DNA from: an uncultured Eubacteriales bacterium | Lineage (GTDB): Bacteria > Bacillota > Clostridia > Lachnospirales > Lachnospiraceae | Direction: 5' to 3' | Length of the DNA: 64,000 bases | NCBI GenBank assembly: GCA_949289065.1 | Contig: CASEMA010000007.1 | Coordinates: 14,967-78,966, forward strand | Part shown: positions 1 through 64,000 of the stretch, piece after piece | Layout: every line of letters starts with the position of its first letter | How positions within the stretch are numbered: position 1 is the stretch's first letter | Notes under the pieces: generated by a model | Told to the model about the DNA's origin: nothing | The model's database searches: none | Seen by the model: only the letters and a program-made list of their open reading frames with translations | Position numbers and translations under genes: made by a program

Positions 1-16
1 AAGGCGGTGAGATAAA

Positions 17-1114
17 ATGACATGGATAAGCCATTGGGGGAGCGATTACTACTCGGATGTCATGGAACGCTTTGGAACGGCTCAGTGTAATAACGCTAAT
101 CTGATTTATACATATCTTGCCACACATGGATTTACGTCCCGAAATGCGATCATGGCCATGATCGGGAATATGATGACCGAATCTTACTTAAATCCAGGTC
201 AGTGGCAGCATGGCTATAGCCCATACGACGGGAATCAAGATAACGGTATGGGCTTAGTCGGATGGACGCCGTATTGGCGTATCACTGACTGGCTGGAAGG
301 TCATGGTTACAACCTAGGAGATCCGGAATCCTATGGATACGGGATGCTGGATAAGTTGATCGAAGAATGCTTTGACGCAAAGGAAGTGACATGGATAGCT
401 ACATCGAGTTATCCTATTTCTTTTGCTGAGTTTGCCACGGACACCACCCATGATATTGAGTGGTTGGCGAATGCCTTTTTATATAACTATGAGCGTCCAG
501 CGACGACGCCGCAGCCAGCCAGAGCCGAACAGGCCAAGAAGTGGTCAGAAATCCTTCCGGAAACGCCGATGGGGACGTTTGTGCCAAGATTGTCAATCTA
601 TGAACCGACAGATATGAGTGATACTGGGAGCGAAGCATATAAATATTATTTTAGCGAAAACCTGTACTATCGTTATGGCTATGGTATAGCTAACTGCACA
701 GCCTATGCGGCCGGCCGGTGGTACGAGATCACTGGCCAATATCCTGATTTTACGGCTGGCACGGGAAATGCGAATGAATGGTATGCGGACGCTATAGCCA
801 AGGGGTACGAAGTCGGACAGACGCCACGCCTTGGGGCCATCGCCTGTTTTGGATACACGCCAGGCGGGCATGTATGCGTAGTAGAACAGATCAACGATGA
901 CGGAAGTTTTGTGGTATCAAATTCGGCATGGAATTCGGATGGGGAAATGAACATACCACCATCGGGGATATTTAACGGTTTTCCGTGCTTTTACCTGACG
1001 ACTTACACAGGGACGCCGGGGAACCAGTTTCAGGGATTTATTTATCCGCCGAATATATACACGCCACCGGCGCCACCTAAAAAAGTGGCGCTTGTCCGGT
1101 GGATTCCAGGATGA
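17..1114 (+). CDS. Virion-associated peptidoglycan hydrolase: phage tail lysozyme domain plus CHAP domain
   Basis: N-terminal NA..IY.YL...G....AI..MIGNMMTES.LNPG.WQ (tail-lysozyme type); C-terminal NCTAYAAGRW...GNANEWY...GGHVCVVE (CHAP Cys/His). Confidence 0.85.
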   Translation: MTWISHWGSDYYSDVMERFGTAQCNNANLIYTYLATHGFTSRNAIMAMIGNMMTESYLNPGQWQHGYSPYDGNQDNGMGLVGWTPYWRITDWLEGHGYNLGDPESYGYGMLDKLIEECFDAKEVTWIATSSYPISFAEFATDTTHDIEWLANAFLYNYERPATTPQPARAEQAKKWSEILPETPMGTFVPRLSIYEPTDMSDTGSEAYKYYFSENLYYRYGYGIANCTAYAAGRWYEITGQYPDFTAGTGNANEWYADAIAKGYEVGQTPRLGAIACFGYTPGGHVCVVEQINDDGSFVVSNSAWNSDGEMNIPPSGIFNGFPCFYLTTYTGTPGNQFQGFIYPPNIYTPPAPPKKVALVRWIPG

Positions 1115-1135
1115 GAAAGAAGGTGAGAGAAAAAA

Positions 1136-2068
1136 GTGGACAAACATATCGTAGAGGTATATGTATTCCGGGATGATTTAAAACAGACTATTTATTATAC
1201 GCAGGGCACGGACGCTCTGCCGATATTATTTTTGTTTAAAGATTATGAGATCCCAGAGGGCACAGCAGTAGATGTTTTTGTGGAGAAACCATCAAAAAAA
1301 GGCGTACAGTCCATGTCAGCCACATTGGATGTTGAAGAAAATTCAATCCTGGTAGACGTAGACAAGCAGATGGTCGCCGAAATAGGGACGGCTTACATGC
1401 AGCTCCGGCTGACGAAAGACGAAAAAAACCTTTTTACGTTTATCCAGCCAATCTGTGTGGAGCGCAGCGCGACACCGATTGACAGCGAGAACGGGATGCC
1501 GTTTTTGGATGAATGCATTGCCAGAGCCAATGAAGCCACGGAAGAAGCTAAAGTTGCCACGGAAGATGCCAGAGAAGTTGTCGCGGACATACAGCAGAAA
1601 GCGGAGAACGGAGAGTTTTCAGCCAGCATCACAGTCGGCGAAGTCATTAACGGCGAACCGGGGAGCGCAGCGTCGGTCAAAAACTCTGGCACCAAAAAAG
1701 ATGCTGTTTTTGATTTTGTTATTCCGACTGGTCCGCAGGGGCCAAGCGGTGTTATGGCTCCCTCTGCCGGAATGTTTAGCCTTTGGGTGGATCCGGCGAC
1801 AGGGAATCTCTGGGTGGATTATCCGGATGAAGCGGAAGCGCCAAATTTTCGGTATGACAGCGATACCGGAAATTTGTATTATGAGATAGAAAGGGAGGAT
1901 GGGATCATGGCATCATTACTCATTGGAAACGTGAGAAACCCGCTCATCAACAACGTGACTACAACGACGCCAGGTCAGGGAGCCCTGGATGCCGCAGTCG
2001 GAAAAGCATTGCAGGATGAAATTGAAACAATCAAAGAAACTTTAAAAAATGTATTATCAATACAATAA
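1136..2068 (+). CDS. BppU-like baseplate protein with short collagen-like GPQGPSG segment
   Basis: N-terminal YYTQG...ILF...V.VFVEKPSKK...G...MQLRLT pattern typical of upper-baseplate domains; located in tail module. Confidence 0.65.
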   Translation: MDKHIVEVYVFRDDLKQTIYYTQGTDALPILFLFKDYEIPEGTAVDVFVEKPSKKGVQSMSATLDVEENSILVDVDKQMVAEIGTAYMQLRLTKDEKNLFTFIQPICVERSATPIDSENGMPFLDECIARANEATEEAKVATEDAREVVADIQQKAENGEFSASITVGEVINGEPGSAASVKNSGTKKDAVFDFVIPTGPQGPSGVMAPSAGMFSLWVDPATGNLWVDYPDEAEAPNFRYDSDTGNLYYEIEREDGIMASLLIGNVRNPLINNVTTTTPGQGALDAAVGKALQDEIETIKETLKNVLSIQ

Positions 2069-2089
2069 TATTTCGAGGAGGAAATAAAC

Positions 2090-2974
2090 ATGTCAGTAAA
2101 CACAGTAAAATATACATTTCAGGGACAGACCTACGATTTGACGTATAACTCAGAAACGGGTAAATATGAGGGAACAATTCCGGCACCTGCAAAATCCAGT
2201 TATTCGCAGGCAGATCATAAATACGGCGGAACAGTTGTGGCCACAGACGATGCGGGGAATGAAACGACAGTAAGCGAGACCCACAGCACATTGGGAGAGA
2301 GTTTAAAAATCAGAGTCCTGGAAAAGGTGGCGCCGGTTATTACGATTACTTATCCAACAGCATCCGCGTTTATTACTAATGCCAATCCGGAAATCGCATT
2401 TAAGGTTACGGATGATGATTCTGGCGTGAATGCAGATACAATTAAACTTACTGTAGACGGTCAAGAGGTTGCGATTACAAAAACATCGGTCACCGGCGGA
2501 TACGAGTGCAAATATACTCCGGCTACGGCACTGTCCGACGGCGAACACACGATTGCAGTTAATGCATCGGATAATGATGGCAATGCCGCTGCGGCGAAGA
2601 GCGTGACATTTACCGTCGATACCGTTCCACCGACATTGTCTGTGACAAATCCGGCAGACGGTCTTGTAACAAACGAAGAAACACTGACAGTAACGGGTAC
2701 CACTAATGATGTCACCTCAAAACCGGTGACAGTGACCGTAAATGGACAGAGTACGACCGTCAATGCAGATGGTTCGTTCAGTAAGACAATTACGCTGACA
2801 TCTGGATCAAATGTTATTACAGTAGTAGCCACCGACAAGGCAGGTAAGAAGACCACAATAACCAGAAATGTCACACTGGATACGGGTGCGCCAGTGATTC
2901 AGGCGATCACCATTACTCCAAATCCGGTCGATGCCGGTCAGACATTTATCATCTCTGTAGAGGTGACGGACTAA
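2090..2974 (+). CDS. Phage structural protein with tandem Ig-like repeats
   Basis: Repeated D..AP.I.IT.P and V.ATD.AGN motifs, Thr/Val-rich beta strands; RBS GAGGAGG. Confidence 0.75.
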   Translation: MSVNTVKYTFQGQTYDLTYNSETGKYEGTIPAPAKSSYSQADHKYGGTVVATDDAGNETTVSETHSTLGESLKIRVLEKVAPVITITYPTASAFITNANPEIAFKVTDDDSGVNADTIKLTVDGQEVAITKTSVTGGYECKYTPATALSDGEHTIAVNASDNDGNAAAAKSVTFTVDTVPPTLSVTNPADGLVTNEETLTVTGTTNDVTSKPVTVTVNGQSTTVNADGSFSKTITLTSGSNVITVVATDKAGKKTTITRNVTLDTGAPVIQAITITPNPVDAGQTFIISVEVTD

Positions 2975-2978
2975 GTCT

Positions 2979-3254
2979 ATGGTTCGGAGAGTGTTTGGCA
3001 AAGCCAATGGGGCCAAAATTATATTTGAACATCAGGAAGGGGACTGGTGGCGCGTCACCGTCCCCTCAAACCTCCAAGGTGAATACATCGTGGATGTATA
3101 CGCCGAGGATGAGGCTGGCAATGTGGCCTATAAATGTAAAATGCTGTTTGCCATATGTGGTCACGAACTTCAGGCTTATGTTTTAAAAACGGGGTATCGT
3201 GCGGAAATGAAGGAAGGGGGATACAGCATTGAGTGTAGAATATGTGGGGGATAA
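2979..3254 (+). CDS. Small Ig-like phage protein
   Basis: GEYIVDVYAEDEAGN motif, same class as the repeats of the upstream protein. Confidence 0.6.
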   Translation: MVRRVFGKANGAKIIFEHQEGDWWRVTVPSNLQGEYIVDVYAEDEAGNVAYKCKMLFAICGHELQAYVLKTGYRAEMKEGGYSIECRICGG

Positions 3255-3519
3255 ATATGTTGACGCCGGTGAAAGAATCCATATTCGGTGCATCGTAAGA
3301 GCGAAATGTGGCCAGGACATCCCCTTTTCGATTCGGAGCGCCCGGTGGGAATTGTATAATCCAATGGGCGTGTTAGAGGCAGAAGGCGAATGCGAGATTA
3401 ACACCCACGAATTAGATGCGCTGGTCCAGCCGAAAGGCACTGGAAGATACAAGTTTAAATTTATTTATGAGGTGGCCGATGAAATCTGGATAGACCAGGT
3501 AAAATTAAGGGTGAATTGA
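3229..3519 (+). CDS. Hypothetical phage protein (TTG start; start uncertain)
   Basis: 96-aa ORF filling the gap in the tail operon; GGAAGGGGG 8 nt upstream of the TTG. Confidence 0.55.
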   Translation: MSVEYVGDKYVDAGERIHIRCIVRAKCGQDIPFSIRSARWELYNPMGVLEAEGECEINTHELDALVQPKGTGRYKFKFIYEVADEIWIDQVKLRVN

Positions 3520-3520
3520 A

Positions 3521-3685
3521 ATGAAAGCAAATATTATTATTGATGGCATACAGATAACCCCGAATCCGGTAGAGATCAAAAAAACATTTACAATATTGGT
3601 GGGAACTAAGGATGTGGCTTATGTCCTTGGCGAAGATGCCTATGCTTTGGCAGATATGGACGGGGCGTTGATCCGAACAGAATAG
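3521..3685 (+). CDS. 54-aa phage protein missing from the ORF track (MKANIIIDGIQITPNPVEIKKTFTILVGTKDVAYVLGEDAYALADMDGALIRTE)
   Basis: ATG 1 nt after the previous stop, TAG at 3683-3685; shares the ITPNPV....TF.I.V motif with the C-terminus of 2090-2974. Confidence 0.75.
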   Translation: MKANIIIDGIQITPNPVEIKKTFTILVGTKDVAYVLGEDAYALADMDGALIRTE

Positions 3686-3700
3686 AATGGAGGAATGGAT

Positions 3701-5080
3701 ATGGCAGAGACAACAACTACCGATGCAATTGAGACAAAAAAAGTTACAGACCTTGAAGAAAAAACGACACCGGAAGATGACGACCTTTTTATGGCCGGAG
3801 ACGCCGGAGAATCAAAATTAAAAAAAATAAAGTGGTCTAATCTGTTAGAAGCTGTTAAAGCAAAGATTGCAGAATGGGACTTTGAAACGTTGTCAACGGA
3901 GGATAAGACTGTCCCGGGGGCGTTGAACGAACTAAACAGTAACATAGGCGCATTAGGATCGTTGAAAACATCTATAAAGACGAGCATCGTTGGGGCTATC
4001 AATGCCCTCGCAACTATCGTCGACGGCAAGGCCAAGACTAATCACGCCTCAACAGCAAATACATATGGACTTGGCACAACGTCTAATTACGGGCATGTTA
4101 AGACGATTAACGGCCTTGGACAAACGGACCATGCCGACGGGACAGCCTTGTCAGCCTATCAGGGCTATGTGTTGGACAATGCAAAAGCTGCTACGGGAGC
4201 GGGAGAATTTGCGTCCTTAGCCGCTTTTATCAATTATGTGGGCCAAAGACCAAAACAAACATATATCGGCAAGTGGAAAGATACCGGCGGATGGATGCCA
4301 AGAGGATCAGCATGGTATCACGGGTTTTGCGTATTGCAAAATCCACCAGGGAGTTCTTCAGCTATTGATGGCATTGTAGTGTGTCAGTGTAATACAGACT
4401 TTTATTTTGGACGCATAAACGGCACAACGACACCAACTGCAACATGGCATCAGCTTGTAATGCCAAACAATAACGGCGATTTCGGGGAATTACCTTTTAT
4501 AAATGCCGGCATGATATCCGGAACCACGCCTCAATTATTACAATTATGGGCATCGGGTGAGGCTGACTTTGTATTGTGCCTCGGTGTGCGCAATGGCGCT
4601 TGGGGATTGAGTCCATTCAAGAACGGCTCGTTGCAGCTTGGCGCAGCAAATTATAAATGGGGCCAAGTGTATTCTAACGTAGCATCTATCAGTACATCTG
4701 ACAGAAACGAAAAACACGATATTCGCGATCTACCTGCGAATATAAAAGATTTTGTAATGGGATTAAGTCCTGTAGCCTACAAACTAAACGACGGAACTTC
4801 CGGGCGCTTACATTACGGATTAATTGCCCAAGATGTGGAATTATTAATGGAAAGCTGCGGAATGACTTCGGTGGATTTTGCTGGCTTTGTTAAGTCACCA
4901 AAAACCGAACCAGTATTCGATGAAGAGGGCAAAATCATCGAAGAAAAAAACGTTGAAGGTGAATATGTTTACGGCCTTCGTTACGATGAATTCATCGCGC
5001 CGCTGATTAAAATGGTTCAGATCCAGCAGAAGGAAATCGAGGAATTAAAAACACTGATAGAAAAGTCTACTGGAATGTAG
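3701..5080 (+). CDS. Tail fibre/spike with C-terminal intramolecular chaperone (peptidase S74-like)
   Basis: TSDRNEKHDI...LSPVAY...HYGLIAQDVE...LRYDEFIAPLIK.VQ.QQKEIEELK; ALNELNSN neck motif; GGAGG 7 nt before ATG 3701. Confidence 0.85.
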   Translation: MAETTTTDAIETKKVTDLEEKTTPEDDDLFMAGDAGESKLKKIKWSNLLEAVKAKIAEWDFETLSTEDKTVPGALNELNSNIGALGSLKTSIKTSIVGAINALATIVDGKAKTNHASTANTYGLGTTSNYGHVKTINGLGQTDHADGTALSAYQGYVLDNAKAATGAGEFASLAAFINYVGQRPKQTYIGKWKDTGGWMPRGSAWYHGFCVLQNPPGSSSAIDGIVVCQCNTDFYFGRINGTTTPTATWHQLVMPNNNGDFGELPFINAGMISGTTPQLLQLWASGEADFVLCLGVRNGAWGLSPFKNGSLQLGAANYKWGQVYSNVASISTSDRNEKHDIRDLPANIKDFVMGLSPVAYKLNDGTSGRLHYGLIAQDVELLMESCGMTSVDFAGFVKSPKTEPVFDEEGKIIEEKNVEGEYVYGLRYDEFIAPLIKMVQIQQKEIEELKTLIEKSTGM

Positions 5081-5092
5081 TCATAAGGAGAA

Positions 5093-5551
5093 ATGAGGGA
5101 AAAAATGAAAGTAATTGATACTTACAACATGATTGTTGGAGCAGCAGTGACCGTCATGATAGCCATATTTGGGGCCTACTGGTACATATTTGCAGCGTTT
5201 TTGATTTTTAATGTATTTGATTGGCTGACCGGATGGTATAAGTCCAGGAAACTCAAAAAAGAAAGCAGCGCTGTCGGTTTACAGGGAATTTTGAAGAAAC
5301 TGGGATACTGGGTTATAATTGCTGTGGCGTTTTTGGTTGCCAATGTATTTGTCCACATGGGAACAGATATTTTACACGTGGATTTAAGCTTTTTGATGAT
5401 GGTCGGATGGTTTACACTGGCCTGCCTGATGGTCAATGAGGCCCGGAGTATTTTAGAGAATCTGGTGGAGTGTGGATATGATGTGCCAAATGTCCTGATT
5501 AAGGGGTTGGCGGTAACTGATAAATTGATTAATAGCGATGAGGAGGAATAG
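5093..5551 (+). CDS. Phage holin (holin family 4-like)
   Basis: Several TM segments, DWLTG...SS.VG..GILKKL...NEARSILENL..CG..VP..L.K.L; directly before the endolysin. Confidence 0.88.
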   Translation: MREKMKVIDTYNMIVGAAVTVMIAIFGAYWYIFAAFLIFNVFDWLTGWYKSRKLKKESSAVGLQGILKKLGYWVIIAVAFLVANVFVHMGTDILHVDLSFLMMVGWFTLACLMVNEARSILENLVECGYDVPNVLIKGLAVTDKLINSDEEE

Positions 5552-5554
5552 AAT

Positions 5555-6403
5555 ATGGCAAAGATTTGGTTGAATGCCGGTCACGGCGGGAATGACCCAG
5601 GAGCATGTGCGAATGGAAGAAGCGAAGCAGTCCAGGTGGAAAAACTTACGAGAGCAGTTGGAGCGCTGCTTTCCGGTGCTGGACATACCGTTTGGTATAC
5701 AAGGGATGTATCGCCATATATGGATACCTATGTTCCACATGAAAATAATAAACCAGCGGACATCTTCGTGAGCTTCCACCAAAACGCCGGTGGCGGCCGT
5801 GGGTATGAGTCATTCGTTAGCGGCAATGATAACTGTGCGCTGGCTTGTGCAAAGGCGCTGGCCGAGGATATGGCCAAGATTTGGTCGTTACGTGGCAGCA
5901 CATACGGCGCCGGTGTTAAAAAGCATACGGAAGCCGCTGTCGGCTCACTGTATGTTGTAAGTGGTACAGTGTCGCCGGCGTTTTTAGGCGAGTTTGGTTT
6001 TATTGACAGCGCAGCCGACATGAAGATCTTTGATGAAAAATTTGATCATATTGCTCGATGTTGCGCAAACCGGATTTCGCTGGCCGTGGGCGGAAAGTCC
6101 ATCAGCAACAACACGGAGACAAAGCAGGAAACAACGACAAAGACGGAGGTAAATAAAGTGGATTGGAAATCAAAAGTAACAGATCTGTACATCACGCAGC
6201 TGGGCCGCGAACCGGATCCGGCAGGGCTGGCCTTCTGGGAGAATATCCTCAACAAAGGCACATTGTCTTGGGACGAGGTTGCCAACGGCATTATTGACAG
6301 CGACGAGGGGCGCAGGCGATTCATCCGAGAGCTGTATGTATTTTTGTTGAAACGTGAACCGGATGAAAAAGGAATGAATGACTGGGATGGATGCCATCGT
6401 TAA
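5555..6403 (+). CDS. Endolysin: Zn-dependent N-acetylmuramoyl-L-alanine amidase (Amidase_3) with DUF4214-like C-terminal repeats; last repeat frameshifted (continues 6387-6470)
   Basis: LNAGHGGNDPGA...E, FVSFHQNA, LGEFGFID; repeats LY...LGREPDPAGLAFW and LY..LLKREPDEKGM.DW. Confidence 0.88.
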   Translation: MAKIWLNAGHGGNDPGACANGRSEAVQVEKLTRAVGALLSGAGHTVWYTRDVSPYMDTYVPHENNKPADIFVSFHQNAGGGRGYESFVSGNDNCALACAKALAEDMAKIWSLRGSTYGAGVKKHTEAAVGSLYVVSGTVSPAFLGEFGFIDSAADMKIFDEKFDHIARCCANRISLAVGGKSISNNTETKQETTTKTEVNKVDWKSKVTDLYITQLGREPDPAGLAFWENILNKGTLSWDEVANGIIDSDEGRRRFIRELYVFLLKREPDEKGMNDWDGCHR

Positions 6404-6486
6404 AGGCATGACCCGGGCAGAAATCTATAAGGCGTTTGTTAGTAGTGATGAATTTAAAAGCAAAAAGTAAATCCAACATGTTTTCG

Positions 6487-6521
6487 AAGGCTCTCGGAAT
6501 TCCGGGGGCCTTATTTTTTTT
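6487..6521 (+). terminator. Intrinsic terminator of the late/lysis operon
   Basis: AAGGCTCTCGGA-AT-TCCGGGGGCCTT followed by ATTTTTTTT. Confidence 0.8.
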
Positions 6522-6528
6522 GTTTGCC

Positions 6529-6569
6529 TTGATTTTGGTAACCAATTATAGTATGATATAGGTAACCAA
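6529..6569 (+). promoter_or_regulatory. SigA-type promoter of the AbrB-like gene with two operator copies
   Basis: TTGATT(6529)-17-TATGAT(6552); TTGGTAACCAA at 6535-6545 in the spacer and TAGGTAACCAA at 6559-6569. Confidence 0.8.
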
Positions 6570-6586
6570 TAAAAGGAGGCAGGCAG

Positions 6587-6769
6587 ATGGTAGAGAGAAA
6601 TATAATTATTGCAAAGGCCGGAGGAACAGCCGGAAAGAATTCGGTGAATTATAAGATAAGTTTACCAGCAGAAATGGTAAAAGAGTTGGGGGTAACGCCA
6701 GAAGATAAAAGCGTCACCGTGTCTTTTGAAAATGGTAAAATAATTATAGAGAAGAAGAAAAATGCTTGA
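6587..6769 (+). CDS. AbrB/MazE/SpoVT-family DNA-binding protein (60 aa)
   Basis: YKISLPAEMVKELGV..ED..V.V.FENGKIIIEK swapped-hairpin signature; RBS AGGAGG. Confidence 0.8.
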   Translation: MVERNIIIAKAGGTAGKNSVNYKISLPAEMVKELGVTPEDKSVTVSFENGKIIIEKKKNA

Positions 6770-6794
6770 CATTGGTAACCAATAATGATATAAT
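6766..6794 (+). promoter_or_regulatory. Consensus SigA promoter with the same 11-bp operator
   Basis: TTGACA(6766)-17-TATAAT(6789); TTGGTAACCAA at 6772-6782. Confidence 0.85.
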
Positions 6795-6855
6795 ATAATT
6801 GTCAGAAGGGGAAACCTAATGACAATAACCGGGCAAGCGGAGGAAGGAGAACGAC

Positions 6856-6993
6856 ATGGAGGATATGGAAAAAGGCACCATAAAGGAAATGATTGAATGG
6901 ATGACTGAAAAAGGACATACAGAAGAAGAAATCATGGAATGTATTCGGCGAATGGTCGGAGCAAAGCCGAAAGAAAAAAATAAGGCTGAATAA
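6856..6993 (+). CDS. 45-aa small protein missing from the ORF track (MEDMEKGTIKEMIEWMTEKGHTEEEIMECIRRMVGAKPKEKNKAE)
   Basis: Own consensus promoter, AGGAG RBS 5-6 nt upstream, TAA at 6991-6993. Confidence 0.75.
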   Translation: MEDMEKGTIKEMIEWMTEKGHTEEEIMECIRRMVGAKPKEKNKAE

Positions 6994-7041
6994 ATCAGCC
7001 AGAGCATGACAAGGAGGGCGGGCTTGCCACCGCTCCCCGTC
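6974..7041 (-). ncRNA. Candidate ~68-nt cis-antisense RNA overlapping the 3' end of the 45-aa ORF
   Basis: Minus-strand extended -10 TGTTATAAT (7056-7048), GC-rich 5' hairpin (7041-7008), terminator GGCTGA/TCAGCC (7000-6984) plus UUAUUUUUUU. Confidence 0.5.
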
Positions 7042-7078
7042 AAAAGAATTATAACACAATTAATATATAAATAGGAAG

Positions 7079-7107
7079 AAAAAAAGCTCATACAGGGGGC
7101 TTTTTTT
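7079..7107. terminator. Bidirectional hairpin terminator just inside the prophage end
   Basis: AAAAAAAGC...GCTTTTTTT; on the minus strand it lies 14 nt past the stop of truncated cotJC. Confidence 0.65.
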
Positions 7108-7121
7108 AATGGAAATTATTG

Positions 7122-7232
7122 TCAGTCCTTGCAATACGGGCCTCCGTATTGGCTCATGATTACTTGGGCAATCTGAGCGTTTGGCTGTGTGATATTTACC
7201 GGATACTGCAATCGTTTCTCATAGTTCCACAT
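7122..7232 (-). pseudogene. cotJC: 5' fragment of cotJC (spore-coat Mn-catalase family), interrupted by the prophage
   Basis: MWNYEKRLQYPVNITQPNAQIAQVIMSQYGGP followed by YCKD*; strong RBS GGAGG; third gene after cotJA and cotJB. Intact CotJC continues ...YGG.DGEL. Confidence 0.9.
7132..7151. other. Candidate prophage attachment site (hybrid att; serine-integrase-like)
   Basis: Perfect 8-bp inverted repeat CAATACGG-GCCT-CCGTATTG centred where CotJC similarity ends. Confidence 0.75.
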
Positions 7233-7507
7233 GAGCAGTTACCTCCTTCCCATGGCCATTTTTGCTGAATCCACTCCCAGGAATTACTGGCAGTGTCGTT
7301 GGCGGTATCAATGGTTAAAGGACCGAAACGGCGGGCGTATTCCTTCAGGGCCGCGTTTCGCATTTCGCTGTGTTCGAGAAAATAGGACAGCGCCTCCGGG
7401 TTCTTTGGGTGGGAATCAAGAAACAGGGTAATATCATTTACGGCAAAGCTTACTTTATTAATATAATCCAATAATTGGGATTGGGAAAGTTGACATAGAT
7501 TTCTCAT
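7196..7507 (-). CDS. cotJB: Spore coat protein CotJB
   Basis: LLDYINKVSFAVNDITLFLDSHP...Y..RFGPLT...W.W....WPWE; ATG at 7507 overlaps the cotJA stop (ATGA). Confidence 0.9.
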   Translation of the reverse strand: MRNLCQLSQSQLLDYINKVSFAVNDITLFLDSHPKNPEALSYFLEHSEMRNAALKEYARRFGPLTIDTANDTASNSWEWIQQKWPWEGGNCSCGTMRNDCSIR

Positions 7508-7728
7508 CGCACGCACCTCTTTCCGCAGAATGGTTTATGAAGCTCCGGAAAAATCGTACCGACTTCCAGACTGTGGTTCAGATCAAATGTCGTCTGGAAG
7601 GTTTGCATTGGCACATAGGCCATGGCGATGGGAAAGGTGCAGATATTTTCACAGGCCGGTGCTGCCGGAGCCGGCATTGGCCGGTTGATTGGGTGGCAGC
7701 ACGAAGCCATATTTTGTCGGTAATTCAT
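7504..7728 (-). CDS. cotJA: Spore coat-associated protein CotJA
   Basis: PIAMAYVPMQ...F.L..SLEVGTIFPELHKPF signature. Confidence 0.9.
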   Translation of the reverse strand: MNYRQNMASCCHPINRPMPAPAAPACENICTFPIAMAYVPMQTFQTTFDLNHSLEVGTIFPELHKPFCGKRCVR

Positions 7729-7763
7729 ATAAGCTCCTTTCGGAAAAATTTTTATTTTACTAT

Positions 7764-7793
7764 TAATGTATGAAAACCGAAAAAGAATGTGAG
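7764..7793 (-). promoter_or_regulatory. Mother-cell (SigK/SigE-type) promoter of cotJABC
   Basis: Minus strand AC(7790-7789)-16 nt-CATACATTA(7772-7764); fits SigK AC-N16-CATAnnnTA and the SigE -10 CATACAnT. Confidence 0.7.
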
Positions 7794-7797
7794 AATA

Positions 7798-8682
7798 TTA
7801 AACAATGATTTGAAGCGCGTTGTGCATATTGCGGATATGGATTTCTTTGCTTCCCGGCGCGTATTCACCGTCCAGTGTCCATGGAATTTCAGCTTCAGGA
7901 TAAATATCCAATTCGCTGGCTTGAAAGAAAGTAATGACTTCCGGGTCATAGGATTGGGTGTTAATGGAGACAACGATCTTTGTCAGATCAAAGACGGTCT
8001 TTGGCATTTTGATAAGCATAACTTCAAAAAGACCGTCGTTGAAGTCTACCAGCTCTTTATTCAGACGTATCATACCGCCGATGGAGGTAGAATTGCAGAT
8101 TGCGCCCCAGATGTAATTATCTTCCATAACAGTATCTTCATGGACAAATTTAATGTGGCACGGTTCAATGGCAGAAAGATCCTTCACGCCTTCAAGCAGA
8201 TAGGCCAAATGCCCCAGCCGGTTTTTTAAAGACTGGGGGGTATTATAGGATGTTTCCGTAAAGGCGCCAAAAGATGCCACATAGGAAAAGTAAAGTTGAT
8301 TGAAGGAACCGATATCAATACTGCGCGGAGAGCCGGTCATGATCTGTCGGGCAATTTCCACAGAACTTCCGTTCAGGCCGATGCTTCGGGCAAAGTCATT
8401 GGTGCTTCCGGAGGGAATATAGCCGACACACGGATGGTTTTCAATAGGAACAAGTGTGGAAACCATACCGTTAAAAGTACCGTCGCCGCCGCAGCAAACG
8501 ATCAGGTCATAGGTTTTGTCCTGGCTCAGGGCATCATCAATGGCATTGGATATATATTTTGTCACGTTCAATGTTAATTCATAGCCGGCTTCGCAGAATA
8601 TCTGGCAGACTTCTAAAAGGCTGTCTTTGATCTTTACCGTTCCGGCGCTTGGATTAACAATAAATAGCAGTTTTTTTTTCAT
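7798..8682 (-). CDS. Diacylglycerol/lipid kinase family protein (YegS/DagK-like)
   Basis: IVNPSAG, GGDGT, GSTNDFARS, DGE motifs; ATG 8682 with GGAGG RBS. Confidence 0.9.
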   Translation of the reverse strand: MKKKLLFIVNPSAGTVKIKDSLLEVCQIFCEAGYELTLNVTKYISNAIDDALSQDKTYDLIVCCGGDGTFNGMVSTLVPIENHPCVGYIPSGSTNDFARSIGLNGSSVEIARQIMTGSPRSIDIGSFNQLYFSYVASFGAFTETSYNTPQSLKNRLGHLAYLLEGVKDLSAIEPCHIKFVHEDTVMEDNYIWGAICNSTSIGGMIRLNKELVDFNDGLFEVMLIKMPKTVFDLTKIVVSINTQSYDPEVITFFQASELDIYPEAEIPWTLDGEYAPGSKEIHIRNMHNALQIIV

Positions 8683-8857
8683 GATAATAACCTCCCTTTT
8701 GCTCTGGAACATGGAGTATACCTGTTGCAAAGTATAAGGATATTATATATTATTTTGACGATGGTGGCTACTATAAGTTTTGTAAGAAAACGTTGACAAA
8801 TGGGGATTCTGTTATATAATTTTAAAAACAGAAGAATATTATTTGGAGGCTATTCAG

Positions 8858-10177
8858 ATGAAGAAGGTTGTAAAGTTTGGCGGAAGCTCTCTGGCCAGCG
8901 CCGAACAGTTTAAAAAGGTAGGTAATATTATCAGAAGCGATGCCGACCGAAGATATGTGATTCCTTCGGCGCCGGGAAAACGTTTCGCTAAGGATATTAA
9001 GGTGACCGATATGCTTTATCGCTGCTATGAGACGGCAGTGGCGGGAGAAGATTTCAGTGAGCTTCTTGGAAAGATTAAAGCGCGGTATAATGAGATTATT
9101 CAGGGGCTGTCCTTGGATTTATCGTTGGACGATGAGTTTGGCATGATTGAAACGGCCTTTGTAAATAAGGAAGGTATTGATTATGCTGCCTCAAGAGGAG
9201 AATATCTGAATGGCCTTGTTATGGCAAAATATTTGGACTATGAATTTGTCGACCCGGTAAACTATATCTTTTTCCGGGAAGACGGACAGTTGGATCAGGA
9301 CAAGACCTATACGGCCTTGGGAGAAAAGCTGGGTGCGGTTGAAAGAGCCGTTATTCCGGGATTTTATGGCTGCGGCGTTGACGGCAGAGTTCAGACCTTT
9401 TCCCGGGGCGGTTCGGATGTGACCGGTTCGGTTGTTGCGAAGGCTGTGCTGGCTGATATCTATGAAAATTGGACAGATGTTTCCGGTGTTCTTGTAGCTG
9501 ACCCACGGATTATTGAGAACCCGAAACCGATTCATACGGTAACTTATAAGGAGTTACGGGAGCTTTCCTATATGGGAGCCAGTGTTCTCCATGAAGATGC
9601 CATCTTTCCGGTGCGTACAGAGGGCATCCCGATTAATATCCGGAATACGAATGCACCGGAGGAACAGGGAACCTTTATCGTTGAAAGTACCTGTGTAAAG
9701 CCGGATTATACGATTACCGGTATTGCCGGAAAAAAAGGTTTTGTATCGATTACTGTTGAAAAAGATATGATGAATGCCCAGGTTGGGTTCGGACGCCGCG
9801 TCCTTGAGGCGTTTGAAAGGGAAGGCGTTTCATTTGAACATATGCCGTCCGGCATTGATACGTTGACCGTTTTTGTGCATCAGGATGAATTCCAGGAGAA
9901 GGAACAGGCAGTTCTCGCAAACCTTCATCGCGCCGTTCATCCAGATTCCATAGAGATGGAGGGCGATTTGGCCCTGGTCGCTGTTGTCGGACGGGGGATG
10001 AAGGCGACCCGAGGTACAGCCGGAAGAATTTTCTCGGCCCTGGCTCACGCGAATGTCAATGTAAAAATGATCGATCAGGGTTCCAGTGAGTTGAATATCA
10101 TCATCGGTGTTCAGAATAAGGATTTTGAAGCAGCCATCAAGGCAATTTACGATATTTTTGTAACGATTCGTCTCTAA
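8858..10177 (+). CDS. lysC: Aspartate kinase with C-terminal ACT domains
   Basis: VVKFGGSSLA, TFSRGGSDVTG, ENWTDVSG...ADPR; promoter TTGACA(8793)-16-TATAAT(8815). Confidence 0.9.
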   Translation: MKKVVKFGGSSLASAEQFKKVGNIIRSDADRRYVIPSAPGKRFAKDIKVTDMLYRCYETAVAGEDFSELLGKIKARYNEIIQGLSLDLSLDDEFGMIETAFVNKEGIDYAASRGEYLNGLVMAKYLDYEFVDPVNYIFFREDGQLDQDKTYTALGEKLGAVERAVIPGFYGCGVDGRVQTFSRGGSDVTGSVVAKAVLADIYENWTDVSGVLVADPRIIENPKPIHTVTYKELRELSYMGASVLHEDAIFPVRTEGIPINIRNTNAPEEQGTFIVESTCVKPDYTITGIAGKKGFVSITVEKDMMNAQVGFGRRVLEAFEREGVSFEHMPSGIDTLTVFVHQDEFQEKEQAVLANLHRAVHPDSIEMEGDLALVAVVGRGMKATRGTAGRIFSALAHANVNVKMIDQGSSELNIIIGVQNKDFEAAIKAIYDIFVTIRL

Positions 10178-10225
10178 TGCCGTTTTATGGGACACCCTAT
10201 TCTTTATAATGAAGCCATCTTAAAG

Positions 10226-10253
10226 AAAATGTCGCCGTAAGGCGGCATTTTTT
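10226..10253 (+). terminator. Intrinsic terminator
   Basis: AAAATGTCGCC-GTAA-GGCGGCATTTTTT. Confidence 0.8.
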
Positions 10254-10299
10254 ATGCCGGAGATCTGCAGAGAAAGACGGGAAAAGCCGGTTTTTCGTA

Positions 10300-10328
10300 T
10301 TGACACGGGTACGTTTTCGTGTTACCAT
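10300..10328 (+). promoter_or_regulatory. SigA promoter of the amino-acid ABC operon
   Basis: TTGACA-17-TACCAT with extended TG. Confidence 0.65.
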
Positions 10329-10388
10329 GATAAAGCGTTATATAAATAACAGGGTAATCTGACTGCATGAATCTGGGAGGAAAGAATT

Positions 10389-11267
10389 ATGAAAAAGAAG
10401 ATGACATTGATGATGGCTGGAGTGCTGGCAGTAGGTATTTTGGCGACAGGATGCGGCAATAAAAATGCTGAAACAACAGCAGATACAGCGGCTGAAACGA
10501 CAACGGAAGCTACGGGAGAGAGTAAAGTGGATGGGGAAACGGCAGCAGCGGCCGGTGAGCGGACAACCTTTACTGTAGGCTTTGACGCCAGCTTCCCGCC
10601 ATATGGCTATCAGGAAAATGGTGAATATGTCGGCTTTGATTTGGACCTGGCTCAGGAGGTCTGTGACCGTAACGGCTGGGAGCTTGTGAAAACACCGATT
10701 GACTGGGATGCGAAGGATATGGAATTGAATTCTGGAGCCATCGACTGTATTTGGAACGGATTTACCATCAACGGACGTGAAGATGCTTACACATGGAGCG
10801 AGCCATATATTGATAATACACAAGTATTTGCTGTAAAGAAGGAAGGAGATATCACTTCTGCGGCAGATCTGGCCGGAAAAATTGTATTAGTTCAGGCAGA
10901 TTCCTCAGCGTTGGCTGCATTGAAGGATGAAGAAAATCCAGAGATTAAGGCGCTTGCCGATTCCTTTGGCGAGCTGATCGAAGTGCAGGAATATGAATCC
11001 GCATTGATGGAACTGGAAGCAGGTTCTGCCGATGCCGTTGCCATGGATGAAGGCGTAGCGAGAGCAAAAATGAGTAAAAATGATAACATTACTATTCTGG
11101 AGGATGTGATTTCCAAAGAACAGTATGGTATTGGATTTAAGCTGGGCAACGAAGAGCTTCGGGATCAGGTATGGAATACACTGCTTGAGATGGAAGCGGA
11201 TGGTACCGTTGATGAAATTGCTGACAAATACGACATTAATAAAGACAACATCTGCATCGGCGAATAA
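10389..11267 (+). CDS. Polar amino-acid ABC transporter, substrate-binding lipoprotein
   Basis: Lipobox LATGC; VGFDASFPPYGY...GFDLDLA...PIDWDAKD.ELNSG.IDCIWNG. Confidence 0.92.
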   Translation: MKKKMTLMMAGVLAVGILATGCGNKNAETTADTAAETTTEATGESKVDGETAAAAGERTTFTVGFDASFPPYGYQENGEYVGFDLDLAQEVCDRNGWELVKTPIDWDAKDMELNSGAIDCIWNGFTINGREDAYTWSEPYIDNTQVFAVKKEGDITSAADLAGKIVLVQADSSALAALKDEENPEIKALADSFGELIEVQEYESALMELEAGSADAVAMDEGVARAKMSKNDNITILEDVISKEQYGIGFKLGNEELRDQVWNTLLEMEADGTVDEIADKYDINKDNICIGE

Positions 11268-11341
11268 GATAGATGGGCATCAGGGGGGAGCGAGCAGTAT
11301 CGCTCCCCTAACTATTGTGAACACTTAGAGGAGGTCAATTG

Positions 11342-11992
11342 ATGACGATTGCAGATATTATAAAACAGTTATCCAGCGGTATGGGTGTAACCATAGAGAT
11401 ATTCTTTGTGACGCTGATTTCTTCATTGATTTTAGGTCTTGGTCTGGCTCTTGTGCGGATGTCAAAATTTAAAATTCTTTCGATTCTTGCAAAAATATAT
11501 ATATCAATCATGCGAGGGACACCACTGATGCTGCAGCTTTTGGTCGTTTATTTCGGCCCTTATTTTATTTTCGGGATTCCGATTACCCGGACCTATCGTT
11601 TGAATGCGGTGCTGATCGGATTTGCGCTGAACTATGCGGCCTATTTTGCGGAAATTTACCGGGGAGGCATAGCGGCGATTCCGGACGGTCAATATGAGGC
11701 GGCAAAGCTGCTTGGCTACAGTAAAAGTCAGACCTTTGTGCATATCGTTATGCCTCAGGTGGTAAAGCGGATCATTCCGGCGGTGGCCAATGAAACGATT
11801 ACCCTTGTCAAGGATACATCTTTGGCGTTCACTTTGGCTGTGGCGGAGATGTTTACTTTGACAAAACAGCTGGTGGCGTCCCAGTCTTCGATGGTGCCCT
11901 TTGTAGTAGCGGCGGTATTTTACTATATTTTTAATCTTTTGGTAGCCCTATTCTTTGATTATCTGGAAAAGAAATTAAATTATTATCGTTAG
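11342..11992 (+). CDS. Polar amino-acid ABC transporter permease
   Basis: [40 protein letters not shown]. Confidence 0.92.
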
Positions 11993-12003
11993 GAGGCAGA
12001 GGG

Positions 12004-12762
12004 ATGAATTTACTTGAAATGAATCATATAAAGAAGAGCTTTGATGGTCTTGCTGTTTTAAAGGATATTTCTCTGACAGTAAACGAGGGTCAGGTGTTAA
12101 GTATTATCGGCCCGTCCGGTTCGGGAAAATCAACGCTGCTCCGGTGCGCCACTATGCTTGAACGGATCGATGATGGAGATATTATTTATATGGGGGAAGA
12201 GGCGGCAAAGAGTGTGGGCGGCAAGGCCGTCTATGCCAGGGCGGCAGATTTAAAGCGGATTCACAGCTATTATGGACTCGTATTCCAGAACTTTAATTTA
12301 TTCCCTCATTATTCGGTAATCAAAAATATTATCGATGCACCGTTAAGAGTACAGCATCGGAACAAGGAAGAGGTGTTTGAGGAGGCTAGAGAGCTGCTTC
12401 GAAAAATGGGATTGGAGGACAAGGCGGATGCCTATCCATATCAGCTGTCCGGCGGTCAGCAGCAGAGAGTATCTATTGCCCGGGCGTTGGCGATGAATCC
12501 GAAAATATTGTTTTTTGATGAGCCGACCTCCGCTCTGGATCCGGAGCTGACAGGAGAGATTTTAAAAATCATTAAAAATCTGGCAGCGGAAAGGATGACC
12601 ATGGTTATCGTTACCCATGAAATGAATTTTGCGAGAAACGTATCCGATTATATAATTTTCATGGACAAAGGTGTGATTGTTGAGGAAGGCTCACCGGAAA
12701 GCGTATTTAATTCCCAGAATCAGCGGATGAAAGAATTTCTCGGAAAATTTAATGTCGATTAG
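12004..12762 (+). CDS. Polar amino-acid ABC transporter ATPase
   Basis: [28 protein letters not shown]. Confidence 0.93.
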
Positions 12763-12769
12763 ATAATAG

Positions 12770-12804
12770 GACGGCATTGCGGAAGCAGTGTCGTTTATTT
12801 TTTT
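12770..12804 (+). terminator. Intrinsic terminator
   Basis: GACGGCATTGC-GGAA-GCAGTGTCGT followed by a T-rich tail. Confidence 0.7.
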
Positions 12805-12834
12805 GATGCCATAATAGATTTTAAGGTATTCTAG

Positions 12835-12888
12835 TTGACATTCTCATGAAATTAAGATATGATATTGATATCAAAATGATATCAATAT
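12835..12888 (+). promoter_or_regulatory. SigA promoter with a 27-bp palindromic operator over the start site
   Basis: TTGACA(12835)-17-TATGAT(12858); ATATTGATATCA-AAA-TGATATCAATAT at 12862-12888. Confidence 0.8.
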
Positions 12889-12903
12889 GGAGGAGGAAAA
12901 ACT

Positions 12904-13902
12904 ATGAAGACAGAAGTCAGAAACATTGAAGAAAAAATTATCCATCCGGTCAATGGCGCTGTGATGCTCATTGTGAATCTGATGTTATTAGCGGCATTCG
13001 GTGTCTTATTTGCTGTAGGCGTTCAGCAGTCAGTGGTTGGGCATTTAATCGTGGCGGCAATGATGATTGCTGTATCCTGTGTCGGTGTGGTCGCTGTGCT
13101 TATTGCTTTTGGGGGCTTGAAGACGGTACGGCCAAACGAGGCGCTTGTATTGACATTGTTCGGAGCCTATTACGGAACGATCCGGAAACCGGGATTTTAT
13201 TTTGTTAATCCTTTCAGCGCATCTAATAGTCCCTTGTATACCGCCGCGGTAAAGAATGTAAATTCGAAATCCGGCGAGGTGGGAACTATCGCAATTCCGG
13301 GCAGGAAGCGCGTGTCGTTAAAGAATAATACTTTGAAAAATGAAAAACAGAAGGTCAATGACGGTATGGGCAATCCGATCGTTATTGGAACAAATGTGAT
13401 TTGGCGCGTAGACGATCCGACAAAAGCGGTTTTTAATGTGGAGGATTATGCCGAATTTATTTCAATTCAGACCGATTCTACGGTGCGGAATATTGCCCGG
13501 CTTTATCCATATGATGTGATCGACGAGGAAAATGACGAGAGTGAAAAGACTCTGAGGGGAAGTGTTCAGGAGATTGCTGACCGGATGCAGGCGGCGCTCC
13601 AGGAACAGGTAAATATTGCCGGGATAGTTATTGAAGATGTGAAGATTACCAATCTGGCCTATTCGGAAGAAATTGCGGCAGCTATGCTTCAGCGCCAGCA
13701 GGCCACAGCCATTATTGCGGCCCGTCAGAAAATCGTGGATGGCGCTGTGGGAATGGTCAAGATGGCCATCGATAAGCTGGGCGACGAAGAAATTGTTCTT
13801 TTGGATGAGGAACGGAAGGCGGCGATGGTCAGCAATCTTCTTGTTGTCCTTTGCTCCGGAAAGGACACGCAGCCTATTGTCAACAGCGGAAGTATATATT
13901 AA
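12904..13902 (+). CDS. SPFH (band 7/stomatin-like) membrane protein
   Basis: Two N-terminal TMs, KVND..GNPI.IG..V.WRV, LAYSEEIAAAMLQRQQA, VGMV..A...L. Confidence 0.88.
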   Translation: MKTEVRNIEEKIIHPVNGAVMLIVNLMLLAAFGVLFAVGVQQSVVGHLIVAAMMIAVSCVGVVAVLIAFGGLKTVRPNEALVLTLFGAYYGTIRKPGFYFVNPFSASNSPLYTAAVKNVNSKSGEVGTIAIPGRKRVSLKNNTLKNEKQKVNDGMGNPIVIGTNVIWRVDDPTKAVFNVEDYAEFISIQTDSTVRNIARLYPYDVIDEENDESEKTLRGSVQEIADRMQAALQEQVNIAGIVIEDVKITNLAYSEEIAAAMLQRQQATAIIAARQKIVDGAVGMVKMAIDKLGDEEIVLLDEERKAAMVSNLLVVLCSGKDTQPIVNSGSIY

Positions 13903-13930
13903 ACTTTAAGTAAAGGGAGGAGGCGAAGCC

Positions 13931-14206
13931 GTGGAAAAGAATCATTTGGATGAACATTTAGATGAAAAGGAAGAAAAGCTTCGCGCACGTCTGGAAAAAC
14001 TGGATTCCCTTGAGAAAGAAATTAAAGCGCGGGAGAAGGCGATGAAGGCCAGGGAGAGCGCCAAGAAGCAGGTGCTGCTTCGTTTGCCCCAGGGGCTTTG
14101 GGAGGACATCTCCCAGTGGGCCAGCGACGACTTTCGCTCAATTAACGGACAGATTGAATATTTACTGACAGAGGCGGTGCGCAGCCGTAAAAAGGGAAAG
14201 GGATGA
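13931..14206 (+). CDS. Arc-like ribbon-helix-helix DNA-binding protein with N-terminal coiled coil
   Basis: KKQVLLRLP..LW..I..WA.DDFRSINGQIEYLL.EAV. Confidence 0.75.
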   Translation: MEKNHLDEHLDEKEEKLRARLEKLDSLEKEIKAREKAMKARESAKKQVLLRLPQGLWEDISQWASDDFRSINGQIEYLLTEAVRSRKKGKG

Positions 14207-14210
14207 TTAG

Positions 14211-14882
14211 GTGAGTCAGGAACACAGATTGTCGAATGAGGAAATTATATCTAGGGTAGATCATACCTTATTAACACAGACGGCGACCTGGGATGAAATA
14301 AAGGCTTTGTGTGATGATGCGGTCAACTATGGAACGGCTTCAGTATGTATACCGCCGGGACTTGTTAAAATGGCAAAGGCTTATGTGGGGGAACAGATGA
14401 AAATCTGTACGGTCATCGGCTTTCCCAACGGTTATTCCACGACAGAGGTAAAAATGTTTGAGACAGAGCAGGCCCTGACCGATGGTGCCGATGAAATCGA
14501 TATGGTCATAAATATCGGAGCTGTTAAAGAGGGAAAATATGACCGGGTGCTTAAAGAAATCCAGGATATTAAATCCGTCTGTGGCAGTCATATTTTGAAG
14601 GTGATTATAGAAACCTGTTTTTTGACAGAGGCGGAAAAAATCCGTCTCTGTCATGTGGTTACGGATTCGGGGGCGGATTATATTAAGACCTCCACCGGAT
14701 TCGGCAGTGGGGGAGCCACTTTTGAGGATGTTAAGCTTTTTGCAGAAAATGTCGGTCCGGGCGTAAAGATTAAGGCGGCGGGCGGTATTACCTCGTTGGA
14801 GGACGCGGAAAAATTTATTGAACTGGGAGCTTCAAGACTTGGAACTAGCCGGATTATAAAGCTCGTTAAAAGGGGAGTTTAG
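14211..14882 (+). CDS. deoC: Deoxyribose-phosphate aldolase
   Basis: [47 protein letters not shown]. Confidence 0.95.
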
Positions 14883-14883
14883 C

Positions 14884-15345
14884 ATGTGGGAAGAACTTAT
14901 TCAAAAGGCCGTTACCCAATTAGACTACGCCTATGCGCCTTATTCAGATTTTAAGGTCGGCGCGGCGCTTTTATGTAAGGACGGCCGGATATTTACCGGA
15001 TGCAATATAGAAAATTCAGCCTATGGACCGTCGAATTGCGCGGAGCGGACGGCGATTTTTAAAGCCGTCAGCGAAGGCGTTCGGGAATTTAAAGCCATCG
15101 CTATTGTCGGGGGTAAACATGGAGAAATCCGTGACTACTGTGCTCCCTGCGGCGTCTGTCGTCAGGTTATGGCGGAGTTTTGTGAACCGGCGGAGTTTCA
15201 GATTATTATGGCGAAAAGCCCGGAAGACTATCAGGTATGTACATTAGCGGGGCTGCTGCCGAAGGCTTTCTCGCCGAAAATATTGGCTTCGGGCCAGAAT
15301 ATGGAATCAATTAGCCGGGGGACATTGGAGGTGGAACCGGAATGA
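14884..15345 (+). CDS. cdd: Cytidine deaminase
   Basis: [30 protein letters not shown]. Confidence 0.93.
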
Positions 15346-16532
15346 AAAAATTTAAGCGGGTATTCTTAATTGTTATTGATTCTTTGGGGATTGGAGAGAT
15401 GCCGGATGCGGCGGATTACGGCGATGTGGGAGTGGATACGTTGGGGCATATATCTGAGTGTGCCGGCGACTTTTATATTCCAAATCTTCAAAGGCTCGGA
15501 ATGGCAAATCTGAAACAGTTGAAACAGGTCAAACCGGCGGCGGAGCCTAGGGGCTATTATGCGGCCCTTCGAGAGGCCAGCGCCAGCAAGGATACGATGA
15601 CGGGGCATTGGGAGATGATGGGACTTAAGGTGAGGACGCCTTTTAAAACCTTTACAGAAAAGGGATTTCCGCCGGAATTGATCGACGAACTGGAACGGCG
15701 CACCGGGCATAAAGTCATTGGAAATAAGAACGCCAGCGGGACGGTCATTCTGGATGAGCTGGGAGAAGAAGAAATTGCCACAGGTCATATGATCGTGTAT
15801 ACTTCTGCCGATTCGGTACTCCAGATTTGCGGTAACGAAGAAACCTTTGATTTAAACGAGCTGTACCGATGCTGTGAGATTGCCAGGGAGCTGACCATGC
15901 GGGATGAGTGGAAGGTCGGCCGGGTGATCGCCAGACCATATGTCGGAAGAAAAAGGGGAGAATTCAAGCGCACAAGCAACCGTCATGATTATGCACTGAA
16001 ACCTTTTGGTTTAACTGTGTTGGATGTACTTAAAGGCAACGGACTGGACGTTATCGCAGTCGGCAAAATTAATGATATTTTTGCTGGCGAAGGTATTACC
16101 CGGGTGGAACGTTCCAAGTCATCGGTCCACGGCATGGAGCAGACGATTGAAATAGCCGGGGAAGATTTTAAGGGACTTTGTTTTGTCAATCTGGTGGATT
16201 TTGACGCCCTTTGGGGACATCGGAGAAATCCTCAGGGCTACAAAGAAGAGCTGGAACGGTTTGATGTAAAGCTTGGGCAGCTTTTAAAGAAGCTTGGTCC
16301 GGAAGATCTGTTGATGATTACGGCGGATCACGGCAACGACCCGACCTATAGAGGAACAGATCATACCCGGGAAAAGGTGCCGCTGCTTGTACATTCTCCC
16401 TTCTTTACCGGAAGCGGTTCCATGGGAGAAATGGAGACCTTTGCCGTGATCGGAGCGACGATTGCCGATAATTTCGATTTGGCTATGCCGGAAGGGACGA
16501 TAGGTTATTCTATAGCGGATAAATTAAACTGA
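15342..16532 (+). CDS. deoB: Phosphopentomutase
   Basis: [41 protein letters not shown]. Confidence 0.95.
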
Positions 16533-16581
16533 CAGTAGCATACAATTAGAGGAAGCTTCGAAGAAGGAGAGAAAAAGGCTT

Positions 16582-17898
16582 ATGCATCAGGAACTTTACT
16601 TACACATTGCCTTCTTTTTTATCTATTCTTTTTTAGGGTGGGTGATAGAAGAGATTTTTGCGGCCTTTAAATATGGCCGTTTTATTAATCGGGGGTTTTT
16701 AAACGGACCTTTGTGCCCGGTCTATGGAATTAGCATGTTTGTTATCGTTAATGTGTTGTCGGATTATAACTTGCAGCCGCTCTGGCAGGTCATCGGAGCC
16801 ATAGGGATTGTGACGGTCATTGAATATGTAACCGGAGCCCTGCTTCGGAAAATAACCGGACGGCGTTTCTGGGATTACCGCAACATGCCCTATAATTTAA
16901 ACGGATACATTTGTCTCAGATATTCTGTTTTTTGGGGGATTCTTTCAGTAGCAGCTTTGTGGCTTGCTCAGCCGCCGATTGTTATTTTGTTGCTTCTTAT
17001 ACCAAAACGGGTCGTTCAGTTGATACTTTTGGCGGTCGGAATTGTATTACTTCTGGACCTCGGAGTGACCCTGGCGGCCTCGCTTCACTTGAATTTAAAG
17101 GGCGGCGTGGCGGAAAATGTGGCTAGCCAGGCAAATCAGGTTCGAAGAAACATGGGAAGGCGGATTTTTATGGCAGTTCAGCGCCGTATGTATACGTCCT
17201 TTCCTGAATTAAAAAGCCAGGAACCTTCGGAGAAAACCGGGTTCGGGCAGGTTCATGGACGAACCTTTGCCAAAGGTTTGTGCATCGAAAAACTGATCTG
17301 GATATTTTTTATTAGCGGCGTGGCGGGGGATATTGTAGAAACCATTTTTATGTGGGCGACGACGGGGCGGGTTATGAGCCGGAGCAGTTTCCTTTACATT
17401 CCGTTCAGTATCGTCTGGGGCGCCGGCGGCGCCCTTGGAGTTGGATTACTGGATTCGGTGAAAAAAAGCAGAGTGCGCATATTTCTGGGCGGTTTCTTTT
17501 TCGGCGGTGTATTTGAATATTCCTGCTCGGTTCTTTCCGAATTGCTTTTCGGGACCATATTCTGGGATTACAGCCATTTGCCTTTTAATCTGAACGGCCG
17601 GATTAATTTGTTGTTCTGTGGGTTCTGGGGCGTTGCGGCCCTTGTACTGATTCGTTTGATCTATCCGATAGTCAGTCGCTGGATTGAAAGGATACCTTTA
17701 ATTTCGGGGACGATTCTGACATGGGTATTGGTAGGTGCTATGGTACTCACAGCTCTGGCGTCCTCCATGGCCATTACCCGCTATGTACAGCGCCAGGCCG
17801 ACATACCGGCCAAAAGTGTTGTCGGTGCGTTTCTGGACGAACAATATCCCGATGTCCTGGTTGAAGGCGTTTATCCATATATGAAGATTGTAAAATAA
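16582..17898 (+). CDS. Membrane protein with two CmpB/TMEM229-like (putative ABC permease) domains
   Basis: Duplicated RGFL.GP.CPVYG / FWDY...P.NLNG.I.L motif. Confidence 0.75.
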   Translation: MHQELYLHIAFFFIYSFLGWVIEEIFAAFKYGRFINRGFLNGPLCPVYGISMFVIVNVLSDYNLQPLWQVIGAIGIVTVIEYVTGALLRKITGRRFWDYRNMPYNLNGYICLRYSVFWGILSVAALWLAQPPIVILLLLIPKRVVQLILLAVGIVLLLDLGVTLAASLHLNLKGGVAENVASQANQVRRNMGRRIFMAVQRRMYTSFPELKSQEPSEKTGFGQVHGRTFAKGLCIEKLIWIFFISGVAGDIVETIFMWATTGRVMSRSSFLYIPFSIVWGAGGALGVGLLDSVKKSRVRIFLGGFFFGGVFEYSCSVLSELLFGTIFWDYSHLPFNLNGRINLLFCGFWGVAALVLIRLIYPIVSRWIERIPLISGTILTWVLVGAMVLTALASSMAITRYVQRQADIPAKSVVGAFLDEQYPDVLVEGVYPYMKIVK

Positions 17899-17903
17899 CA
17901 GTT

Positions 17904-19325
17904 TCATTTCTGGTAATCCTTCGGATTTAGGCCGAGTTTTTCAAACTTTTTGTATAAGCCGGAAATGTGAAGGCCAGTAATTGCAGAAACTCTGGATACA
18001 TTTCCCCGGGCCTGGGTCAACATTTTTTCGAAGTAAGCGGTCTCGTATTTTTGTTTAAATTCTTTATAGGTTATAGATTCATCACAGTAACAGGAAACAG
18101 TTTTTTCAAAGACTGGCGGCATCGGTGGTTGTTCAAAATGGCTGGACGGCTGGATGATCTGAATGGTGTTGTGCAGCGCATTGCCGTCAGTGATGACATA
18201 GCGCTGCACAACATTTTTTAGTTCTCGCACATTGCCCGGCCAGGAATAGGCTTTGATCGCGTTCATATATTCGGATACTATCTGAATATTTTTTTTATAT
18301 TTATTATTGTATTTTTGAAGGAAAAAATCGACAAGAGGTTCAATATCGCCGGGTCTCTGACGAAGCGGCAGCATGGTCAGGGGCAGTACGTTGAGGCGGT
18401 AGTACAAATCTTCACGAAATGCCCCTTTTTTAACCATATCCAGGAGGTTTCGGTTGGTGGCGGCAATGATGCGGACATTCAGATGCTTGGTCTCTTTGCC
18501 GCCAATCTTTCGGACTTCTCCGGTTTCTAAAACTCGAAGCAGCTTTGGTTGGAGCTGGGGCGATAATTCGCCGATCTCATCTAAAAATAGTGTGCCGTTA
18601 TTGGCCAACTCAAATAGTCCCATCTTACCGCTTTTATTAGCGCCAGTAAAAGCGCCCTTCTCATAACCGAATATTTCGGATTCCATCAATGACTCGGAAA
18701 TTGTAGCACAGTTGACAGGAACAAATATTTCATTGCGCCGGTTACTGTTAGAGTGAATATGTTTGGCAAGGACTTCCTTTCCTGTGCCGGATTCGCCGTA
18801 AATGATGACATGGGTGTCAATTTTTGATACCTGCAGGGCAAAGTCAAAAATGTTTTTGCTATGAGGATCTACGGCGATATAAGAAGGAATGTCCTGGGTG
18901 TTGATGATCGTGTTCAGCAGCTTGCGCATATATTTGCTTGTTTCTTCCATGTAGGTATTATATTCCGAAGAAAAGGATTCGCTTTGGCTGAAAGCGATAA
19001 CGCGGACGAGTTCGCCGGTTTCATCAAAGATCGGTACAGAGTAGGCATAAATACCGCGGTTTGGATCATGATTGATGAGAAGGTAGGCCATCTGCGGTTT
19101 TTTTGATTCAAGACATCGGATGAGAGAGCTTTCACTGAATACGCCTCTGTCCAGCATTTCATAGGCTGTGGTGCCGACAATTTCATCTCTGGAAAGGCCG
19201 GTTAGTTTGCAGGTGCCTCTGGAACATAAGAGGATTTTTCCGACGTTATCGATAATTAAAATACTGCCTTCGTATTTTTCTAAAATGTCTTTATAATATT
19301 GCATATCATTTCCAAATAAATCCAT
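17904..19325 (-). CDS. Sigma54-dependent activator (PAS, AAA+, HTH)
   Basis: GESGTGKE, ESEIFGYEKGAFTGA, LFLDEIGEL, FREDLYYRLNV, WPGNVREL. Confidence 0.93.
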   Translation of the reverse strand: MDLFGNDMQYYKDILEKYEGSILIIDNVGKILLCSRGTCKLTGLSRDEIVGTTAYEMLDRGVFSESSLIRCLESKKPQMAYLLINHDPNRGIYAYSVPIFDETGELVRVIAFSQSESFSSEYNTYMEETSKYMRKLLNTIINTQDIPSYIAVDPHSKNIFDFALQVSKIDTHVIIYGESGTGKEVLAKHIHSNSNRRNEIFVPVNCATISESLMESEIFGYEKGAFTGANKSGKMGLFELANNGTLFLDEIGELSPQLQPKLLRVLETGEVRKIGGKETKHLNVRIIAATNRNLLDMVKKGAFREDLYYRLNVLPLTMLPLRQRPGDIEPLVDFFLQKYNNKYKKNIQIVSEYMNAIKAYSWPGNVRELKNVVQRYVITDGNALHNTIQIIQPSSHFEQPPMPPVFEKTVSCYCDESITYKEFKQKYETAYFEKMLTQARGNVSRVSAITGLHISGLYKKFEKLGLNPKDYQK

Positions 19326-19530
19326 AAACTCACAGCTTTCTAAAAAAGTATAATTCTTATTTTTTATTCTATAAAAATAGAAAAGATAGTAGACAAATTA
19401 ACTATAACATAAATGATTGAAAAATAAAAGAAGAAAAAATTGAACAAAAAATACAATAAATTTCCTAAAATAACGGTTAATATTTGGGTAAATCTTATAA
19501 AAAAATAATTTGATTTGGGGAAGATAAAAA

Positions 19531-19547
19531 TTGGAATCGAAATTGCT
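19531..19547 (+). promoter_or_regulatory. Sigma54 -24/-12 promoter
   Basis: TTGGAATCGAAATTGCT (GG-N10-GC), divergent from a GAFTGA activator. Confidence 0.8.
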
Positions 19548-19564
19548 GATAAAAATAGTAGATA

Positions 19565-19590
19565 TTAATTGACAATTGATTGTCAATTAA
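19565..19590. promoter_or_regulatory. Perfect 12-bp inverted repeat in the operon leader
   Basis: TTAATTGACAAT-TG-ATTGTCAATTAA. Confidence 0.6.
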
Positions 19591-19626
19591 AAATATCCAA
19601 TTTTATCATTTCAAGGAGGGTTTTGT

Positions 19627-21189
19627 ATGAGTAAGGTAATGTCATTGAATGAAGCTATTGGCTTGATTCGGGATGGCGACCGGGTTGCCGCATCGGGAAT
19701 TTGTATGTCCGGTGTGCCGGAGGAAATTATGGCTGGCATTGAGAAAAGTTTTTTGGAGACAGGAAAGCCAAGAGATTTGAATATGATTTTTGCTGCCGGT
19801 CAGGGATGTTGGGACGATATCCATGCTTATCAGCATATGGCTCATGAGGGGCTGGTGGCTTCGGCGATTGGTGGTCACTTTGGCACGTGCAAAAGTTTCG
19901 GGAAGCTTATCGAAGATAATAAGATTATTGGCTACAATATGCCTCAGGGGGTTATTGTGGATTTATTCCATGAAGCTGTGAAAGGTATGCCGGGACATAT
20001 TACGAAGTTAGGCTTAAAAACTTTTGTGGATCCGCGTATTGAAGGCGGAAAGTTAAATGCCAGAACGACAGAGGATATCGTAAAAGTTATCGAAATTGAC
20101 GGTGAGGAATATTTGATGTACAAAACGCCAAAGATTGACGTGGCATTGATTCGAGGAACATCCGCTGACGCTTATGGAAATATTTCCTTTGAGGAAGAAG
20201 CCCTTCCTGTAGATATGCGTCTGATTGCCATGGCAGCAAAGGCCTGCGGTGGTAAGGTGATTGTACAGGTTAAATATAGCTGTGAACGGTTAATGACAGA
20301 TAAGGTTGTCATTCCTGGTATTTTTGTGGATGCGGTTGTTGTTTCCGAGGAACCTGAAAAGAATCATCGTCAGACTCAGCTTCATTTTTATGATCCAAGT
20401 TTATCCGGCCGTGTATTTGTTGCTCAGGATGCCATTGCCTCATTGCCATTAAACGCGAAGAAGGTTATTTCCCGCCGGGCTGCTATGGAGCTGACAAGAG
20501 GAGCGGTGATCAATCTAGGTGTCGGCACACCGGAAGGCATCGCGAATATCGCGGCGGAAGAAGGCGTCAGTGATTTGATTACAATGACTTCTGAGAGCGG
20601 CGCTGTCGCAGGCGTTCCGCTGGGCGGCAAGGCCTTTGGTTCCGTACAGAATGCGTGGGCGATTGTCGAACAGGAAGTCCAGTTTGATTTCTATGATGGC
20701 GGCGGCCTGGATGTTTCTTACCTTGGGCTGGCAGAAGCGGATAGGGTTGGAAATGTTAATGTAAGCCATTTTGGTACAAATGTTACAGGCTGCGGCGGAT
20801 TCATTAATATCTCCCAGACAACTCAGAATCTGGTTTACTGTGGAACATTTACAGCCGGCGGATTAAAAGAAACCATCGGCGACGGCAAATTGACCATCCT
20901 TCAAGAGGGACGTCAGAAGAAGTTTATCGATAAAGTACAGCAGATTACATTCAGCGGCGAATATGGTGCAGAAATCGGTCAGAACGTATTATATGTTACT
21001 GAAAGGGTCGTATTCAAGCTGGTTGAAGGCGGATTGAAACTGATTGAGATTGCTCCTGGTGTAGATTTACAGAAGGATATCCTGGATCAGATGGAATTTA
21101 CGCCGATTGTCGAAGATTATAAGCTGATGGATGAAAGACTTTTCAGAGAAGAAAGCATTCATCTGAAAGAAATGATGTTATCCAAATAA
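19627..21189 (+). CDS. Family I acyl-CoA:acetate CoA-transferase (YdiF/Pct-like, fused subunits)
   Basis: GLKTFVDPR.EGGK, INLGVGTPEG, TSESG (catalytic Glu region), FDFYDGGGLD, GCGGFINISQ. Confidence 0.9.
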   Translation: MSKVMSLNEAIGLIRDGDRVAASGICMSGVPEEIMAGIEKSFLETGKPRDLNMIFAAGQGCWDDIHAYQHMAHEGLVASAIGGHFGTCKSFGKLIEDNKIIGYNMPQGVIVDLFHEAVKGMPGHITKLGLKTFVDPRIEGGKLNARTTEDIVKVIEIDGEEYLMYKTPKIDVALIRGTSADAYGNISFEEEALPVDMRLIAMAAKACGGKVIVQVKYSCERLMTDKVVIPGIFVDAVVVSEEPEKNHRQTQLHFYDPSLSGRVFVAQDAIASLPLNAKKVISRRAAMELTRGAVINLGVGTPEGIANIAAEEGVSDLITMTSESGAVAGVPLGGKAFGSVQNAWAIVEQEVQFDFYDGGGLDVSYLGLAEADRVGNVNVSHFGTNVTGCGGFINISQTTQNLVYCGTFTAGGLKETIGDGKLTILQEGRQKKFIDKVQQITFSGEYGAEIGQNVLYVTERVVFKLVEGGLKLIEIAPGVDLQKDILDQMEFTPIVEDYKLMDERLFREESIHLKEMMLSK

Positions 21190-21213
21190 TACTTAGAGAT
21201 AGGGGGAAGAGAT

Positions 21214-22505
21214 ATGGGTATTTTGTTAATTGTTATTGGTTTAGTCATTATGACAGTCCTTGCAGTAAAGGGGATTCCGATTTTGTGGGCCGCTCTTGTT
21301 GCCGGAGTCTTTGTTCTGGCTACGGCAGGCTTAAATATCGTTGAAGGTATTACTGTAACCTATATGACGGGCTTTTCTGGATATATCATGAATTACTTTT
21401 TAATGTTCGTTCTGGGAGCTATATTTGGAAAACTGTGTGAAGTCAGCGGCGCTTCCGACAGTATCGCTCAGGCTGTTGTAAACAAGCTGGGTGAGAAATA
21501 TGTTGTTCTTGCGATTATTGTCGCAGCGGCGATTCTCGCCTTCGGCGGCGTATCCCTATTCGTTGCTCTGTTTACACTGTATCCACTGGCTATGAGTTTA
21601 TTTAAACGGGCGGATATTCCGAGACGTCTGTTCCCTGGCGTTTATATCGCCGGCGCGGCGACCTTTGCCATGACGGCGCCGTTTACGCCGTCTACACAGA
21701 ACATTGTTCCTATGGCATATCTTGGCACAACGCTTTCGGCCGGAATGGTTTCCGGACTTATCGGTACAGTTTTCTGTGCAGTTGTTGTTTGTATTTATAT
21801 GCAGTGGCGCGTGGGCAGTGTGAAAGCAAAAGGTGAACATTATGTTCCGCTGGCCGGTGAAGTTGAAGAGAGCGGTGTGCAGAAGGATTTACCAGGACTG
21901 ATTATCGCTTTGATTCCGATGATCGTTTTGATTCTTGCCTTGAACGTGTTTGGATTGAATGTGGTTGTCGGACTCTTTATCGGCTGTGTTGTTGCTGTTG
22001 TTCTGTACTGGAAATGGCTGCCTCATACGATGGCAGAGTTTTGGAAACAGATTACAGCCGGCGCGCAGAATGGTATTATGTCTATCGCCAATACGGCAGC
22101 CGTTGTAGGGTTTGGGTCGATCGTTACCGCAACGCCGGCATTTGGAACGCTGGCAGAAATCGTTCAGGATTTTGCGCAGAATGGTAATGCCTATGCGGCA
22201 GTAGCAATTTCCGTAGTGGCTTAGCAGGTATTTCAGGTTCTGCTTCCGGCGGCTTGGGTATCGCGATTCCAATCGCGGCAGATATTTTCCTGCCGATGGG
22301 CATTAACCCGGAAGCTTTACATCGTATTGCGGTTATTTCCAGTTCCGCATTGGATTCTCTGCCGCATAACGGTTTTGTAAATACCTGTCTCCAGTACACG
22401 CATACGAATCATAAGGAAGCTTACTTTGATATCTTTATTGTATCTGTTGCCGTTACGATTGTTGAGACAATCCTGGTTGTTATACTGTTTTCTGTAATGG
22501 GTTGA
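21214..22505 (+). pseudogene. GntP/IT-family organic-acid permease split by a 1-nt deletion near 22221 (real or artefact)
   Basis: Frame 1 ends ...AISVVA* (TAG 22222-22224); shifted frame continues LAGISGSASGGLGIA...LDSLPHNG. Confidence 0.8.
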
Positions 22506-22526
22506 CCATGTAAGGAGATGTGAAAT

Positions 22527-23305
22527 ATGGAATTGAAAAATACTATTTATGAAAAACAGGGGAATGTGGCTGTTATTAAACTAAATCGCCCAAAGGCACT
22601 GAATGCTTTGAATACGGAATTGCTTCAGGAGCTTGAGACCGTTGTCAGTGCCGTAGAAAAGGATGAAGAGGTTCGGGTGGCTGTTATTACCGTGAAGGAA
22701 AGGCTTTTGCGGCCGGCGCGGATATTGCGGCCATGAAAGATATGAATTCTATGGAAGGTCTGGCATATGCGAAAACCGGACAGGCTGTGTATCGTCATAT
22801 CGAAGAAGTTCGCAAACTGTTCATCGCTGCCATTAACGGCTTTGCCCTTGGCGGCGGCTGTGAACTGACATTGGCCTGCGATTTGCGGATTGCTTCGACA
22901 AAAGCAAAGCTGGGTTTGCCGGAAACCGGACTTGGTATTGTTCCGGGATTTGGCGGCACACAGCGTTTGCCGAGATTAATCGGCGATGCTAAAGCGAAGG
23001 AATTGATTTTTACTGCGGATATCATCGGCGCCGAGGAAGCGTTGGCTGTCGGCCTGGTGAACCGGGTCGCAGAGCCGGAAGTTTTAATGGATGAAACAAT
23101 GAAGCTGGCGGGAGATATTCTTGCGAAAGCGCCGATTGCAGTCGGATTTGCTAAAGATGCGATTAACCGGGGAAAACAGGTGGATATGGATTCTGCCGAA
23201 GCTCTGGAAGCATTGTATGTCGGAATGTGCTTTTCTACGGATGATTTACACGAGGGAATGACAGCCTTTGTTGAAAAGAGAACTGCAGCCTTTAAATCAA
23301 AATAG
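22527..23305 (+). pseudogene. Crotonase-family enoyl-CoA hydratase split by a 1-nt deletion near 22692 (real or artefact)
   Basis: LNRPKALNALN...VITG-EGKAFAAGADI restored by adding one G; AINGFALGGGCEL and LPETGLGIVPGFGGTQRL in the second frame. Confidence 0.85.
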
Positions 23306-23317
23306 GAGGAGATTTTT

Positions 23318-23764
23318 ATGAGAGAGGTTCGAGGTAAAAGGTATGGGGAATGGGTGATCGGAGAGGTTTATGAGACTGGAAGAAGAACGGTAACAGAGAC
23401 AGATATCGTAAATTTTGCCGGGCTTTCCGGAGATTATAATCAGCTTCATACCGATGCGGTTTTTGCCGAATCTACACCGTATGGCGGGAGAATCGCTTAT
23501 GGCGCCCTCGTTTTTTCGATCACAACAGGTCTGGTAGACCATTCGGGACTGATTGCCGGCACGGTAATCGGTTTTCTTGGCGCAAGTATGTCCTGGAGCG
23601 CTCCGGTGAAAGCGGGAGATACGATTTCCGTAAAAATTACGCCAATCAATAAGAAATTAACGAAGAATCCGGGACGGGGAATTGTTACGTTGAAATTACA
23701 GGTCGTCAATCAGAACGATAAAGTTACCTGTGAACAGGAATGGACGGTAATGTTTACAGTATAG
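23318..23764 (+). CDS. MaoC-family (R)-specific enoyl-CoA hydratase/dehydratase
   Basis: RTVTETDIVNFAGLSGDYNQLHTD...PYGGRIAYG hot-dog hydratase motif. Confidence 0.88.
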   Translation: MREVRGKRYGEWVIGEVYETGRRTVTETDIVNFAGLSGDYNQLHTDAVFAESTPYGGRIAYGALVFSITTGLVDHSGLIAGTVIGFLGASMSWSAPVKAGDTISVKITPINKKLTKNPGRGIVTLKLQVVNQNDKVTCEQEWTVMFTV

Positions 23765-23788
23765 TCATTTAAAGGGAGGAAATATATT

Positions 23789-24931
23789 ATGGGTTATGTT
23801 TTAAATGAAGAATCGATGGATATTGTAAAACTTGCAAGAGATTTTGAAGAAAAGGAGGTTGCTCCGGTATGCGCAGAGTATGACAAAAAGGGTGAGTTTC
23901 CGATGGCTCTCTATCAAAAAGCTTTTGAACGGGGCTTCCAGGCATTGGAAATTCCGGAAGAGTACGGTGGAAGCGGACTTGATTACTACACAGTATGCGC
24001 AGTATATGAAGAATTTGCAAGAATTGACGCCGGGTTCTGTACAGGTGTTGCCGCAACCGGGCTGGCTTTAAAACCGGTATTAATGTTTGGAAATGACGAA
24101 CAGAAGAATTATTTTGCAGAGTATATCTGCGGCGGTAAAGGCAATGGCTTTGCGGCATTTGCTTTGACGGAGCCAGATGCCGGTTCGGATGCTGGTGCTG
24201 GTAAGACGGTAGCTGAAAAGGTCGGCGACGAATACGTCATTAACGGAAGAAAATGCTTTATTACAAATGCAGGACCGGCTCAGATTTATGTTGTCTTTGC
24301 TATTACGGATAAATCCAAGGGCGCAAGGGGATATTCCGCATTTATCGTAGAACGCGACCGTGAAGGTGTTTCTGTCGGCAAGGAAGAAGATAAGATGGGT
24401 ATCCGTCTCTCAAATACAGCGGATCTTGTTCTTGATAATGTTCATGTTCCTGCGGACCACCTGATCGGTAAAGAAGGAAAAGGCTATGCTTATGCAATGG
24501 CCACATTGGATTTGGCAAGACCGATCATCGGAGCCATGTCCGCAGGTATTATTCAAAGATGTATCGACGAATGTGTGGCTTATGCAAAACAGAGAGTGAC
24601 TTTTGGAAAACCAATTATCAAACATCAGGTAAATCAATTTAAGATTGCCGATATGGAAATTAATGCAGAAGTTACCCGCTCCGCAGTGATTAATTGCTTC
24701 AACCAGTATTATGCCGGAAAACCATATGGTAAGGAGGCAGCCATCGCTAAATGCTACGGCGGTGATTCGGCCGTTGAGTGTGCCCTTGAAGCAATTCAGA
24801 TTTTAGGCGGTTATGGTTATTCCAGAGAATATCCAGTAGAGAAGCTTTTGAGGGATGCCAAGATTATGCAGATTTATGAAGGGACAAATGAAATTCAGCG
24901 TATGGTCATTGCTGGTTATGTTTGCCGATAG
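23789..24931 (+). CDS. Acyl-CoA dehydrogenase (Bcd-like)
   Basis: FALTEPDAGSDA, NGRKCFITN, EDKMGIR.S.T, AIQILGGYGY..EYPVEK..RDAKI.QIYEGTNEIQR. Confidence 0.93.
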   Translation: MGYVLNEESMDIVKLARDFEEKEVAPVCAEYDKKGEFPMALYQKAFERGFQALEIPEEYGGSGLDYYTVCAVYEEFARIDAGFCTGVAATGLALKPVLMFGNDEQKNYFAEYICGGKGNGFAAFALTEPDAGSDAGAGKTVAEKVGDEYVINGRKCFITNAGPAQIYVVFAITDKSKGARGYSAFIVERDREGVSVGKEEDKMGIRLSNTADLVLDNVHVPADHLIGKEGKGYAYAMATLDLARPIIGAMSAGIIQRCIDECVAYAKQRVTFGKPIIKHQVNQFKIADMEINAEVTRSAVINCFNQYYAGKPYGKEAAIAKCYGGDSAVECALEAIQILGGYGYSREYPVEKLLRDAKIMQIYEGTNEIQRMVIAGYVCR

Positions 24932-24942
24932 GAGGACTTTTC

Positions 24943-25728
24943 ATGAATATTTTGGTTTGTGTAAAACAGGTGCCGGATACGACGGAAATTAAAATTAATT
25001 ATGAGACAAATACATTGATTCGGGAAGGGGTGCCAAGTATCGTCAATCCTTTTGACGCCTATGCTCTGGAAATCGCCGTTCGCCTGAAAGAAAAACACGG
25101 GGGAACAGTGTCGGTTCTGTGTATGGGACCGGACCAGGCCAAAGCAGCGTTGAAAGAATGTTTATCTGTGGGGGCGGATAATGCTTACCTGTTATCGGAC
25201 AGAGTCTTTGGCGGTTCAGATACGCTGGCAACAAGCTATATTCTTTCCTCAGCCATTAAATCTCTTGGCGAATTTGATTTAATCCTGTGCGGTAAACAGG
25301 CCATTGACGGCGATACGGCTCAGGTAGGACCGGAAATCGCGGAACATCTTGAGTTGACCCAGGTTACATATGTGTTGGATGCTGAAATCGCCGACGAAAA
25401 GTTGCTGGTTAAGAAAGAAACAGAAACCGGTTATCAGATGATTGAAACAAAAACGCCGGCCGTACTCACCGTTGTAAAAACAGCCTTTGAACCACGTATG
25501 GCCACCGTTAAAGCTAAAATTGCCGCAAACAGAAAGCCAATCTCAGTAATTACTTCTAAGGATATTGAAATTGATTTGACCCGGGCCGGACTGAAGGGTT
25601 CCCCGACAAAGGTTAAAAAGACCTTTACACCGCCGATGAAAGGCGACAGCATGATTATTGCTGAAGATACGGCGGAAGCGTCCGCTCGTAAGCTGGTTTC
25701 AATTCTTGATGATAAGAACATTATTTAG
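24943..25728 (+). CDS. etfB: Electron transfer flavoprotein beta subunit
   Basis: VCVKQVPDT, NPFDAYALE, GGSDTLAT, GKQAIDGDTAQVGP. Confidence 0.93.
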   Translation: MNILVCVKQVPDTTEIKINYETNTLIREGVPSIVNPFDAYALEIAVRLKEKHGGTVSVLCMGPDQAKAALKECLSVGADNAYLLSDRVFGGSDTLATSYILSSAIKSLGEFDLILCGKQAIDGDTAQVGPEIAEHLELTQVTYVLDAEIADEKLLVKKETETGYQMIETKTPAVLTVVKTAFEPRMATVKAKIAANRKPISVITSKDIEIDLTRAGLKGSPTKVKKTFTPPMKGDSMIIAEDTAEASARKLVSILDDKNII

Positions 25729-25739
25729 GAGGTGGCAAG

Positions 25740-26738
25740 ATGCTTGAAGACTACAAAAATCTGTGGGTATATATCGAATCAAATAAAGGAGCCGCGGCCA
25801 ATGTGGGGTTGGAGCTTCTGAATCCGGTACGGACTTTGGCGGCCAGTGTCGGTGAAAAAGTAGTTGCTGTGGTTATTGACGGTGAAAATACAGAGGAGCT
25901 TGGCTCTGAAGCCATTAAATATGGTGCGGATGAGGTTATCCTTGTCGAAGGTAGGGAATATAGCGACTATTCAACAGATGGGTATACGAATGTGTTAGAT
26001 AATCTTGTAAAAAAATATAAACCGAGCGCAATGTTTATCGGAGCGACAAACCGGGGAAGAGATTTGGGGCCGCGTCTGGCCGCCCGATTAAAAACCGGTT
26101 TGACAGCGGACTGTACAGCCCTTTCTATGGACGGCGGAAACATTGTATGGACCCGTCCGGCCTTCGGCGGCAATCTGATGGCAAACATTCTCTGCCCAGA
26201 CCACAGACCCCAGTTGGGGACGGTTCGTCCCGGTGTGTTTAAGAAAGCAGAGCCGGATGAAAACCGGACCGGCAATCGGATTCGTGAAATTATTAATACG
26301 CCGGAGGAAATGATTCGTACAAAAATTGTGGATATTGTTTCAACCGTTGCCTCCGATATTCCAAATATCGAAGAAGCAGAAATCCTTGTCTCCGGCGGCG
26401 CCGGCGTCGGCGGCCCGGAAGGATATGAAGTTCTGAAAAAACTGGCGGCAGCATTGGGAGGCAGCATAGCGGCTTCCCGAGCCGCTGTAGATGCAGGCTG
26501 GATTGACCATGCTTATCAGGTTGGGCAGACCGGAAAGACAGTTGGCCCGAAGATTTATATTGCCTGCGGTATCTCCGGAGCGATTCAGCATATTGCCGGA
26601 ATGTCCTCCTCAGATACGATTATTGCTATTAACAGAGATCCGGACGCAAATATTTTCAAAGTGGCCGATTATGGCATTGTTGGGGATTTGTTTGAAATCG
26701 TGCCTGTTTTAGAGCAGGAAATCCTCAAACGTAAATAA
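25740..26738 (+). CDS. etfA: Electron transfer flavoprotein alpha subunit
   Basis: GLTADCT, TRPAFGGNLMA, QVGQTGKTV.PK.YIACGISGAIQH.AG. Confidence 0.93.
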   Translation: MLEDYKNLWVYIESNKGAAANVGLELLNPVRTLAASVGEKVVAVVIDGENTEELGSEAIKYGADEVILVEGREYSDYSTDGYTNVLDNLVKKYKPSAMFIGATNRGRDLGPRLAARLKTGLTADCTALSMDGGNIVWTRPAFGGNLMANILCPDHRPQLGTVRPGVFKKAEPDENRTGNRIREIINTPEEMIRTKIVDIVSTVASDIPNIEEAEILVSGGAGVGGPEGYEVLKKLAAALGGSIAASRAAVDAGWIDHAYQVGQTGKTVGPKIYIACGISGAIQHIAGMSSSDTIIAINRDPDANIFKVADYGIVGDLFEIVPVLEQEILKRK

Positions 26739-26789
26739 AGAGCTTGTCGTAAATAAACTCATATAATGTCTTGAAGACTCCTTAAACCG

Positions 26790-26825
26790 GACCGGCGGGA
26801 ATTCTGCACCAATTTCCCGCCGGTC
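26790..26825. terminator. Hairpin between convergent genes
   Basis: GACCGGCGGGAA...TTCCCGCCGGTC. Confidence 0.65.
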
Positions 26826-26837
26826 TTGCGTTTTGCT

Positions 26838-27278
26838 TTAACTTAATTCGACGATTCGTTGTATAGTCATCTGGACGGCCTTATCGATGAATTGCTGTAA
26901 TGGTCCGGTGGAGAGCATGGCGATCCGGGTATTGCAGCTGTCAAAGGGGATGAGGATGCGGAGTGCGTCGCTCTGACCGATGGCGTTGGCCATTTTTGGG
27001 GACAATTCACCGAGGATGGAATCGGGTACGACGATGGCGACAACGCCGACGATAATATCTGCCTTGCGGACATTTTTGACAATGGCGTTTTCGCCGGTGG
27101 CGCCGTCGGTGGCTCCAGCCCGCATCATATTTGACGTGGCCGCCGAATTGGTTCCTAAAGCCCGGACGATGACCGGAAGGTTCTTCGGAAGCTGTTTTGT
27201 AAGGCTTTCAATGTATTGGCGGCCAATGCCGCCGCCCTGACCGTCGACAACGGTAATTAGGATATCTTTTTTTATCAT
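26838..27278 (-). CDS. DUF3842-like protein
   Basis: VVDGQGGGIG...ALGTNSAAT..M.RAGA..GATGENA. Confidence 0.7.
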   Translation of the reverse strand: MIKKDILITVVDGQGGGIGRQYIESLTKQLPKNLPVIVRALGTNSAATSNMMRAGATDGATGENAIVKNVRKADIIVGVVAIVVPDSILGELSPKMANAIGQSDALRILIPFDSCNTRIAMLSTGPLQQFIDKAVQMTIQRIVELS

Positions 27279-27293
27279 AGGCAATATCTCCGT

Positions 27294-28883
27294 TTACCAG
27301 CGGCCAAACTCGGAAAGTTCAAGGTCCTTGTTTTTATCCAGAACGGTATTCACGGCCCATTCGTGGATAAAGAGAAGGAGCGGATTACCCTTCAGGTCTT
27401 TAATCCGTTTCATATCCGAGGTTCCGTTAATACGTGAAACATCTGTATCCGGACTGGTTACCCAGCGGATATATTCGTGAGGCATGGCATCCATGCGGAT
27501 TTCCACACCATATTCATTTTCAAGACGGAACTTTAAAACGTCAAACTGGAGGACGCCGACAACGCCGACGATAATTTCTTCCATACCTGTGTTATACTCC
27601 TGGAAAATCTGAATCGCGCCTTCCTGGGCAATCTGACTGATACCTTTGATAAACTGCTTACGTTTCATCGTGTCGACCTGGCGGACCTTGGCAAAATGTT
27701 CCGGAGCAAAGGTCGGTATGCCTTCATAGGCGAAGGTTTTGCCTGGCACAGAGATGGTGTCGCCAATGGAGAAAATGCCCGGGTCAAAGACGCCGATAAT
27801 ATCACCTGCATAGGCTTCATCCAGAATCTTTCTCTCCTGGGCCATCAATTGCTGCGGCTGGGACAGTTTTAATTTCTTTTTACCCTGAACATGAAAAACA
27901 TCCATACCGGCCTCAAATTTACCGGAGCAGATACGCATGAAGGCGATACGGTCCCGGTGGGCCTTATTCATATTTGCCTGAATCTTAAAGACGAAGGCGG
28001 AGAAATCTTTATCAAAGGGACTGACTTCGCCGATGTCGGATTTTCTCGGCAGCGGATGGCTTGTCATCTCAAGGAAGTAATTCAGGAAGATTTCAATACC
28101 AAAGTTGGTCAGAGCGGAACCGAAAAATACCGGCGTCTGTTTACCGTGGCTCACTTTATCGATATCAAATTCGGAGCTGGCGCCGTCCAGAAGTTCTATA
28201 TCGTCCTGGAGGGTCTGGAACAGTTCGTCGCCGACCATGCCGAGAAGTTCCGGAGAGTCTACGGCAAGATTTTCGGAAGCGACTTCCTTCTGTCCATTGG
28301 CAAAGGCGGTGAAGGTAGTCACGTGTTTTGCGCGGCGGTCATAAACACCGCGGAATTCTTTTCCGGAGCCGATCGGCCAGTTCATCGGACAGGTACTGAT
28401 GCCGAGAACGGATTCGATTTCATCCATCAGTTCAAATGGATCGTTGGCATCCCTGTCCATTTTATTAATAAAAGTAAAAATCGGAATATCTCTTAAGAGA
28501 CAAACCTTAAATAATTTCTTTGTCTGCGCTTCAACGCCCTTGGAGGCGTCAATGACCATGACGGCAGAATCGGCGGCCATCAGCGTCCGATAAGTATCCT
28601 CGGAGAAATCCTGATGTCCCGGTGTGTCCAGAATGTTAATGCAGTATCCGTCATATTCAAACTGCAGTACGGAGGAGGTGACGGAAATACCTCTCTGTTT
28701 TTCAATTTCCATCCAGTCGGAAACGGCATGCTTTGCCGTTTTCTTTCCTTTGACTGAACCCGCCAGATTGATGGCGCCGCCGTAGAGAAGGAATTTCTCT
28801 GTCAGGGTAGTTTTGCCCGCATCCGGATGGGAAATGATGGCAAAGGTTCTTCGCTTATTAATTTCTTCGTTTAAATTTGCCAA
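27294..28883 (-). CDS. prfC: Peptide chain release factor 3
   Basis: RRTFAIISHPDAGKTTLTEK, SDWMEIEKQRGIS, DTPGHQDFSEDTYR. Confidence 0.97.
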   Translation of the reverse strand: MANLNEEINKRRTFAIISHPDAGKTTLTEKFLLYGGAINLAGSVKGKKTAKHAVSDWMEIEKQRGISVTSSVLQFEYDGYCINILDTPGHQDFSEDTYRTLMAADSAVMVIDASKGVEAQTKKLFKVCLLRDIPIFTFINKMDRDANDPFELMDEIESVLGISTCPMNWPIGSGKEFRGVYDRRAKHVTTFTAFANGQKEVASENLAVDSPELLGMVGDELFQTLQDDIELLDGASSEFDIDKVSHGKQTPVFFGSALTNFGIEIFLNYFLEMTSHPLPRKSDIGEVSPFDKDFSAFVFKIQANMNKAHRDRIAFMRICSGKFEAGMDVFHVQGKKKLKLSQPQQLMAQERKILDEAYAGDIIGVFDPGIFSIGDTISVPGKTFAYEGIPTFAPEHFAKVRQVDTMKRKQFIKGISQIAQEGAIQIFQEYNTGMEEIIVGVVGVLQFDVLKFRLENEYGVEIRMDAMPHEYIRWVTSPDTDVSRINGTSDMKRIKDLKGNPLLLFIHEWAVNTVLDKNKDLELSEFGRW

Positions 28884-29040
28884 GGGAATACCTCCAAATC
28901 ATATCTGTTTCATAATCACTAAATTTAAATTATAGCTTATAGCCAAAGCCAGTGTCAATACGAAGAACCGGCATTTGCGGCAAATTTGATTGACTTATAT
29001 AAAAGATGTGTTTAGAATAAACAAAAGGGGTGAAAAAATC

Positions 29041-30165
29041 ATGGAAAAAGTTAAAAAAAGGAGCAAAGCGGGGGCGTTTTTCCGGGGCGTATTAATTATA
29101 TTTTTGGCTTTAATTCTTGTGATTGTCGGATATGTTGTTTATCTCCAGGTCAATTATTACCGGATTGAGGATCATGCGGCACTGGAAATCGAGAATAATA
29201 CGGAAAGCGTTCTTAAAATCGGTGATACGTATACAGCAGTCACGTACAATATTGGTTTTGGCGCCTATGGACCAGACTACAGCTTTTTTATGGATACGGG
29301 AGAGATGAAGGACGGAACGAAAACCTCTGGTAAATATGGAAAAGCTATGAGCCAGGAATCGGTCGAGGCCCACACAGAAGGGGCCCTTGGAGTTATTGAA
29401 GCTTTGGCGTCGGACTTTTATTTGCTTCAGGAGGTGGATGTGGACGCGGACCGGAGCTATCATGTGAATCAGGAAGCTTATATAAAAATGGCGATGACGG
29501 ATTATGCCAGTGTTTTTGCCAACAATTTTCATTCGGCTTATCTTTTTTATCCATTTAACGATCCCCATGGAGCGGTACAGGCCGGCTTATTAAGCTTCAG
29601 CCGTTATCAGATTTCAGAAGCAGAGCGCCGTAGCTATCCGGTGGATAACAGTTTTATCACAAAATTCACCGATTTGGACCGCTGTTTTGCCGAAATGCGC
29701 CTTCCAGTGGAGGGCGGGCATGAGCTTGTCTTGATCAACAGCCATATGTCGGCCTATGACGAGGGCGGCACCATTCGCGCTCAACAGCTGGAATTACTCA
29801 ATTCAGTGATTGCTGAGGAATATGCCAAGGGGAATTATGTGATCGTTGGCGGGGATTTTAATCATGCCATGGGTGAAGAAGTGGCGGAAGGATTTCCTTC
29901 GGAGCAGAAGTTTCCGGAGTGGGTGGCCGTACTGACCGATGAGGATCTGACCGACGGGGTCCGTATCGTGCGGGCGGATAATGAACTGGAAGTGCCGACC
30001 TGCAGAGGCGCGGATATCGTTTATACGAAGGGCGTGAACTATACGACGGTTGTCGATGGTTTTCTTGTGACGGATAATGTTCGAGCTACGGCAGAAAATA
30101 TCGATACGGATTTTGCTTACAGTGACCATAATCCGGTGAAGCTCCAATTTGAACTTATAAAATAA
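29041..30165 (+). CDS. Membrane-anchored endonuclease/exonuclease/phosphatase-family protein
   Basis: N-terminal TM; YNIG, LQEVD, GGDFN, VDGF, SDHNPV. Confidence 0.85.
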   Translation: MEKVKKRSKAGAFFRGVLIIFLALILVIVGYVVYLQVNYYRIEDHAALEIENNTESVLKIGDTYTAVTYNIGFGAYGPDYSFFMDTGEMKDGTKTSGKYGKAMSQESVEAHTEGALGVIEALASDFYLLQEVDVDADRSYHVNQEAYIKMAMTDYASVFANNFHSAYLFYPFNDPHGAVQAGLLSFSRYQISEAERRSYPVDNSFITKFTDLDRCFAEMRLPVEGGHELVLINSHMSAYDEGGTIRAQQLELLNSVIAEEYAKGNYVIVGGDFNHAMGEEVAEGFPSEQKFPEWVAVLTDEDLTDGVRIVRADNELEVPTCRGADIVYTKGVNYTTVVDGFLVTDNVRATAENIDTDFAYSDHNPVKLQFELIK

Positions 30166-30179
30166 GCACAAAAAATACG

Positions 30180-30220
30180 AAAACTCCTGTTTTGGTATGT
30201 GGCCAGAGCAGGAGTTTTTT
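30180..30220. terminator. Intrinsic terminator
   Basis: AAAACTCCTG...CAGGAGTTTT(TT). Confidence 0.7.
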
Positions 30221-30329
30221 AATTAGGCGGCTGCTAAAAAATATTATTTTTTGTATGAATATTTATGATCAGGGCGTCTAATAAGTATAAACAATCGTTG
30301 GTACCGATGAGTTTTGAGGAGGCGGGATA

Positions 30330-30857
30330 GTGAGTGAAAAAAATATTGAAGTTTGGGTAAAAAAAGCCATACGGGGCAATGTGGATGCCTATGGACACTT
30401 GGTAGAGATATATAAAACTTATTTATATAGAACGGCCTGGCTTTATGTGCATAATGAAGATTTTGCCCTGGATGTGGTGCAGGAAAGTATTCTCAAAGGC
30501 TTTCGGCAGATAAAGACACTGAGGGAAGCGAAATATTTTAAAACCTGGATGACACGCATTTTAATCAACACAGCCAGGGACATGATGGCGGGCCGGAAGC
30601 CGGTATATCAATTGGAGCAGGCGGCTCGGGCGGCGGATGAAGGCAGTAGTCTGGAAGAGAAAATGGATTTGTATAATGCCATTCAAAGACTTCCGGAGCA
30701 GTATCAGTCTGTAGTTATATTAAAGTATTTTAATGATATGAAGCTGTCGGAGATTGCGGAAACGCTGCAAATACCGGAAGGGTCAGTATCCGCCTATTTG
30801 TTCCGGGCAAAGCAGGAATTAAGAAATATTTTGAAGGAGGGCTACCGTTATGCGTAA
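30330..30857 (+). CDS. ECF sigma factor (SigV/SigW-like)
   Basis: DVVQES.LK, FKTWMTRILIN, region-4 EIAE.L.IPEGSVSAYL.RA; CGTCTAATA at 30275 may be its own -10. Confidence 0.88.
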   Translation: MSEKNIEVWVKKAIRGNVDAYGHLVEIYKTYLYRTAWLYVHNEDFALDVVQESILKGFRQIKTLREAKYFKTWMTRILINTARDMMAGRKPVYQLEQAARAADEGSSLEEKMDLYNAIQRLPEQYQSVVILKYFNDMKLSEIAETLQIPEGSVSAYLFRAKQELRNILKEGYRYA

Positions 30858-32037
30858 ATGGATGGAAAAAATTCCCGTACCTGATAATTTGGACCAGGTC
30901 GTGGAAAAAAGCTTATATCAGTTAAAATTTGAACAGAAGCGAAAGCGCAGACGCCGGTGGGCGATGGCCGGGAGTATGACGGCGGCAGTTTTTGTGGTGA
31001 CGCTTCTTTTCTTCGGGACCCATCCGGCCTTGGCCGGCAAGCTTCCCTTTATTGGTCATTTATTTGAGCAGGTAGAGGATGATGTGGCTTATTCGGGAAA
31101 ATACAGTGAAAAAGCGGAAACCCTGTTTTCGGAAGAGGAAGCGCAAAAACTAGATCAGGGGGAGGTGGCGAAGTCTCCATATATCCAGACGTCTAGCGGG
31201 GTTACAGTAACCGTTTCTGAAGTCTACTGTAATCAGTATGCTTTGTATCTGGCTGTAAAAATTGATTGTGAAGAGGGCTTTCCAGCAGACTTTAACGGCC
31301 GGGATAAAGCGGATGAGTGGCATAGAGAATATATCATGCATAGCAGCAGCTCCGGATTTGGGGAAAATTTTATCGGAGGCTCTACAGAGTGGATTGAGGG
31401 ACAGTTCAAGGATGATCATACATTTGTCGGAATTTACCGTGAAGATCTTGGGGCAGTCAGAGACGATGAAAACTATGAACTGGTATCCCTGCCGGAAACA
31501 TTTACTTATACATGGAAGATCGATGATCTTTTCGGTATGTCCAGTGTGGGAAGTGAATGGAAGTTGCACAAGCCGGATGGCACAGAGTATGTTTTATGGG
31601 ATGAGGAATGCAAGCACTATCAGGGGCAGTGGAACTTTGAAATGGAGATTCATAAGGATGAATCCCGTACACGGACCATCGAGGTTGGTGAGACCGGTGA
31701 CAGCGGCGTAGGTATTGATACGGTTATCAAAACGCCTTATGAGGTTACAGCCAATCTGAGCGTGCCGGAAGGCTATACGGCGAGTGATTATATGCTGGTC
31801 ATTTGTGATTCGGATGGAGATATATTACCGTGTCAGGGAAGCAATACATCGATATACAACATATATCAGCGAAATACGGATAAAATATATGTGTTTGTCT
31901 GTGATTATTACGAATACTTTAACGAGTTGAAAATATATCGCTGGAAAGGGGACTATGAAGAAAAAAAGAAGGAGAAAACCTTTGCCGAATATTTATCAGA
32001 GCATGCCCTGGTATCGGCAGAAGTGACCTTTGAATAA
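30850..32037 (+). CDS. Anti-sigma factor (DUF4179-like)
   Basis: Overlaps the sigma gene; basic patch, TM, then HPALAGKLPFIGHLFEQ. Confidence 0.75.
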   Translation: MRKWMEKIPVPDNLDQVVEKSLYQLKFEQKRKRRRRWAMAGSMTAAVFVVTLLFFGTHPALAGKLPFIGHLFEQVEDDVAYSGKYSEKAETLFSEEEAQKLDQGEVAKSPYIQTSSGVTVTVSEVYCNQYALYLAVKIDCEEGFPADFNGRDKADEWHREYIMHSSSSGFGENFIGGSTEWIEGQFKDDHTFVGIYREDLGAVRDDENYELVSLPETFTYTWKIDDLFGMSSVGSEWKLHKPDGTEYVLWDEECKHYQGQWNFEMEIHKDESRTRTIEVGETGDSGVGIDTVIKTPYEVTANLSVPEGYTASDYMLVICDSDGDILPCQGSNTSIYNIYQRNTDKIYVFVCDYYEYFNELKIYRWKGDYEEKKKEKTFAEYLSEHALVSAEVTFE

Positions 32038-32122
32038 AAAAATAAAGGATTGTTCCGGCGGAAGGTTAATGTTATACTGTCTAAGGAGCTTGAAACTCTG
32101 ACTTGGAAAGGATGGTTATTCT

Positions 32123-32641
32123 ATGAGTAATATTCAGGAGATAGAAACATCCGTCGGAACCTTTATGGCCAGCCGGGTGGAATTTTATGAAAACGGTGCG
32201 GTGAAATCCGCAGAACCGGAACAGCAAGTTTTTTTCAGTCATCAGACAGGGCTGTACATTGCCTTTGATAATACACCATTAAAGGACGAGGAGCATCTGC
32301 CGACGCTGGAATTTGAGCCGGACGGGCGGGTGAAGGCCCTTCGGACGATAGGAACCGGATTAATCTGCCGGCCGAAGGACGGTGAAAAAACCAGAGGCGT
32401 GGTTCACATTGGCGCGGAGTGGCGGCCGGACCCGAGGAATACGGGGGCAAATGTGCTGATTCCCATCCGGATACAGTTTTTTGAAGAGGAGCTGCGTGTG
32501 ACGGACAGCGACGGACAGGAACATCAATTGCCTTTTGACGTATATGACATCCAGGTGGATTACCTGACGGATAATATCGTTATGGGCGGCGGTTGCGGAG
32601 ACTGCAGTACGTGCAATGGAGGCTGTAGTGTGCAGTCATAG
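32123..32641 (+). CDS. Hypothetical protein with C-terminal CxxCxxCxxxC
   Basis: Ends GGGCGDCSTCNGGCSVQS; hairpin terminator near 32650-32675. Confidence 0.6.
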   Translation: MSNIQEIETSVGTFMASRVEFYENGAVKSAEPEQQVFFSHQTGLYIAFDNTPLKDEEHLPTLEFEPDGRVKALRTIGTGLICRPKDGEKTRGVVHIGAEWRPDPRNTGANVLIPIRIQFFEEELRVTDSDGQEHQLPFDVYDIQVDYLTDNIVMGGGCGDCSTCNGGCSVQS

Positions 32642-32743
32642 AAAACATCGAGGGCGGCATAGATAAGCTGCCCTTGTTTTTTTGTAAAATTTCAGGGAAA
32701 ATGTGAACACTTCGTGAAACTTTTATGAACATCTATAAATTTC

Positions 32744-32761
32744 ATGTGAAATGATTGACAT
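32744..32761 (+). promoter_or_regulatory. Possible Rex-like operator overlapping the gltA -35 box
   Basis: ATGTGAA-ATGA-TTGACAT vs TTGTGAA-N4-TTCACAA; promoter TTGACA(32755)-18-TACAAT. Confidence 0.4.
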
Positions 32762-32817
32762 AACTTTTTAAACAATGTTACAATTTATTCTAATAGTAAA
32801 ATGGAGGTGTATATCTT

Positions 32818-34182
32818 ATGGAGCAAAAGGAGAAGAGGAATCTTGTAGAATATACGGATATATACGGAAAGATATGCGAGAATACGGATTTGATTTCAGC
32901 GGAGCTTTTTGATGAATATGGTGTAAAACGGGGACTTCGGGATAAGAACGGAAACGGTGTTTTGTCCGGATTGACACATATTTCAAAGATTCAATCATTT
33001 AAAAACGTTGATGGAAAAAAAGTACCGTGCGATGGCCGGCTATGGTATCGAGGATATGATGTTACCGATTTGGTCAAAGGATTTAAGGGAGAGCGCTTCG
33101 GATATGAGGAAGTCGCTTATTTGCTTTTATTCGGCCGTTTGCCGAATGTGGCGGAGCTGGCTGAGTTTAAAAGTATTCTGAATGCCAGTCGCACATTGCC
33201 GACAAATTTTACGAGAGATGTTATCATGAAGGCGCCAAGTAAGGATATTATGAATTCTATCACGAAGAGCGTATTGACGCTGGCTTCTTATGATGATAAT
33301 ATGGCGGACCCATCCATCAGCAATGTGCTGCGACAGTGTCTGCAGCTGATCGCGATTTTCCCTATGTTGTCCGTGTATGGATATCATGCCTATAATCACT
33401 ATGAGTGCGGAGACAGCTTTTACATTCATCGTCCAGATGAAAATCTTTCCACCGCAGAAAATATTCTTCTTATGCTCCGTCCGGATAAAGGCTATACAGA
33501 GCTGGAAGCAAGGGTTCTGGATATCGCTCTTGTATTACATATGGAGCACGGCGGCGGTAATAATTCCACCTTTACAACCCGCGTTGTATCTTCGGCGGGT
33601 TCGGATACCTATTCGGTAGTGGCTGCGTCCTTGTCCTCTTTGAAGGGACCGAAGCATGGCGGCGCCAATATTAAGGTTGTGGAGATGATGCGGGATTTGC
33701 GCGAGCAGGTGTCGGATCTGAATGATGAAGAGGCGGTCAAGGAATATCTTGGAAAGCTTTTAGATAAGCAGGCTTTTGATAGGAAGGGCCTGATCTATGG
33801 CATGGGTCATGCCGTTTATTCCCTTTCTGACCCAAGAGCACAGATTTTCAAGAGCTTTGTAGAGAGGCTGGCGAAGGCAAAGGGACGGGATGAAGAGTTC
33901 CGCATTTATTCAGCTGTAGAACGTCTGGCGCCGGAGGTTATCGCAGAAAAACGGAAAATATATAAGGGCGTCAGCGCCAATGTGGATTTTTACAGCGGTT
34001 TTGTTTATAACATGCTGGATATTCCGTTGGAATTATACACACCGATTTTTGCCATGGCACGAATTGTCGGCTGGAGTGCCCATCGTATTGAAGAGCTCGT
34101 TAATGTGGATAAGATTATCCGGCCGGCTTACTTAAGTATCATGGAGGAAAAAGAATATAAGTCTTTGGAGGATAGAAAGTAA
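32818..34182 (+). CDS. gltA: Citrate synthase (Si-type family)
   Basis: LWYRGY, HMEHGGGNNSTFTTRVV, GPKHGGAN, YGMGHAVY, ANVDFYSG. Confidence 0.9.
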   Translation: MEQKEKRNLVEYTDIYGKICENTDLISAELFDEYGVKRGLRDKNGNGVLSGLTHISKIQSFKNVDGKKVPCDGRLWYRGYDVTDLVKGFKGERFGYEEVAYLLLFGRLPNVAELAEFKSILNASRTLPTNFTRDVIMKAPSKDIMNSITKSVLTLASYDDNMADPSISNVLRQCLQLIAIFPMLSVYGYHAYNHYECGDSFYIHRPDENLSTAENILLMLRPDKGYTELEARVLDIALVLHMEHGGGNNSTFTTRVVSSAGSDTYSVVAASLSSLKGPKHGGANIKVVEMMRDLREQVSDLNDEEAVKEYLGKLLDKQAFDRKGLIYGMGHAVYSLSDPRAQIFKSFVERLAKAKGRDEEFRIYSAVERLAPEVIAEKRKIYKGVSANVDFYSGFVYNMLDIPLELYTPIFAMARIVGWSAHRIEELVNVDKIIRPAYLSIMEEKEYKSLEDRK

Positions 34183-35117
34183 TGAAAATCTGGTTTAGAA
34201 AAATTATCGGTATCTCATTAATTGCCGTACTTTCAGCGGCTTTACTTGCTGGCTGCGGCGGTAAGGAAGAGGAAACAGAAACAGAGACAACGACATCGGA
34301 AACCCATCCGGTTGAATCCCGGGATTTAGACGCCAAAGTGGGGCAGGTTGTGTCTTTAAATAACGGCGCTCTTATTATGAATACAAGTGACGGAACAACT
34401 TTAGAATTTGATATTTCCGGTGTGAATAAGGTAAATAGAGAATCGATCATGGCGGAAAATACCGTGGCGGTTGTTTACAGCGGTGTTGTGACGGGAACAG
34501 ATACGTCGGGAGCGACGGTGGAACTGGTGATCGCCATGAGTGACAGTGGGGCGTCCGGAAGCGGCGACGGCGGACAGTTATCGGGCAGTGAAAGCCGGAT
34601 TTCAGGTACGGTGATCGAATACATCGAAGGCAGCAGACTGGTCATTGAAGGCTCGGCGGACGGCGAGTATTATTACTTCTCGGCAGAAAATGCCGTAGTA
34701 AGTAATGCGGCGGACATTGAAGAAGGCGATATGGTAACGGTTGTTTATACCGGAGATCTTGAAGGCGATGATCTGGTTCCTGCAGAACGGATCAGCGTGA
34801 GCAGCTCGGCCGACAGCTTAACGGGAGGAGCTTCAGGGAATGTATCTGATAATAACGACTCTGAAAGCGACTCGTCGGGCAGTAGCCTTTCCTCTTCCGG
34901 GACAGATAAGATTAGCGGTACGATTGTTTCGGCCTCGATGAATACCGTGACGATTCGAACGAGCAGCGGCACAAGGTATACTTTTTCGACAATAGATGCC
35001 GACATGTCTTCGGCGGAAGGCCTTTTCGAGGGGACAGCAGTAACCCTGTATTATACGGGAGACCTTTCAGAAGGGGCGGAAACCGTAACAGTGACTTCTG
35101 TTGAAGCCGGTGAATAA
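34182..35117 (+). CDS. Lipoprotein with three repeated beta-rich domains and Ser-rich linkers
   Basis: Lipobox LLAGC; repeats ISGTV/I...V.V.Y.GDL; TAATG overlap with gltA. Confidence 0.7.
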   Translation: MKIWFRKIIGISLIAVLSAALLAGCGGKEEETETETTTSETHPVESRDLDAKVGQVVSLNNGALIMNTSDGTTLEFDISGVNKVNRESIMAENTVAVVYSGVVTGTDTSGATVELVIAMSDSGASGSGDGGQLSGSESRISGTVIEYIEGSRLVIEGSADGEYYYFSAENAVVSNAADIEEGDMVTVVYTGDLEGDDLVPAERISVSSSADSLTGGASGNVSDNNDSESDSSGSSLSSSGTDKISGTIVSASMNTVTIRTSSGTRYTFSTIDADMSSAEGLFEGTAVTLYYTGDLSEGAETVTVTSVEAGE

Positions 35118-35140
35118 ACCGATAAAGAGTAGATAAAGAG

Positions 35141-35164
35141 GGCTCCGGAATTTCTTCCGGAGCC
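35141..35164. terminator. Hairpin between convergent genes
   Basis: GGCTCCGGAA-TTTC-TTCCGGAGCC. Confidence 0.65.
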
Positions 35165-35182
35165 TTATTTTGTATATTTCTA

Positions 35183-36460
35183 TCAATTTCTTACAACAAC
35201 GGAGATGCCGTTTGGAATACATGTCAGGCTGGCATCTGCCCCCTTAAGCTCTCTGGCCCGCGCATAAGCGGCCTCAAGTGTCGGGAAGTATTCCGCCTTC
35301 ATGTCTGTGATCATCTGGGCCTGTTCCGGCTCTGCGACGAAGAGCAATTTATGTTTACGGACAATACGGCAGTAAATCTGTGAACACCACTGGTCGGCTA
35401 CGGTGTCCTCCTGGGCTGTTGCCATACATTGCTTGTAGAAGGCGTCTGCGGATTCGGCTTCGGCGATGGAACGGTAATACTGCTCGCCGCCGTGGCCGTC
35501 AGAGCATGTAGCCAGCATGATTATAACGGCATCCGGATTCGCCGTGGCTTCTCCGGCGCTCATGCCTTTGGAACACTGATAAGCATTCTGGTCAAGCGGG
35601 TATCCGCCGTTGGTTGTGATGACAATGTCTGCTGGGGCCGGTTTAACAACGCAATATTTGGAAAGGAACTCAACACCCTTCCGGTGGGCGGTGTTAAAAT
35701 GACCGGCGAAGGCGGCAACCGTCTTTTTATCCTCATCAATAACCACATTACAAATAAACGCAAGTTTAGCCATCTGAGCAGCGGCAATCATATCCTCGTG
35801 GATCGGGTTTTTATCGAGAATACCAGTACGGGCATACGGGCTGTCGATAAATTTGGAACAGTGGTTGCCCATGACTGTTACGGCATCGCAGACGCCTGGA
35901 AGGACGCTCTTACGGCCGCCGGAAAAGCCGGCGAAGAAATGGGCTTCGATAAAACCTTCTGCGACGAGAAGAGAAGCGTTTAAAGCCACCTTGTCAATAA
36001 TGCAATCCGGCCCGGATGGCAGCTGGCCGACTTTTCCGTTTTGCTCCGGGTCATGGGCGTCATGGACAACGATGTTATCTTTAAATTCTTCATAAAGAGC
36101 GTCGCCAAGCTTACTCTTTAATTCATCAATGCTTGTCGGACGATGGAAGCCTGTGGCGACCAAAAGGGTAATCCGAATATCCGGGTTTCCCATTCTGAGC
36201 TCACGGATCATATGCGGCAGGATATCCTGGCTTGGTACAGGGCGAGTATGATCGCTGATGATGATTGTACAGTCCGGTTTATCTTTGGCAAGCTCAAAGA
36301 GACGAGGGCTGTCGATTGGATGTTCCATGGCCTCTGCAACAATGTCATAACCGCTTTTGTCACTGCTCAATTCGTCGAGGTTGGAGGTTAAGACCGGCGT
36401 ATTGTCTGGAACATCTAAATTTAGAGTTGTTTTTCCATAAAGAAAGTTTACAGTTTTCAT
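35183..36460 (-). CDS. larA: Nickel-pincer lactate racemase family protein
   Basis: ISDHTRP, ATGFHR, HFFAGFSGGRKSVLPG, GGYPLDQNAYQ..KG. Confidence 0.88.
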   Translation of the reverse strand: MKTVNFLYGKTTLNLDVPDNTPVLTSNLDELSSDKSGYDIVAEAMEHPIDSPRLFELAKDKPDCTIIISDHTRPVPSQDILPHMIRELRMGNPDIRITLLVATGFHRPTSIDELKSKLGDALYEEFKDNIVVHDAHDPEQNGKVGQLPSGPDCIIDKVALNASLLVAEGFIEAHFFAGFSGGRKSVLPGVCDAVTVMGNHCSKFIDSPYARTGILDKNPIHEDMIAAAQMAKLAFICNVVIDEDKKTVAAFAGHFNTAHRKGVEFLSKYCVVKPAPADIVITTNGGYPLDQNAYQCSKGMSAGEATANPDAVIIMLATCSDGHGGEQYYRSIAEAESADAFYKQCMATAQEDTVADQWCSQIYCRIVRKHKLLFVAEPEQAQMITDMKAEYFPTLEAAYARARELKGADASLTCIPNGISVVVRN

Positions 36461-36593
36461 AATTTGTCTCCTTTTAAATCCCTTCATAATGTTATTACAA
36501 TAATTACTTATTTTATGGTGCTATTATAGGGTAATTTGTTTAAATTGTCTACAAAAGTTATTTATTTAACATGGGTTTTGTATTAATCTACAA

Positions 36594-36610
36594 AATTGGT
36601 TGGACCATTT
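36594..36610. promoter_or_regulatory. FadR/LldR-type operator upstream of larA
   Basis: AATTGGT-TGG-ACCATTT vs AATTGGT-N3-ACCAATT. Confidence 0.55.
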
Positions 36611-36675
36611 TGAAAAAATTGCAAAATTATATGAATTGCATATAATATTATCAAATAGATTGGAGTGTTTTTAAA

Positions 36676-37731
36676 ATGCCAAAGTTTGGGATTGATATAA
36701 GTTCATTTAACGGAGATATTAATTTTTCCATCATTAAGGAGCAGATTGATTTTGTGATGATCCGCTGCGGCTATGGCAGCGACACAGTAAGCCAGGACGA
36801 TTCAAAATATGAAAGAAACGTGAGGGAATGCGAGGCGTTGGGAATTCCTTACGGTATATATTTTTATTCCTACGCATTGAATCTGGAAGATGTGAACAGT
36901 GAAATACAGCATTGTCTCAGACAGGTGAAGAAGGCAAAGCCGTCCTATGGCGTTTGGCTGGATATGGAAGATGGGGACGGATACAAGACAAATCATGGAT
37001 TTCCTTCGAAGGAAATGCTTGTAACCATCTGTGAAAAATTTTTATTGGGGATAGAAGCCGCCGGATATTATGCCGGGCTGTATGCGAGCCTTTCCTGGCT
37101 GAATGGATATTTAAGTGACCGGCGTCTGGATCGATTTGATAAATGGGTAGCTCAGTGGTCGTCCGCTAATTCCTATGCGGGCGCTTATGGCATGTGGCAG
37201 TTTACCGATAAAAAATATTTGGAAGGCTGGAGCCAGCCCTTTGACGGTAATTATGCCTATTATGATTATCCGGCCCTGACGTCGGGAAACCCTTCGGAGC
37301 CGGAGGAAAAGCCGGAACCGGCGCCGGAGGGTGAGTCGATGAAAATTGTGGGAAACGGCGTCAATTTCCGGGAGGATGCCTATGTGGGGGCGCCGGTTAT
37401 TTTCCAGCTTTATTATAATACGGAGGTGACCTGGCTCTGGGATGACGGCTGGGGCTGGTCGAACTGCCAGTACAATGGACGTAAAGGCTTTGTGGCCAAT
37501 GAATATCTTTCTGGATGGCAGAAGCTGTCCTCCTATAAAAAGGCAAGAATTCTGGGAAGCGGGGTCAACATGAGAGCGCGGCCGGGAATTAACGGAACCA
37601 TTATTGGCCAATTAAATTGGGGAAATGAAGTGTCGGTGATTTCCATAGATCCGGCGGGATGGATGCGGGTACAGTATGGCGAATTGTATGCTTATGTAAA
37701 ATATGATTCAACATATATAAAAATATTGTAA
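36676..37731 (+). CDS. GH25 muramidase with two C-terminal SH3-like domains
   Basis: GIDISSFNG, FVMIRCGYG, YGIYFYSYA, VWLDME, KWVAQW; SH3-type VNFR/VNMR...GF/W repeats. Confidence 0.88.
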   Translation: MPKFGIDISSFNGDINFSIIKEQIDFVMIRCGYGSDTVSQDDSKYERNVRECEALGIPYGIYFYSYALNLEDVNSEIQHCLRQVKKAKPSYGVWLDMEDGDGYKTNHGFPSKEMLVTICEKFLLGIEAAGYYAGLYASLSWLNGYLSDRRLDRFDKWVAQWSSANSYAGAYGMWQFTDKKYLEGWSQPFDGNYAYYDYPALTSGNPSEPEEKPEPAPEGESMKIVGNGVNFREDAYVGAPVIFQLYYNTEVTWLWDDGWGWSNCQYNGRKGFVANEYLSGWQKLSSYKKARILGSGVNMRARPGINGTIIGQLNWGNEVSVISIDPAGWMRVQYGELYAYVKYDSTYIKIL

Positions 37732-37772
37732 AATGTGATATTATAAATAAAAAGAATCAGGAGGGAAGAAGA

Positions 37773-38477
37773 ATGCCGGGATTTATTATTCATCTTACAG
37801 AAGCGGCAATGATTATGGATTATATGAAAATGAAGCCGGATTCTGACTGGAAACAGGAGTTTCTTCTTGGCAATCTTCTTCCGGATACTCGCCTGGGCGC
37901 CGAAAAGGCCATATCCCATTTCTGGTCTCCTGAGGGTGGAGAAAATATTGCCAGGGCGCCGAAGCTATCTTGTTTTTTGGAAAAGTATGGACACCGGCTG
38001 GATGAGCCGGTGATCCTTGGGTATTATGCACATTTATATCTGGATGAGCGGTATGTGGATGGATATTGGCCGAAAATTTTGGTGTTTGAGGATGAGAAGG
38101 GGCGGCCGGAACCAAGGCGGGAGTTTATTCACCAGGTGCGGCTAAAGCAAAATGGCCGGCTTATTCCGTTTCAGGAGTTTTTTTCATCGGAATATTATTA
38201 TGGCGATTATACGCGGAGTAATCATTGGCTTGTGGAGCGGTATCATATCCGGGCGCCGAAATACCGTCCTCTGGAAAATGTGAATATGGATGAGGTAGAT
38301 GCGTCGAAGCTTTATGAAGTATTGGAGGAGCTTCAGTGTATCTGCCATAAGGGCAGGGCTGGAGATGAGAAGAAGCTTAAAGTTTTTGATTTGACGGAAC
38401 TGGAGGCTTTTGTTCAGGGGACGGCCAGTGCTTTTTGTCAGCATATGAGGAATCGAGGGATTTATGGATTCATATAA
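37773..38477 (+). CDS. Zinc-dependent phospholipase C-like hydrolase
   Basis: MPGFIIH, LGNLLPD, SHF, GYYAHLYLD. Confidence 0.6.
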   Translation: MPGFIIHLTEAAMIMDYMKMKPDSDWKQEFLLGNLLPDTRLGAEKAISHFWSPEGGENIARAPKLSCFLEKYGHRLDEPVILGYYAHLYLDERYVDGYWPKILVFEDEKGRPEPRREFIHQVRLKQNGRLIPFQEFFSSEYYYGDYTRSNHWLVERYHIRAPKYRPLENVNMDEVDASKLYEVLEELQCICHKGRAGDEKKLKVFDLTELEAFVQGTASAFCQHMRNRGIYGFI

Positions 38478-38898
38478 CCAGTTAAATGAAGTGCTTGTAC
38501 ACTTATTTAATCATACAATGAAGATTGAGGAGCAGTCATTAATTCGGGATGAATTTAAAGACATTTCCATCAATGATATGCACATTATAGAGGCCATCGG
38601 CGACGGCGAAGCGAAAAACATGTCGTCCATCGCACGTCTTGTCGGCGTCACTGTCGGGACATTGACAATAGCCATGAATAATCTGGTAAAAAAGGGCTAT
38701 GTTGTCCGGACGCGCAGTGAAAAGGATCGGAGGGTTGTTCTTATTTCTCTGGATGAAAAGGGACGGCGGGCCTACAAACGGCATGAACAGTTTCATTTGG
38801 AGATGATTCAGGCGATGCGGCAGGGATTGGATGATGAACAGTGCCGAGTTCTGACACAGGCGATGCGGAATTTAAGAGAACATTTTAAGACAGTGTGA
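38464..38898 (+). CDS. MarR-family regulator
   Basis: MHIIEAIG...TLT.AMNNLVKKGYV.R.RSEKDRRVV. Confidence 0.88.
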   Translation: MDSYNQLNEVLVHLFNHTMKIEEQSLIRDEFKDISINDMHIIEAIGDGEAKNMSSIARLVGVTVGTLTIAMNNLVKKGYVVRTRSEKDRRVVLISLDEKGRRAYKRHEQFHLEMIQAMRQGLDDEQCRVLTQAMRNLREHFKTV

Positions 38899-38915
38899 TG
38901 ACCGGGAGGAAGCAG

Positions 38916-39299
38916 ATGAAGATAAAAAATGGGTTATCCAGTTCTATGGAGGACTATTTAAGGGAAATTTATATTCTCACACAGAAGAAGGATGATGTCC
39001 GGGTGACGGATATCGCACAGTTTCTTGGATTATCCAAGCCGAGTGTGAATCGGGCGATGAACACGCTGAAGGAGCAGGGATATATAGAGCATGAGCATTA
39101 CGGAACGATTCAATTGACAAAGGCGGGCCTTGAGGCCGGAAAAAATGTTTATGATACTTATAAGGTTGTTTATAAATTTCTGACGGAAATACTGGAAATT
39201 AATCCGGCAGATGCCGAGGAAGAGGCCCATTTGCTGGAACATGATATCAGTAAAGGGACGCGAAAAAAACTGAAAAAGTTTATGAAAAAAAAGAAATAA
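38916..39299 (+). CDS. DtxR/MntR-family metal-dependent regulator (short form)
   Basis: SMEDYLREIY, VRVTDIA..LG.SKPSV..A...L, EEAHLLEH.IS. Confidence 0.85.
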   Translation: MKIKNGLSSSMEDYLREIYILTQKKDDVRVTDIAQFLGLSKPSVNRAMNTLKEQGYIEHEHYGTIQLTKAGLEAGKNVYDTYKVVYKFLTEILEINPADAEEEAHLLEHDISKGTRKKLKKFMKKKK

Positions 39300-39300
39300 A

Positions 39301-39342
39301 GATGCCGTGGAGCAGTCTCGTTGGGAGATTGCCCACGGCATC
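39301..39342. terminator. Hairpin between convergent genes
   Basis: GATGCCGTGG...CCACGGCATC. Confidence 0.65.
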
Positions 39343-39354
39343 TTGCTTGTGATA

Positions 39355-41052
39355 TTAGTTTAATTCATCAACAACTTTTTTGATGGCGGCTAGAGCGTCA
39401 TCCGGAAGCTTGTCATAACCGTCCTTCAGGACAGAGAATTCCTCAATTTCGTTGACGCGGTCCATCATGCGGGCTTTTAACTGAGTCAGGTATTCTGCAT
39501 CGTTCATATCCGGCACAAAGCCTTCCCAGTCCATAATTTCAATATCAGAGAATGGTCCCCAAGGCTTGAAGTCAGCGCTTTTCTCCACGATGGCTTCAAG
39601 AATACCAAGCGTATCCTTTGGCTGTACCTTTTTGCCCATGAAATCGCCGGTGTTGATGATATAGCAGTCAACATTCTTTTCTTCCACCAGTTTTTTGAAT
39701 TTTTCATAGTCATTAGCCAGCGGATAAGTACGGAACGGGTTCGCATATGGTACGACAACCAGTTTGTTCGGATCTACGCCAGGAGCCAGACGTTCGGCGG
39801 AGGAACGCTTTGTGGCCAGAGTTGCGCCCATAACGGAAGCAAGAGAGGCGCCCTTTAATTTGACTACCGGAGGAATGGTTGGGTCCTTCATAATCCAAAA
39901 GATGGCATTTACCGGGGAGTCGATACGATCCACCCGGTTTGGAGACCAGAGCTTGGATTTGATGGCGCGGCCATTACCGTTGCGGATATCTTCTGTAACA
40001 AGCTGGATCTTTCCTTCGGAATCCAGTGTTGCGGAGTTATTCATGGACGTGAGGAGATATTTGTTATCCTCGCATCCGGTTGGATAGTCGGCTGTTTTAT
40101 CAAAATAGGTCGGTTCAATAGCAATGGAGGCGCAGGTATCTGTGTTAATGATAAAGGCGTCGTCGTGAAGTACTTTGATTTCGTATTTGCCGCCGTGCTT
40201 TGCGTGGGTCAGAGTGGACTTGCCGGAACCGGAGAGACCGTAAACGGAAGCTACGAATTTAGAGCCGTCGTTTAATGTGTATTCCTTCTGGCCGCCGTGG
40301 CAGGAGGCGTAGCCGTTACGATTGGCGATAGCCCAAACCATGGTCAGAGTACCTTTTTTGTGTTCGCCGAAGTATCTCATACCGAGAATACATGCACAGT
40401 TAGTTTCGGTATTAAAATAGCATAAGGTCTTTTTCGCCGGATCACTCAGGCAGCTTAAATCAACGCCTGGACGGTCGGAACCGTTCCACTGTGGGTCGGA
40501 GAAAATGTAGATATCTGCTTCTTTGCCATCACCGACGGGTTTGGAGTTTTTGTACATTTTCACATATTCATCAGACATATACTGGAAGTTCAGCATCCAT
40601 GAATAGAGAATATTTTCTTCACCTTCCGGGATAAGCAAATGGCATTTAACCATAAATTCTGGGTCAAGGCCGGCGTAAACCTCTGCATGATACATGGTTT
40701 TCCAGCGGGATTCATAAACCGCGTCCATGGCGACTTTATCTAATTCTTCGCAGTTTACACCCGGTTCTCCGGCGATGCGGCGGGCAACGGCATAACGTCC
40801 GGTAATAGCGCCGTCGTTGAAGAGCAGAACTTTGGCGTCTTTTTCAAGACCAAATTCTTCACCCCGGTATACAGGCATATCCGTAACGATTGTACCCGGA
40901 GAATTTTTTGCCAGATCATAGGCTTCCTTCAGAGTATTTACTTTAACAACATTATTTCCATAGAAAGCGGCTTCAATGATGGAACGAGTTTTGGAAAAGC
41001 CGGTCTTTCCTGCGCCGATTTCGCTAATATTGTAATAAGCTTTTGTTGACAT
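39355..41052 (-). CDS. pckA: Phosphoenolpyruvate carboxykinase (ATP)
   Basis: [35 protein letters not shown]. Confidence 0.88.
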   Translation of the reverse strand: MSTKAYYNISEIGAGKTGFSKTRSIIEAAFYGNNVVKVNTLKEAYDLAKNSPGTIVTDMPVYRGEEFGLEKDAKVLLFNDGAITGRYAVARRIAGEPGVNCEELDKVAMDAVYESRWKTMYHAEVYAGLDPEFMVKCHLLIPEGEENILYSWMLNFQYMSDEYVKMYKNSKPVGDGKEADIYIFSDPQWNGSDRPGVDLSCLSDPAKKTLCYFNTETNCACILGMRYFGEHKKGTLTMVWAIANRNGYASCHGGQKEYTLNDGSKFVASVYGLSGSGKSTLTHAKHGGKYEIKVLHDDAFIINTDTCASIAIEPTYFDKTADYPTGCEDNKYLLTSMNNSATLDSEGKIQLVTEDIRNGNGRAIKSKLWSPNRVDRIDSPVNAIFWIMKDPTIPPVVKLKGASLASVMGATLATKRSSAERLAPGVDPNKLVVVPYANPFRTYPLANDYEKFKKLVEEKNVDCYIINTGDFMGKKVQPKDTLGILEAIVEKSADFKPWGPFSDIEIMDWEGFVPDMNDAEYLTQLKARMMDRVNEIEEFSVLKDGYDKLPDDALAAIKKVVDELN

Positions 41053-41140
41053 GGGCATAGCCTCCTTTAATAGTTTGATTTATTGAAGTTAAGTACAACT
41101 ATAAACAACAATTGGACGAATGTCAAGAACGGGGCCTTTT

Positions 41141-42958
41141 TTAAGCCGCTTCGTCCACTGTTTCGCCGATGGAATCAATGGCGTCATCGGCATCCGGCAT
41201 ATACTTTTTAAGAATCGAAAACGGCGCCGGACCCAGGTCAAGGAGCTGCTTATGGAAATCCTTAATATCAAAAGCATCATCCAGATGCTCCTCCATGGTT
41301 TCACGCATTTGGGTGATTTCGTCCATACCGATACCGTAGATCATGTAGTTTGTCGGATTATAGAGAACGGCCTCATAAAGCTCCTGAATAGTGTTGTCGT
41401 CAAAATCCAGATACTGGCGGATAAATTCTCCAGTCTGCGTCAAATCCCAGCCTTCGTAGTGAATGCCTAAATCCACCCGGCAGTAAAGATTGAGGGACAT
41501 GTCTGCGTTAAATATGCGGTAAAAATTGGCAACGTCATCTGTAAATCCGCAGTAATCATAGGAAAGAGATTCCACATAGGAAGCCCAGCCCTCCACATAG
41601 CCGGAGCACTCATAAACTGTCCGGATCGGGTCTGGGTTTGTATTGTAATAATAAGTGATCTGGTACATATGGCCCGGATAGCCTTCGTGGGCCATGGTCG
41701 GCATCAGTTCGTTTCCTGTATTGTCAGTGAGGTTTAAATAAATCTGGTTGTTTGCAATGTCGTCAATCCGCGGGATAAAATACATAGCCGGGCTCAACCG
41801 CTCAGACAGAGAGGTATGGACATTTTTCAGAGTATAGCTGGCCTTGGGTGCCTCTGGCATCTGTTCGGAGGTAAAAGTGGCTTTAAAATGTTCAATGATT
41901 TCTTCCGGGTCAGACAATGAATATTGGGCGTTTTCAACGTCATCGAAAATGTCCGGGTTGGAATTCATTATGAAGGCAAGGGAAAAAATCGCTGTATTCA
42001 GGTTGCTTTCTGTCAGCTCGATAAGTTCTTCCGGTGTTTTGTCCGTTCCCACAGAGGTCCTGAGCAGATATTTATAATATGCCTGTCCTTTTTCATAAGA
42101 AGCGATACTTCCATTTTCCGGCGCTGCGTCAAGCTGAGATGACAGACCGTCGATAATGGCTTGGTAAGCCGGGATGACGGAATTTAATACGGCATCCTGA
42201 TTTTTTTCGATGTAGCCGTTTTTTTCTTCTTCCGTCAGATTTAGCCCCTTAAGCTTTTCCGGGAAGACCTCGATGAGCAGATTTGTTTCCGGGGAAGCGA
42301 TAAAGGACTGGCAGTCCTCGATGGAAGCTTCCAGTGCGGATTTGCACATGCCATATCCGGCATCGGCCTTTTGCGCTTCGAAGGTCAGGAGTGAATCGAT
42401 ATATGCGCCCAGGGAGTTCAAGAGAGCCAGATAGTCTTCCACATCCTTGGTGTCGTCAAAATGGTATTCGGCTATGGTTGTCGGAAGCTGACTCTGGAAA
42501 CCGAGCATCGGTGCAAAATTTGTTGTCTGGTAAATGTAATCATAAGATTCTAAATCCGCCTCAAGATAATATTTAACGACGTCGTAGGTTACGGCCCTGT
42601 CGCCGGTCAGACCGGAAATTGTGTTCAACCGGTCAAGCCAGGCCTGAGTTTGTGCCTTTTCTTCGGCGAATTCCTCTTCGGTCAGAGGAACCTCTCCCCA
42701 GGTCGCTTCTTCCAGGTTGATGCCATAGGCCGACGGATCCTTTAATGTGTAATTCAATGTCAAAGAATCGCTGCTGGCATAATCTATGAATATTTCCCGG
42801 GTCAGCTCATCAAAAGCTTCTTCGGCGGATGGCCCCTGGTTCGTTGTTTGCTGCGTGGTATTCGCTGTGGTATTTGTTGACGAACCGCAGCCTGTGAGCA
42901 GCAACGCTGCCGAACATGCGGAAATAAGGATTGTTTTGAATGTTTTGCTCAATTTCAT
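41141..42958 (-). CDS. DUF885-family lipoprotein (metallopeptidase-like HEGYPGH)
   Basis: Lipobox LLTGC; TMAHEGYPGHMYQ, YVEGWASYVE. Confidence 0.82.
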   Translation of the reverse strand: MKLSKTFKTILISACSAALLLTGCGSSTNTTANTTQQTTNQGPSAEEAFDELTREIFIDYASSDSLTLNYTLKDPSAYGINLEEATWGEVPLTEEEFAEEKAQTQAWLDRLNTISGLTGDRAVTYDVVKYYLEADLESYDYIYQTTNFAPMLGFQSQLPTTIAEYHFDDTKDVEDYLALLNSLGAYIDSLLTFEAQKADAGYGMCKSALEASIEDCQSFIASPETNLLIEVFPEKLKGLNLTEEEKNGYIEKNQDAVLNSVIPAYQAIIDGLSSQLDAAPENGSIASYEKGQAYYKYLLRTSVGTDKTPEELIELTESNLNTAIFSLAFIMNSNPDIFDDVENAQYSLSDPEEIIEHFKATFTSEQMPEAPKASYTLKNVHTSLSERLSPAMYFIPRIDDIANNQIYLNLTDNTGNELMPTMAHEGYPGHMYQITYYYNTNPDPIRTVYECSGYVEGWASYVESLSYDYCGFTDDVANFYRIFNADMSLNLYCRVDLGIHYEGWDLTQTGEFIRQYLDFDDNTIQELYEAVLYNPTNYMIYGIGMDEITQMRETMEEHLDDAFDIKDFHKQLLDLGPAPFSILKKYMPDADDAIDSIGETVDEAA

Positions 42959-43119
42959 ATTTTTCAAGTCCCCCTTTATATTGATGCTTTTAGTATAACA
43001 GAAAAAGTCTGGGATATGTAGGCAATTTTCGTCTAAATTTCCTTGTGTTTAAATCGGGTATATATTATAATAAGAAATTAGCTTATGATGAATATATGAT
43101 TCTGATGGGAGGAAGGAAT

Positions 43120-45081
43120 ATGGCAAAGAAACCTTATTATATAACAACAGCGATTGCCTATACGTCGGGAAAGCCTCATATCGGCAATACCTATGAAATT
43201 GTTCTTGCCGACAGTATTGCCCGGTTCAAACGGGCTCAGGGGTATGATGTCCGTTTTCAGACAGGAACAGATGAACATGGTCAGAAGGTGGAGATCAAGG
43301 CGGCGGAAGCCGGCGTTACACCGAAGGCGTATGTGGATGGCGTGGCCGGAGAGATTAAACGGATTTGGGATTTGATGGATACTTCTTATGACCGTTTTAT
43401 CCGGACGACAGATGCGGACCACGAGGCGCAGGTTCAGAAAATTTTTAAGAAGCTCTATGATCAGGGCGATATTTATAAAGGCTATTATGAAGGGAAGTAT
43501 TGTACGCCGTGCGAATCCTTTTTCACAGAGAGCCAGCTGGTGGACGGTAAATGTCCGGACTGCGGCCGCGAGGTTATCGACGCGAAGGAAGAGGCTTATT
43601 TCTTTAAAATGAGCAAATATGCGGATCGGCTGATTGAGCATATCAATACCCATCCGGAGTTTATCCAGCCGGAATCCCGTAAGAATGAGATCATGAATAA
43701 TTTCCTTTTGCCGGGACTGCAGGATTTGTGCGTATCCAGAACTTCTTTCACATGGGGAATTCCGGTGACCTTTGATCCGAAGCATGTTATTTATGTGTGG
43801 ATTGACGCCCTCAGTAACTATATTACTGGTCTTGGTTTTGATTTGGACGGCGCCAGCGACCCGATGGTGGAAAAATACTGGCCGGCGGATCTTCATTTGA
43901 TTGGAAAGGATATTATCCGTTTCCATACGATTTATTGGCCGATTATGCTGATGGCTCTGGATATTCCGTTGCCGAAGCAGGTGTTTGGACATCCGTGGCT
44001 TCTTGTCGGTGAAGGAAAAATGAGTAAATCCAAAGGCAATGTAATTTATGCCGATGATCTGGTTGACTATTTCGGTGTGGATGCGGTGCGTTATTTCGTT
44101 CTTCACGAGATGCCATTTGACAATGACGGTTCCATCACATGGGAGCTGATGATTGAGCGTATGAATTCGGATTTGGCGAATATTCTTGGAAATCTGGTGA
44201 ATCGTACCATCTCCATGACAAATAAATATTTTGGCGGCGTGGTAACCAATCCGGGCGTCAATGAACCTGTAGATGAGGATTTGAAACGGGTTGCGCTGGA
44301 GACGCCGGTGAAGGCTGCGGAGAAGATGGATAAGCTGCGTGTGGCTGATGCGATCACAGAAATTTTTGCACTTTTCCGTCGCTGTAATAAATATATCGAC
44401 GAGACAGAACCGTGGAATCTGGCAAAGGATGAAGCAAAGAAAGACCGTCTGGCCACAGTACTTTATAATCTTTTTGAAGGTATCCGTATCGGCGCGGTCT
44501 GCCTGGAAGCCTTTCTTCCAACCACATCCAAAAAGATTCTCGACCAGATCGGCACACAGGAAAGAGACTTCCTTGCGCTGGATACCTTTGGACGGATGGA
44601 GCAGGGAACGAAGGTTATTGAGAAACCGGAGATTCTCTTTGCGCGTATTGATATGAAAGAATTCATGGCTAAACTGGAAGCAGATAAGGCTGCAAAAGAA
44701 GCCGAAGAAGCCAAAGCCGCCGCGTTGGAGGCCGGTATTGACATTGAAGCCAAACCGGAAATCACCTATGATGATTTCGCTAAGCTTCAGTTCCAGGTGG
44801 GCGAGATTATTGCCTGTGAAGCGGTGAAGAAGTCCAAAAAGCTGCTTTGCTCCCAGGTGAAAATCGGCAGTCAGGTGCGCCAGATTGTGTCTGGCATTAA
44901 AGCCCATTACACGCCGGAGGAGATGGTCGGCAAAAGGGTTATGGTAGTCACTAACCTGAAACCGGCGAAGCTGGCGGGTATTATGTCTGAGGGGATGCTG
45001 CTCTGTGCGGAGGATGCGGATGGAAATTTGTCGCTGATGATTCCTGAAAAGGAAATGCCATCAGGCGCTGAAATTTGTTGA
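43120..45081 (+). CDS. metG: Methionyl-tRNA synthetase with C-terminal tRNA-binding domain
   Basis: PHIGN, CTPCE and CPDC zinc knuckle, KMSKS, RQIVSGI. Confidence 0.97.
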   Translation: MAKKPYYITTAIAYTSGKPHIGNTYEIVLADSIARFKRAQGYDVRFQTGTDEHGQKVEIKAAEAGVTPKAYVDGVAGEIKRIWDLMDTSYDRFIRTTDADHEAQVQKIFKKLYDQGDIYKGYYEGKYCTPCESFFTESQLVDGKCPDCGREVIDAKEEAYFFKMSKYADRLIEHINTHPEFIQPESRKNEIMNNFLLPGLQDLCVSRTSFTWGIPVTFDPKHVIYVWIDALSNYITGLGFDLDGASDPMVEKYWPADLHLIGKDIIRFHTIYWPIMLMALDIPLPKQVFGHPWLLVGEGKMSKSKGNVIYADDLVDYFGVDAVRYFVLHEMPFDNDGSITWELMIERMNSDLANILGNLVNRTISMTNKYFGGVVTNPGVNEPVDEDLKRVALETPVKAAEKMDKLRVADAITEIFALFRRCNKYIDETEPWNLAKDEAKKDRLATVLYNLFEGIRIGAVCLEAFLPTTSKKILDQIGTQERDFLALDTFGRMEQGTKVIEKPEILFARIDMKEFMAKLEADKAAKEAEEAKAAALEAGIDIEAKPEITYDDFAKLQFQVGEIIACEAVKKSKKLLCSQVKIGSQVRQIVSGIKAHYTPEEMVGKRVMVVTNLKPAKLAGIMSEGMLLCAEDADGNLSLMIPEKEMPSGAEIC

Positions 45082-45090
45082 GATTAAGAT

Positions 45091-45138
45091 AAAAAAGTTT
45101 CCGGCAAAACGATGGATTTGTTTTGCCGGAAACTTTTT
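45091..45138. terminator. Bidirectional terminator
   Basis: AAAAAGTTTCCGGCAAAAC...GTTTTGCCGGAAACTTTTT. Confidence 0.85.
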
Positions 45139-45142
45139 TAAT

Positions 45143-45709
45143 TTAGAACTTAAAGATGATTCCGATGACTGCGGAGGCAATGACCATGAGAATCGGATGA
45201 AAATCCTTCTTGCGAAGAATAAGGTAAATGACAACTGCCAGGATAATGGCCTTATAATTCAAAAGGTCGGCGATGTTTTGGGTAATTTCATATTGGTCCA
45301 GATGGAGCAGGGCAATTTTAGCCACACCAAGGCCGGCCGCAATAATCAATCCGGTGGATGCGGGACGTAATCCGTAGAAAACCTCCTGAACAAGCTGGGA
45401 TTCCTTGAATTTATTTAATATCTTTGATATAAGAATGATAATGACAACGGAAGGAAATACAAGGGCCAGCGGGCCGATCAGTGCTCCCAGAAGTCCAAAG
45501 GAGGTAAAACCGACATAAGTTGCCATATTCACGCCCATAGGTCCCGGCGTGGATTCGGAAATGGCGATCATATTTGCCACATCCTGAGCATTGAACCATC
45601 CGGTTGCCGTACCCATCGCATAGAGGAAAGGCAGGGTCGCCAGTCCGCCGCCGACGGCAAAAAGTCCGGTTTTAAAAAATTCAAAGGCTAAACGTAAAAG
45701 TCCTGTCAT
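45143..45709 (-). CDS. Short-chain chromate transporter (CHR) subunit
   Basis: FFKTGLFAVGGG, ISESTPGP, GLRPA. Confidence 0.88.
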   Translation of the reverse strand: MTGLLRLAFEFFKTGLFAVGGGLATLPFLYAMGTATGWFNAQDVANMIAISESTPGPMGVNMATYVGFTSFGLLGALIGPLALVFPSVVIIILISKILNKFKESQLVQEVFYGLRPASTGLIIAAGLGVAKIALLHLDQYEITQNIADLLNYKAIILAVVIYLILRKKDFHPILMVIASAVIGIIFKF

Positions 45710-46257
45710 TTTTTTTCACCTCCTGCAATACCTGTCCGTTTGACGAGAACTCCGGCCATGCCGGCCAGAACGACAATAAGCGCTGGAGACAATGGCGAGA
45801 ATAGGGATAAAAATAAAACAACGATGCAGATGAGCAGACATATTTTATCAATAACGGATTTCTTTGCCAGCTTAGTGACCGCATTGAAAATCAATACGCA
45901 GACACAGGCGCGGATGCCGTTAAAGGCATATTTTACGATTGCCAGGTCAGCGAAATTTTGTAAAAATGCGGCGATCAGCGTGATAATAATTAAAGAGGGC
46001 GTGATAATACTGAGAGTGGCGATGATGCCTCCGATGATGCCCCTTGTTTTATAACCGACAAAGGTGGCGGTGTTTACCGCAATGATTCCCGGCGTACATT
46101 GGCCGATGGCAAAGTAATCCATAATTTCGTCTTCTGTGGCCCAGTGGTATTTCTCAACAACTTCTTTTTGAAGCATTGGGAGCATGGCATAACCGCCGCC
46201 GAAGGTAAAGGCGCCGATTCGGAAAAAGGCCATGAAGAGATTGACGAATTCTTTCAT
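45706..46257 (-). CDS. Short-chain chromate transporter (CHR) subunit
   Basis: FFRIGAFTFGGGY, GQCTPG.IAVN. Confidence 0.88.
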   Translation of the reverse strand: MKEFVNLFMAFFRIGAFTFGGGYAMLPMLQKEVVEKYHWATEDEIMDYFAIGQCTPGIIAVNTATFVGYKTRGIIGGIIATLSIITPSLIIITLIAAFLQNFADLAIVKYAFNGIRACVCVLIFNAVTKLAKKSVIDKICLLICIVVLFLSLFSPLSPALIVVLAGMAGVLVKRTGIAGGEKK

Positions 46258-46414
46258 AATTTCTCCTCCTCAATGAAATATTATTTCCGTGATATCTTTG
46301 GGAAATGCTTGATTTTCCACGAAACTATTGGTATCATATCATAAATAAATCTATATGAAAAATATTAAAAAAGTATACAATCTATATGAAAAAAATATGA
46401 TTTGAGGTGATTCC

Positions 46415-47284
46415 ATGGACTTGAAGCAGTTGAATTATTTTACAGCCATTGTTGACGAGGGAAGTATTTCGGCTGCGGCGAAAAAGCTGCATATTTCCCA
46501 GCCGCCTTTAAGTACACAGATGAAGTCGTTGGAGTCGGAGCTTGGCGTGATTCTGTTTGAACGGGGATTGCGAAGTATTACGTTGACAGATGCGGGAAAA
46601 TTGATGTACGAGAGGGCGAAGGCGATACTGGATATGGCTTCGGTAACAAAGATGGAGATTGACAGCTTGGGAAACGGACTTCGGGGGACGCTACGGATGG
46701 GGATGGTGTCCTCATCGGTAACCGGACAGACAGCCCGCCAGTTAGCGGCTTTCCGCAAAGCCTATCCGGAGGTGAATTTTCAGATTTATGAGGGGAATAC
46801 GTATCAGCTTTTAGACGGACTGAAAAGGAATCAAATTGACCTGGCGCTTGTCCGGGCGCCGTTCTCAGAAGCCGGCTTTATATGTCACAAATACCAGGAG
46901 GAGTATTTTGTGGCGGTCGGCCTGCCGGGAAGCCTGACGCAGGAACGTCCGGGACTTGAGGTTATCGCGGAATGTCCGGTGATATTGTATCGCCGATGGG
47001 AAGCGGCCGCGAGACAGGCTTTTGAGGAGCGGGGGCTGACGCCGCATCTGGTCTGCATGGTGGATAATGCGTGGACAAGTGTCCAGATGGCCCGGGCGGG
47101 GATGGGAATTGCCCTTTTGCCGGAATCCTTTGCGGCGGATATTCCCGGGATTCAACGGTGGCGCTTGGGGGAGGAGACATTGAAAACCCAATTGATGCTG
47201 GTGAAACGGGATGACCGGTATATATCCAATATAACAAAAATATTTTTTGAAAAATTTCAAATTCAGGGAGGCAGTGACAAATGA
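46415..47284 (+). CDS. LysR-family regulator, divergent from the CHR pair
   Basis: LNYF.AIVDEGSISAAAKKLHISQPPLS.Q...LE..LG..LFER. Confidence 0.93.
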   Translation: MDLKQLNYFTAIVDEGSISAAAKKLHISQPPLSTQMKSLESELGVILFERGLRSITLTDAGKLMYERAKAILDMASVTKMEIDSLGNGLRGTLRMGMVSSSVTGQTARQLAAFRKAYPEVNFQIYEGNTYQLLDGLKRNQIDLALVRAPFSEAGFICHKYQEEYFVAVGLPGSLTQERPGLEVIAECPVILYRRWEAAARQAFEERGLTPHLVCMVDNAWTSVQMARAGMGIALLPESFAADIPGIQRWRLGEETLKTQLMLVKRDDRYISNITKIFFEKFQIQGGSDK

Positions 47285-48072
47285 TTTTTGATACACATGC
47301 ACATTATGATGACAGGAAGTTTAATAAGGACAGAGATGAATTGATGAAGCAGCTTCGGGCCGCAGGCATTGAACGGATTGTGGATATCGGAGCGGATATA
47401 GAATCTACCCGGCGGGCGGTGGATCTGGCAAAACAGTATGATTTCATTTACGCGGCAGCGGGCGTTCATCCAAGCGATGTGGATTGTCTGGATGAGCGGA
47501 GCTTTCAGTGGCTGACATGTCTGGTGGAGGAATCTGTTGAAGAAAAGGGAAAAATTGTGGCTGTCGGAGAGATCGGGCTGGACTATTATTGGGAAAAAGC
47601 TCCGGAACGGCGTAAGCAGCAGAAATACTGGTTTGAGCAGCAGATGGAGCTGGCACGGAAAACCGGGCTTCCGGTAGTCATCCATTCGCGGGAAGCGGCA
47701 AAGGATACATGGGATATGATGGATGGACTAAAATGCGAAGATATCGGCGGCGTCGTTCACTGCTATTCCTATTCGGTGGAAATGGCCCGCAATTATTTGA
47801 ATAAAGGTTTTTATCTTGGAATTGGCGGCGTCGTCACCTATAAAAATGCCAGAGTCCTTAAAGAAGTGGTACAGTATGCGCCGATGGATCGAATCGTTTT
47901 GGAAACGGACTGTCCTTATCTGTCGCCGGAGCCGAATCGGGGAAAACGCAATAGCTCCCTTAATCTGACCTATGTCATTGAAGCAATTTCACAATTGAAG
48001 GGAATTCCGGCAGATGAAGTTGAGGCTGTGACATGGGAAAATGGAAAGAGCCTGTATCGGATGTCCGAGTAA
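47281..48072 (+). CDS. tatD: TatD-family nuclease
   Basis: DTHAH, GVHP, VGEIGLDY, IHSRE, GVVHC, LETDCPYL.P.P.RGKRN. Confidence 0.92.
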   Translation: MIFDTHAHYDDRKFNKDRDELMKQLRAAGIERIVDIGADIESTRRAVDLAKQYDFIYAAAGVHPSDVDCLDERSFQWLTCLVEESVEEKGKIVAVGEIGLDYYWEKAPERRKQQKYWFEQQMELARKTGLPVVIHSREAAKDTWDMMDGLKCEDIGGVVHCYSYSVEMARNYLNKGFYLGIGGVVTYKNARVLKEVVQYAPMDRIVLETDCPYLSPEPNRGKRNSSLNLTYVIEAISQLKGIPADEVEAVTWENGKSLYRMSE

Positions 48073-48125
48073 GCCTTCGAAATTAATATTTTCTTAGGAA
48101 TTAAATCATCGAATCTTAAAGTGTC

Positions 48126-48169
48126 ATCAGCCTCTTTTCAGTACAATGAGTATTGAAAAGGAGGCTGAT
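48126..48169 (+). promoter_or_regulatory. Hairpin occluding the vanY-like Shine-Dalgarno sequence
   Basis: 19-pair stem (one bulge, one G-U) pairs CCTCTT with AAGGAGG (48158-48164); TACAAT at 48142. Confidence 0.55.
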
Positions 48170-48174
48170 ATATT

Positions 48175-48879
48175 ATGAGCAGAAGATTAGGCACCTATAT
48201 GATGCTAGTGCTGTCCGCTTTATTGATCGTTGTCGGATTGAAGCTGGTTATCGACAATTGGACAGTTGGAGTGGCCAGGCAGTCTTTCTTTCCGGGAACA
48301 TCGGGAGTGTCTCAGGCCGGAGACGCGGAGGCGGATGACTGGCAGCTTCTTTTGGTAAATCAGTGGAATTCTCTTCCTGACGGATATGCACCGGAATTGA
48401 CAGAGCTTTGGAACGGAGAATCGGTGGACAGCAGGATTTACCCGGATCTGCAGGAAATGTTCGATGACGCGAGAGCCGTTGGCCTCAATCCTTATGTAAA
48501 TTCCGGTTACAGGACAGCTCAGGTACAGCAGTCGCTGATGGACGAGGAAATAAATGATTATATGGTCCAGGGCTACTCCGAAGCCGAGGCCCGCCGCCTG
48601 GCTGAACAGTGGGTGGCCGTGCCGGGAACGAGCGAGCACCAGCTTGGACTGGCAGTGGATATCAGTATGGAAGATACGGCCACCCAGACGACATCGGATA
48701 TGTGGCAGTGGCTGATGAAAAACAGCTATAAGTATGGTTTCATTCTCAGGTATCCGGAAGATAAAACAGACATCACCGGAATCAGCTATGAACCGTGGCA
48801 TTATAGATATGTGGGCAGAGAGGCCGCCGAAGAAATCTACCGGAGCGGTCTCTGCCTGGAAGAGTATTTAAGTAAATGA
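48175..48879 (+). CDS. vanY: VanY-like D,D-carboxypeptidase (M15B)
   Basis: N-terminal TM; SGYRT, PGTSEHQLGLAVD (SxHxxGxAxD), YEPWHYRYVG. Confidence 0.85.
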   Translation: MSRRLGTYMMLVLSALLIVVGLKLVIDNWTVGVARQSFFPGTSGVSQAGDAEADDWQLLLVNQWNSLPDGYAPELTELWNGESVDSRIYPDLQEMFDDARAVGLNPYVNSGYRTAQVQQSLMDEEINDYMVQGYSEAEARRLAEQWVAVPGTSEHQLGLAVDISMEDTATQTTSDMWQWLMKNSYKYGFILRYPEDKTDITGISYEPWHYRYVGREAAEEIYRSGLCLEEYLSK

Positions 48880-48886
48880 GAAGTTT

Positions 48887-50080
48887 TTAATTTGCAAAAT
48901 GTACCTTAATGTTCACGACTTCGCTTTTTGTGCCGACGCGCATATTCGGGCCGAAGAGGCCGACGCCGGAGGTGACGATGCTCTGCATAGTTCCCTTCTT
49001 TAAATATCCGGCCGGATTTTCCCAGATAAGCCTGCATAGAAGGTTGGAAGGGAAGGTTTGGCCGTCATGGGTATGGCCGCACAGATGTAGGTCGAAGCCC
49101 GCGTCGGCAGCTTCCTGGAGGAATTTCGGCTCATGTTCCATAACGATGACCGGTTTGCTGCTGTCAAGTTCTTCCATAATTTCCTGGGGTGTTTTTCGGA
49201 TATCCACGCCCCGGCCGGGGCGTTCTTCGTCGGCTCGGCCCACAAGATAAAAGGAATCATCGATGAGGAGAGTCTCTTCGGTGATCAGCCGGATGCCGGC
49301 GCGCTCAAGGAACTCATCCATCCGCGGGTCGCTGACTTTTTTCCGGTCCGAAGGAAAGGTGAAGCCGGCTAGGATTTTTTCATCGCAATCGTGGTTACCG
49401 TAAACGGCGTAGGTCCCATACTTGCTTTGAATCCGGGATAGGATGCGTATTAGTTCTTCCGGATTTCCCATGGCGTCATAATCATTATCAAATATATCCC
49501 CCGCAATTAAAACAATGTCCGGATTCTGAGCATTGATTTTTTCAACCATCTGACGTATCATCCGCGGTCCGACCGTATACCCAAGGTGCAGGTCGGCTAC
49601 AAGAGCAATGTTTAATTCTTCCAGCTTTCCCCCGCCCTTGTCGAGTGTTATTTCGTAGGATGTACTGTGGACGTGGGTGGCGCTGACAATCCCCCATATA
49701 CAGAAAAACAAAATAGCGGCGAAACAGACGAAACCAGCGGCGATAAAGGCCTTTTCAGATGCCGGCGAAGGGGCGGGAAGGATATGGGTAAAACGCAGGA
49801 TGAGTCGCACGATTTCAGCCACGCCTAAAACAATAAGCACATATAAAAGAATTCCGAGCCAATAGGTGCCGATGCAGGCAATAATTCTTTGCAGCGGCGA
49901 ATGGGGCAGAATAAAAGCCAGTCCGATGGACAGGGCGAAAAACGCATAGATTATAATAAAAGATAAACGAAAGCAGGTCCGTCCGGTATGGGCCGAACAG
50001 GCAGAGAGCCATTGGAGAACCCGGAAGCATATGTAAATATTTCCTATAAGATAAAGTGGTGATAAATATAATGCGATCAT
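48887..50080 (-). CDS. Membrane-bound metallophosphoesterase (YkuE-like)
   Basis: N-terminal TMs; DLH, GDIFD, GNHD, HEP, GHTHDGQ. Confidence 0.88.
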   Translation of the reverse strand: MIALYLSPLYLIGNIYICFRVLQWLSACSAHTGRTCFRLSFIIIYAFFALSIGLAFILPHSPLQRIIACIGTYWLGILLYVLIVLGVAEIVRLILRFTHILPAPSPASEKAFIAAGFVCFAAILFFCIWGIVSATHVHSTSYEITLDKGGGKLEELNIALVADLHLGYTVGPRMIRQMVEKINAQNPDIVLIAGDIFDNDYDAMGNPEELIRILSRIQSKYGTYAVYGNHDCDEKILAGFTFPSDRKKVSDPRMDEFLERAGIRLITEETLLIDDSFYLVGRADEERPGRGVDIRKTPQEIMEELDSSKPVIVMEHEPKFLQEAADAGFDLHLCGHTHDGQTFPSNLLCRLIWENPAGYLKKGTMQSIVTSGVGLFGPNMRVGTKSEVVNIKVHFAN

Positions 50081-50255
50081 AGTAAGTATTCCTTTTTTAA
50101 GCTATCAACTGTTTACAATTTATTAGTATAGCACAATTAAATCCAGGAGTACAGGACAGAGTAAGCCTTTAAACGACCATAATCATGCAGGTTGACAATT
50201 GTTGTCCGGGACGATAAACTGTTAAAAAGCGTGGAAAAATAAAAAGGAGTTTTAC

Positions 50256-51128
50256 ATGGAAAAATTATCAAATCCCCAGAGGACGATAGAGACGATAAAA
50301 AAATATCAGTTTAATTTTCAAAAAAAATTCGGACAGAATTTCCTCATCGACGATCATGTGATTTCTAAAATCATTAACGGCGCCCAGGTGACAAAGGCGG
50401 ATTTTGTGTTGGAAATTGGTCCGGGGATCGGGACGATGACCCAGTATCTGGCGGAGGCAGCTAGGGAGGTGGCGGCGGTTGAGATTGATCGGAAGCTCAT
50501 ACCGATTCTGCAGGAAACCCTGGCAGAGTATGACAATGTAACGATTATTAATGAAGATATATTGAAGGTGGATATCCGGGCCTTGGCCATGGAAAAAAAT
50601 GAGGGAAGGCCGATCAAGGTTGTGGCAAATCTCCCCTATTATATAACAACACCGATTATTATGGGACTTTTTGAGAGCCATGTGCCGATTGCTAACATTA
50701 CGGTAATGGTTCAGAAGGAAGTGGCGGACCGGATGAAGGTCGGACCGGGGAGTAAAGAGTACGGCGCCCTTTCGCTGGCCGTTCAATATTATGCCAGTCC
50801 CTATCTGGTGGCCAATGTCCCGGCAAATTGTTTCATACCAAGACCAAATGTGGATTCGGCGGTAATTCGGCTGACCCGGCATAAAACGCCGACGGTATCT
50901 GTGGATAATGAGGAACTGCTTTTTAATATGATTCGGGCATCATTTAACCAGAGAAGAAAGACGCTGCAGAATGGATTGAAAAATTCCAACCTGATCCCGG
51001 CGGCGAAAGAGGATATCGCAGACGCGATTCGGGAAGCAGGGCTTTCGGAGACGATTCGCGGCGAGACGCTGACATTGGAGCAGTTTGCCGCACTGGCAAA
51101 TATATTAAACAAAAAGTTGAATTCATAA
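50256..51128 (+). CDS. rsmA: 16S rRNA adenine dimethyltransferase
   Basis: KKFGQNFL, EIGPGIG, VVANLPYYITTPI, F.PRPNVDS, FNQRRKTL. Confidence 0.96.
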   Translation: MEKLSNPQRTIETIKKYQFNFQKKFGQNFLIDDHVISKIINGAQVTKADFVLEIGPGIGTMTQYLAEAAREVAAVEIDRKLIPILQETLAEYDNVTIINEDILKVDIRALAMEKNEGRPIKVVANLPYYITTPIIMGLFESHVPIANITVMVQKEVADRMKVGPGSKEYGALSLAVQYYASPYLVANVPANCFIPRPNVDSAVIRLTRHKTPTVSVDNEELLFNMIRASFNQRRKTLQNGLKNSNLIPAAKEDIADAIREAGLSETIRGETLTLEQFAALANILNKKLNS

Positions 51129-51138
51129 AAAATTATAG

Positions 51139-51167
51139 AAATATTCCTCCGGCTTGGCGCATAGGAT
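51139..51167 (+). promoter_or_regulatory. Possible SigE-type sporulation promoter
   Basis: AAATATT-14-CATAGGAT just upstream of the RBS for ATG 51190. Confidence 0.45.
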
Positions 51168-51189
51168 AGTCAAAAAGGAGGATTTTTCT

Positions 51190-52158
51190 ATGTCGGATTA
51201 CAGTCGTTTTATTTCCTATATGTATCTCTATGAAAATGCCATGAAAACCATGAATGCCGGTTTTGTTAAGGTGGAGAGCCGGAATGGTCAATGCCGCATC
51301 AGTTTATCCTTAAAAAATGTCTATACGGGCTTGGAACGTTGTCAGGTATATATGTTTATACGGTTTGGACAGGATTTAAGAGGCGTATACATCGGGGATG
51401 TTCGGATAAAAAATCATGGGAGCGAATGGAATTTCAAGACGGATACAAAGGATATTGCCGGTTCCGGGTACCGCCTGGATCAGATGTCCGGCATGATCAT
51501 CCGGGGTGAAGGTGAAAAATTCTATGGGACACGATGGGATCATGGGGATTTGGATATTCGACGGTTTGTAACTCAGTGGGATGAGGAGGCGAGGCCGGAG
51601 CCTGTGGATATTGAAATGGCGGAACCGGCCGCGAACATAGAGGCGGCAGCCATTGAAGCGGCGGACATAGAGACGGTGGCTATTGAAGCGGCGGCCATTG
51701 AAGCGGCGAAGCCGGATGCGGAAATAGAAACTGTCGGGGCCGCCGGGACCGAGGCAGAAGCAGCAGGAATCAGAGAAACGCCTGAAACGGATGAACGGCG
51801 GCGGAATTTTGGTAAAATTTTTGACCAGTGTCCGGGAATGTATCCTTTTGAAGATGATTCGGTGGAGACCTGTGTCCGTCTGGAACCCCAGGATATCGGA
51901 AGAATGCCCATCGACTGTTGGTCTTACGGAAGCAACAGTTTTTTGCTCCATGGCTATTACAGTTACAGACATTTGATTCTGGCAAGACTGAAACCGGAGA
52001 CGGAAAGCAATGGCGCTTATATTTTGGGAGTGCCTGGAACAAGACATTCCAGAGAAGCATTTATGGCGAACATGTTTGGGTTTCGGGAATTTAAGCCGAT
52101 TCGGGAAAGAAATGGCGAAAGCAGCGATTTTGGATACTGGTACACATTTTTGGCCTGA
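51190..52158 (+). CDS. Conserved clostridial hypothetical protein (DUF6128-like) with acidic Ala-rich linker
   Basis: RFISYMYLYE...GFVKVE N-terminus; NSFLLHGYYSYRHLIL...YILGVPG...MFGF C-terminus. Confidence 0.6.
   Translation: MSDYSRFISYMYLYENAMKTMNAGFVKVESRNGQCRISLSLKNVYTGLERCQVYMFIRFGQDLRGVYIGDVRIKNHGSEWNFKTDTKDIAGSGYRLDQMSGMIIRGEGEKFYGTRWDHGDLDIRRFVTQWDEEARPEPVDIEMAEPAANIEAAAIEAADIETVAIEAAAIEAAKPDAEIETVGAAGTEAEAAGIRETPETDERRRNFGKIFDQCPGMYPFEDDSVETCVRLEPQDIGRMPIDCWSYGSNSFLLHGYYSYRHLILARLKPETESNGAYILGVPGTRHSREAFMANMFGFREFKPIRERNGESSDFGYWYTFLA
51636..51710 (+). repeat. Five 15-nt tandem repeats encoding IE(A/T)(A/V)x
   Basis: catagaggcggcagc / cattgaagcggcgga / catagagacggtggc / tattgaagcggcggc / cattgaagcggcgaa. 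Confidence 0.8.
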
Positions 52159-52247
52159 CAGAAAGATTTTTTGAGAAAGGAAATATTAAGTTTTTTTACG
52201 GGCAGTATTATGATATACTAAAGAAAAAATGTAGTGGGAGGTTCTAT

Positions 52248-52931
52248 ATGCAGTACAAAGTATTTGGTCATCCATTTCCGGCTGTATCAATCCGGATGAA
52301 TCGGGGAGAGAGCGTCTATACCCAATCCGGAGGTATGAGCTGGATGACGGACAGTATTTCCATGACGACAAATACCCATGGCGGGTTGATGAAAGGTTTG
52401 GGCCGGATGTTTTCGGGAGATTCTCTTTTTATGGCAACGTACACGGCGGAACGGGATGAACAGGAGATTACCATGGCGTCATCGATGCCTGGAGAGATTC
52501 ATGCGTTGGAGATTTCGCCTGGGAATACATATATTGCACAGAAGGGCGCGTTTCTCTGCGCTCAACATAGCGTGGAACTGGACGCGGTGTTGACTAAGAA
52601 AATATCCAGCGGTATGTTTGGCGGAGAGGGTTTTGTCCTTCAGCGTCTTTCCGGAAGTGGGATGGCATTTCTCGAATTGGATGGAACTGTGTGTGAGTAT
52701 GAATTGGCTCCGGGTCAGCGGATGAAAATTGATTCAGGTAACGTGGCTTATTTTGAAGAAAGAGTGAAATACTCTGTCGAGATGGTGAAGGGATTTTCAA
52801 ATATTTTCTTCGGCGGTGAAGGCCTTTTTCTGACGGTTCTCGAAGGACCGGGAAAAGTATGGCTTCAGACGATGACGGCTGCGGAGCTGGCAAGTAAAAT
52901 CATTCCTTATATACCGACGTCGGGTAAGTAA
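52248..52931 (+). CDS. TIGR00266/AIM24-family protein
   Basis: GESVYTQSGGMSWM, GRMFSGDSLF, FGGEGF, G.GKVWLQT. Confidence 0.88.
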   Translation: MQYKVFGHPFPAVSIRMNRGESVYTQSGGMSWMTDSISMTTNTHGGLMKGLGRMFSGDSLFMATYTAERDEQEITMASSMPGEIHALEISPGNTYIAQKGAFLCAQHSVELDAVLTKKISSGMFGGEGFVLQRLSGSGMAFLELDGTVCEYELAPGQRMKIDSGNVAYFEERVKYSVEMVKGFSNIFFGGEGLFLTVLEGPGKVWLQTMTAAELASKIIPYIPTSGK

Positions 52932-52944
52932 ACAGGCGTAAATT

Positions 52945-52992
52945 AAAAGGAAAACCATTCGGACAGATACCTGAGCCGATGGTTTTCCTTTT
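52945..52992. terminator. Bidirectional terminator
   Basis: AAAAGGAAAACCAT...ATGGTTTTCCTTTT. Confidence 0.8.
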
Positions 52993-53562
52993 TTAAAATT
53001 TATAAGGCGATGTGGAAATAATGAGCATTTTTGCGTCCGCATCGGAGCTGTTTGTCCAGCGATGGCCCACATAATTCGGATAGTACAGGGTGTCGTATTT
53101 TTCCAACGTGTAGACCTGATAATTTTCAAGTTCAAAACGAATACATCCTTCCAGCATAAAGACGAGTTCTTCGCCGCCATGGTGGGCAAAGGTGCCCGAA
53201 TCGGAATGGGCGGGAATATCGATGATGGCGCCCCACATTTCATTTCTTCCCTGAGTGATCAATGATTCGACGAGGGCCTTGCCGTTGCTGATATTTCGGA
53301 TAAATGTCTGCTGTTCGTTATGACGGACAAGGCGAACGTTTGTTATTTCATCGTCTATGAAGAGTGAAAAGACCGGAAGGTCCAGAGCGTTGCACAAAGA
53401 TTTCAGCGTAAGCAGATTGGGGGAGGTTTTCCCTGTTTCAATTTGGCTGATGGTACTTGCCGCCACATCCGAACGGGCGGACAAATCCCGAATAGACAGA
53501 TTCTTTTCGATACGTCGGTTTCTTAATATATTTCCAATTTTGTTTAAATCAATATCGGACAT
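52993..53562 (-). CDS. XRE-cupin transcriptional regulator
   Basis: SIRDLSARSDVAASTISQIETGKTSP; HHGGEE..FMLEG...LYY..H.W.N. Confidence 0.9.
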   Translation of the reverse strand: MSDIDLNKIGNILRNRRIEKNLSIRDLSARSDVAASTISQIETGKTSPNLLTLKSLCNALDLPVFSLFIDDEITNVRLVRHNEQQTFIRNISNGKALVESLITQGRNEMWGAIIDIPAHSDSGTFAHHGGEELVFMLEGCIRFELENYQVYTLEKYDTLYYPNYVGHRWTNSSDADAKMLIISTSPYKF

Positions 53563-53650
53563 GAGGCGCCTCCTTTTCTGATTTGGTATTATATAGAAAA
53601 AACAGAATTTCGTCAAATACAAATTTCAACTTTTTTCAACATAAGGGCGA

Positions 53651-53679
53651 TTGACAAAACGAACATAATTCGTTATAAT
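53651..53679 (+). promoter_or_regulatory. Consensus SigA promoter with a palindrome in the spacer
   Basis: TTGACA-17-TATAAT; AACGAA-CATAA-TTCGTT at 53658-53674. Confidence 0.8.
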
Positions 53680-53713
53680 GAACGCAGTTTAGCAGAGGAG
53701 ATGGTATATTTCT

Positions 53714-55081
53714 ATGAAAACATTGTTGAAAAATGCGCTTGTTGTTACTATGAACGCCAACGAAGAAGTGTACTCTGAGGGCAGTGTTCTTGTGGAGGAC
53801 GACAAAATCAGTAAAATCGGACATTTTGAATTAAAGGAGGATGTGGATGAGGTTATTGACTGTAAAGGCAAGATTATTATGCCCGGCCTTGTCAATACCC
53901 ATGTACATACGTCGCAGCAGCTTGGACGGGGATTGGGGGACGACGTGAATCTGCTGACATGGCTGCATGACCGCATTTGGCCATATGAAAGCAATATGAC
54001 AGAAGAAGATTCCTATGTTTCCACCTTGGCCTGTTGTCTTGAACAGATTAAATGCGGCTGTACAGCCTTTGCCGAGCCAGGCGGACAGCATGTTTCCGGC
54101 ATGGTTCGAGGCGTGGCGCAAGCCGGCGTCCGTGCAAAGCTGGCAAAATCCGTTATGGACTGCGGCGAGGGCCTTCCGAAAGTATGGCAGAAAACAACGG
54201 AGGAAGAGCTGGATAAGCAGGAGGAAGATTTAAAGAAATTTCATAATACCCATGACGGCCGCGTTCAGGTATGGTTTGGTCTGAGAACTATTTTCAACTG
54301 TACCGACGAGCTGATCGTCCGCTCGAAGGAGCTGGCGGATAAATACAATGTGGGCGTTCATATGCACGTGGCCGAAGTTAAAGATGAAGTGGAATATATG
54401 CAGGCTACCAGAGGCGAATGGACCGTTACTCATCTGAATAGGTTGGGTGTTCTGGATAAAAACTTTCTTGCCGTGCATACCGTATGGCTGACAAACGAGG
54501 AAGTTGAGATGTTCCGCGACCATCAGGTAAAAGTTTCTCACAATCCGGCCGCGGCAATGCGTGTTCTTGGTTTTGCAAAGGTACCACGGATGCTTCGCGA
54601 GGGCATCTGTGTAACGATTGGTACCGACGGCGCGCCGTCCAACAACCGTATGGATATGGTCGATGAAATGTATCTGACATCCCTCATTCACAAGGGATGG
54701 CGTCTGGAGCCAGACGTTGTGAAGGCCCAGGAAATCCTGCGCATGGCGACCATCAACGGCGCAAAAGCCCTGATGGACGAGGAGCTTTACGGCTCTCTTG
54801 AGGTTGGCAAAAAAGCCGATTTGATCGTTATTAATCCGGATTCGGCCGGTATGCTGCCGCTGCATGATCCGGTGGCTAATCTGGTATCTTCCATGCATTC
54901 ATCCAATGTGGAAAGCACCATGTGCGACGGTAAATGGCTGATGAAAGACCGCATCGTTCTTTCTTTAAATGAGGAAGAGGTGCTGGCGGCAGCCAAAGAA
55001 CATGCGGCGGCCATTCGTTCCCGCGCCGGTATTGAACTTCCGAATCGTTTTCCGGTAGTCTATCCGATGTCTTCTAAATAG
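53714..55081 (+). CDS. Metal-dependent amidohydrolase/deaminase (MTA/SAH deaminase, SsnA/AtzA-like superfamily)
   Basis: PGLVNTHVH, HMHVAE, AVHTVW, GTDGAPSNN, GSLEVGKKAD. Confidence 0.88.
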   Translation: MKTLLKNALVVTMNANEEVYSEGSVLVEDDKISKIGHFELKEDVDEVIDCKGKIIMPGLVNTHVHTSQQLGRGLGDDVNLLTWLHDRIWPYESNMTEEDSYVSTLACCLEQIKCGCTAFAEPGGQHVSGMVRGVAQAGVRAKLAKSVMDCGEGLPKVWQKTTEEELDKQEEDLKKFHNTHDGRVQVWFGLRTIFNCTDELIVRSKELADKYNVGVHMHVAEVKDEVEYMQATRGEWTVTHLNRLGVLDKNFLAVHTVWLTNEEVEMFRDHQVKVSHNPAAAMRVLGFAKVPRMLREGICVTIGTDGAPSNNRMDMVDEMYLTSLIHKGWRLEPDVVKAQEILRMATINGAKALMDEELYGSLEVGKKADLIVINPDSAGMLPLHDPVANLVSSMHSSNVESTMCDGKWLMKDRIVLSLNEEEVLAAAKEHAAAIRSRAGIELPNRFPVVYPMSSK

Positions 55082-55144
55082 TCATTTATATTTACATTAA
55101 TATAAAATGAAGTAATCACTAAAAGGGTAAAGGAGATTGAAACA

Positions 55145-56224
55145 ATGAAAAAACTTGTGGCAATGGCATTGAGCCTGACACTGGCTGTTTCCATGCTGAC
55201 AGCATGTGGCGGCACAAAGGAAACAAAAGCAGAGACGAGTGCAGAAACAACTGCGGAGACAGGTGCAGAAACAACTGCAGAGACAGGCGGCGAAACGACG
55301 GCCGCAGCAGATGGCGAGAGCCTGAAGGTTGCCCTGTGCGTAACCGGTGCGGTAAACGATATGGGATTCTGCCAGTCCGCTTATGAAGGTCTTCAGTTAC
55401 TTGAAGAAAAGTATGGCGCTGAAATCGCTTATACAGAAAATCTTCAGGCGGCAGATATGGCCGCAGCATTCACAGATTATGCGGCAAACGGTTATGATAT
55501 CGTTATCGGACATGGTTTCCAGTTTGGTGATCCGGCCCTCGAAGTCGGCGCTCAGTATCCAGATACGACATTTATCTGTACAGAAGCAGCCGCAGCCTCT
55601 GACAATGTGGCTTCTTATGTTATGAGCTGCGAACAGGGCGGTTATATTGAAGGTATGCTTGCGGCAAGCATGACAAAATCCAATAAGATTGGATTCATCG
55701 GACCGATCGAAGGCGCTTCCCTCATCAAGATCATGAATGGTTTTGAGGACGGCGCAAAATCGATTAACCCGGATATCGAAGTACAGACGGCATGGACAGG
55801 CAGCTTCACAGATACAGCTCTGGCAAAAGAAGCGGCTCAGGCGATGATCGACAGTGGCGTTGACTTTATTGCCCATGATGCAAATGAATGCGGTAACGGC
55901 GCGATTGCGGCAGCCCAGGAAGCCGGTATCTATGCGACAGGCGATTCCTATGACCAGCATGAACTCGCTCCGGAAACTGTACTTACATCTTCCATGTACA
56001 ATGTGCCATTAGTTATTGAATCCGCTTATCTGGACGTTGTGAACGGAACATTCAAAGGCGAAGTGAAGTATCTGGGAATGGCAGAGGGCGTTGTTGAGAT
56101 GGCTCCATACTATGATATGGAAAGCGTTATCCCTGAAGACGTTCGCACGATGATCGACGAGAAGATTGAAGCGATTAAATCCGGTGAATTTGTTGTACCG
56201 CTGGATGAAAATATTAGAAACTAA
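55145..56224 (+). CDS. BMP-family (nucleoside-type) ABC substrate-binding lipoprotein
   Basis: Lipobox LTAC; G.VND.GF.QSAYEG, IVIGHGFQF, SNKIGFIG, F.DGAK..NP.I.V. Confidence 0.88.
   Translation: MKKLVAMALSLTLAVSMLTACGGTKETKAETSAETTAETGAETTAETGGETTAAADGESLKVALCVTGAVNDMGFCQSAYEGLQLLEEKYGAEIAYTENLQAADMAAAFTDYAANGYDIVIGHGFQFGDPALEVGAQYPDTTFICTEAAAASDNVASYVMSCEQGGYIEGMLAASMTKSNKIGFIGPIEGASLIKIMNGFEDGAKSINPDIEVQTAWTGSFTDTALAKEAAQAMIDSGVDFIAHDANECGNGAIAAAQEAGIYATGDSYDQHELAPETVLTSSMYNVPLVIESAYLDVVNGTFKGEVKYLGMAEGVVEMAPYYDMESVIPEDVRTMIDEKIEAIKSGEFVVPLDENIRN
55229..55300 (+). repeat. Six 12-nt repeats encoding (A/G)ET(S/T/G) linker
   Basis: gcagagacgagt gcagaaacaact gcggagacaggt gcagaaacaact gcagagacaggc ggcgaaacgacg. 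Confidence 0.8.
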
Positions 56225-56320
56225 TTCTAAAAAGATATAAAAACAGACAAAAAGGGACGTACTGGCTTTGGTCGGGACGTCCCATGTCTGGTTAATTGAA
56301 GACGTTGAAGGAGAAGGATT

Positions 56321-57838
56321 ATGGCAATCTTAGAGATGAAACATATCAGCAAGGCTTTTTCCGGCGTGTATGCGAATGAAAATATTGATTTATCTGTGGA
56401 AAAAGGAGAAATACATGCGCTGCTCGGCGAAAACGGGGCTGGAAAGACGACGCTGATGAATATTTTATTTGGTATTTATACGGCGGATACCGGAGAAATT
56501 TACTGGAAAGATAAAAAAGTTGTATTTGATTCTCCAAGAGAAGCGATTGATCAGGGAATAGGTATGGTGCATCAGCATTTTTCGCTTGTTCAGAAAATGA
56601 CAGTGTTAGAGAATATTATTCTCGGACTGAAGCAGGACGGCCTTTTCCTTTCAAAAATGGACGCCAGAAAGAGTATTATTGAACTGGCTGAAAAATATGG
56701 ACTTCGGGTGAGGCCGGATGCAAGAATCCGGGATTTATCTGTGGGCGAGCAGCAGAGAGTAGAAATTTTGAAGGCTTTATATCGGAATGTGGATCTGCTC
56801 ATTCTGGACGAGCCGACGGGCGTCTTGACGCCGAAGGAAACCCAGGACTTTTTCGAGGTTCTGAGAAAATTGAAAAACGAAGGTTACGCCGTCATTATCA
56901 TTACGCATCGCATGAGTGAAATCATGGCGATCAGCGACAGGGTAACGATTTTGAGAGATGGAAAGAAAGTAAAGGAACTGGCGACTTCCGAGACGAATCC
57001 AAAGGAATTGTCCATGTATATGATCGGGCGGGAGCTGCACGGGGATTTTGAAATACAGGAGCAGTCGGATAACGGCGTGGCTTTGGAGCTTAAAAATGTA
57101 AACATCATGAAGGGTGAAAAGGCCATACTGGATAATATTAATCTGACGGTGAATAAGGGCGAGATATTGGGAATTGCCGGCGTTGACGGCAATGGACAGA
57201 CGGAGCTGGCCGAGGTGATCGCGGGCATTCGGAAGAATACATCCGGAGAAATCTGTTTTATGAACGAGAGCATTCAGAAAGCGACAGTGAAGCAGCGTTT
57301 TGAGAAAGGAATTTCCTATATATCCGACGACCGCCATGCGGACGGTCTAGTTATCGATATGACTTTAAAGGAAAACATGCTTCTGAAAAATTATGACAAA
57401 GAGCCTTTTTCTAAAAAAGGGATATTTAATAAAAAACCGATTGAAACGCAGGCGAAGAGTGCCATTGAAAAGTTTCAGATTAAAACCACAGGGACAACGG
57501 GTATGGAGTCCATGGTCAAGCTTTTATCCGGCGGTAATCAGCAGAAGATCATTATCGCCAGAGAAGTCACAGAAGACGCTAAACTGGTCATTGCAAATCA
57601 GCCGACTCGCGGATTGGATATCGGCGCTACCGAGTTTGTGCGACAGACGCTGATGGACGTCCGGAATTCCGATAGGAGCGTCTTGTTGATCTCGGCAGAT
57701 CTGGAAGAGATATTAGCGCTGTCCGACCGGATTGCGGTTATGTTTGGCGGCAGGATTGTCGGCGTGCTGAACCGGGGCGAGGCTGACGTACAAAAGATTG
57801 GCCTGTTAATGGGCGGAATGACAAAGGAGGCCATGTAA
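56321..57838 (+). CDS. Nucleoside/sugar ABC transporter ATPase (two NBDs)
   Basis: GENGAGKTT, LSVGEQQRVEI, second NBD GVDGNGQTEL, LSGGNQQK. Confidence 0.92.
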   Translation: MAILEMKHISKAFSGVYANENIDLSVEKGEIHALLGENGAGKTTLMNILFGIYTADTGEIYWKDKKVVFDSPREAIDQGIGMVHQHFSLVQKMTVLENIILGLKQDGLFLSKMDARKSIIELAEKYGLRVRPDARIRDLSVGEQQRVEILKALYRNVDLLILDEPTGVLTPKETQDFFEVLRKLKNEGYAVIIITHRMSEIMAISDRVTILRDGKKVKELATSETNPKELSMYMIGRELHGDFEIQEQSDNGVALELKNVNIMKGEKAILDNINLTVNKGEILGIAGVDGNGQTELAEVIAGIRKNTSGEICFMNESIQKATVKQRFEKGISYISDDRHADGLVIDMTLKENMLLKNYDKEPFSKKGIFNKKPIETQAKSAIEKFQIKTTGTTGMESMVKLLSGGNQQKIIIAREVTEDAKLVIANQPTRGLDIGATEFVRQTLMDVRNSDRSVLLISADLEEILALSDRIAVMFGGRIVGVLNRGEADVQKIGLLMGGMTKEAM

Positions 57839-58866
57839 TGACGGGGAAAAAACAAAAAATCGTTCAGGCGCTTGTTATCGCGCTGATCACCATTATTGCA
57901 GGTACGGGCCTGATCGTTATGTCCAACGCAAATCCGATGGACGCTTATAGCAATTTCTTTCGAGGTATTTTCGGTAATTTAAACGGCTTTTGCGAGGTGT
58001 TTGTCAAAGCGACGCCGCTGATCTTTACAGGACTTGGATGCGCGGTGGCCTTTCGGACCGGATTTTTCAATATTGGAGCCGAGGGACAGTTTTATATGGG
58101 CGCGCTTGCGTCGGCCATGGTGGCCCTTGGTCTTCCGGGTGTTCCAGGAATCCTGCGGCTCATTCTGGCCCTTATCATCGGATTTCTGGCAGGAGGTGTC
58201 TGGGCGCTGATTGCCGCTGTATTCAAGGCAAAATTCGGTATCTCAGAAATTATTGTAACAATCATGTTAAATTACATAGCCATCAACCTGATCGGACTGG
58301 CTGTCCGGACGTTTTTGATGGACCCGGCCGGAAGCGTGCCTCAGTCGGCGAAGATTGACGAGTCTGTGCTGCTGGCGCAGATACTGCCACCGACGCGGCT
58401 TCATGTGGGATTTATTATTGCACTGGCAGCTGTAGCGGTCGTATGGTATCTCTTAGAGAAAACGACTCTCGGATATGAGATTAAGGTCGTTGGATTTAAC
58501 AAGCGGGCGGCAGCCTGCAACGGGATTTCTGTTATGAAAAATATCGTTATATCAGCCTTTCTGAGCGGAGGCCTGGCAGGCCTGGCCGGGGTGGTCGAAG
58601 TATTGGCGATTCAGAAAAAGCTTTTGGAAGGAATTTCTTCCAATTGCGGATATACGGCGGTTTTGATTGCTCTGATGGCCGGCAATCATCCGGTGGGCGT
58701 CGTTGTGGCGTCGATTGGCATGGCGGCCATGCAGGTTGGAGCGAATACGATGCAGCGGCAGCTTGGCGTTCCGTCGGCGATCGTGGATATACTCGTCGGT
58801 CTTGTTGTGCTTCTCATTCTGGCGAAAGGCCTGATGAGCAGAAAAAAAGCGAAGAAAGCGGCATAG
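57838..58866 (+). CDS. Nucleoside ABC permease 1
   Basis: ATPLIFTGL..AVAFR.G.FNIGAEGQ, SEIIVTIMLNYIA. Confidence 0.9.
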   Translation: MTGKKQKIVQALVIALITIIAGTGLIVMSNANPMDAYSNFFRGIFGNLNGFCEVFVKATPLIFTGLGCAVAFRTGFFNIGAEGQFYMGALASAMVALGLPGVPGILRLILALIIGFLAGGVWALIAAVFKAKFGISEIIVTIMLNYIAINLIGLAVRTFLMDPAGSVPQSAKIDESVLLAQILPPTRLHVGFIIALAAVAVVWYLLEKTTLGYEIKVVGFNKRAAACNGISVMKNIVISAFLSGGLAGLAGVVEVLAIQKKLLEGISSNCGYTAVLIALMAGNHPVGVVVASIGMAAMQVGANTMQRQLGVPSAIVDILVGLVVLLILAKGLMSRKKAKKAA

Positions 58867-58882
58867 AAAGGAGAGAAAAGAG

Positions 58883-59824
58883 ATGTTGGAACAGATTTTG
58901 ACGATAGGATTTTTTACAGCCTTTTTCTCTGCCATGGTGCGTATGGCTGTGCCTTTGATTTATGCTGGTTTGGGTGAAATGTTTGCTGAAAAAGCCGGTA
59001 TCTTAAATATAGGTATGGAAGGCGTTATGTTGAGCGGCGCTTTTTGCTCCTTTGCGGGAGCGATGTTTTCAGGAAGTCTCGTGCTCGGACTTTTGTGCGG
59101 TATTCTGGGCGGTATTGCCGTCGCCATGATTCATGCCCTGTTGTCTGTTAAACTGGCGCAGAATCAGTCGGTCAGCGGTATTGCCATTAATATGTTTGTG
59201 CTCGGTGTGACCAGCTTTTTCTCAAGAATTTTAAAAGAGGGAAAAAGCTATCAGCAGCTGACCACCTTCTCGACCATAAAAATTCCAGGGTTGAGCAGCA
59301 TTCCGTTAATCGGAGATGCTTTGTTCAATCAGGATATTTTTACGTACTTTCTGTATGTGCTGATTATTATTATGACCGTTTTTTATGCGAAAACGGCGAA
59401 AGGCCTGGCTTTTCAGGCTGTGGGAGAACATCCGCGGGCGGCGGACGCGGCGGGGATTTCAGTACATAAGTATCAATACATTGCCATGCTGATTAACGGA
59501 ATTTTAGGCGGCGTCGGCGGCGCCTATCTGGTACTTGTTCAGTTGGGAGTGTTCACGGAAAATATGATTTCCGGACGCGGCTATATCGCATTGGCAGCGG
59601 TCATCCTCGGCCGGTATACGCCGGTGGGAACTTTCGGGGCGGCGCTGATCTTTGGCGGGGCCAATGCCCTTCAGATTCGACTGCAGGCCGTCGGCGTTCC
59701 GCTGCCTGCTCAGGCACTGGCCATGCTGCCTTACATAATTACACTGATTGCCCTTCTCGGTTCCATCGGGCGGAGCAATGAACCAGAAGCATTAAGCAAA
59801 CCGTATATCCGAGGAAGCCGGTAA
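58883..59824 (+). CDS. Nucleoside ABC permease 2
   Basis: EKAG.LNIGMEG.M, AVGEHP.AADAAG.SV, GRGYIALAA..LG. Confidence 0.9.
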   Translation: MLEQILTIGFFTAFFSAMVRMAVPLIYAGLGEMFAEKAGILNIGMEGVMLSGAFCSFAGAMFSGSLVLGLLCGILGGIAVAMIHALLSVKLAQNQSVSGIAINMFVLGVTSFFSRILKEGKSYQQLTTFSTIKIPGLSSIPLIGDALFNQDIFTYFLYVLIIIMTVFYAKTAKGLAFQAVGEHPRAADAAGISVHKYQYIAMLINGILGGVGGAYLVLVQLGVFTENMISGRGYIALAAVILGRYTPVGTFGAALIFGGANALQIRLQAVGVPLPAQALAMLPYIITLIALLGSIGRSNEPEALSKPYIRGSR

Positions 59825-59919
59825 AACTTTATTATGATAAAACGACGAAGAGTATATTTTAATGAAAAATGTACTCTTTGTTTTTGTTCTGGGAATACTA
59901 GAAAGAAGGAGGAAAAAAT

Positions 59920-60792
59920 ATGGGACAAAAATTTGAGGGTAAGGAAAGGGCGCTTGATTTAATTTTTGAAGTTTGCGGGATTTTCATTATGTCCATCGGT
60001 ATTCATTGTTTTCTTGTGCCAACCAATATTGCGCCGGGGGGCATTTCCGGTGTGGCCATTTTAATTCAATATCTGTGGGGACTGCCCATCGGTATGATGA
60101 GCTTTGTCATTAACGTGCCTATTTTTATATTGAGCTGGAAGTATTTGGGAAGAAAATATACGTTTCAGAGTTTGGGAGCGGTTTTGTTGAGTACGGTCAT
60201 TCTCGACTATATTGTGACGCCGTGGCTGCCCATGTATACGGGGGAGAGACTGATCGGTTCACTGTTCGGCGGCGTTTTTATGGGCACCGGTCTCGGTCTG
60301 GTATTTTTGCGGGGATTTTCCACCGGCGGAACGGATGCGATATCCTTTCTGCTGCAATTGAAATTTCCCCATCTTCCTATCGGGCGGACGCTGATGCTGG
60401 TCGATGGATTGGTGCTTGTCATTTCTGTTTTTGTATTTCATAATATAGAAGCGGGACTTTTTGGCGTCGTGGCCCTGTTTGCCCAGACAAAGGTGATTGA
60501 CAGTATTGTTTACGGCAGTGAGCATGGTCAGATGTTCTTTATCGTTTCGGAAAAAAATATGGAGATTAAAGATAAAATTCTCGTTGATGTGGACCGGGGA
60601 GCTACTATCTTGAAGGCCGTCGGCGCTTACACGATGGAAGAAAAAGAGGTGCTTCTCTGCGCGGCGCGCAAATCCCAGTTCGGACAGATTAAGCGGATTG
60701 TCCGGGAGGTGGACCCGAACGCCTTCTTTATTGTCAGCGAAGTGAGTCAGATTCTTGGGGAAGGCTTTAAGTCTGTGTCCGGCGATATGTAG
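59920..60792 (+). CDS. YitT-family membrane protein
   Basis: APGGISG.A, STGGTD, RGAT...AVGAYT, VDP.AF..V. Confidence 0.88.
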   Translation: MGQKFEGKERALDLIFEVCGIFIMSIGIHCFLVPTNIAPGGISGVAILIQYLWGLPIGMMSFVINVPIFILSWKYLGRKYTFQSLGAVLLSTVILDYIVTPWLPMYTGERLIGSLFGGVFMGTGLGLVFLRGFSTGGTDAISFLLQLKFPHLPIGRTLMLVDGLVLVISVFVFHNIEAGLFGVVALFAQTKVIDSIVYGSEHGQMFFIVSEKNMEIKDKILVDVDRGATILKAVGAYTMEEKEVLLCAARKSQFGQIKRIVREVDPNAFFIVSEVSQILGEGFKSVSGDM

Positions 60793-60833
60793 ACCCGGAT
60801 GAGTCGAAAACAAGAACAGGAAGGAATTAAATT

Positions 60834-62963
60834 ATGAAAACATTAGTTATTGCGGAAAAACCGTCGGTGGGCAGGGACATTGCCCGAGTTTTAAAATGCG
60901 GTAAAAACAATCAGGGGGCGCTGGAGGGCGATAAATATGTCGTCACCTGGGCCCTGGGGCATCTTGTAACCCTGGCGGATCCGGAAGCCTACGATTCAAA
61001 ATATAAGACCTGGGAGATGAAGGATCTGCCGATGCTCCCGGAAAAATTTCAATTAGTAGTCATTAAGCAGACCGGGAAACAATATCAGACCGTAAAAAAT
61101 CATTTATATCGGAAGGATATTTCCGATGTGGTTATCGCTACGGATGCGGGGCGGGAAGGGGAATTGGTGGCCCGATGGATTTTGGCGAAGGCGGGAAGTC
61201 ATAAACCGGTGAAGCGGCTCTGGATTTCCTCTGTGACAGATAAGGCTATCCGGGAAGGCTTTGCCCACTTAAAGGACGGCAGATCTTATATGAACCTTTA
61301 TGCAGCGGCGGAGGCCAGGGCAGAAGCGGACTGGCTTGTCGGAATCAACGGCACCCGGGCGTTGACCTGTAAATATAATGCCCAATTATCCTGCGGTCGT
61401 GTCCAGACACCGACCTTATCCATGATTGCTCAGCGTGAACAAGAAATTTGGGAGTTTAAACCGAAAAAATATTACAGTCTTACGCTGTCCTGCGGCGGTA
61501 TTACATGGACCTGGCAGGATGGCAAATCAGGGAGCGGCCGGACCTTCGACAGAGAACGGATAGATGGGATAAAAAATCAGGTTCAGGGAGAAAAGATGAC
61601 AGTGAAGGAAGTTCACCGGGTGACGAAAAAGACTTATGCGCCGGGACTCTATGATTTGACTGAATTGCAGAGAGATGCCAATAAACGTTTTGGATTTTCA
61701 GCAAAGGAGACGCTGAACATTATGCAGCGGCTCTATGAAAATCATAAAGTACTGACGTATCCGCGGACCGATTCCAGATACATAGGGAAGGATGTGGCGG
61801 AGACGCTGAAAGAGCGTTTGAAAGCCTGCAGCGTGGGACCTTACCGGAAGGTGGCTGGAAGACTCATTAATCAGCAGCTTAAGTTAAGTAAGAGTTTTGT
61901 GGATGACAGTAAGGTATCGGATCATCATGCGATTATTCCGACGGAGCAGTTTGTTCAGTTAGAGCATATGAGTAGCGACGAGCGAAAGATTTATGACCTG
62001 GTTGTTCGGCGTTTTGCGGCGGTCTTATATCCGCCCTGCGAGTATGAGCAGACGACATTGAAGGGCGTCTGCGGCGGCGAAACATTTCTGGCAAAGGGAA
62101 AGATCATGAAGCAGCCGGGATGGCAGGCGGCCTATGAAGATTTTCAGGAGGAAGAGGCGGAAGAAGATGTTCGGGAGCAACTGCTTCCGGAGATGAGGGA
62201 AGGTGTTTCCGGCATTGCTTCGCTTGTTAAGGTGAATGAAGGACAGACAAAGCCGCCGGCTTATTATAATGAAGCGACGTTGTTGACAGCCATGGAAAAG
62301 GGCGGGCTTGGAACGGTGGCGACCCGGGCGGATATTATCGATAAACTGTTTAATACATTTTTAATGGAAAAGAAGGAGAAAGACATTCATGTGACGGCTA
62401 AGGGGCGGCAGCTTCTGGAGCTGGTGCCGGAGGATCTGAAAAAACCGGCGTTGACAGCGGACTGGGAGAAACGGTTGACAGCGATTTCCGAAGGGCGTCT
62501 AAAAAAGGATGTATTTATCCGGGATATCCGGGGATATACAGAAGAGATTGTCTCTGAAATTCGAACCGGCGACGGGAAATTCCGGCATGAGAATCTGACG
62601 AACACCAAATGTCCTCAGTGTGGCAAACGGATGCTGGCGGTAAAAGGAAAAAACAGCCGGATGCTTGTCTGCCAGGACAGAGAATGTGGTTACCGGGAGA
62701 CGGTGGCCCGGACGACCAATGCCCGTTGTCCAAAATGCCATAAACGGATGGAAATGTACGGCAAGGGAGATGCCCAGACCTTTGTCTGCGCCTGCGGTTA
62801 TAAAGAAAAGCTGTCTGTTTTCCAGGAACGGCGGCAGAAGGAAGGCGCCGGCGTGAGCAAACGGGATGTGCAGAAGTATTTGAACAAACAAAGAAAAGAA
62901 GCCGAGCAGCCGTTAAATAATGCCTTTGCTGAAGCCTTCGCAAAGCTGAATTTAAAAGAGTAA
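60834..62963 (+). CDS. topB: DNA topoisomerase III with C-terminal zinc ribbons
   Basis: IAEKPSV..DIA, TWALGHL, ATDAGREGE, GRVQTPT, TYPRTDS, CPQC/CPKC. Confidence 0.92.
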   Translation: MKTLVIAEKPSVGRDIARVLKCGKNNQGALEGDKYVVTWALGHLVTLADPEAYDSKYKTWEMKDLPMLPEKFQLVVIKQTGKQYQTVKNHLYRKDISDVVIATDAGREGELVARWILAKAGSHKPVKRLWISSVTDKAIREGFAHLKDGRSYMNLYAAAEARAEADWLVGINGTRALTCKYNAQLSCGRVQTPTLSMIAQREQEIWEFKPKKYYSLTLSCGGITWTWQDGKSGSGRTFDRERIDGIKNQVQGEKMTVKEVHRVTKKTYAPGLYDLTELQRDANKRFGFSAKETLNIMQRLYENHKVLTYPRTDSRYIGKDVAETLKERLKACSVGPYRKVAGRLINQQLKLSKSFVDDSKVSDHHAIIPTEQFVQLEHMSSDERKIYDLVVRRFAAVLYPPCEYEQTTLKGVCGGETFLAKGKIMKQPGWQAAYEDFQEEEAEEDVREQLLPEMREGVSGIASLVKVNEGQTKPPAYYNEATLLTAMEKGGLGTVATRADIIDKLFNTFLMEKKEKDIHVTAKGRQLLELVPEDLKKPALTADWEKRLTAISEGRLKKDVFIRDIRGYTEEIVSEIRTGDGKFRHENLTNTKCPQCGKRMLAVKGKNSRMLVCQDRECGYRETVARTTNARCPKCHKRMEMYGKGDAQTFVCACGYKEKLSVFQERRQKEGAGVSKRDVQKYLNKQRKEAEQPLNNAFAEAFAKLNLKE

Positions 62964-63040
62964 AGAGTACGGGAGAAGATGCTGGAGAAAAAGGCGGGTG
63001 AAGGAATTCCACAGATTAAAGGAGTCCTTTACCCGCCATA

Positions 63041-63289
63041 TTATTTCACTAAAAAGTAGTCGTCGGCTGTGCCGAGTGGTTTGCCGGCGGCTGTCAGGAC
63101 AACAAATTTGTCCCATTTTGAAACCATATCTTTTAGTTCCTCGGCCTCCGGATGGGTTGCCTGCCAGCAAACGATAAGCGGCTGGTCGGCGATGTCTATA
63201 GCTCTGCTCCAGATCATGATAAAATTTTTGTCCGAGTCATCCAGACACATATCACCCTGCAGTTTTAATGCGATTTTTTGTTCTTCCAT
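63041..63289 (-). CDS. Hypothetical protein (82 aa)
   Basis: Free-standing ORF with upstream AGGG; no family recognised. Confidence 0.5.
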   Translation of the reverse strand: MEEQKIALKLQGDMCLDDSDKNFIMIWSRAIDIADQPLIVCWQATHPEAEELKDMVSKWDKFVVLTAAGKPLGTADDYFLVK

Positions 63290-63539
63290 ATTCTTTTGCC
63301 CCTGATATTATAATTTTATTTAATGATAACAGATGCTCCCTTTGGAATCAATAGAAACACCAATTTTTTGACGATACAATGCCATTTTGACAAAAAATTG
63401 ACTTGTTTTGAAGAAAATATAGTCAATTTGAGTAAAAAAATATACAAAATACAAGCCGTAGCCTTGACTAACTGTGCTGAATTTTACTATACTGGAAACG
63501 TAAAACGATGCAGAAAATTCGTCAGAAAGGGGCGTAACA

Positions 63540-64000
63540 ATGAATAAAATCACGGATGAATTGTATGAAAGATTCAAAAAGAATCTTGAGAGCGTGAACG
63601 GCACATGTGTACGCGCTTCCAAGGAAAATCTTGGAAAGGCCGTTGCCGGAATTTTTAAAGAAGCCGGCATCCCTGATACTTGTATCGTTGAAACTCCGCT
63701 CATGAAAGAAGGAGGAGTCATCAATGCTTTGGAAGAAGCAGGGATTAAAGTGTACACGGACCACATTCGTCTCAATGGAGAGACAGTAAAAGGCGGCGTG
63801 TCGGAGAGTCAGTATGGTATTGCGGACCTTGGCACCATGGTTCAGGCGAGAGACGTTATTGACGAGAGAATCGTTTCAACGATGTCGGAGTATTATATCG
63901 GTATTTTGAAGGGGTCTACGATCGTGCCGGAGTATGACGACATGTTTGACATCCTCGCAGAACTTCCGGAACTGCCTAATTTTGTCGGCTTCGTTACCGG
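63540..64000 (+). CDS. LUD-domain (LutC/YkgG-like) protein, truncated by the window end
   Basis: ATG 63540 after AAGGGG; open to the window end; GVSESQYGIADLGTMV...RIVSTM...FVT. Confidence 0.7.
   Translation, partial: MNKITDELYERFKKNLESVNGTCVRASKENLGKAVAGIFKEAGIPDTCIVETPLMKEGGVINALEEAGIKVYTDHIRLNGETVKGGVSESQYGIADLGTMVQARDVIDERIVSTMSEYYIGILKGSTIVPEYDDMFDILAELPELPNFVGFVT

Follow-up and report, generated by a model that had tools for sequence, protein, structure and literature searches.

A portable cassette of Lachnospiraceae phages combining a candidate AbrB-like repressor, a tiny acidic protein and a predicted convergent antisense RNA

The window analysed here is a 64,000-nucleotide stretch of DNA from an uncultured Lachnospiraceae bacterium, and the locus of interest lies between its positions 6524 and 7056. 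A gene for a small putative DNA-binding protein is followed there by a 45-codon open reading frame (ORF), and the opposite strand carries the promoter, hairpin and terminator signatures of a short convergent RNA. The same cassette was found in ~50 distinct phage or prophage loci (IMG/VR contigs). The features described for this region in the original prediction were all present, and comparison with the related loci indicated that none of them was due to chance. The window copy sits at the end of a prophage.

The first gene (6587..6769, plus strand) encodes a 60-residue protein of the AbrB/MazE fold, presumed to be the cassette repressor, which matched the SpoVT-AbrB family of Pfam (PF04014) with an E-value of 2.1e-5 and 24.8 bits, the cut-off being 24.7. 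Its promoter region (6524..6570, plus strand) contains two promoter-like sites, at 6524-6552 and 6529-6557, and two copies of an operator-like palindrome, TTGGTAACCAA (GGTAACCAAT at 6537 and 6561). A third operator copy was found at 6772-6783, inside the spacer of the promoter of the small-protein gene, and because of these three copies the AbrB-like protein is predicted to bind the palindrome. The regulator is exchanged between loci: among 43 of them, 15 had an HTH protein, 10 an RHH protein, 10 an AbrB-like protein and 4 a second type of HTH protein. Loci with other regulators (L004, L006, L249 and L250) have operators of their own and show the same control logic.

The small-protein gene is preceded by a sigma-A promoter (6766..6794, plus strand; TTGACA, 17 nt, TG-n-TATAAT) with the operator in its spacer. 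It had been predicted as a consensus promoter, and matched the consensus at 12/12 positions, with an additional TG ahead of the -10. Of the 48 loci in which a promoter was found, most share this design, with 11-12 of the 12 matches and a spacer that contains the operator of the local regulator. A 5'-terminal mRNA hairpin, GUCAGAAGG-GGAAA-CCUAAUGAC, lies at the predicted transcript start (6801..6823, plus strand); it had also been noticed earlier and is conserved across other loci, including a compensatory swap of the stem from GTCA/TGAC to ACCG/CGGT in L295. It is followed at 6829..6849 (plus strand) by a leader mini-hairpin, CCG[GGCAAG]CGG, and the Shine-Dalgarno sequence GGAGGAAGGAG. The stem of the mini-hairpin varied (CCG/CGG, CCGG/CCGG or GCCG/CGGC), and the motif G[GA]CAAG was detected in 43 of 48 leaders, where 0.07 per leader were expected; it was predicted to form a loop in 37 and was carried by three different leader architectures. 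A permissive Rfam cmscan of the leader matched nothing.

The ORF (6856..6993, plus strand) encodes an acidic helical-hairpin protein of 45 residues, MEDMEKGTIKEMIEWMTEKGHTEEEIMECIRRMVGAKPKEKNKAE. It is a real gene under strong purifying selection, with 13 synonymous and 0 nonsynonymous differences over 37 codons between the window and locus L008, and a dN/dS that was in general ~0.02-0.1. A profile search for the family recovered 54 representatives, every one of them a tiny protein. As had been predicted, the product is acidic (pI 5.2) and lacks a transmembrane segment: its GRAVY is -1.14, and its best 15-residue window reached only -0.19, with no hydrophobic stretch. AlphaFold2 modelled it as a soluble helical hairpin (helices 2-18 and 23-34, mean pLDDT 78), for which Foldseek gave no meaningful match in the PDB. 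Searches against Pfam and PHROG returned sub-threshold noise, the best matches being RecX_HTH1 (E 0.011, 16 bits, cut-off 26) and a Q-like protein (E 0.007), respectively. Nine other proteins or families from the same slot had no Pfam or PHROG match, SPOB_a being among the sub-threshold noise in the slot-protein searches, and scanning viral contigs at the protein level yielded no relatives. A His/Cys metal site was considered and rejected, as the Cys is not kept across the wider family. The small protein is probably a protein-binding modulator, with a role for example in host takeover, anti-defence or exclusion, and is unlikely to be a membrane toxin.

On the minus strand, the extended -10 element TGTTATAAT (7056..7048) would start an antisense RNA at ~7041, with a predicted length of ~66 nt (7041..~6976). 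This element, proposed in the original prediction, was found in 46 of 50 loci and on the other strand in 1/50, while shuffled sequences averaged 3.3 and never exceeded 11. It (TGnTAnnnT) lies 8-13 nt away from the hairpin core, and positions T1, A2 and T6 of the -10 hexamer are invariant across loci. The -35 had at least four of six matches in 35/45 loci and is weak in the window. The blocks of homology between the window and L008 or L009 stop just beyond the antisense -10, at 7059 and 7057 respectively, and the downstream flanks were unrelated from locus to locus.

The 5' end of the antisense RNA is predicted to form a GC hairpin (7042..7007, minus strand; core 7013-7038), whose 26-nt core has identical copies in ~40 other loci. 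Its upper stem-loop, GAGCGGUGGCAAGCCCGCCCUC, does not vary: 22 nt, loop included, are the same in 38/38 hairpin sequences. A covariance analysis, proposed earlier as a check on the hairpin, revealed compensatory changes in the lower stem: seven pairs were altered on both sides. Of the hairpin cells, 94% were paired, compared with 53-64% when the pairing was slid, and 0/500 shuffles reached the observed value. In 39 of 41 sequences the minus strand gave the more stable fold (mean -22.4 vs -17.4 kcal/mol), and since G·U pairs at three positions stabilise this fold, the minus strand is identified as the RNA strand.

The RNA would end at an intrinsic terminator (6974..7000, minus strand) composed of the hairpin GGCUGAUUUAUUCAGCC (7000..6984) and a U-tract (UUAUUUUUUUCUUU, 6983..6974). 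The stop codon of the ORF (6991-6993) is located inside the loop of this terminator hairpin, and lay within the terminator hairpin in 16/21 loci. The U-tailed terminator had been noticed in the window, and a terminator hairpin with a U tail was present in 31 of 49 loci; these hairpins have unrelated sequences between loci, with U tails after them. In the other 18/49 a clear second terminator hairpin was missing, so that the 3' end and the length of the RNA are uncertain in those loci. The overlap with the end of the ORF, also noticed earlier, was found as well: the predicted RNA extends over the final ~19 nt of the ORF and over the 3' UTR, and is perfectly complementary to the 3' end of the mRNA. 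When folded as 71 nt it reached -33.6 kcal/mol (z = -5.2).

A permissive Rfam cmscan of positions 6000-7800 gave nothing on the small RNA (sRNA) below E = 7 and no score near the gathering score, with no match to the sar, C4 or type I antitoxin RNA families, and the hairpin sequence was not found in the literature searched. Judged by its sequence, the putative antisense RNA marks an uncatalogued sRNA family. Pairing of the sRNA with the Shine-Dalgarno or start of the small ORF was discarded, as only a generic 5-6-nt CCUCC/GGAGG complementarity exists and the hairpin stem buries it. The idea of an N-utilisation site like the boxB of lambda/P22 was also discarded because the predicted loop geometry is unsuitable.

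Comparison of the loci revealed extensive exchange of modules. The ORF slot is occupied by at least eight unrelated families of acidic helical proteins of ~45-55 residues, all of them facing the same sRNA; one small-protein family occurred together with an AbrB, an RHH and two HTH regulators, and the homology break points are located at the cassette joints. Beyond the hairpin, 26 of 44 loci have a co-directional gene that is preceded by a ribosome-binding site and starts at a distance of 39-127 nt; the window has none. Comparison of ten of these downstream genes with PHROGs yielded nearly all unknown functions, with one HTH/terminase-small-like protein. The cassette was detected in 11 of 401 Lachnospiraceae genus representatives (control matches, 0) and in two isolated phages, Blautia phage Montmirail and Clostridium scindens phage phiCs5676-1, for which searches gave no RNA or regulatory data.

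On balance it appears probable that positions 6524-7056 of the window are one copy of a portable cassette, conserved and unannotated in Lachnospiraceae phages, in which negative control would act in two layers. In the first layer, the AbrB-fold protein would bind TTGGTAACCAA in its own promoter and in the spacer of the downstream promoter and, since the palindrome is found in both promoters, would repress both. The downstream promoter would yield an mRNA with a stabilising 5' hairpin and a GGCAAG-loop leader hairpin, encoding the soluble 45-residue protein. The second layer would be the ~66-nt RNA, which would run from the convergent extended -10 promoter through the GC hairpin to the terminator overlapping the stop codon. 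This RNA would most likely pair with the 3' end of the mRNA, with loop-loop contact first, leading to mRNA cleavage or decay, and convergent transcription may interfere directly too. The effect would be less synthesis of the small protein and, where a gene lies behind, less read-through into that gene. The comparison of sequences shows the promoter, hairpin and terminator signatures, which strand forms the RNA, the constraint on the coding sequence and the exchange of modules; production of the RNA, its down-regulating effect, repression by the AbrB-like protein and the role of the small protein are inferred. The cassette looks more like a regulatory switch of phages than like a classical membrane-toxin/antitoxin pair, which is near to the second possibility offered by the original prediction, an sRNA-gated phage regulator.

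By analogy with known systems, the best reading is that an OOP/sar-like cis-antisense RNA would place a tiny-protein gene that is already gated by a repressor under post-transcriptional control as well. The OOP antisense RNA of lambda acts on the cII-O mRNA (Krinke & Wulff 1987, 1990; as cited in PMC5869508). Like OOP, the cassette RNA would be a short phage transcript that opposes an early rightward operon and covers the 3' end of the small gene lying upstream, with a promoter that abuts the next co-directional gene (26/44 cassette loci) and an intrinsic terminator at the end; duplex-dependent cleavage of the mRNA, by RNase III in RNAs of the OOP type, would be expected of the cassette RNA. 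The terminated, convergent, 3'-overlapping layout with a promoter beside the next gene is thus of the OOP type, as a functional analogy and not a homology. The cassette RNA differs from OOP in having no sequence or structural homology to it and in its hosts, which are Gram-positive Lachnospiraceae. Its upstream gene encodes a hypervariable tiny protein instead of cII, the cassette has its own swappable candidate repressor, and the invariant hairpin and matching leader motif have no lambda counterpart.

The immI region of P22 contains the Mnt and Arc repressors, ant and the sar antisense RNA, which covers the ribosome-binding site of ant. The cassette resembles it in that a small repressor of its own, of the RHH type in many loci, would restrain a very strong promoter, and an antisense RNA of ~70 nt within the unit would provide post-transcriptional control of a potent small regulator. 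Unlike sar, the cassette RNA would be transcribed away from the start of the downstream gene and covers the 3' end of the upstream ORF, and unlike Ant, the product has ~45 residues and is unrelated; the region has no Rfam sar match. In anti-CRISPR acr-aca operons, a strong promoter is damped by a small HTH autorepressor. There, as in the cassette, a near-consensus promoter drives small, fast-evolving and interchangeable phage proteins; a small repressor encoded in the unit controls this promoter, as the regulator of the cassette would. The cassette regulator is located upstream with its own promoter and an antisense RNA is present, unlike in acr-aca, and the likeness is one of layout.

The invariance of 22 nt including the loop exceeds the needs of a simple cis-antisense RNA and, together with the GGCAAG of the leader, suggests an extra partner. 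In an alternative reading, the conserved hairpin would act mainly in the plus-strand mRNA, where a kissing contact would form between its 8-nt loop GCUUGCCA and the GGCAAG hexaloop of the leader. The mRNA would thereby be closed round the small ORF, which would control stability, translation or expression of the next gene, and the antisense RNA, which would show the GGCAAG loop of the leader, would compete for the 3' hairpin. We regard this reading as rather unlikely, although several observations favour it. The leader motif, present in 43/48 leaders of three architectures and mostly in loops, is exactly complementary to the hairpin loop, which is held open by an A·C mismatch. The loop is kept where the stems change (L302), as well as in L010 and L297, in which the minus-strand promoter is apparently missing; these two loci resemble plus-strand terminators, a hint that the plus-strand hairpin also functions. 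The loop was seen altered in L297 and L301 alone, by a plus-strand C-to-U change that preserves pairing as G·U, and the chromosomal copies of the ORF described below lack both the leader motif and the hairpin. On the other hand, the leader and hairpin loops showed no true covariation, as the motif is nearly constant, and the L263-type variant has a plus-strand loop closed down to 5 nt. In L004 and L305, both the leader (GGC-GAAA-GCC) and the 3' hairpin are different, and they are not complementary in the same sense, the leader of L305 matching the minus-strand loop instead, and the G·U asymmetry favours the minus-strand fold.

Such kissing would be like the long-range repY-repZ loop pairing of IncI-alpha/IncB plasmids or the fold-back of hok. 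Replication control in IncI-alpha/IncB involves a leader ORF (repY/repB), the Inc antisense RNA and long-range loop pairing. In common with it, the cassette has a small ORF that precedes a downstream gene, an antisense RNA predicted to target a stem-loop, and a target loop with a complementary partner elsewhere in the same mRNA. The cassette differs in that the partner is in the 5' leader and not at the ribosome-binding site of the downstream gene, and in that its small ORF is under strong protein-level selection and is also found alone.

An extended form of the same idea is that the cassette constitutes an undescribed "expression socket" of gut Clostridia phages, launching interchangeable tiny effectors under three stacked controls: a swappable autorepressor, 5'-3' kissing of the GGCAAG loop and the 3' hairpin, and competition for this hairpin by an antisense RNA mimicking the leader loop. 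The effectors would possibly be anti-defence or host-takeover factors. This proposal is tentative and, in our judgement, quite doubtful; if true, the invariant 22-nt stem-loop would be a common currency, with unrelated phages swapping cargo while the control circuit is kept.

Alternatively, the sRNA could act in trans, its invariant stem-loop binding or decoying a conserved host or phage factor that also recognises the GGCAAG leader hairpin, or pairing with a conserved host RNA, and its overlap with the 3' end of the ORF would then be incidental. The invariant 22 nt beside a freely drifting lower stem (38/38 sequences), the display of the same hexamer by the mRNA leaders and the retention of the sRNA beside unrelated proteins are in line with this. 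However, the host genome holds no second copy or obvious target and no candidate partner was found, and the terminator is always positioned over the end of the small ORF, which argues for a cis relationship. We consider action in trans very unlikely.

The original prediction had put forward mainly a type I toxin-antitoxin module, in which the 45-residue protein would be a cytoplasmic toxin and the antisense RNA a prophage-stabilising antitoxin. Its description of a small ORF with a convergent, 3'-overlapping antisense sRNA in a conserved layout stands, but the toxin-antitoxin interpretation is poorly supported, and we give it little credence. The layout is that of Firmicute prophage type I loci with a 3' overlap, such as txpA/RatA, bsrG/SR4, yonT/SR6 and the C. 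difficile modules (PMC6563280, PMC7430163). The tiny ORF (45 codons, type I ORFs being under about 60 residues), the predicted ~66-nt cis-antisense RNA convergent on the mRNA 3' end and the prophage location are common to both; the control of the gene is unusually tight and double, as expected for a potent product, and possible 5'-3' complementarity within the mRNA recalls the hok fold-back. Unlike the proteins of those loci, however, the product is hydrophilic and has no membrane helix, and therefore lacks the defining membrane-peptide feature of type I toxins. A type I toxin gene would not be expected to persist without its antitoxin RNA, and syntenic chromosomal ORFs, 73-78% identical, were found in three genomes (L002, L003 and L011), each with its own strong promoter and a terminator shared with dtd, and without the antisense promoter, GC hairpin, leader motif or repressor. 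These copies argue against an intrinsically toxic product that requires an RNA antidote. The slot is also shared by at least eight unrelated protein families, a co-transcribed downstream gene is common, and the cassette includes a transcriptional repressor; a dedicated DNA-binding repressor with promoter operators is outside the type I architecture. Convergent prophage layouts that look like type I modules do not necessarily encode a toxin. A type II module (AbrB/RHH/HTH antitoxin plus toxin) was rejected as well, the regulators being bare DNA-binding domains with separate promoters that reassort freely.

It is extremely unlikely that the leader and hairpin are mainly recombination boundaries for the swapping of small genes, with no regulation at the RNA level: homology breaks coincide with conserved blocks and parts reassort freely, but a strand-specific sigma-A -10, compensatory stems, the G·U asymmetry and unrelated terminators in a fixed place would not be expected.

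The Lachnospiraceae are dominant bacteria of the human gut, and their phages are almost entirely unannotated. The invariant 22-nt RNA stem-loop together with the leader motif provides a searchable signature, which marks the putative sRNA family and no fewer than eight families of tiny phage proteins predicted to be strongly expressed and tightly regulated; these slot proteins are leading candidates for a role in host manipulation or anti-defence. A metagenome scan with a pattern of 16 nt gave mainly chance matches, in GC-rich soil contigs, and few loci were left after a 26-mer filter. Two cultured phage-host pairs carry the cassette, namely Blautia coccoides with Montmirail and C. scindens with phiCs5676-1.

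The right end of a prophage makes up the first 7.1 kb of the window, in which genes for a tail fibre (3695-5080), a holin (5093-5551, PF05105) and an amidase (5555-6403, PF01520) are followed by a plus-strand terminator (6487-6512). On the minus strand beyond the junction, cotJA (7728..7504) and cotJB (7516..7196) are intact, and cotJC is limited to its first 36 codons (7232..7122, Mn_catalase positions 1-32). Since cotJC ends at the prophage junction, the phage was inserted inside this spore-coat gene. The final 500 bp of the prophage hold the cassette (6524-7056), with only the att region beyond it and no downstream gene. A hairpin flanked by A7 and U7 (AAAAAAAGCUC-AUACAGG-GGGCUUUUUUU, 7081-7108) was also found in the stretch that separates the cassette from the cotJC junction; it may belong to the att region or act as a weak bidirectional terminator where the prophage ends.

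The plus-strand elements of the original prediction were found in place: the promoter TTGACA-17-TATAAT with a TG before it (6766-6794; 12/12 consensus matches), a hairpin where transcription is predicted to begin (6801-6823) and a 45-codon ORF (6856-6993). As judged from sequence comparison, the ORF is a genuine gene: its homologues (73-98% identity) differ almost only by synonymous changes, with 13 synonymous and 0 nonsynonymous changes over 37 codons between the window and locus L008. Among 1.8 billion representatives, a profile search retrieved 54 relatives, all tiny (35-84 residues) except two longer multi-stretch matches, with the common motif IEW-EKGH(S/T)-EI--IRR-VGA. The protein is hydrophilic (GRAVY -1.14), and its AlphaFold2 model is a helical hairpin (helices 2-18 and 23-34, mean pLDDT 78) with a disordered Lys-rich tail, in agreement with the non-hydrophobic, helical product expected.

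The opposite strand likewise carries the elements proposed for an antisense RNA, namely an extended -10 (TGTTATAAT, 7056..7048), a GC-rich 5' hairpin (7042..7007) and a terminator hairpin (7000..6984) followed by a U-tract. The predicted RNA of ~66 nt (7041 to about 6976) overlaps the 3'-terminal ~19 nt of the ORF, whose stop codon falls within the terminator loop, and a 71-nt minus-strand stretch folds at -33.6 kcal/mol (z = -5.2). Loci encoding homologues of the protein again contain the GC hairpin, with a minus-strand TGnTAnnnT just past it. A scan of viral contigs for the loop region of the hairpin, with the 26-nt core (7013-7038) as a filter on the matches, gave ~40 further loci in which this core is identical.

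Comparison of the homologous loci, which had been proposed as a check, bore out both the antisense promoter and the hairpin. In 46 of 50 distinct loci an extended -10 ended 8-13 nt away from the core; the opposite strand had one in 1 of 50, and shuffled controls gave a mean of 3.3 (maximum 11). The hexamers were TATAAT (22), TATTCT (9), TATACT (7) and others, with T1, A2 and T6 fixed, which is a sigma-A signature, and a -35 matching at least 4/6 positions was found in 35 of 45 loci. Homology of the window to L008 (6786-7059) and to L009 (6856-7057) stops just beyond the antisense -10, and the flanks downstream of the homologous loci are unrelated to one another. A second hairpin with a U tail lies downstream of the core in 31/49 loci, about a third having no clear second terminator; these hairpins are unrelated in sequence (GGCUGA/UCAGCC, AAGCCUA/UAGGCUU, GUCCC/GGGAC, GCCGACU/AGUCGGC). 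In alignment A2 (38 distinct sequences, 16-pair hairpin) 94% of cells were paired, against 53-64% in slid controls, and two-sided changes occurred at seven pairs, values reached by 0 of 500 shuffles; the upper stem-loop GAGCGGUGGCAAGCCCGCCCUC showed no variation. Three positions are mostly G·U or U·G, where the opposite strand would have A·C, and the minus-strand fold is stabler in 39 of 41 sequences (-22.4 vs -17.4 kcal/mol), indicating that the minus strand is the RNA strand. We consider the sRNA gene very probably real; no Rfam family matches its region, and its hairpin sequence was absent from the papers of the literature searched.

Opposite the antisense RNA, nearly all loci have a small ORF (43-54 codons). 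These slot ORFs belong to at least eight families with no BLAST similarity between them, and none matched Pfam or PHROG. Most of the proteins start with MEEM, MEDM or similar across families, and many end K-rich (KNKPTE, KNKAE, KEKAE), so that only the central ~35 residues are family-specific. The K-rich tails of unrelated proteins result from translation of the antisense U-tract and terminator arm (6970-6993 and homologous loci), and the stop codon lies within the terminator hairpin in 16 of 21 loci. The slot promoters are near-perfect (11-12/12 matches in most of the 48 loci with a promoter found), and their spacer contains a putative operator that is repeated ahead of the small DNA-binding gene directly upstream. 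This regulator is of the HTH (15 loci), RHH (10), AbrB-fold (10, window included) or a second HTH type (4); in the window it is AbrB-fold (PF04014), and the operator GGTAACCAAT is present three times. The 45-residue family occurs behind AbrB in the window, RHH in L006, HTH in L008 and L005, and the second HTH type in L009, showing that regulator and protein are not a matched pair. Homology break points coincide with cassette joints: L097, L034 and L260 have the AbrB gene and promoter in common with the window, lose similarity to it across the ORF and regain it only at 7012-7053. Directly beyond the antisense promoter, 39-127 nt past the hairpin, 26 of 44 loci have the start of a co-directional gene that is preceded by a ribosome-binding site.

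The motif G[GA]CAAG was found in the mRNA leader of 43 of 48 loci (0.07 expected per leader); it is predicted to sit in a loop in 37 loci and recurs across three leader architectures. The window's version reads CCG[GGCAAG]CGG (6829-6840), and leader stem variants include CCGG/CCGG and GCCG/CGGC. The same hexamer forms the antisense hairpin tip, so the plus-strand form of the hairpin carries the complement in its 8-nt loop. Variant hairpins (L302, L297 and L301 among them) were retrieved through the leader motif. L302 has an altered stem and a conserved loop, L297 and L301 carry GACAAG with pairing to the leader preserved as G·U, and L010 and L297 resemble plus-strand terminators, lacking the minus-strand promoter and still keeping the loop. 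The shared motif suggests either a 5'-3' loop-loop contact in the mRNA, with the antisense RNA as a competitor, or one factor that binds both. Against this, the leader of L004 and L305 is different (GGC-GAAA-GCC), as are their hairpins, which follow no single rule, and the L263 type has a closed loop on the plus strand. L305 (1468-1560) has a flipped hairpin, with the arm GAGCGGUG...GGCAA on the plus strand and TGTTATAAT retained on the minus strand; its leader is complementary to the minus-strand loop UUUUGCC.

The convergent overlap had been read as a type I toxin-antitoxin layout, but the locus departs from that class in two defining respects: its product is hydrophilic, and close homologues exist without the antisense promoter. 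In three Lachnospiraceae MAGs (L002, L003, L011) these homologues are non-phage genes at a syntenic chromosomal position (matE / X / dtd), with a strong promoter and with no hairpin, leader motif or repressor. The type I reading also sits poorly with a transcriptional repressor dedicated to the cassette, with a frequent gene downstream and with a slot filled by many unrelated proteins. What stands of the original interpretation is an antisense-gated small gene; a toxin-antitoxin pair it probably is not. In L002 (3812-4144) two tandem paralogues of different slot families were found, a 61-residue protein (MEEMTKEEMQRYL family-like) and a 47-residue homologue. A distant homologue of the 45-residue protein (P0033; L306, L307) faces a PIN-MazE type II toxin-antitoxin pair in convergent orientation, and the GC hairpin is absent there.

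The best-supported reading, held with slightly better than even confidence from these comparisons, is that 6524-7056 is a portable phage expression cassette. Its consensus promoter would be gated by binding of the cassette-encoded repressor, and the convergent cis-antisense RNA would repress the small-protein mRNA and, where a gene follows, limit read-through. Very strong transcription would thereby be shut off by an autoregulated repressor and damped by the RNA, with small, fast-diverging, interchangeable proteins as the output. Such a design suits products wanted in a brief controlled pulse, possibly host-takeover, exclusion or anti-defence factors. The closest systems in function are P22 immI with sar and, as referenced in PMC5869508, lambda OOP on cII-O. 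The cassette is an uncatalogued variant of phage antisense-RNA control whose architecture is modular and whose RNA element is unusually invariant.

The hairpin motif was detected in 11 of 401 Lachnospiraceae genus representatives (0 control matches), with a single copy in the source genome. Two phage isolates also carry it (Blautia phage Montmirail and Clostridium scindens phage phiCs5676-1), with every gene around it annotated as hypothetical, and they make the cassette testable in two cultured phage-host systems. In phiCs5676-1 (L249:4517-4552) the promoter of the cassette's RHH regulator gene is separated from the ribosome-binding site by an (AAAG)n microsatellite with about 9 repeat units, which could be a length-variable (phase-variable) leader.

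Follow-up and report, generated by a model that had tools for sequence, protein, structure and literature searches.

A temperate prophage that splits cotJC, a spore-coat gene in a gut Lachnospiraceae bacterium, encodes a large serine recombinase and a candidate directionality factor behind a putative mother-cell-type promoter

Judged by its gene content, the element that interrupts the spore-coat gene cotJC in this gut bacterium is a temperate tailed phage that looks complete. The phage appears to have entered cotJC by means of its large serine recombinase, and on balance we favour the view that it leaves the gene again in the sporulating mother cell with the participation of a 47-amino-acid partner protein, rebuilding cotJC in the process. 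The window, i.e., the whole stretch of 64,000 nucleotides that was analyzed, corresponds to positions 14967-78966 of contig C7 of the 2.7-Mb host genome (G000:C7:14967-78966); coordinates given without a contig name refer to the window.

Results

The cotJ operon is broken within cotJC

The window carries a cotJ operon on the minus strand. It contains cotJA (7504-7728; Pfam CotJA, 2e-16) and cotJB (7196-7516; Pfam CotJB, 7e-28) downstream of a putative mother-cell promoter of the σE/σK type at 7764-7790 (minus strand; AC-N16-CATACATTA, 36 nt ahead of the cotJA start), as had been recognized in an earlier reading of the DNA that was made without database searches (the sequence-only reading). In B. 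subtilis, cotJ is expressed in the mother cell. The third gene, cotJC, is truncated (7122-7232, minus strand). It starts with ATG at 7232, reads MWNYEKRLQYPVNITQPNAQIAQVIMSQYGGP and then continues with YCKD out of phage DNA up to a stop codon at 7122-7124, so that only codons 1-32 are genuine. Residues 1-32 match positions 1-32 of the Mn_catalase profile, in line with the earlier description of a frame that is CotJC-like as far as QYGGP and then ends with YCKD. A palindrome, CAATACGG-GCCT-CCGTATTG, is present at the break (7132-7151).

A hairpin followed by a T-run is found on the plus strand at 7079-7107, where it ends the rightward genes of the phage; for transcripts reading through from cotJ it would be a weak terminator. 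Its folding energy is -10.5 kcal/mol (z -2.5) on the plus strand vs -5.7 kcal/mol (z -1.7) on the cotJ-sense strand, and a terminator scan gave no call at this position. The proposal that the phage places a terminator right after the break thus holds for the phage strand, on which the hairpin is stable, but not for the cotJ-sense strand, on which it is weak, nor was it confirmed by the scan. We regard the hairpin as mainly the phage's own terminator.

The missing half of cotJC and the attachment sites

A search of the whole genome with the Mn_catalase profile located the 3' half of cotJC on another contig (G000:C10:66820-67359), where it begins with QYGGPDGEMG and adjoins a large serine recombinase gene, exactly the neighbourhood that had been predicted for it. 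The same search revealed neither a second cotJC-like gene nor an intact cotJC copy in this genome. The 497-aa open reading frame of the recombinase ends with ...KMEVCYYLL*, and the 3' half of cotJC lies 11 nt past its stop codon. In cotJC sense, the core CAATACGGAGGCCC follows at a distance of 15 nt from this stop codon, after which the frame runs QYGGPDGEMGASMRYL... to the normal C-terminus.

The two junctions have a 14-bp core in common, which lies at 7138-7151 (no strand assigned; CAATACGGAGGCCC in cotJC sense) at the junction of the cotJC 5' part with the phage and at C10:67346-67359 at the other end; the identity ends at 14 bp on both sides. This core (GGGCCTCCGTATTG) occurs in exactly two copies in the 2.7-Mb genome, one per junction, and the break in cotJC is therefore not due to chance. 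As placed by the two junctions, the crossover lies inside the core, which spans the codons Q28-Y29-G30-G31-P32. The att sites at the two ends are undamaged, and their core is perfect. Joining of the flanks results in an in-frame CotJC of 207 amino acids (Mn_catalase PF05067, 1.3e-48), in accordance with the earlier expectation that the halves would fit together in frame. The joined protein shares 92-97% identity with the products of intact genes of the same genus in nine genomes and 87% in a tenth one, and both halves are free of stop codons and frameshifts. Furthermore, an empty attB with the identical 14-bp core is present in the intact cotJC of two genomes of the same genus. The rebuilt attP is TTGCAATACGG-AGGC-CCGTATTGCAA, a nearly perfect palindrome that is symmetric at 19/25 positions, with perfect arms of 11 bp flanking AGGC. 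The centre of the dyad coincides with the GG in the codon for Gly31, the very dinucleotide that had been pointed out as the centre of the palindrome; inverted arms flanking a non-palindromic central dinucleotide are characteristic of the short attachment sites of large serine recombinases.

The genome is a draft of 72 contigs with an estimated contamination of 1.08%, and one could argue that the pieces of cotJC were mis-assembled or stem from different strains in a mixed sample. We consider such an artefact very improbable. In the sister species G008, both junction sequences and the same phage arms are found on a single contig, the same break occurs beside related integrases in dozens of independent genomes, and the absence of an intact cotJC copy noted above speaks against it as well.

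Gene content of the prophage

The prophage has a length of at least 36,423 bp. Its left arm runs from the att junction to the end of the contig (C10:67360-81665) and encodes, in this order, the integrase (int), an Abi_2 protein, a CI-like repressor, a rightward early operon, a replication initiator, an SSB-like protein and three methyltransferase-like proteins (the SSB-like and methyltransferase-like designations are based on sequence motifs read by eye, without a family scan). The CI-like (LexA-like) repressor possesses HTH and S24 peptidase domains. The right arm (C7:1-22103, plus strand; positions 1-7137 of the window) carries genes for TerL, portal, capsid, tail and lysis proteins and two small accessory genes; its GC content is 0.42 vs 0.45-0.46 in the host flanks. 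Every module of a temperate tailed phage (packaging, head, tail, lysis, lysogeny and replication) is represented, with the contig break between the early and the late regions, and all structural and lysis genes that were checked are open.

The part of the right arm within the window comprises tail and tail-fibre genes, a putative holin gene, an endolysin gene and the two small accessory genes. The putative holin (5093-5551, plus strand) is a membrane protein of 152 amino acids, designated so for its hydrophobic sequence and its position directly ahead of the endolysin; homologues occupy the same position in the elements of G023 and G032. The endolysin (5555-6403, plus strand) is an N-acetylmuramoyl-L-alanine amidase with a DUF4214 domain (Pfam Amidase_3, 9e-24; DUF4214, 2e-15). 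It is followed by a 60-aa accessory gene of the AbrB/MazE fold that reads towards the junction (6587-6769, plus strand; Pfam MazE_antitoxin, 2e-05; phrog_2329, 6e-21) and by a 45-aa ORF (6856-6993, plus strand) behind a consensus σA promoter (TTGACA-17-TATAAT) at 6766-6794, which has no family match in Pfam or PHROGs. The accessory genes (6587-6993) are located on the strand opposite to cotJ.

The arms on C10 and C7 do not overlap directly; from the logic of their att sites we infer that they belong to one prophage. C10 ends with 107 nt that recur at the beginning of C36, and this repeat, common to both contigs, explains the contig break. A second prophage, which is mosaic-related and has a tyrosine integrase, is represented on C36 by its early region. 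A megablast comparison of the left arm with GenBank phages gave no match, and the closest integrase of a GenBank phage is 38% identical to int. The exact attP had 0 matches in IMG/VR and 0 matches in metagenome contigs, two results that say nothing firm, as close relatives are possibly masked there.

The integrase and its relatives

The int product consists of 497 amino acids with Resolvase (2.5e-25), Recombinase (2.2e-28) and Zn_ribbon_recom (1.3e-05) domains (Pfam) and is therefore a large serine recombinase. It is full length and has kept all invariant residues (the YIRVST motif is invariant in the alignment), and its dN/dS of 0.064 is indicative of purifying selection. These features bear on the question whether the prophage is locked or defective, so that it never excises and cotJC is permanently inactive in this strain. 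The assembly does not contain the prophage as a single piece, recombination with the second, mosaic prophage is conceivable, and an excised form was found neither in IMG/VR nor in metagenome contigs. However, an integrase under selection, the intact att sites with their perfect core, two cotJC halves without stops or frameshifts, and the open structural and lysis genes would hardly be expected of a dead element, and we consider this explanation unlikely.

The best 80 relatives of int in species-representative genomes were inspected (41-52% identity, mostly Lachnospiraceae). Of these 80, 45 have a cotJC fragment broken at QYGGP within 1 kb. In 20 of the 45 cotJC loci int reads into the 3' half, as in the phage described here, whereas the other 25 loci carry the element in inverted orientation, with int running towards the 5' fragment. 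The remaining relatives among the best 80 adjoin other genes, e.g., a penicillin-binding protein (PBP) gene with the spoVD model as its best match, and another one adjoins a gene encoding a SpoIID/LytB domain together with a peptidoglycan-binding domain. The same cotJC codons are occupied in G008, G036 and G040 by 4-kb elements that are not phages. Cultured carriers of a unit of the cotJC type include Hungatella hathewayi DSM 13479 and Blautia fusiformis CLA-AA-H217. Furthermore, many relatives have a cotJC that is interrupted by unrelated recombinases, and at least four sites in the gene are affected.

A small partner gene linked to int

Comparison of six elements inserted at this cotJC site showed that, besides int, they have one small ORF in common. 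In the phage studied here, this partner gene is located in the early operon (C10:74369-74512) and encodes a protein of 47 amino acids (MTIVNVIKIGDKDVKLSDLTDAEKKDIAVRLTIQAMASVGYKVAGGR). A single-sequence search in 401 genomes of the order yielded only 2 extra matches and was too insensitive; an iterated HMM was used instead, and it detected the partner family in 41 of the best 80 int loci. All 43 HMM hits in the int loci are upstream of int and on the strand opposite to it, 16 of them directly divergent from it at a distance of 46-253 nt from the int start. Where at least 6 kb of upstream sequence is available, the partner gene is found in 35 of 49 int loci. In 61 related genomes (E <= 1e-5), it is present in 8/12 int-positive vs 0/49 int-negative ones (p = 1.7e-7); in more distant members revealed by this search, the partner gene and int share one strand, with the partner gene immediately upstream.

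The 4-kb element of G008 and the phage share only the att arms, int and the partner ORF, while the rest differs. The similarity amounts to 92.6% identity for int with 160 nt upstream and to 78% for the partner ORF with ~60 nt upstream. The partner gene is under purifying selection (dN/dS 0.13). The proteins of the elements compared are only 20-35% identical. In the second prophage of this genome, the same int-upstream region precedes the tyrosine integrase gene, and an ORF for a 79-aa HTH protein occupies the slot of the 47-aa ORF; the homology of this prophage with the phage in cotJC extends to a point 8 nt short of where the 47-aa ORF has its stop codon.

The 47-aa protein has no match in Pfam, PHROGs or GenBank phages (tblastn). 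Its linkage to int makes it a candidate recombination directionality factor (RDF), and the pattern of int and partner gene corresponds to the attL-int-rdf-attR recombination unit as defined in PMC6957869.

A mother-cell-type motif upstream of the partner genes

For 47 non-redundant partner genes, the preceding 100 nt were compared with the upstream regions of 1549 other genes of the same loci. CATACA.T, the consensus of the σE -10 element, precedes 10 of the 47 partner genes (21%) and 10 of the 1549 control genes (0.6%; p = 3e-11). CATA at positions -45 to -15 is found for 70% of the partner genes vs 18% of the controls, and the composite motif [GT]ACA[AT]-N7-11-CATA, which was picked after seeing the data, for 53% vs 1.2%. 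The CATA-anchored consensus of the partner genes is AACAnGTACAAnCnGTnnnnCATAnAnT, i.e., AC-N17-CATAnAnT. For comparison, the B. subtilis consensus sequences are AC-N16/17-CATAnnnTA for σK and CATACAnT for the -10 element of σE.

In the phage analyzed here, the corresponding sequence is AAAGTTGGACAATCACAGAATCATACATTATACAG, with the -10 box CATACATTA located 30 nt ahead of the GTG start of the 47-aa ORF and AG instead of AC at the -35 position. The same box is present in the host upstream of sigK (AC-N17-CATACATTA) and of cotJA (AC-N16-CATACATTA), and boxes of the same -10 type precede two further mother-cell genes of the host, spoIIID (CATAGATT) and spoIVA (CATATATC). In the whole genome, CATACA[ACT]T at a distance of 12-70 nt before a ribosome-binding site and an ORF occurs at only 11 sites, among them sigK, cotJA and the 47-aa ORF, and at these three only does the box take the form of the nonamer CATACATTA. 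A genome-wide scan for AC-N16/17-CATA[ACG]A.T before genes gave 11 hits, including sigK and cotJA, vs 10 in the reversed control, that is, no enrichment; this pattern is too degenerate for discovery. The promoter call consequently rests on the similarity to the consensus and on the four host examples. Taken with the conservation of the motif, these suggest that the partner gene is placed behind a promoter of the mother-cell (σE/σK) type. What is new in the system described here is the family of partner genes together with the motif of their putative promoter.

The SpoIIID box WWRRACARNY is found upstream of 11% of the partner genes and 4.9% of the controls, which is not significant (p = 0.09). 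The phage in cotJC has a perfect match to this box, TTGGACAATC.

Discussion

Excision during sporulation or on induction only

According to the reading that we favour, the cotJ promoter in the integrated state would yield only CotJA, CotJB and a stub of 36 residues. Transcription of the integrase gene would start at an ordinary phage promoter, given that the tyrosine integrase gene of the sibling prophage is preceded by the same region. The partner protein would be made during prophage induction, as its gene sits in the SOS-inducible early operon under the control of the S24-type repressor, and once more in the mother cell during sporulation, this time from the gene's own promoter. Recombinase and partner would then recombine attL with attR and rejoin cotJC exactly, the phage would exit the mother-cell chromosome, and the whole of cotJC would be transcribed from the cotJ promoter for coat assembly. 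The forespore genome would keep the prophage. RDF activity of the partner, its dependence on σE or σK and the timing of excision in sporulation are predictions of this scheme.

It is also possible, if doubtful in our opinion, that the phage is an ordinary disruptive lysogen. The codons for QYGGP would then be merely a highly conserved and reliable landing site whose use is free in vegetative growth, excision would occur solely on SOS induction by way of the CI-like repressor and the early operon, and the spores would be devoid of CotJC. The S24-type CI repressor and the complete lytic gene set are what one would expect from such a phage, and the location of the partner gene inside the early operon fits as well; however, the σE/σK-type motif before the partner genes is conserved across elements in spite of the low identity of their proteins, which speaks against this reading. 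Moreover, int, the partner gene and the motif are all retained intact in the 4-kb elements, which are not phages. B. subtilis and C. difficile are mildly affected by the loss of CotJC-like proteins (PMC11222575, PMC12122855), and the selection to restore cotJC may therefore be weak. The fact that cotJC is struck by unrelated recombinases at four or more sites is likewise consistent with a tolerated target, as is the lack of an excised form in the public contigs (IMG/VR, metagenomes) with excision on SOS only. On the other hand, sister recombinases have chosen other sporulation-associated genes (the genes for the spoVD-like PBP and the SpoIID/LytB-domain protein), and this genome possesses no second cotJC copy. 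On this evidence, we prefer excision in the sporulating mother cell. The low dN/dS of the cotJC halves (0.008, G000 vs G008) was considered as a sign of continued function and rejected, for the element is much younger than the split of the two species: dS is 0.19 for int vs 0.89 for cotJC, which makes the cotJC value uninformative.

Comparison with known elements

A close precedent is phage SPβ in spsM of B. subtilis, with its integrase SprA and its RDF SprB (PMC4191935, PMC5499854). The sprB gene has a perfect -10 and an imperfect -35 element and is located within an SOS-inducible operon (PMC4191935). As with SPβ, an active-looking temperate phage splits a mother-cell-expressed gene of the spore envelope. 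A recombinase of the large serine type is encoded at one end of the phage, and an SOS-inducible operon contains a very small partner gene (58 amino acids for SprB, 47 here); the partner gene has its own promoter of the putative mother-cell type, again with a perfect -10 and an imperfect -35 element, and an in-frame gene is rebuilt by excision, which is predicted in our case. The two systems differ in the target (cotJC), the host (a gut Lachnospiraceae bacterium) and the size (~36 kb here, 134 kb for SPβ). In contrast to SPβ, the partner here has no detectable similarity to any family, and even the nearest integrase of a GenBank phage shares just 38% identity.

The skinCd element in sigK of C. 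difficile is excised by the recombinase CD1231 with the RDF CD1234; CD1234 is driven by σE and SpoIIID, and the integrase is constitutive (PMC5025042). Common to both cases are the clostridial host, an apparently constitutive large serine recombinase and a small RDF (a candidate here) without similarity to known proteins and with a promoter of the mother-cell type (a putative one here). SprB and CD1234 were likewise without a match to a known family when they were found (PMC4191935, PMC5025042). However, skinCd is a defective element of 14.6 kb in a regulatory gene essential for sporulation, whereas here a complete-looking phage resides in a structural coat gene. The gin element in gerE of Bacillus cereus ATCC 10987 (PMC5595907) and the skin element of B. 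subtilis (skin/Skr; PMC6957869) define a portable attL-int-rdf-attR unit that survives without phage genes, similar to the 4-kb elements of G008, G036 and G040. The window differs from them in holding the phage form rather than the minimal one.

The gene cotJC has appeared in this context before. One preprint names cotJC as a target of phage or transposon insertion and credits Abe et al. 2013 (bioRxiv 10.1101/2021.11.22.469490), and a skin-like element has been mentioned in cotJC of Laceyella sacchari (bioRxiv 10.1101/2022.02.25.481979). These mentions concern the same gene and a recombinase-bearing element, but they are confined to one line each and to Bacilli. In the literature searched, we found no paper giving att sites, an RDF or a promoter for an element in cotJC, or any case in Lachnospiraceae. 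The remark of the sequence-only reading that cotJC is not known as a characterised target in this lineage agrees with this, but cotJC is not a new insertion site as such, the gene having already been named in these two preprints. The C. difficile phage phi027 adjoins a CotJC-like gene, which the papers on it do not describe as split.

Possible spread over gut Clostridia

Taken alone, the locus is an expected variation on a known theme. As a wider and more tentative reading, which we put forward as a possibility rather than a probability, the large serine recombinase, the 47-aa partner and the mother-cell-type promoter may constitute a portable unit that has radiated over gut Clostridia onto several sporulation genes. 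Taken together with the unrelated recombinases at three further fixed positions in cotJC, this would mean that many gut commensals routinely depend on several programmed DNA excisions in the mother cell when they sporulate. The targets of the unit may include the QYGGP codons of cotJC (in both orientations), the gene for a spoVD-like PBP and that for a wall hydrolase with a SpoIID/LytB domain, and full phages and minimal elements of 4 kb alike may act as carriers. If this is true, carriage of the phage and transmission by spores would be linked. If excision in the sporulating mother cell is borne out, a common group of gut spore-formers would employ phage excision in coat assembly, as Bacillus does with SPβ and skin, and the phage would be carried along in the spore without depriving its host of a complete coat. 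This would bear on the persistence and spread of temperate phages with spore-transmitted gut commensals. The analysis also yields a candidate RDF family and an orthogonal set of integrase, candidate RDF and att sites, the core of which is defined (14 bp); sets of this kind serve as tools in genome engineering.

Interruption of cotJC in related genomes

Split copies of the spore-coat gene cotJC are present in about 20 of the 47 related genomes that possess this gene (those listed are G005, G010, G013, G017, G026, G028, G033, G036, G040, G041, G044, G047, G051 and G056). The breaks recur at four positions in these genomes, at residues ~26-35, ~59-69, ~131-138 and ~167-178, and in three of the listed genomes (G036, G040, G056) cotJC looks broken at two or three sites simultaneously. 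In the window's own genus, 5 of 15 species carry a split cotJC, and all four break sites are represented among them. Furthermore, at 25 loci (within L050-L109), related elements occupy the same QYGGP codons (cotJC codons 28-32) in the opposite orientation, so that the large serine recombinase gene int and the 5' fragment of cotJC read towards each other. This arrangement implies that, in some sub-lineages, the central dinucleotide of attP has the reverse orientation with respect to int.

The recombination unit and its relatives

In a sister species, cotJC contains a non-phage element of 4 kb (L018, G008:C69, 3174-7198) that has the same att arms as the cotJC phage and a 97% identical int. Its remaining content consists only of the small partner gene (a candidate RDF), a DinD-like gene (NCBIfam match, 2.7e-128) and a 295-aa ORF with no match in NCBIfam, the sole library scanned. 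This element is a minimal recombination unit plus cargo.

In more distant members, int is immediately preceded by the partner gene, with both genes on one strand (L021, G040:C3, 4714-6521; G048:C21:1052-2751; G048 C14:45328-46961). In G040, the two genes come after the 5' fragment of cotJC and share its orientation, and therefore both could be driven by the cotJ promoter itself.

The closest relatives of int (49-52% identity; L031-L043, L049; L070, L080), including those of [Ruminococcus] torques ATCC 27756 and Faecalimonas umbilicata DSM 103426, have a target other than cotJC. One group adjoins a gene encoding SpoIID/LytB and peptidoglycan-binding domains, with the break at ...CPNWM|TQWGS..., and another adjoins a PBP gene, for which spoVD is the best model (the fragment scores below the cut-off of that model). 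Many of these elements also possess the same partner gene and its upstream mother-cell-type promoter motif (AC-N17-CATAnAnT).

The genome itself harbors a second prophage (G000:C36, 14.3 kb) that is mosaic with the cotJC phage, sharing patches of 91-99% identity with it (C10:68886-69028, 70171-70388, 74504-74659 and 81559-81665). Here, a tyrosine integrase gene lies behind the int-upstream region common to both prophages, and a 79-aa HTH ORF, possibly Xis, occupies the slot of the 47-aa partner gene (C10:74369-74512 in the cotJC phage). The comparison looks like a natural exchange of recombination units.

Other genes of the cotJC phage

The early region closes with three consecutive genes (C10:78951-81537) that carry the motifs DPPW, YPGAKN and FSGIGG and are, by motif recognition only, putative DNA methyltransferase genes. 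Between int and the repressor gene lies an abortive-infection-like Abi_2 gene (L004 7035-8114, corresponding to C10:69034-70113; Pfam, 1.2e-43), probably a defence gene expressed in the lysogen. At the extreme phage end (window 6524-6993), two tandem sigma-A-type promoters, each with the palindrome TTGGTAACCAA after its -35 box, precede a gene for a 60-aa AbrB/MazE-fold protein and a 45-aa ORF; both promoters point to the junction with cotJC and lie on the other strand from cotJ.

Follow-up and report, generated by a model that had tools for sequence, protein, structure and literature searches.

A decaying sigma-54-associated operon, probably for import and CoA-dependent reduction of a short acid, in a chicken-gut member of the Lachnospiraceae

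The operon described here, from a Frisingicoccus-like chicken-gut bacterium of the Lachnospiraceae, is best regarded as an accessory pathway undergoing loss and not as a working novelty. On balance it is probable that its genes specify an accessory system, controlled by sigma-54 and an enhancer-binding protein (EBP), for the import of an acid, its loading with CoA, its dehydration and its reduction, and that the copy in the window (the whole stretch of 64,000 nucleotides that was analysed) is a decaying pseudo-operon of a system repeatedly lost within the species. The gene content of the operon is established, and all eight products named in the first-pass annotation were recovered by Pfam and NCBIfam searches. 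The features are as follows.

17904-19325, minus strand: sigma-54 EBP of 473 aa, with N-terminal PAS, AAA+ and AAA lid domains (Pfam), intact
19367-19382, unstranded: candidate upstream activator site, inverted repeat TTCTAT-N4-ATAGAA (sequence reading)
19532-19547, plus strand: -24/-12 sigma-54 promoter element TGGAAT-N5-TTGCT (pattern match and conservation)
19565-19590, unstranded: perfect palindrome with 12-nt arms and a 2-nt centre, between the -12 element and the ribosome-binding site
19627-21189, plus strand: fused family-I (Pct/YdiF/FadX-type) acyl-CoA:carboxylate CoA-transferase of 520 aa (PF01144), intact
21214-22505, plus strand: GntP-like permease pseudogene, frameshifted and split into 21214-22224 and 22221-22505 (430 aa in the intact allele)
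22527-23305, plus strand: Crt-like crotonase pseudogene, frameshifted and split into 22527-22691 and 22694-23305
23318-23764, plus strand: single hot-dog MaoC-type enoyl-CoA hydratase of 148 aa (PF01575), intact
23789-24931, plus strand: Bcd-like acyl-CoA dehydrogenase (ACAD), enoyl-CoA reductase of 380 aa with three ACAD Pfam domains, intact
24943-25728, plus strand: EtfB, small subunit (PF01012), intact
25740-26738, plus strand: EtfA, large subunit of 332 aa (PF01012 and PF00766), intact

As had also been pointed out, neither a thiolase nor a 3-hydroxyacyl-CoA dehydrogenase (hbd) is encoded within the operon; each has one stand-alone copy elsewhere in the genome.

The regulatory gene encodes a sigma-54 activator, with a Sigma54_activat domain (PF00158, 1.7e-67), additional PAS_9/PAS matches in Pfam, the Walker A motif GESGTGK at residue 177 and GAFTGA at residue 224. 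No Pfam helix-turn-helix (HTH) domain was matched in this protein at E<=0.001; a paralogous EBP on contig C37, one of five EBPs in the genome, has HTH_50. The bare pattern TGG-N9-TGC is not enriched in the window, with 21 matches against 27.5 expected by chance. The -24/-12 promoter proposed earlier, placed here at 19532-19547, has three things in its favour: three species keep the GG and GC dinucleotides at the same distance and place (conserved in L001 and L015), the element adjoins the divergently oriented EBP gene, and rpoN (sigL) is intact, a 465-aa open frame without stops that matches PF04552 on contig C2. The inverted repeat, some 165 bp upstream of -24, has a TCTA-N6-TAGA core that is kept in three species, and is a candidate upstream activator site for the EBP. 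The palindrome downstream of the promoter is likewise conserved in three species, with L001 altered on both arms, and its core (19569-19586) has no second strict match anywhere in the 2.7-Mb genome; it may serve either as a locus-specific operator or as a 5'-UTR hairpin.

The CoA-transferase is a single chain of about 520 aa in which PF01144 matches in two stretches, both CoA_trans halves being present; among solved structures E. coli YdiF matches it best (2ahu, 427 bits, 8.7e-127, residues 4-509, PDB), it scores 445 bits against the NCBIfam FadX model, under the cut-off of 750, and an SESG motif stands at the expected position of the putative catalytic Glu. Homologues of this transferase carry the name 'propionate CoA-transferase' in their sources. 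The permease is only distantly GntP-like. Scored as the intact allele, the window copy being frameshifted, the crotonase scores 378.6 bits against the Crt model PRK05809, under the NCBIfam cut-off of 394, and it has both catalytic Glu residues, within GGGCE and LPETG. The MaoC protein (PF01575 at 7.5e-22) has the Asp/His hydratase motif GDYNQLH and, to judge from its family, is presumably (R)-specific. In the ACAD the catalytic Glu lies in a YEGT motif (IYEGTNEIQ at residue 363); scores of 349 bits to 5lnx and 336 bits to C. difficile Bcd (5ol2_C) in the PDB mark it as a divergent Bcd-like subfamily. EtfB scores 319 bits against the NCBIfam EftB model, under its cut-off, and carries GKQAIDGDTAQVGPE, with the DGDTAQVGP motif that is typical of bifurcating Etfs, their second-FAD motif. 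EtfA is without an N-terminal ferredoxin domain, and an Rnf complex is encoded in the genome. Identity with the acryloyl-CoA reductase AcrABC (NF042972, NF042971, NF042970) was considered and rejected, the scores for AcrC, AcrB and AcrA being 390, 250 and 341 bits under equivalog cut-offs of 640, 475 and 600. Against the NCBIfam CaiA and CaiD models the operon proteins score far under the cut-offs.

This gene set fits the import, CoA transfer, dehydration and reduction that the first-pass annotation had put forward, with the EtfB motif and the genomic Rnf complex in agreement. In the intact operon the permease would import a short carboxylic acid and the Pct/YdiF-type transferase would place CoA on it, spending product acyl-CoA; the hydratases MaoC (R) and Crt (S), of opposite stereochemistry, would interconvert 3-hydroxyacyl-CoA and 2-enoyl-CoA, and the Bcd-like dehydrogenase with its bifurcating-type EtfBA would reduce the enoyl-CoA with NADH, the reduced ferredoxin passing to Rnf. 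This order of reactions and the electron bifurcation are what the gene families suggest. The most economical substrate would be a chiral short 3-hydroxy acid similar to (R)-3-hydroxybutyrate, our best guess, for which MaoC would be the entry dehydratase and Crt would connect crotonyl-CoA with the (S)-specific Hbd and thiolase of the stand-alone genes, allowing disproportionation to butyrate and acetate. The pairing of Crt with MaoC had been taken earlier as a means of handling both enantiomers, which is only one reading of it; one (R)-substrate alone would account for the pair just as well, with MaoC at the entry and Crt leading to the oxidative branch through (S)-specific Hbd and thiolase.

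The operon is one of several of its kind. The genome has about five paralogous modules of CoA-transferase, permease, ACAD and Etf genes, with three paralogous permeases, and among its six ACAD paralogues the window's is the most divergent. The canonical Bcd (612 bits to 5ol2_C) is encoded on contig C37, in a cluster that has EtfBA, Pct and permease genes of its own, and a But-type transferase is found on contig C4.

Two other pathways have been weighed as the function of the operon. One is a C3 route, in which imported 3-hydroxypropionate or acrylate is converted through acryloyl-CoA and propionyl-CoA to propionate, as in the tail of the acrylate pathway without lactoyl-CoA dehydratase. The best NCBIfam models are indeed C. 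propionicum AcrC, AcrB and AcrA, the transferase family carries the annotation propionate CoA-transferase, and Anaerostipes converts 3-oxopropionate to propionate via a Pct-type transferase, a crotonase and an ACAD-Etf (PMC8355322). The Acr scores nevertheless all fall far under cut-off, AcrC is the best model for all six ACAD paralogues with the window's among the lowest, and 3-hydroxypropionate is achiral, which leaves the presence of an R- plus an S-hydratase unexplained, so that this route is unlikely. The other is de novo butyrate synthesis by a CrbR-type regulon, in which Crt, Bcd and EtfBA, with dispersed thl and hbd, complete the path from acetyl-CoA to butyryl-CoA and Pct acts as the terminal butyryl-CoA:acetate CoA-transferase. 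The closeness of the crotonase to clostridial Crt and the single stand-alone thl and hbd genes are in keeping with it, but the canonical Bcd module on C37 and the But-type transferase on C4 lie elsewhere, the window ACAD is the outlying paralogue, only 4 of 15 congeners have the operon, which is dispensable within the species, and synthesis from acetyl-CoA requires neither an importer nor an (R)-hydratase. We consider this alternative quite improbable, and the earlier view that the operon is not one for de novo butyrate is upheld, in that it is not the main operon of the organism for butyryl-CoA synthesis. Reduction of an imported, CoA-activated acid remains the preferred reading of the intact operon.

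The copy in the window is damaged. In the permease gene a single nucleotide (A) is missing after 22220, outside any homopolymer, and a stop follows at 22222-22224. This frameshift is a genuine, widespread allele, since it recurs in the independent metagenome run X2 (a 7.3-kb contig, with the A in 0 of 15 reads of depth) and in some 20 further contigs, drawn from over 10 other samples, namely L018 (and nine similar), L020-L026 and L063 (and two similar), where the counts of similar contigs assume that those not displayed match the state of the one displayed. In the crotonase gene a G is missing after 22691, in the Gly56 codon of the VITG-GKAFAAGADI motif; this deletion is private to the window assembly, the G being kept in all 20 of the remaining contigs of the species and also in X2 and X19, and could be an assembly error. 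The same gene has a private P98L substitution at a conserved proline. Seven substitutions in 12 kb are private to the window, all within the operon region, and of the five that are coding four are nonsynonymous and one is synonymous.

Losses across the species are many and varied. A survey of 20 same-species contigs from 20 samples found at least eight distinct lesions that represent independent knock-outs of the operon, and found none in the flanking cmpB, DUF3842 and prfC genes of the same contigs. Pct carries the nonsense change Q397* in strain L021, an IS110 element interrupts the EBP gene at 18882/18883 in L020 and L023, the permease has a stop at codon 19 in L059 and L065, and EtfA has a nonsense codon at position 5 in L064 and L065. 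A haplotype with three deletions (20861-22173, 23616-23964 and 26274-26783), which remove the 3' ends of the MaoC and EtfA genes, is found in L005, L056, L062 and the X19 contigs, with an additional 1-nt deletion in the ACAD gene of L005. Intact alleles persist in L019, L057, L058, L060 and L061, and dN/dS against sister-species orthologues is 0.01-0.06 for every operon gene, so the intact orthologues are under long-term purifying selection and the operon was functional until recently. Within the species pN/pS is 0.25 for the operon and 0.13 for the flanks, a difference that comes from few sites and falls short of significance. The operon is patchy more widely, occurring in 4 of the 15 species of the genus, and its permease family was found in 14 of 300 Lachnospiraceae genera sampled.

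These observations bear on the claim of an active, inducible pathway. The first-pass annotation had itself named genuine frameshifts and a silent operon as grounds against that claim, and the permease deletion is both real and common in the species, with many further knock-outs in other strains. That the operon nonetheless functions in the window strain as an active inducible pathway, its frameshifts being sequencing errors or tolerated, is very unlikely: the EBP, promoter, Pct, MaoC, ACAD, EtfB and EtfA are all intact, the crotonase frameshift seen in this assembly alone could be an error, and RNA-library contigs match the locus in another strain, but the permease deletion recurs in independent data away from any homopolymer, the private crotonase proline change and the four-to-one excess of nonsynonymous over synonymous private changes point the other way, and seven further knock-outs are found in other strains. 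The RNA library in question, X19, yielded assembled contigs that span the operon locus with the triple-deletion haplotype, which may mean that the promoter still fires or may reflect DNA carry-over. Flux could continue without the permease, as short acids can diffuse and there are three paralogous permeases; strains with the frameshift only may retain activity, and with MaoC, ACAD, both Etf subunits, Pct and the EBP intact in the window copy the route from (R)-3-hydroxyacyl to acyl could still run.

A reason for the loss may be suggested as part of a wider scenario, which we regard as improbable. The intact operon and its paralogous modules would together form an uncharacterised gut route from (R)-3-hydroxybutyrate, derived from host ketone bodies or as a bacterial PHB monomer, to butyrate and acetate, with MaoC as the entry, Crt as the bridge and a specialised bifurcating ACAD/Etf as an energy-conserving sink, and the repeated inactivation in the chicken gut would be the result of selection that disfavours a costly sigma-54 pathway in a host where its substrate does not occur. 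Were the substrate to be identified, the operon would define a new route by which gut Lachnospiraceae convert an external acid to a short-chain fatty acid with energy conservation. The intact, permease-only, multi-lesion and triple-deletion haplotypes constitute a natural allelic series in one species, through which genotype can be compared directly with metabolites, without genetics, in an anaerobe that is hard to manipulate. A caution also follows for predictions of butyrate or propionate capacity made by counting crt, bcd, etf and pct genes, which would score this broken operon as functional.

The E. coli carnitine pathway (caiTABCDE and fixABCX) follows the logic proposed for the operon, in that an imported 3-hydroxy acid receives its CoA from a transferase that thereby recycles the CoA ester of the product, the crotonase CaiD dehydrates it, and the ACAD CaiA, fed by the Etf-type FixAB, reduces the enoyl-CoA as an electron sink. 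It differs from the window operon in its family III transferase, its BCCT antiporter, its lack of a MaoC hydratase, its quaternary-amine substrate and its regulation. With the bifurcating Bcd/EtfAB complex (C. difficile 5ol2; M. elsdenii 1buc) the window proteins share the YEGT catalytic Glu, the DGDTAQVGP motif of EtfB and an EtfA that has no ferredoxin domain, although the window ACAD, at only 336 bits to 5ol2_C where the genome's canonical Bcd reaches 612, is a divergent paralogue.

Precedents for the proposed pathway logic come from two further systems. In Anaerostipes rhamnosivorans, another member of the Lachnospiraceae, the branch from 3-oxopropionate to propionate (OxcT-EcdH-AcaD together with AcaD-EtfAB) has proteomic and enzymatic support, the Pct-type OxcT, the enoyl-CoA hydratase and the ACAD-Etf all being induced on inositol (Bui et al. 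2021, PMC8355322). There too the reduction of a short acid activated with CoA depends on a CoA-transferase of the Pct clade together with an enoyl-CoA hydratase and an ACAD/Etf complex; unlike the window operon, this branch takes its starting compound from inside the cell, as an intermediate of inositol breakdown, requires a 3-hydroxyacyl-CoA dehydrogenase step and is without a dedicated permease or MaoC, and sigma-54 dependence is not reported for it. The architecture of the operon is already known from the similar sigma-54 regulons CrbR, XcgR and YctR that Nie et al. (2019) predicted for Clostridiales, the function of which rests on genomics only (PMC6615313). The likeness is one of parts list, an EBP with a -24/-12 promoter, a CoA-transferase, a GntP-type permease, crotonase and/or MaoC, and Bcd-EtfAB, whereas the window gathers all these parts into one operon that has both hydratases and lacks hbd and thl, its transferase belongs to family I and theirs is CaiB-type, and its host is a Frisingicoccus-like member of the Lachnospiraceae where theirs are Clostridium or Clostridioides.

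The main new fact concerning the operon at 17904-26738 is its decay: the window copy is broken, and within the species the operon is being lost again and again. All of the genes named in the first-pass annotation are there, as judged from an ORF listing and from Pfam and NCBIfam scans, with the seven operon genes on the plus strand spaced 11-29 nt apart; the operon is also, as claimed, without a thiolase or a 3-hydroxyacyl-CoA dehydrogenase (Hbd), a single stand-alone copy of each being located elsewhere in the genome.

17904-19325, minus strand: sigma-54 enhancer-binding protein (EBP, the activator), 473 aa, carrying PAS and sigma-54 AAA+ domains, GAFTGA and Walker A
19627-21189, plus strand: fused family-I CoA-transferase (Pct), 520 aa; closest solved relative E. 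coli YdiF, 427 bits
Plus strand: distant GntP-like permease
Plus strand: Crt-like crotonase (Crt)
Plus strand: MaoC hydratase, 148 aa
Plus strand: Bcd-like acyl-CoA dehydrogenase (ACAD) with the YEGT catalytic motif
Plus strand: EtfB with the motif DGDTAQVGP
Plus strand: EtfA without a ferredoxin domain

Homologues of the CoA-transferase carry the name propionate CoA-transferase, while searches of NCBIfam and the Atlas with the intact permease yield nothing finer than 'GntP family permease'. The DGDTAQVGP motif of EtfB is typical of bifurcating Etfs.

One A is missing after 22220 in the permease gene and one G after 22691 in the crotonase gene, and neither site falls in a long homopolymer. The window was aligned with one independent metagenome contig (X2) and with 20 contigs of the same species, each from a different sample, which were found by exact matches to the MaoC protein and to the flanking DUF3842 protein; an exact match search with the window ACAD returned one short contig only, and sequencing runs X1 and X3, with near-zero cover of the stretch, are uninformative on alleles. 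The permease deletion recurs in X2, L018 (and nine similar places), L020-L026 and L063 (and two more), and is therefore a real and common allele. The crotonase deletion is private to the window assembly, appearing in 0 of the 20 same-species contigs and in neither X2 nor the metatranscriptomic library X19. We lean towards a real deletion rather than an assembly error, because in the window strain a conserved proline of the crotonase is replaced as well (P98L, private to it) and because its private substitutions are concentrated in the operon (all seven found across 12 kb lie within the operon region, and four of the five coding ones are nonsynonymous).

Lesions of several kinds are spread over the other contigs of the species. 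Pct carries Q397* in L021, the permease has a stop at codon 19 in L059 and L065, and EtfA has a stop at codon 5 in L064 and L065. In two different samples (L020 and L023) an IS110-family element (transposase DEDD_Tnp_IS110, L020:349-1650 and L023:349-1650) sits inside the activator gene at window 18882/18883. A haplotype with three deletions, found in L005, L056 and L062, lacks the Pct 3' end and the permease through one deletion, the MaoC 3' end and the ACAD 5' end through another, and the EtfA 3' end through the last; short direct repeats flank two of the three deletions, and in L005 ACAD has lost a single nt besides. The joints of this haplotype are also seen in contigs of X19, which hints that it is transcribed. 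Fully intact alleles are represented by L019 (and two others), L057, L058, L060 and L061; the contigs found through the flank are the less biased sample, and of these 14 about 4 are intact. No compared contig shows a lesion in the flanking genes cmpB, DUF3842 and prfC, and pN/pS differs too weakly between operon and flanks to serve as evidence.

The operon was functional until recently. The host is a chicken-gut member of the Lachnospiraceae from a Frisingicoccus-like genus; a 16S rRNA gene was looked for in the assembly and not found. Sister-species orthologues are intact (L001, L002, L004, L014 and L015), and every gene has a dN/dS of 0.01-0.06 when an intact allele is compared with the human-gut sister species. 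A separate 1-nt deletion, in the EBP gene at position 7649 of L001, is found in the sister-species contig L003, and loss-of-function alleles are thus not limited to one species. Within the genus the operon is found in 4 of 15 species, and of 300 Lachnospiraceae genera sampled only 14 have the permease family; the operon is an accessory trait that is frequently lost. Compared with L001, from a sister species at 86% identity, the species has additional upstream-flank genes at window 12904-14206 and 16582-17898, namely an SPFH/Band-7 gene accompanied by a small RHH gene and, between deoB and the activator, a gene for a CmpB-type membrane protein.

The intergenic region between the activator and pct holds the following elements.

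19367-19382: conserved inverted repeat, candidate activator site, about 165 bp upstream of the promoter
19532-19547: -24/-12 element, TGGAAT-N5-TTGCT
19565-19590: perfect palindrome, 12+12 nt, between the -12 element and the RBS

Matches to the -24/-12 consensus with up to two mismatches are not enriched in the window (21 against 27.5 expected), so the promoter call draws only on context and conservation: the GG and GC dinucleotides and their spacing are kept at the same position in two other species, the EBP gene is adjacent and divergent, and rpoN is intact in the genome. The inverted repeat is a plausible activator site. The palindrome is conserved in three species, in one of which both arms have changed, and could be the operator of some repressor or a 5'-UTR hairpin. 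Its 18-nt core (19569-19586) is the sole strict match in the genome, and a Rex-type or other global operator was rejected on this uniqueness, a search for Rex-like patterns having turned up nothing notable.

The 2.7-Mb genome encodes six Pct-type transferases, six ACADs, seven EtfB proteins, four permeases of the window family and five EBPs, and related modules lie on five other contigs.

C37 (L007): PAS-EBP with bcd-etfBA-pct-permease, intact
C11 (L011): LysR regulator with pct-permease and etfBA-acad-maoC, intact
C10 (L012): MarR regulator with crt-pct-permease and acad-etfBA
C9 (L009): EBP-crt-etfB, then a DDE transposase (L009:4994-5650)
C5 (L013): lactate-type GntR / FAD-oxidase / acad-etfBA cluster

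These five further modules, under sigma-54 EBP, LysR, MarR and GntR regulators, suggest a repertoire of acid-reduction modules for different substrates, and redundancy with them may be the reason that the operon can be lost. The C11 Etf is 62-64% identical to that of the window. Damage in the genome extends to other members of such modules: an in-frame TAG interrupts the permease of C10 (L012:8563-9870; G000:C10:18574-19863), the C9 cluster ends in its transposase, and an in-frame TAA lies in a But-type CoA-transferase on C18 (G000:C18:24065-24547). The sole hbd stands alone on C2 (L027, G000:C2:134000-150000), about 5 kb from rpoN and between an L-PSP (RidA-like) gene and purA, and the sole thiolase gene stands alone on C1, so that the butyrate-pathway genes are unusually dispersed.

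The first-pass annotation read the operon as a route for importing, dehydrating and reducing a hydroxy or unsaturated acid, distinct from butyrate synthesis. Its observations hold, and so does the part of its interpretation that sets the operon apart from the main butyryl-CoA route, since the C37 ACAD is a canonical Bcd (612 bits to 5ol2_C) and the window ACAD is the paralogue most divergent from Bcd and AcrC; but the copy to which the pathway was assigned is broken. In an intact allele the permease would take in the acid and Pct would swap CoA onto it from the product acyl-CoA, with no ATP spent. MaoC, Crt or both would then dehydrate the 3-hydroxyacyl-CoA to the 2-enoyl-CoA, and ACAD/EtfBA would reduce this with NADH while co-reducing ferredoxin, which could be used by Rnf, present in the genome.

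The pairing of a presumed R- with a presumed S-hydratase points to a chiral substrate, C4 or longer. We prefer a single (R)-acid that would enter via MaoC, with Crt passing a share of the enoyl-CoA on to (S)-specific Hbd and thiolase to gain ATP. The earlier proposal that the two hydratases handle both enantiomers would account for the same genes, and we rank it below the single (R)-acid. A C3 route from 3-hydroxypropionate or acrylate is weakened, as an achiral substrate leaves two hydratases unexplained and scores lie under the AcrABC equivalog cut-offs; membership of AcrABC itself was rejected on those scores. ACAD homologues at 60% identity occur in Clostridium bovifaecis and a Roseburia sp.; their gene neighbourhoods are heterogeneous and offer no hint of the substrate.

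The logic of the E. coli cai/fix carnitine pathway is mirrored by the window operon. A literature search found no characterised anaerobic operon of the same make-up for 3-hydroxybutyrate or 3-hydroxypropionate uptake and reduction. Nearly the same parts are found in the predicted Clostridiales sigma-54 regulons CrbR, XcgR and YctR, which their authors grouped with butyrate/butanol synthesis, the signal being unknown (Nie et al., 2019; PMC6615313). On C16 of the present genome (L008:11530-14630) a sigma-54 EBP gene is directly followed by a homologue of the AbfD-type (HpaB-fold) 4-hydroxybutyryl-CoA dehydratase, a pair similar to the XanR regulon in the work of Nie et al. A comparable set of transferase, crotonase and ACAD-Etf is known from Anaerostipes, in which a Pct-clade transferase acts with these enzymes to run a reductive C3 branch (Bui et al., 2021; PMC8355322). 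The natural allelic series within the species makes the function of the operon directly testable, and the window locus is a new arrangement of a known, biochemically uncharacterised kind of operon, the architecture of which has already been catalogued.
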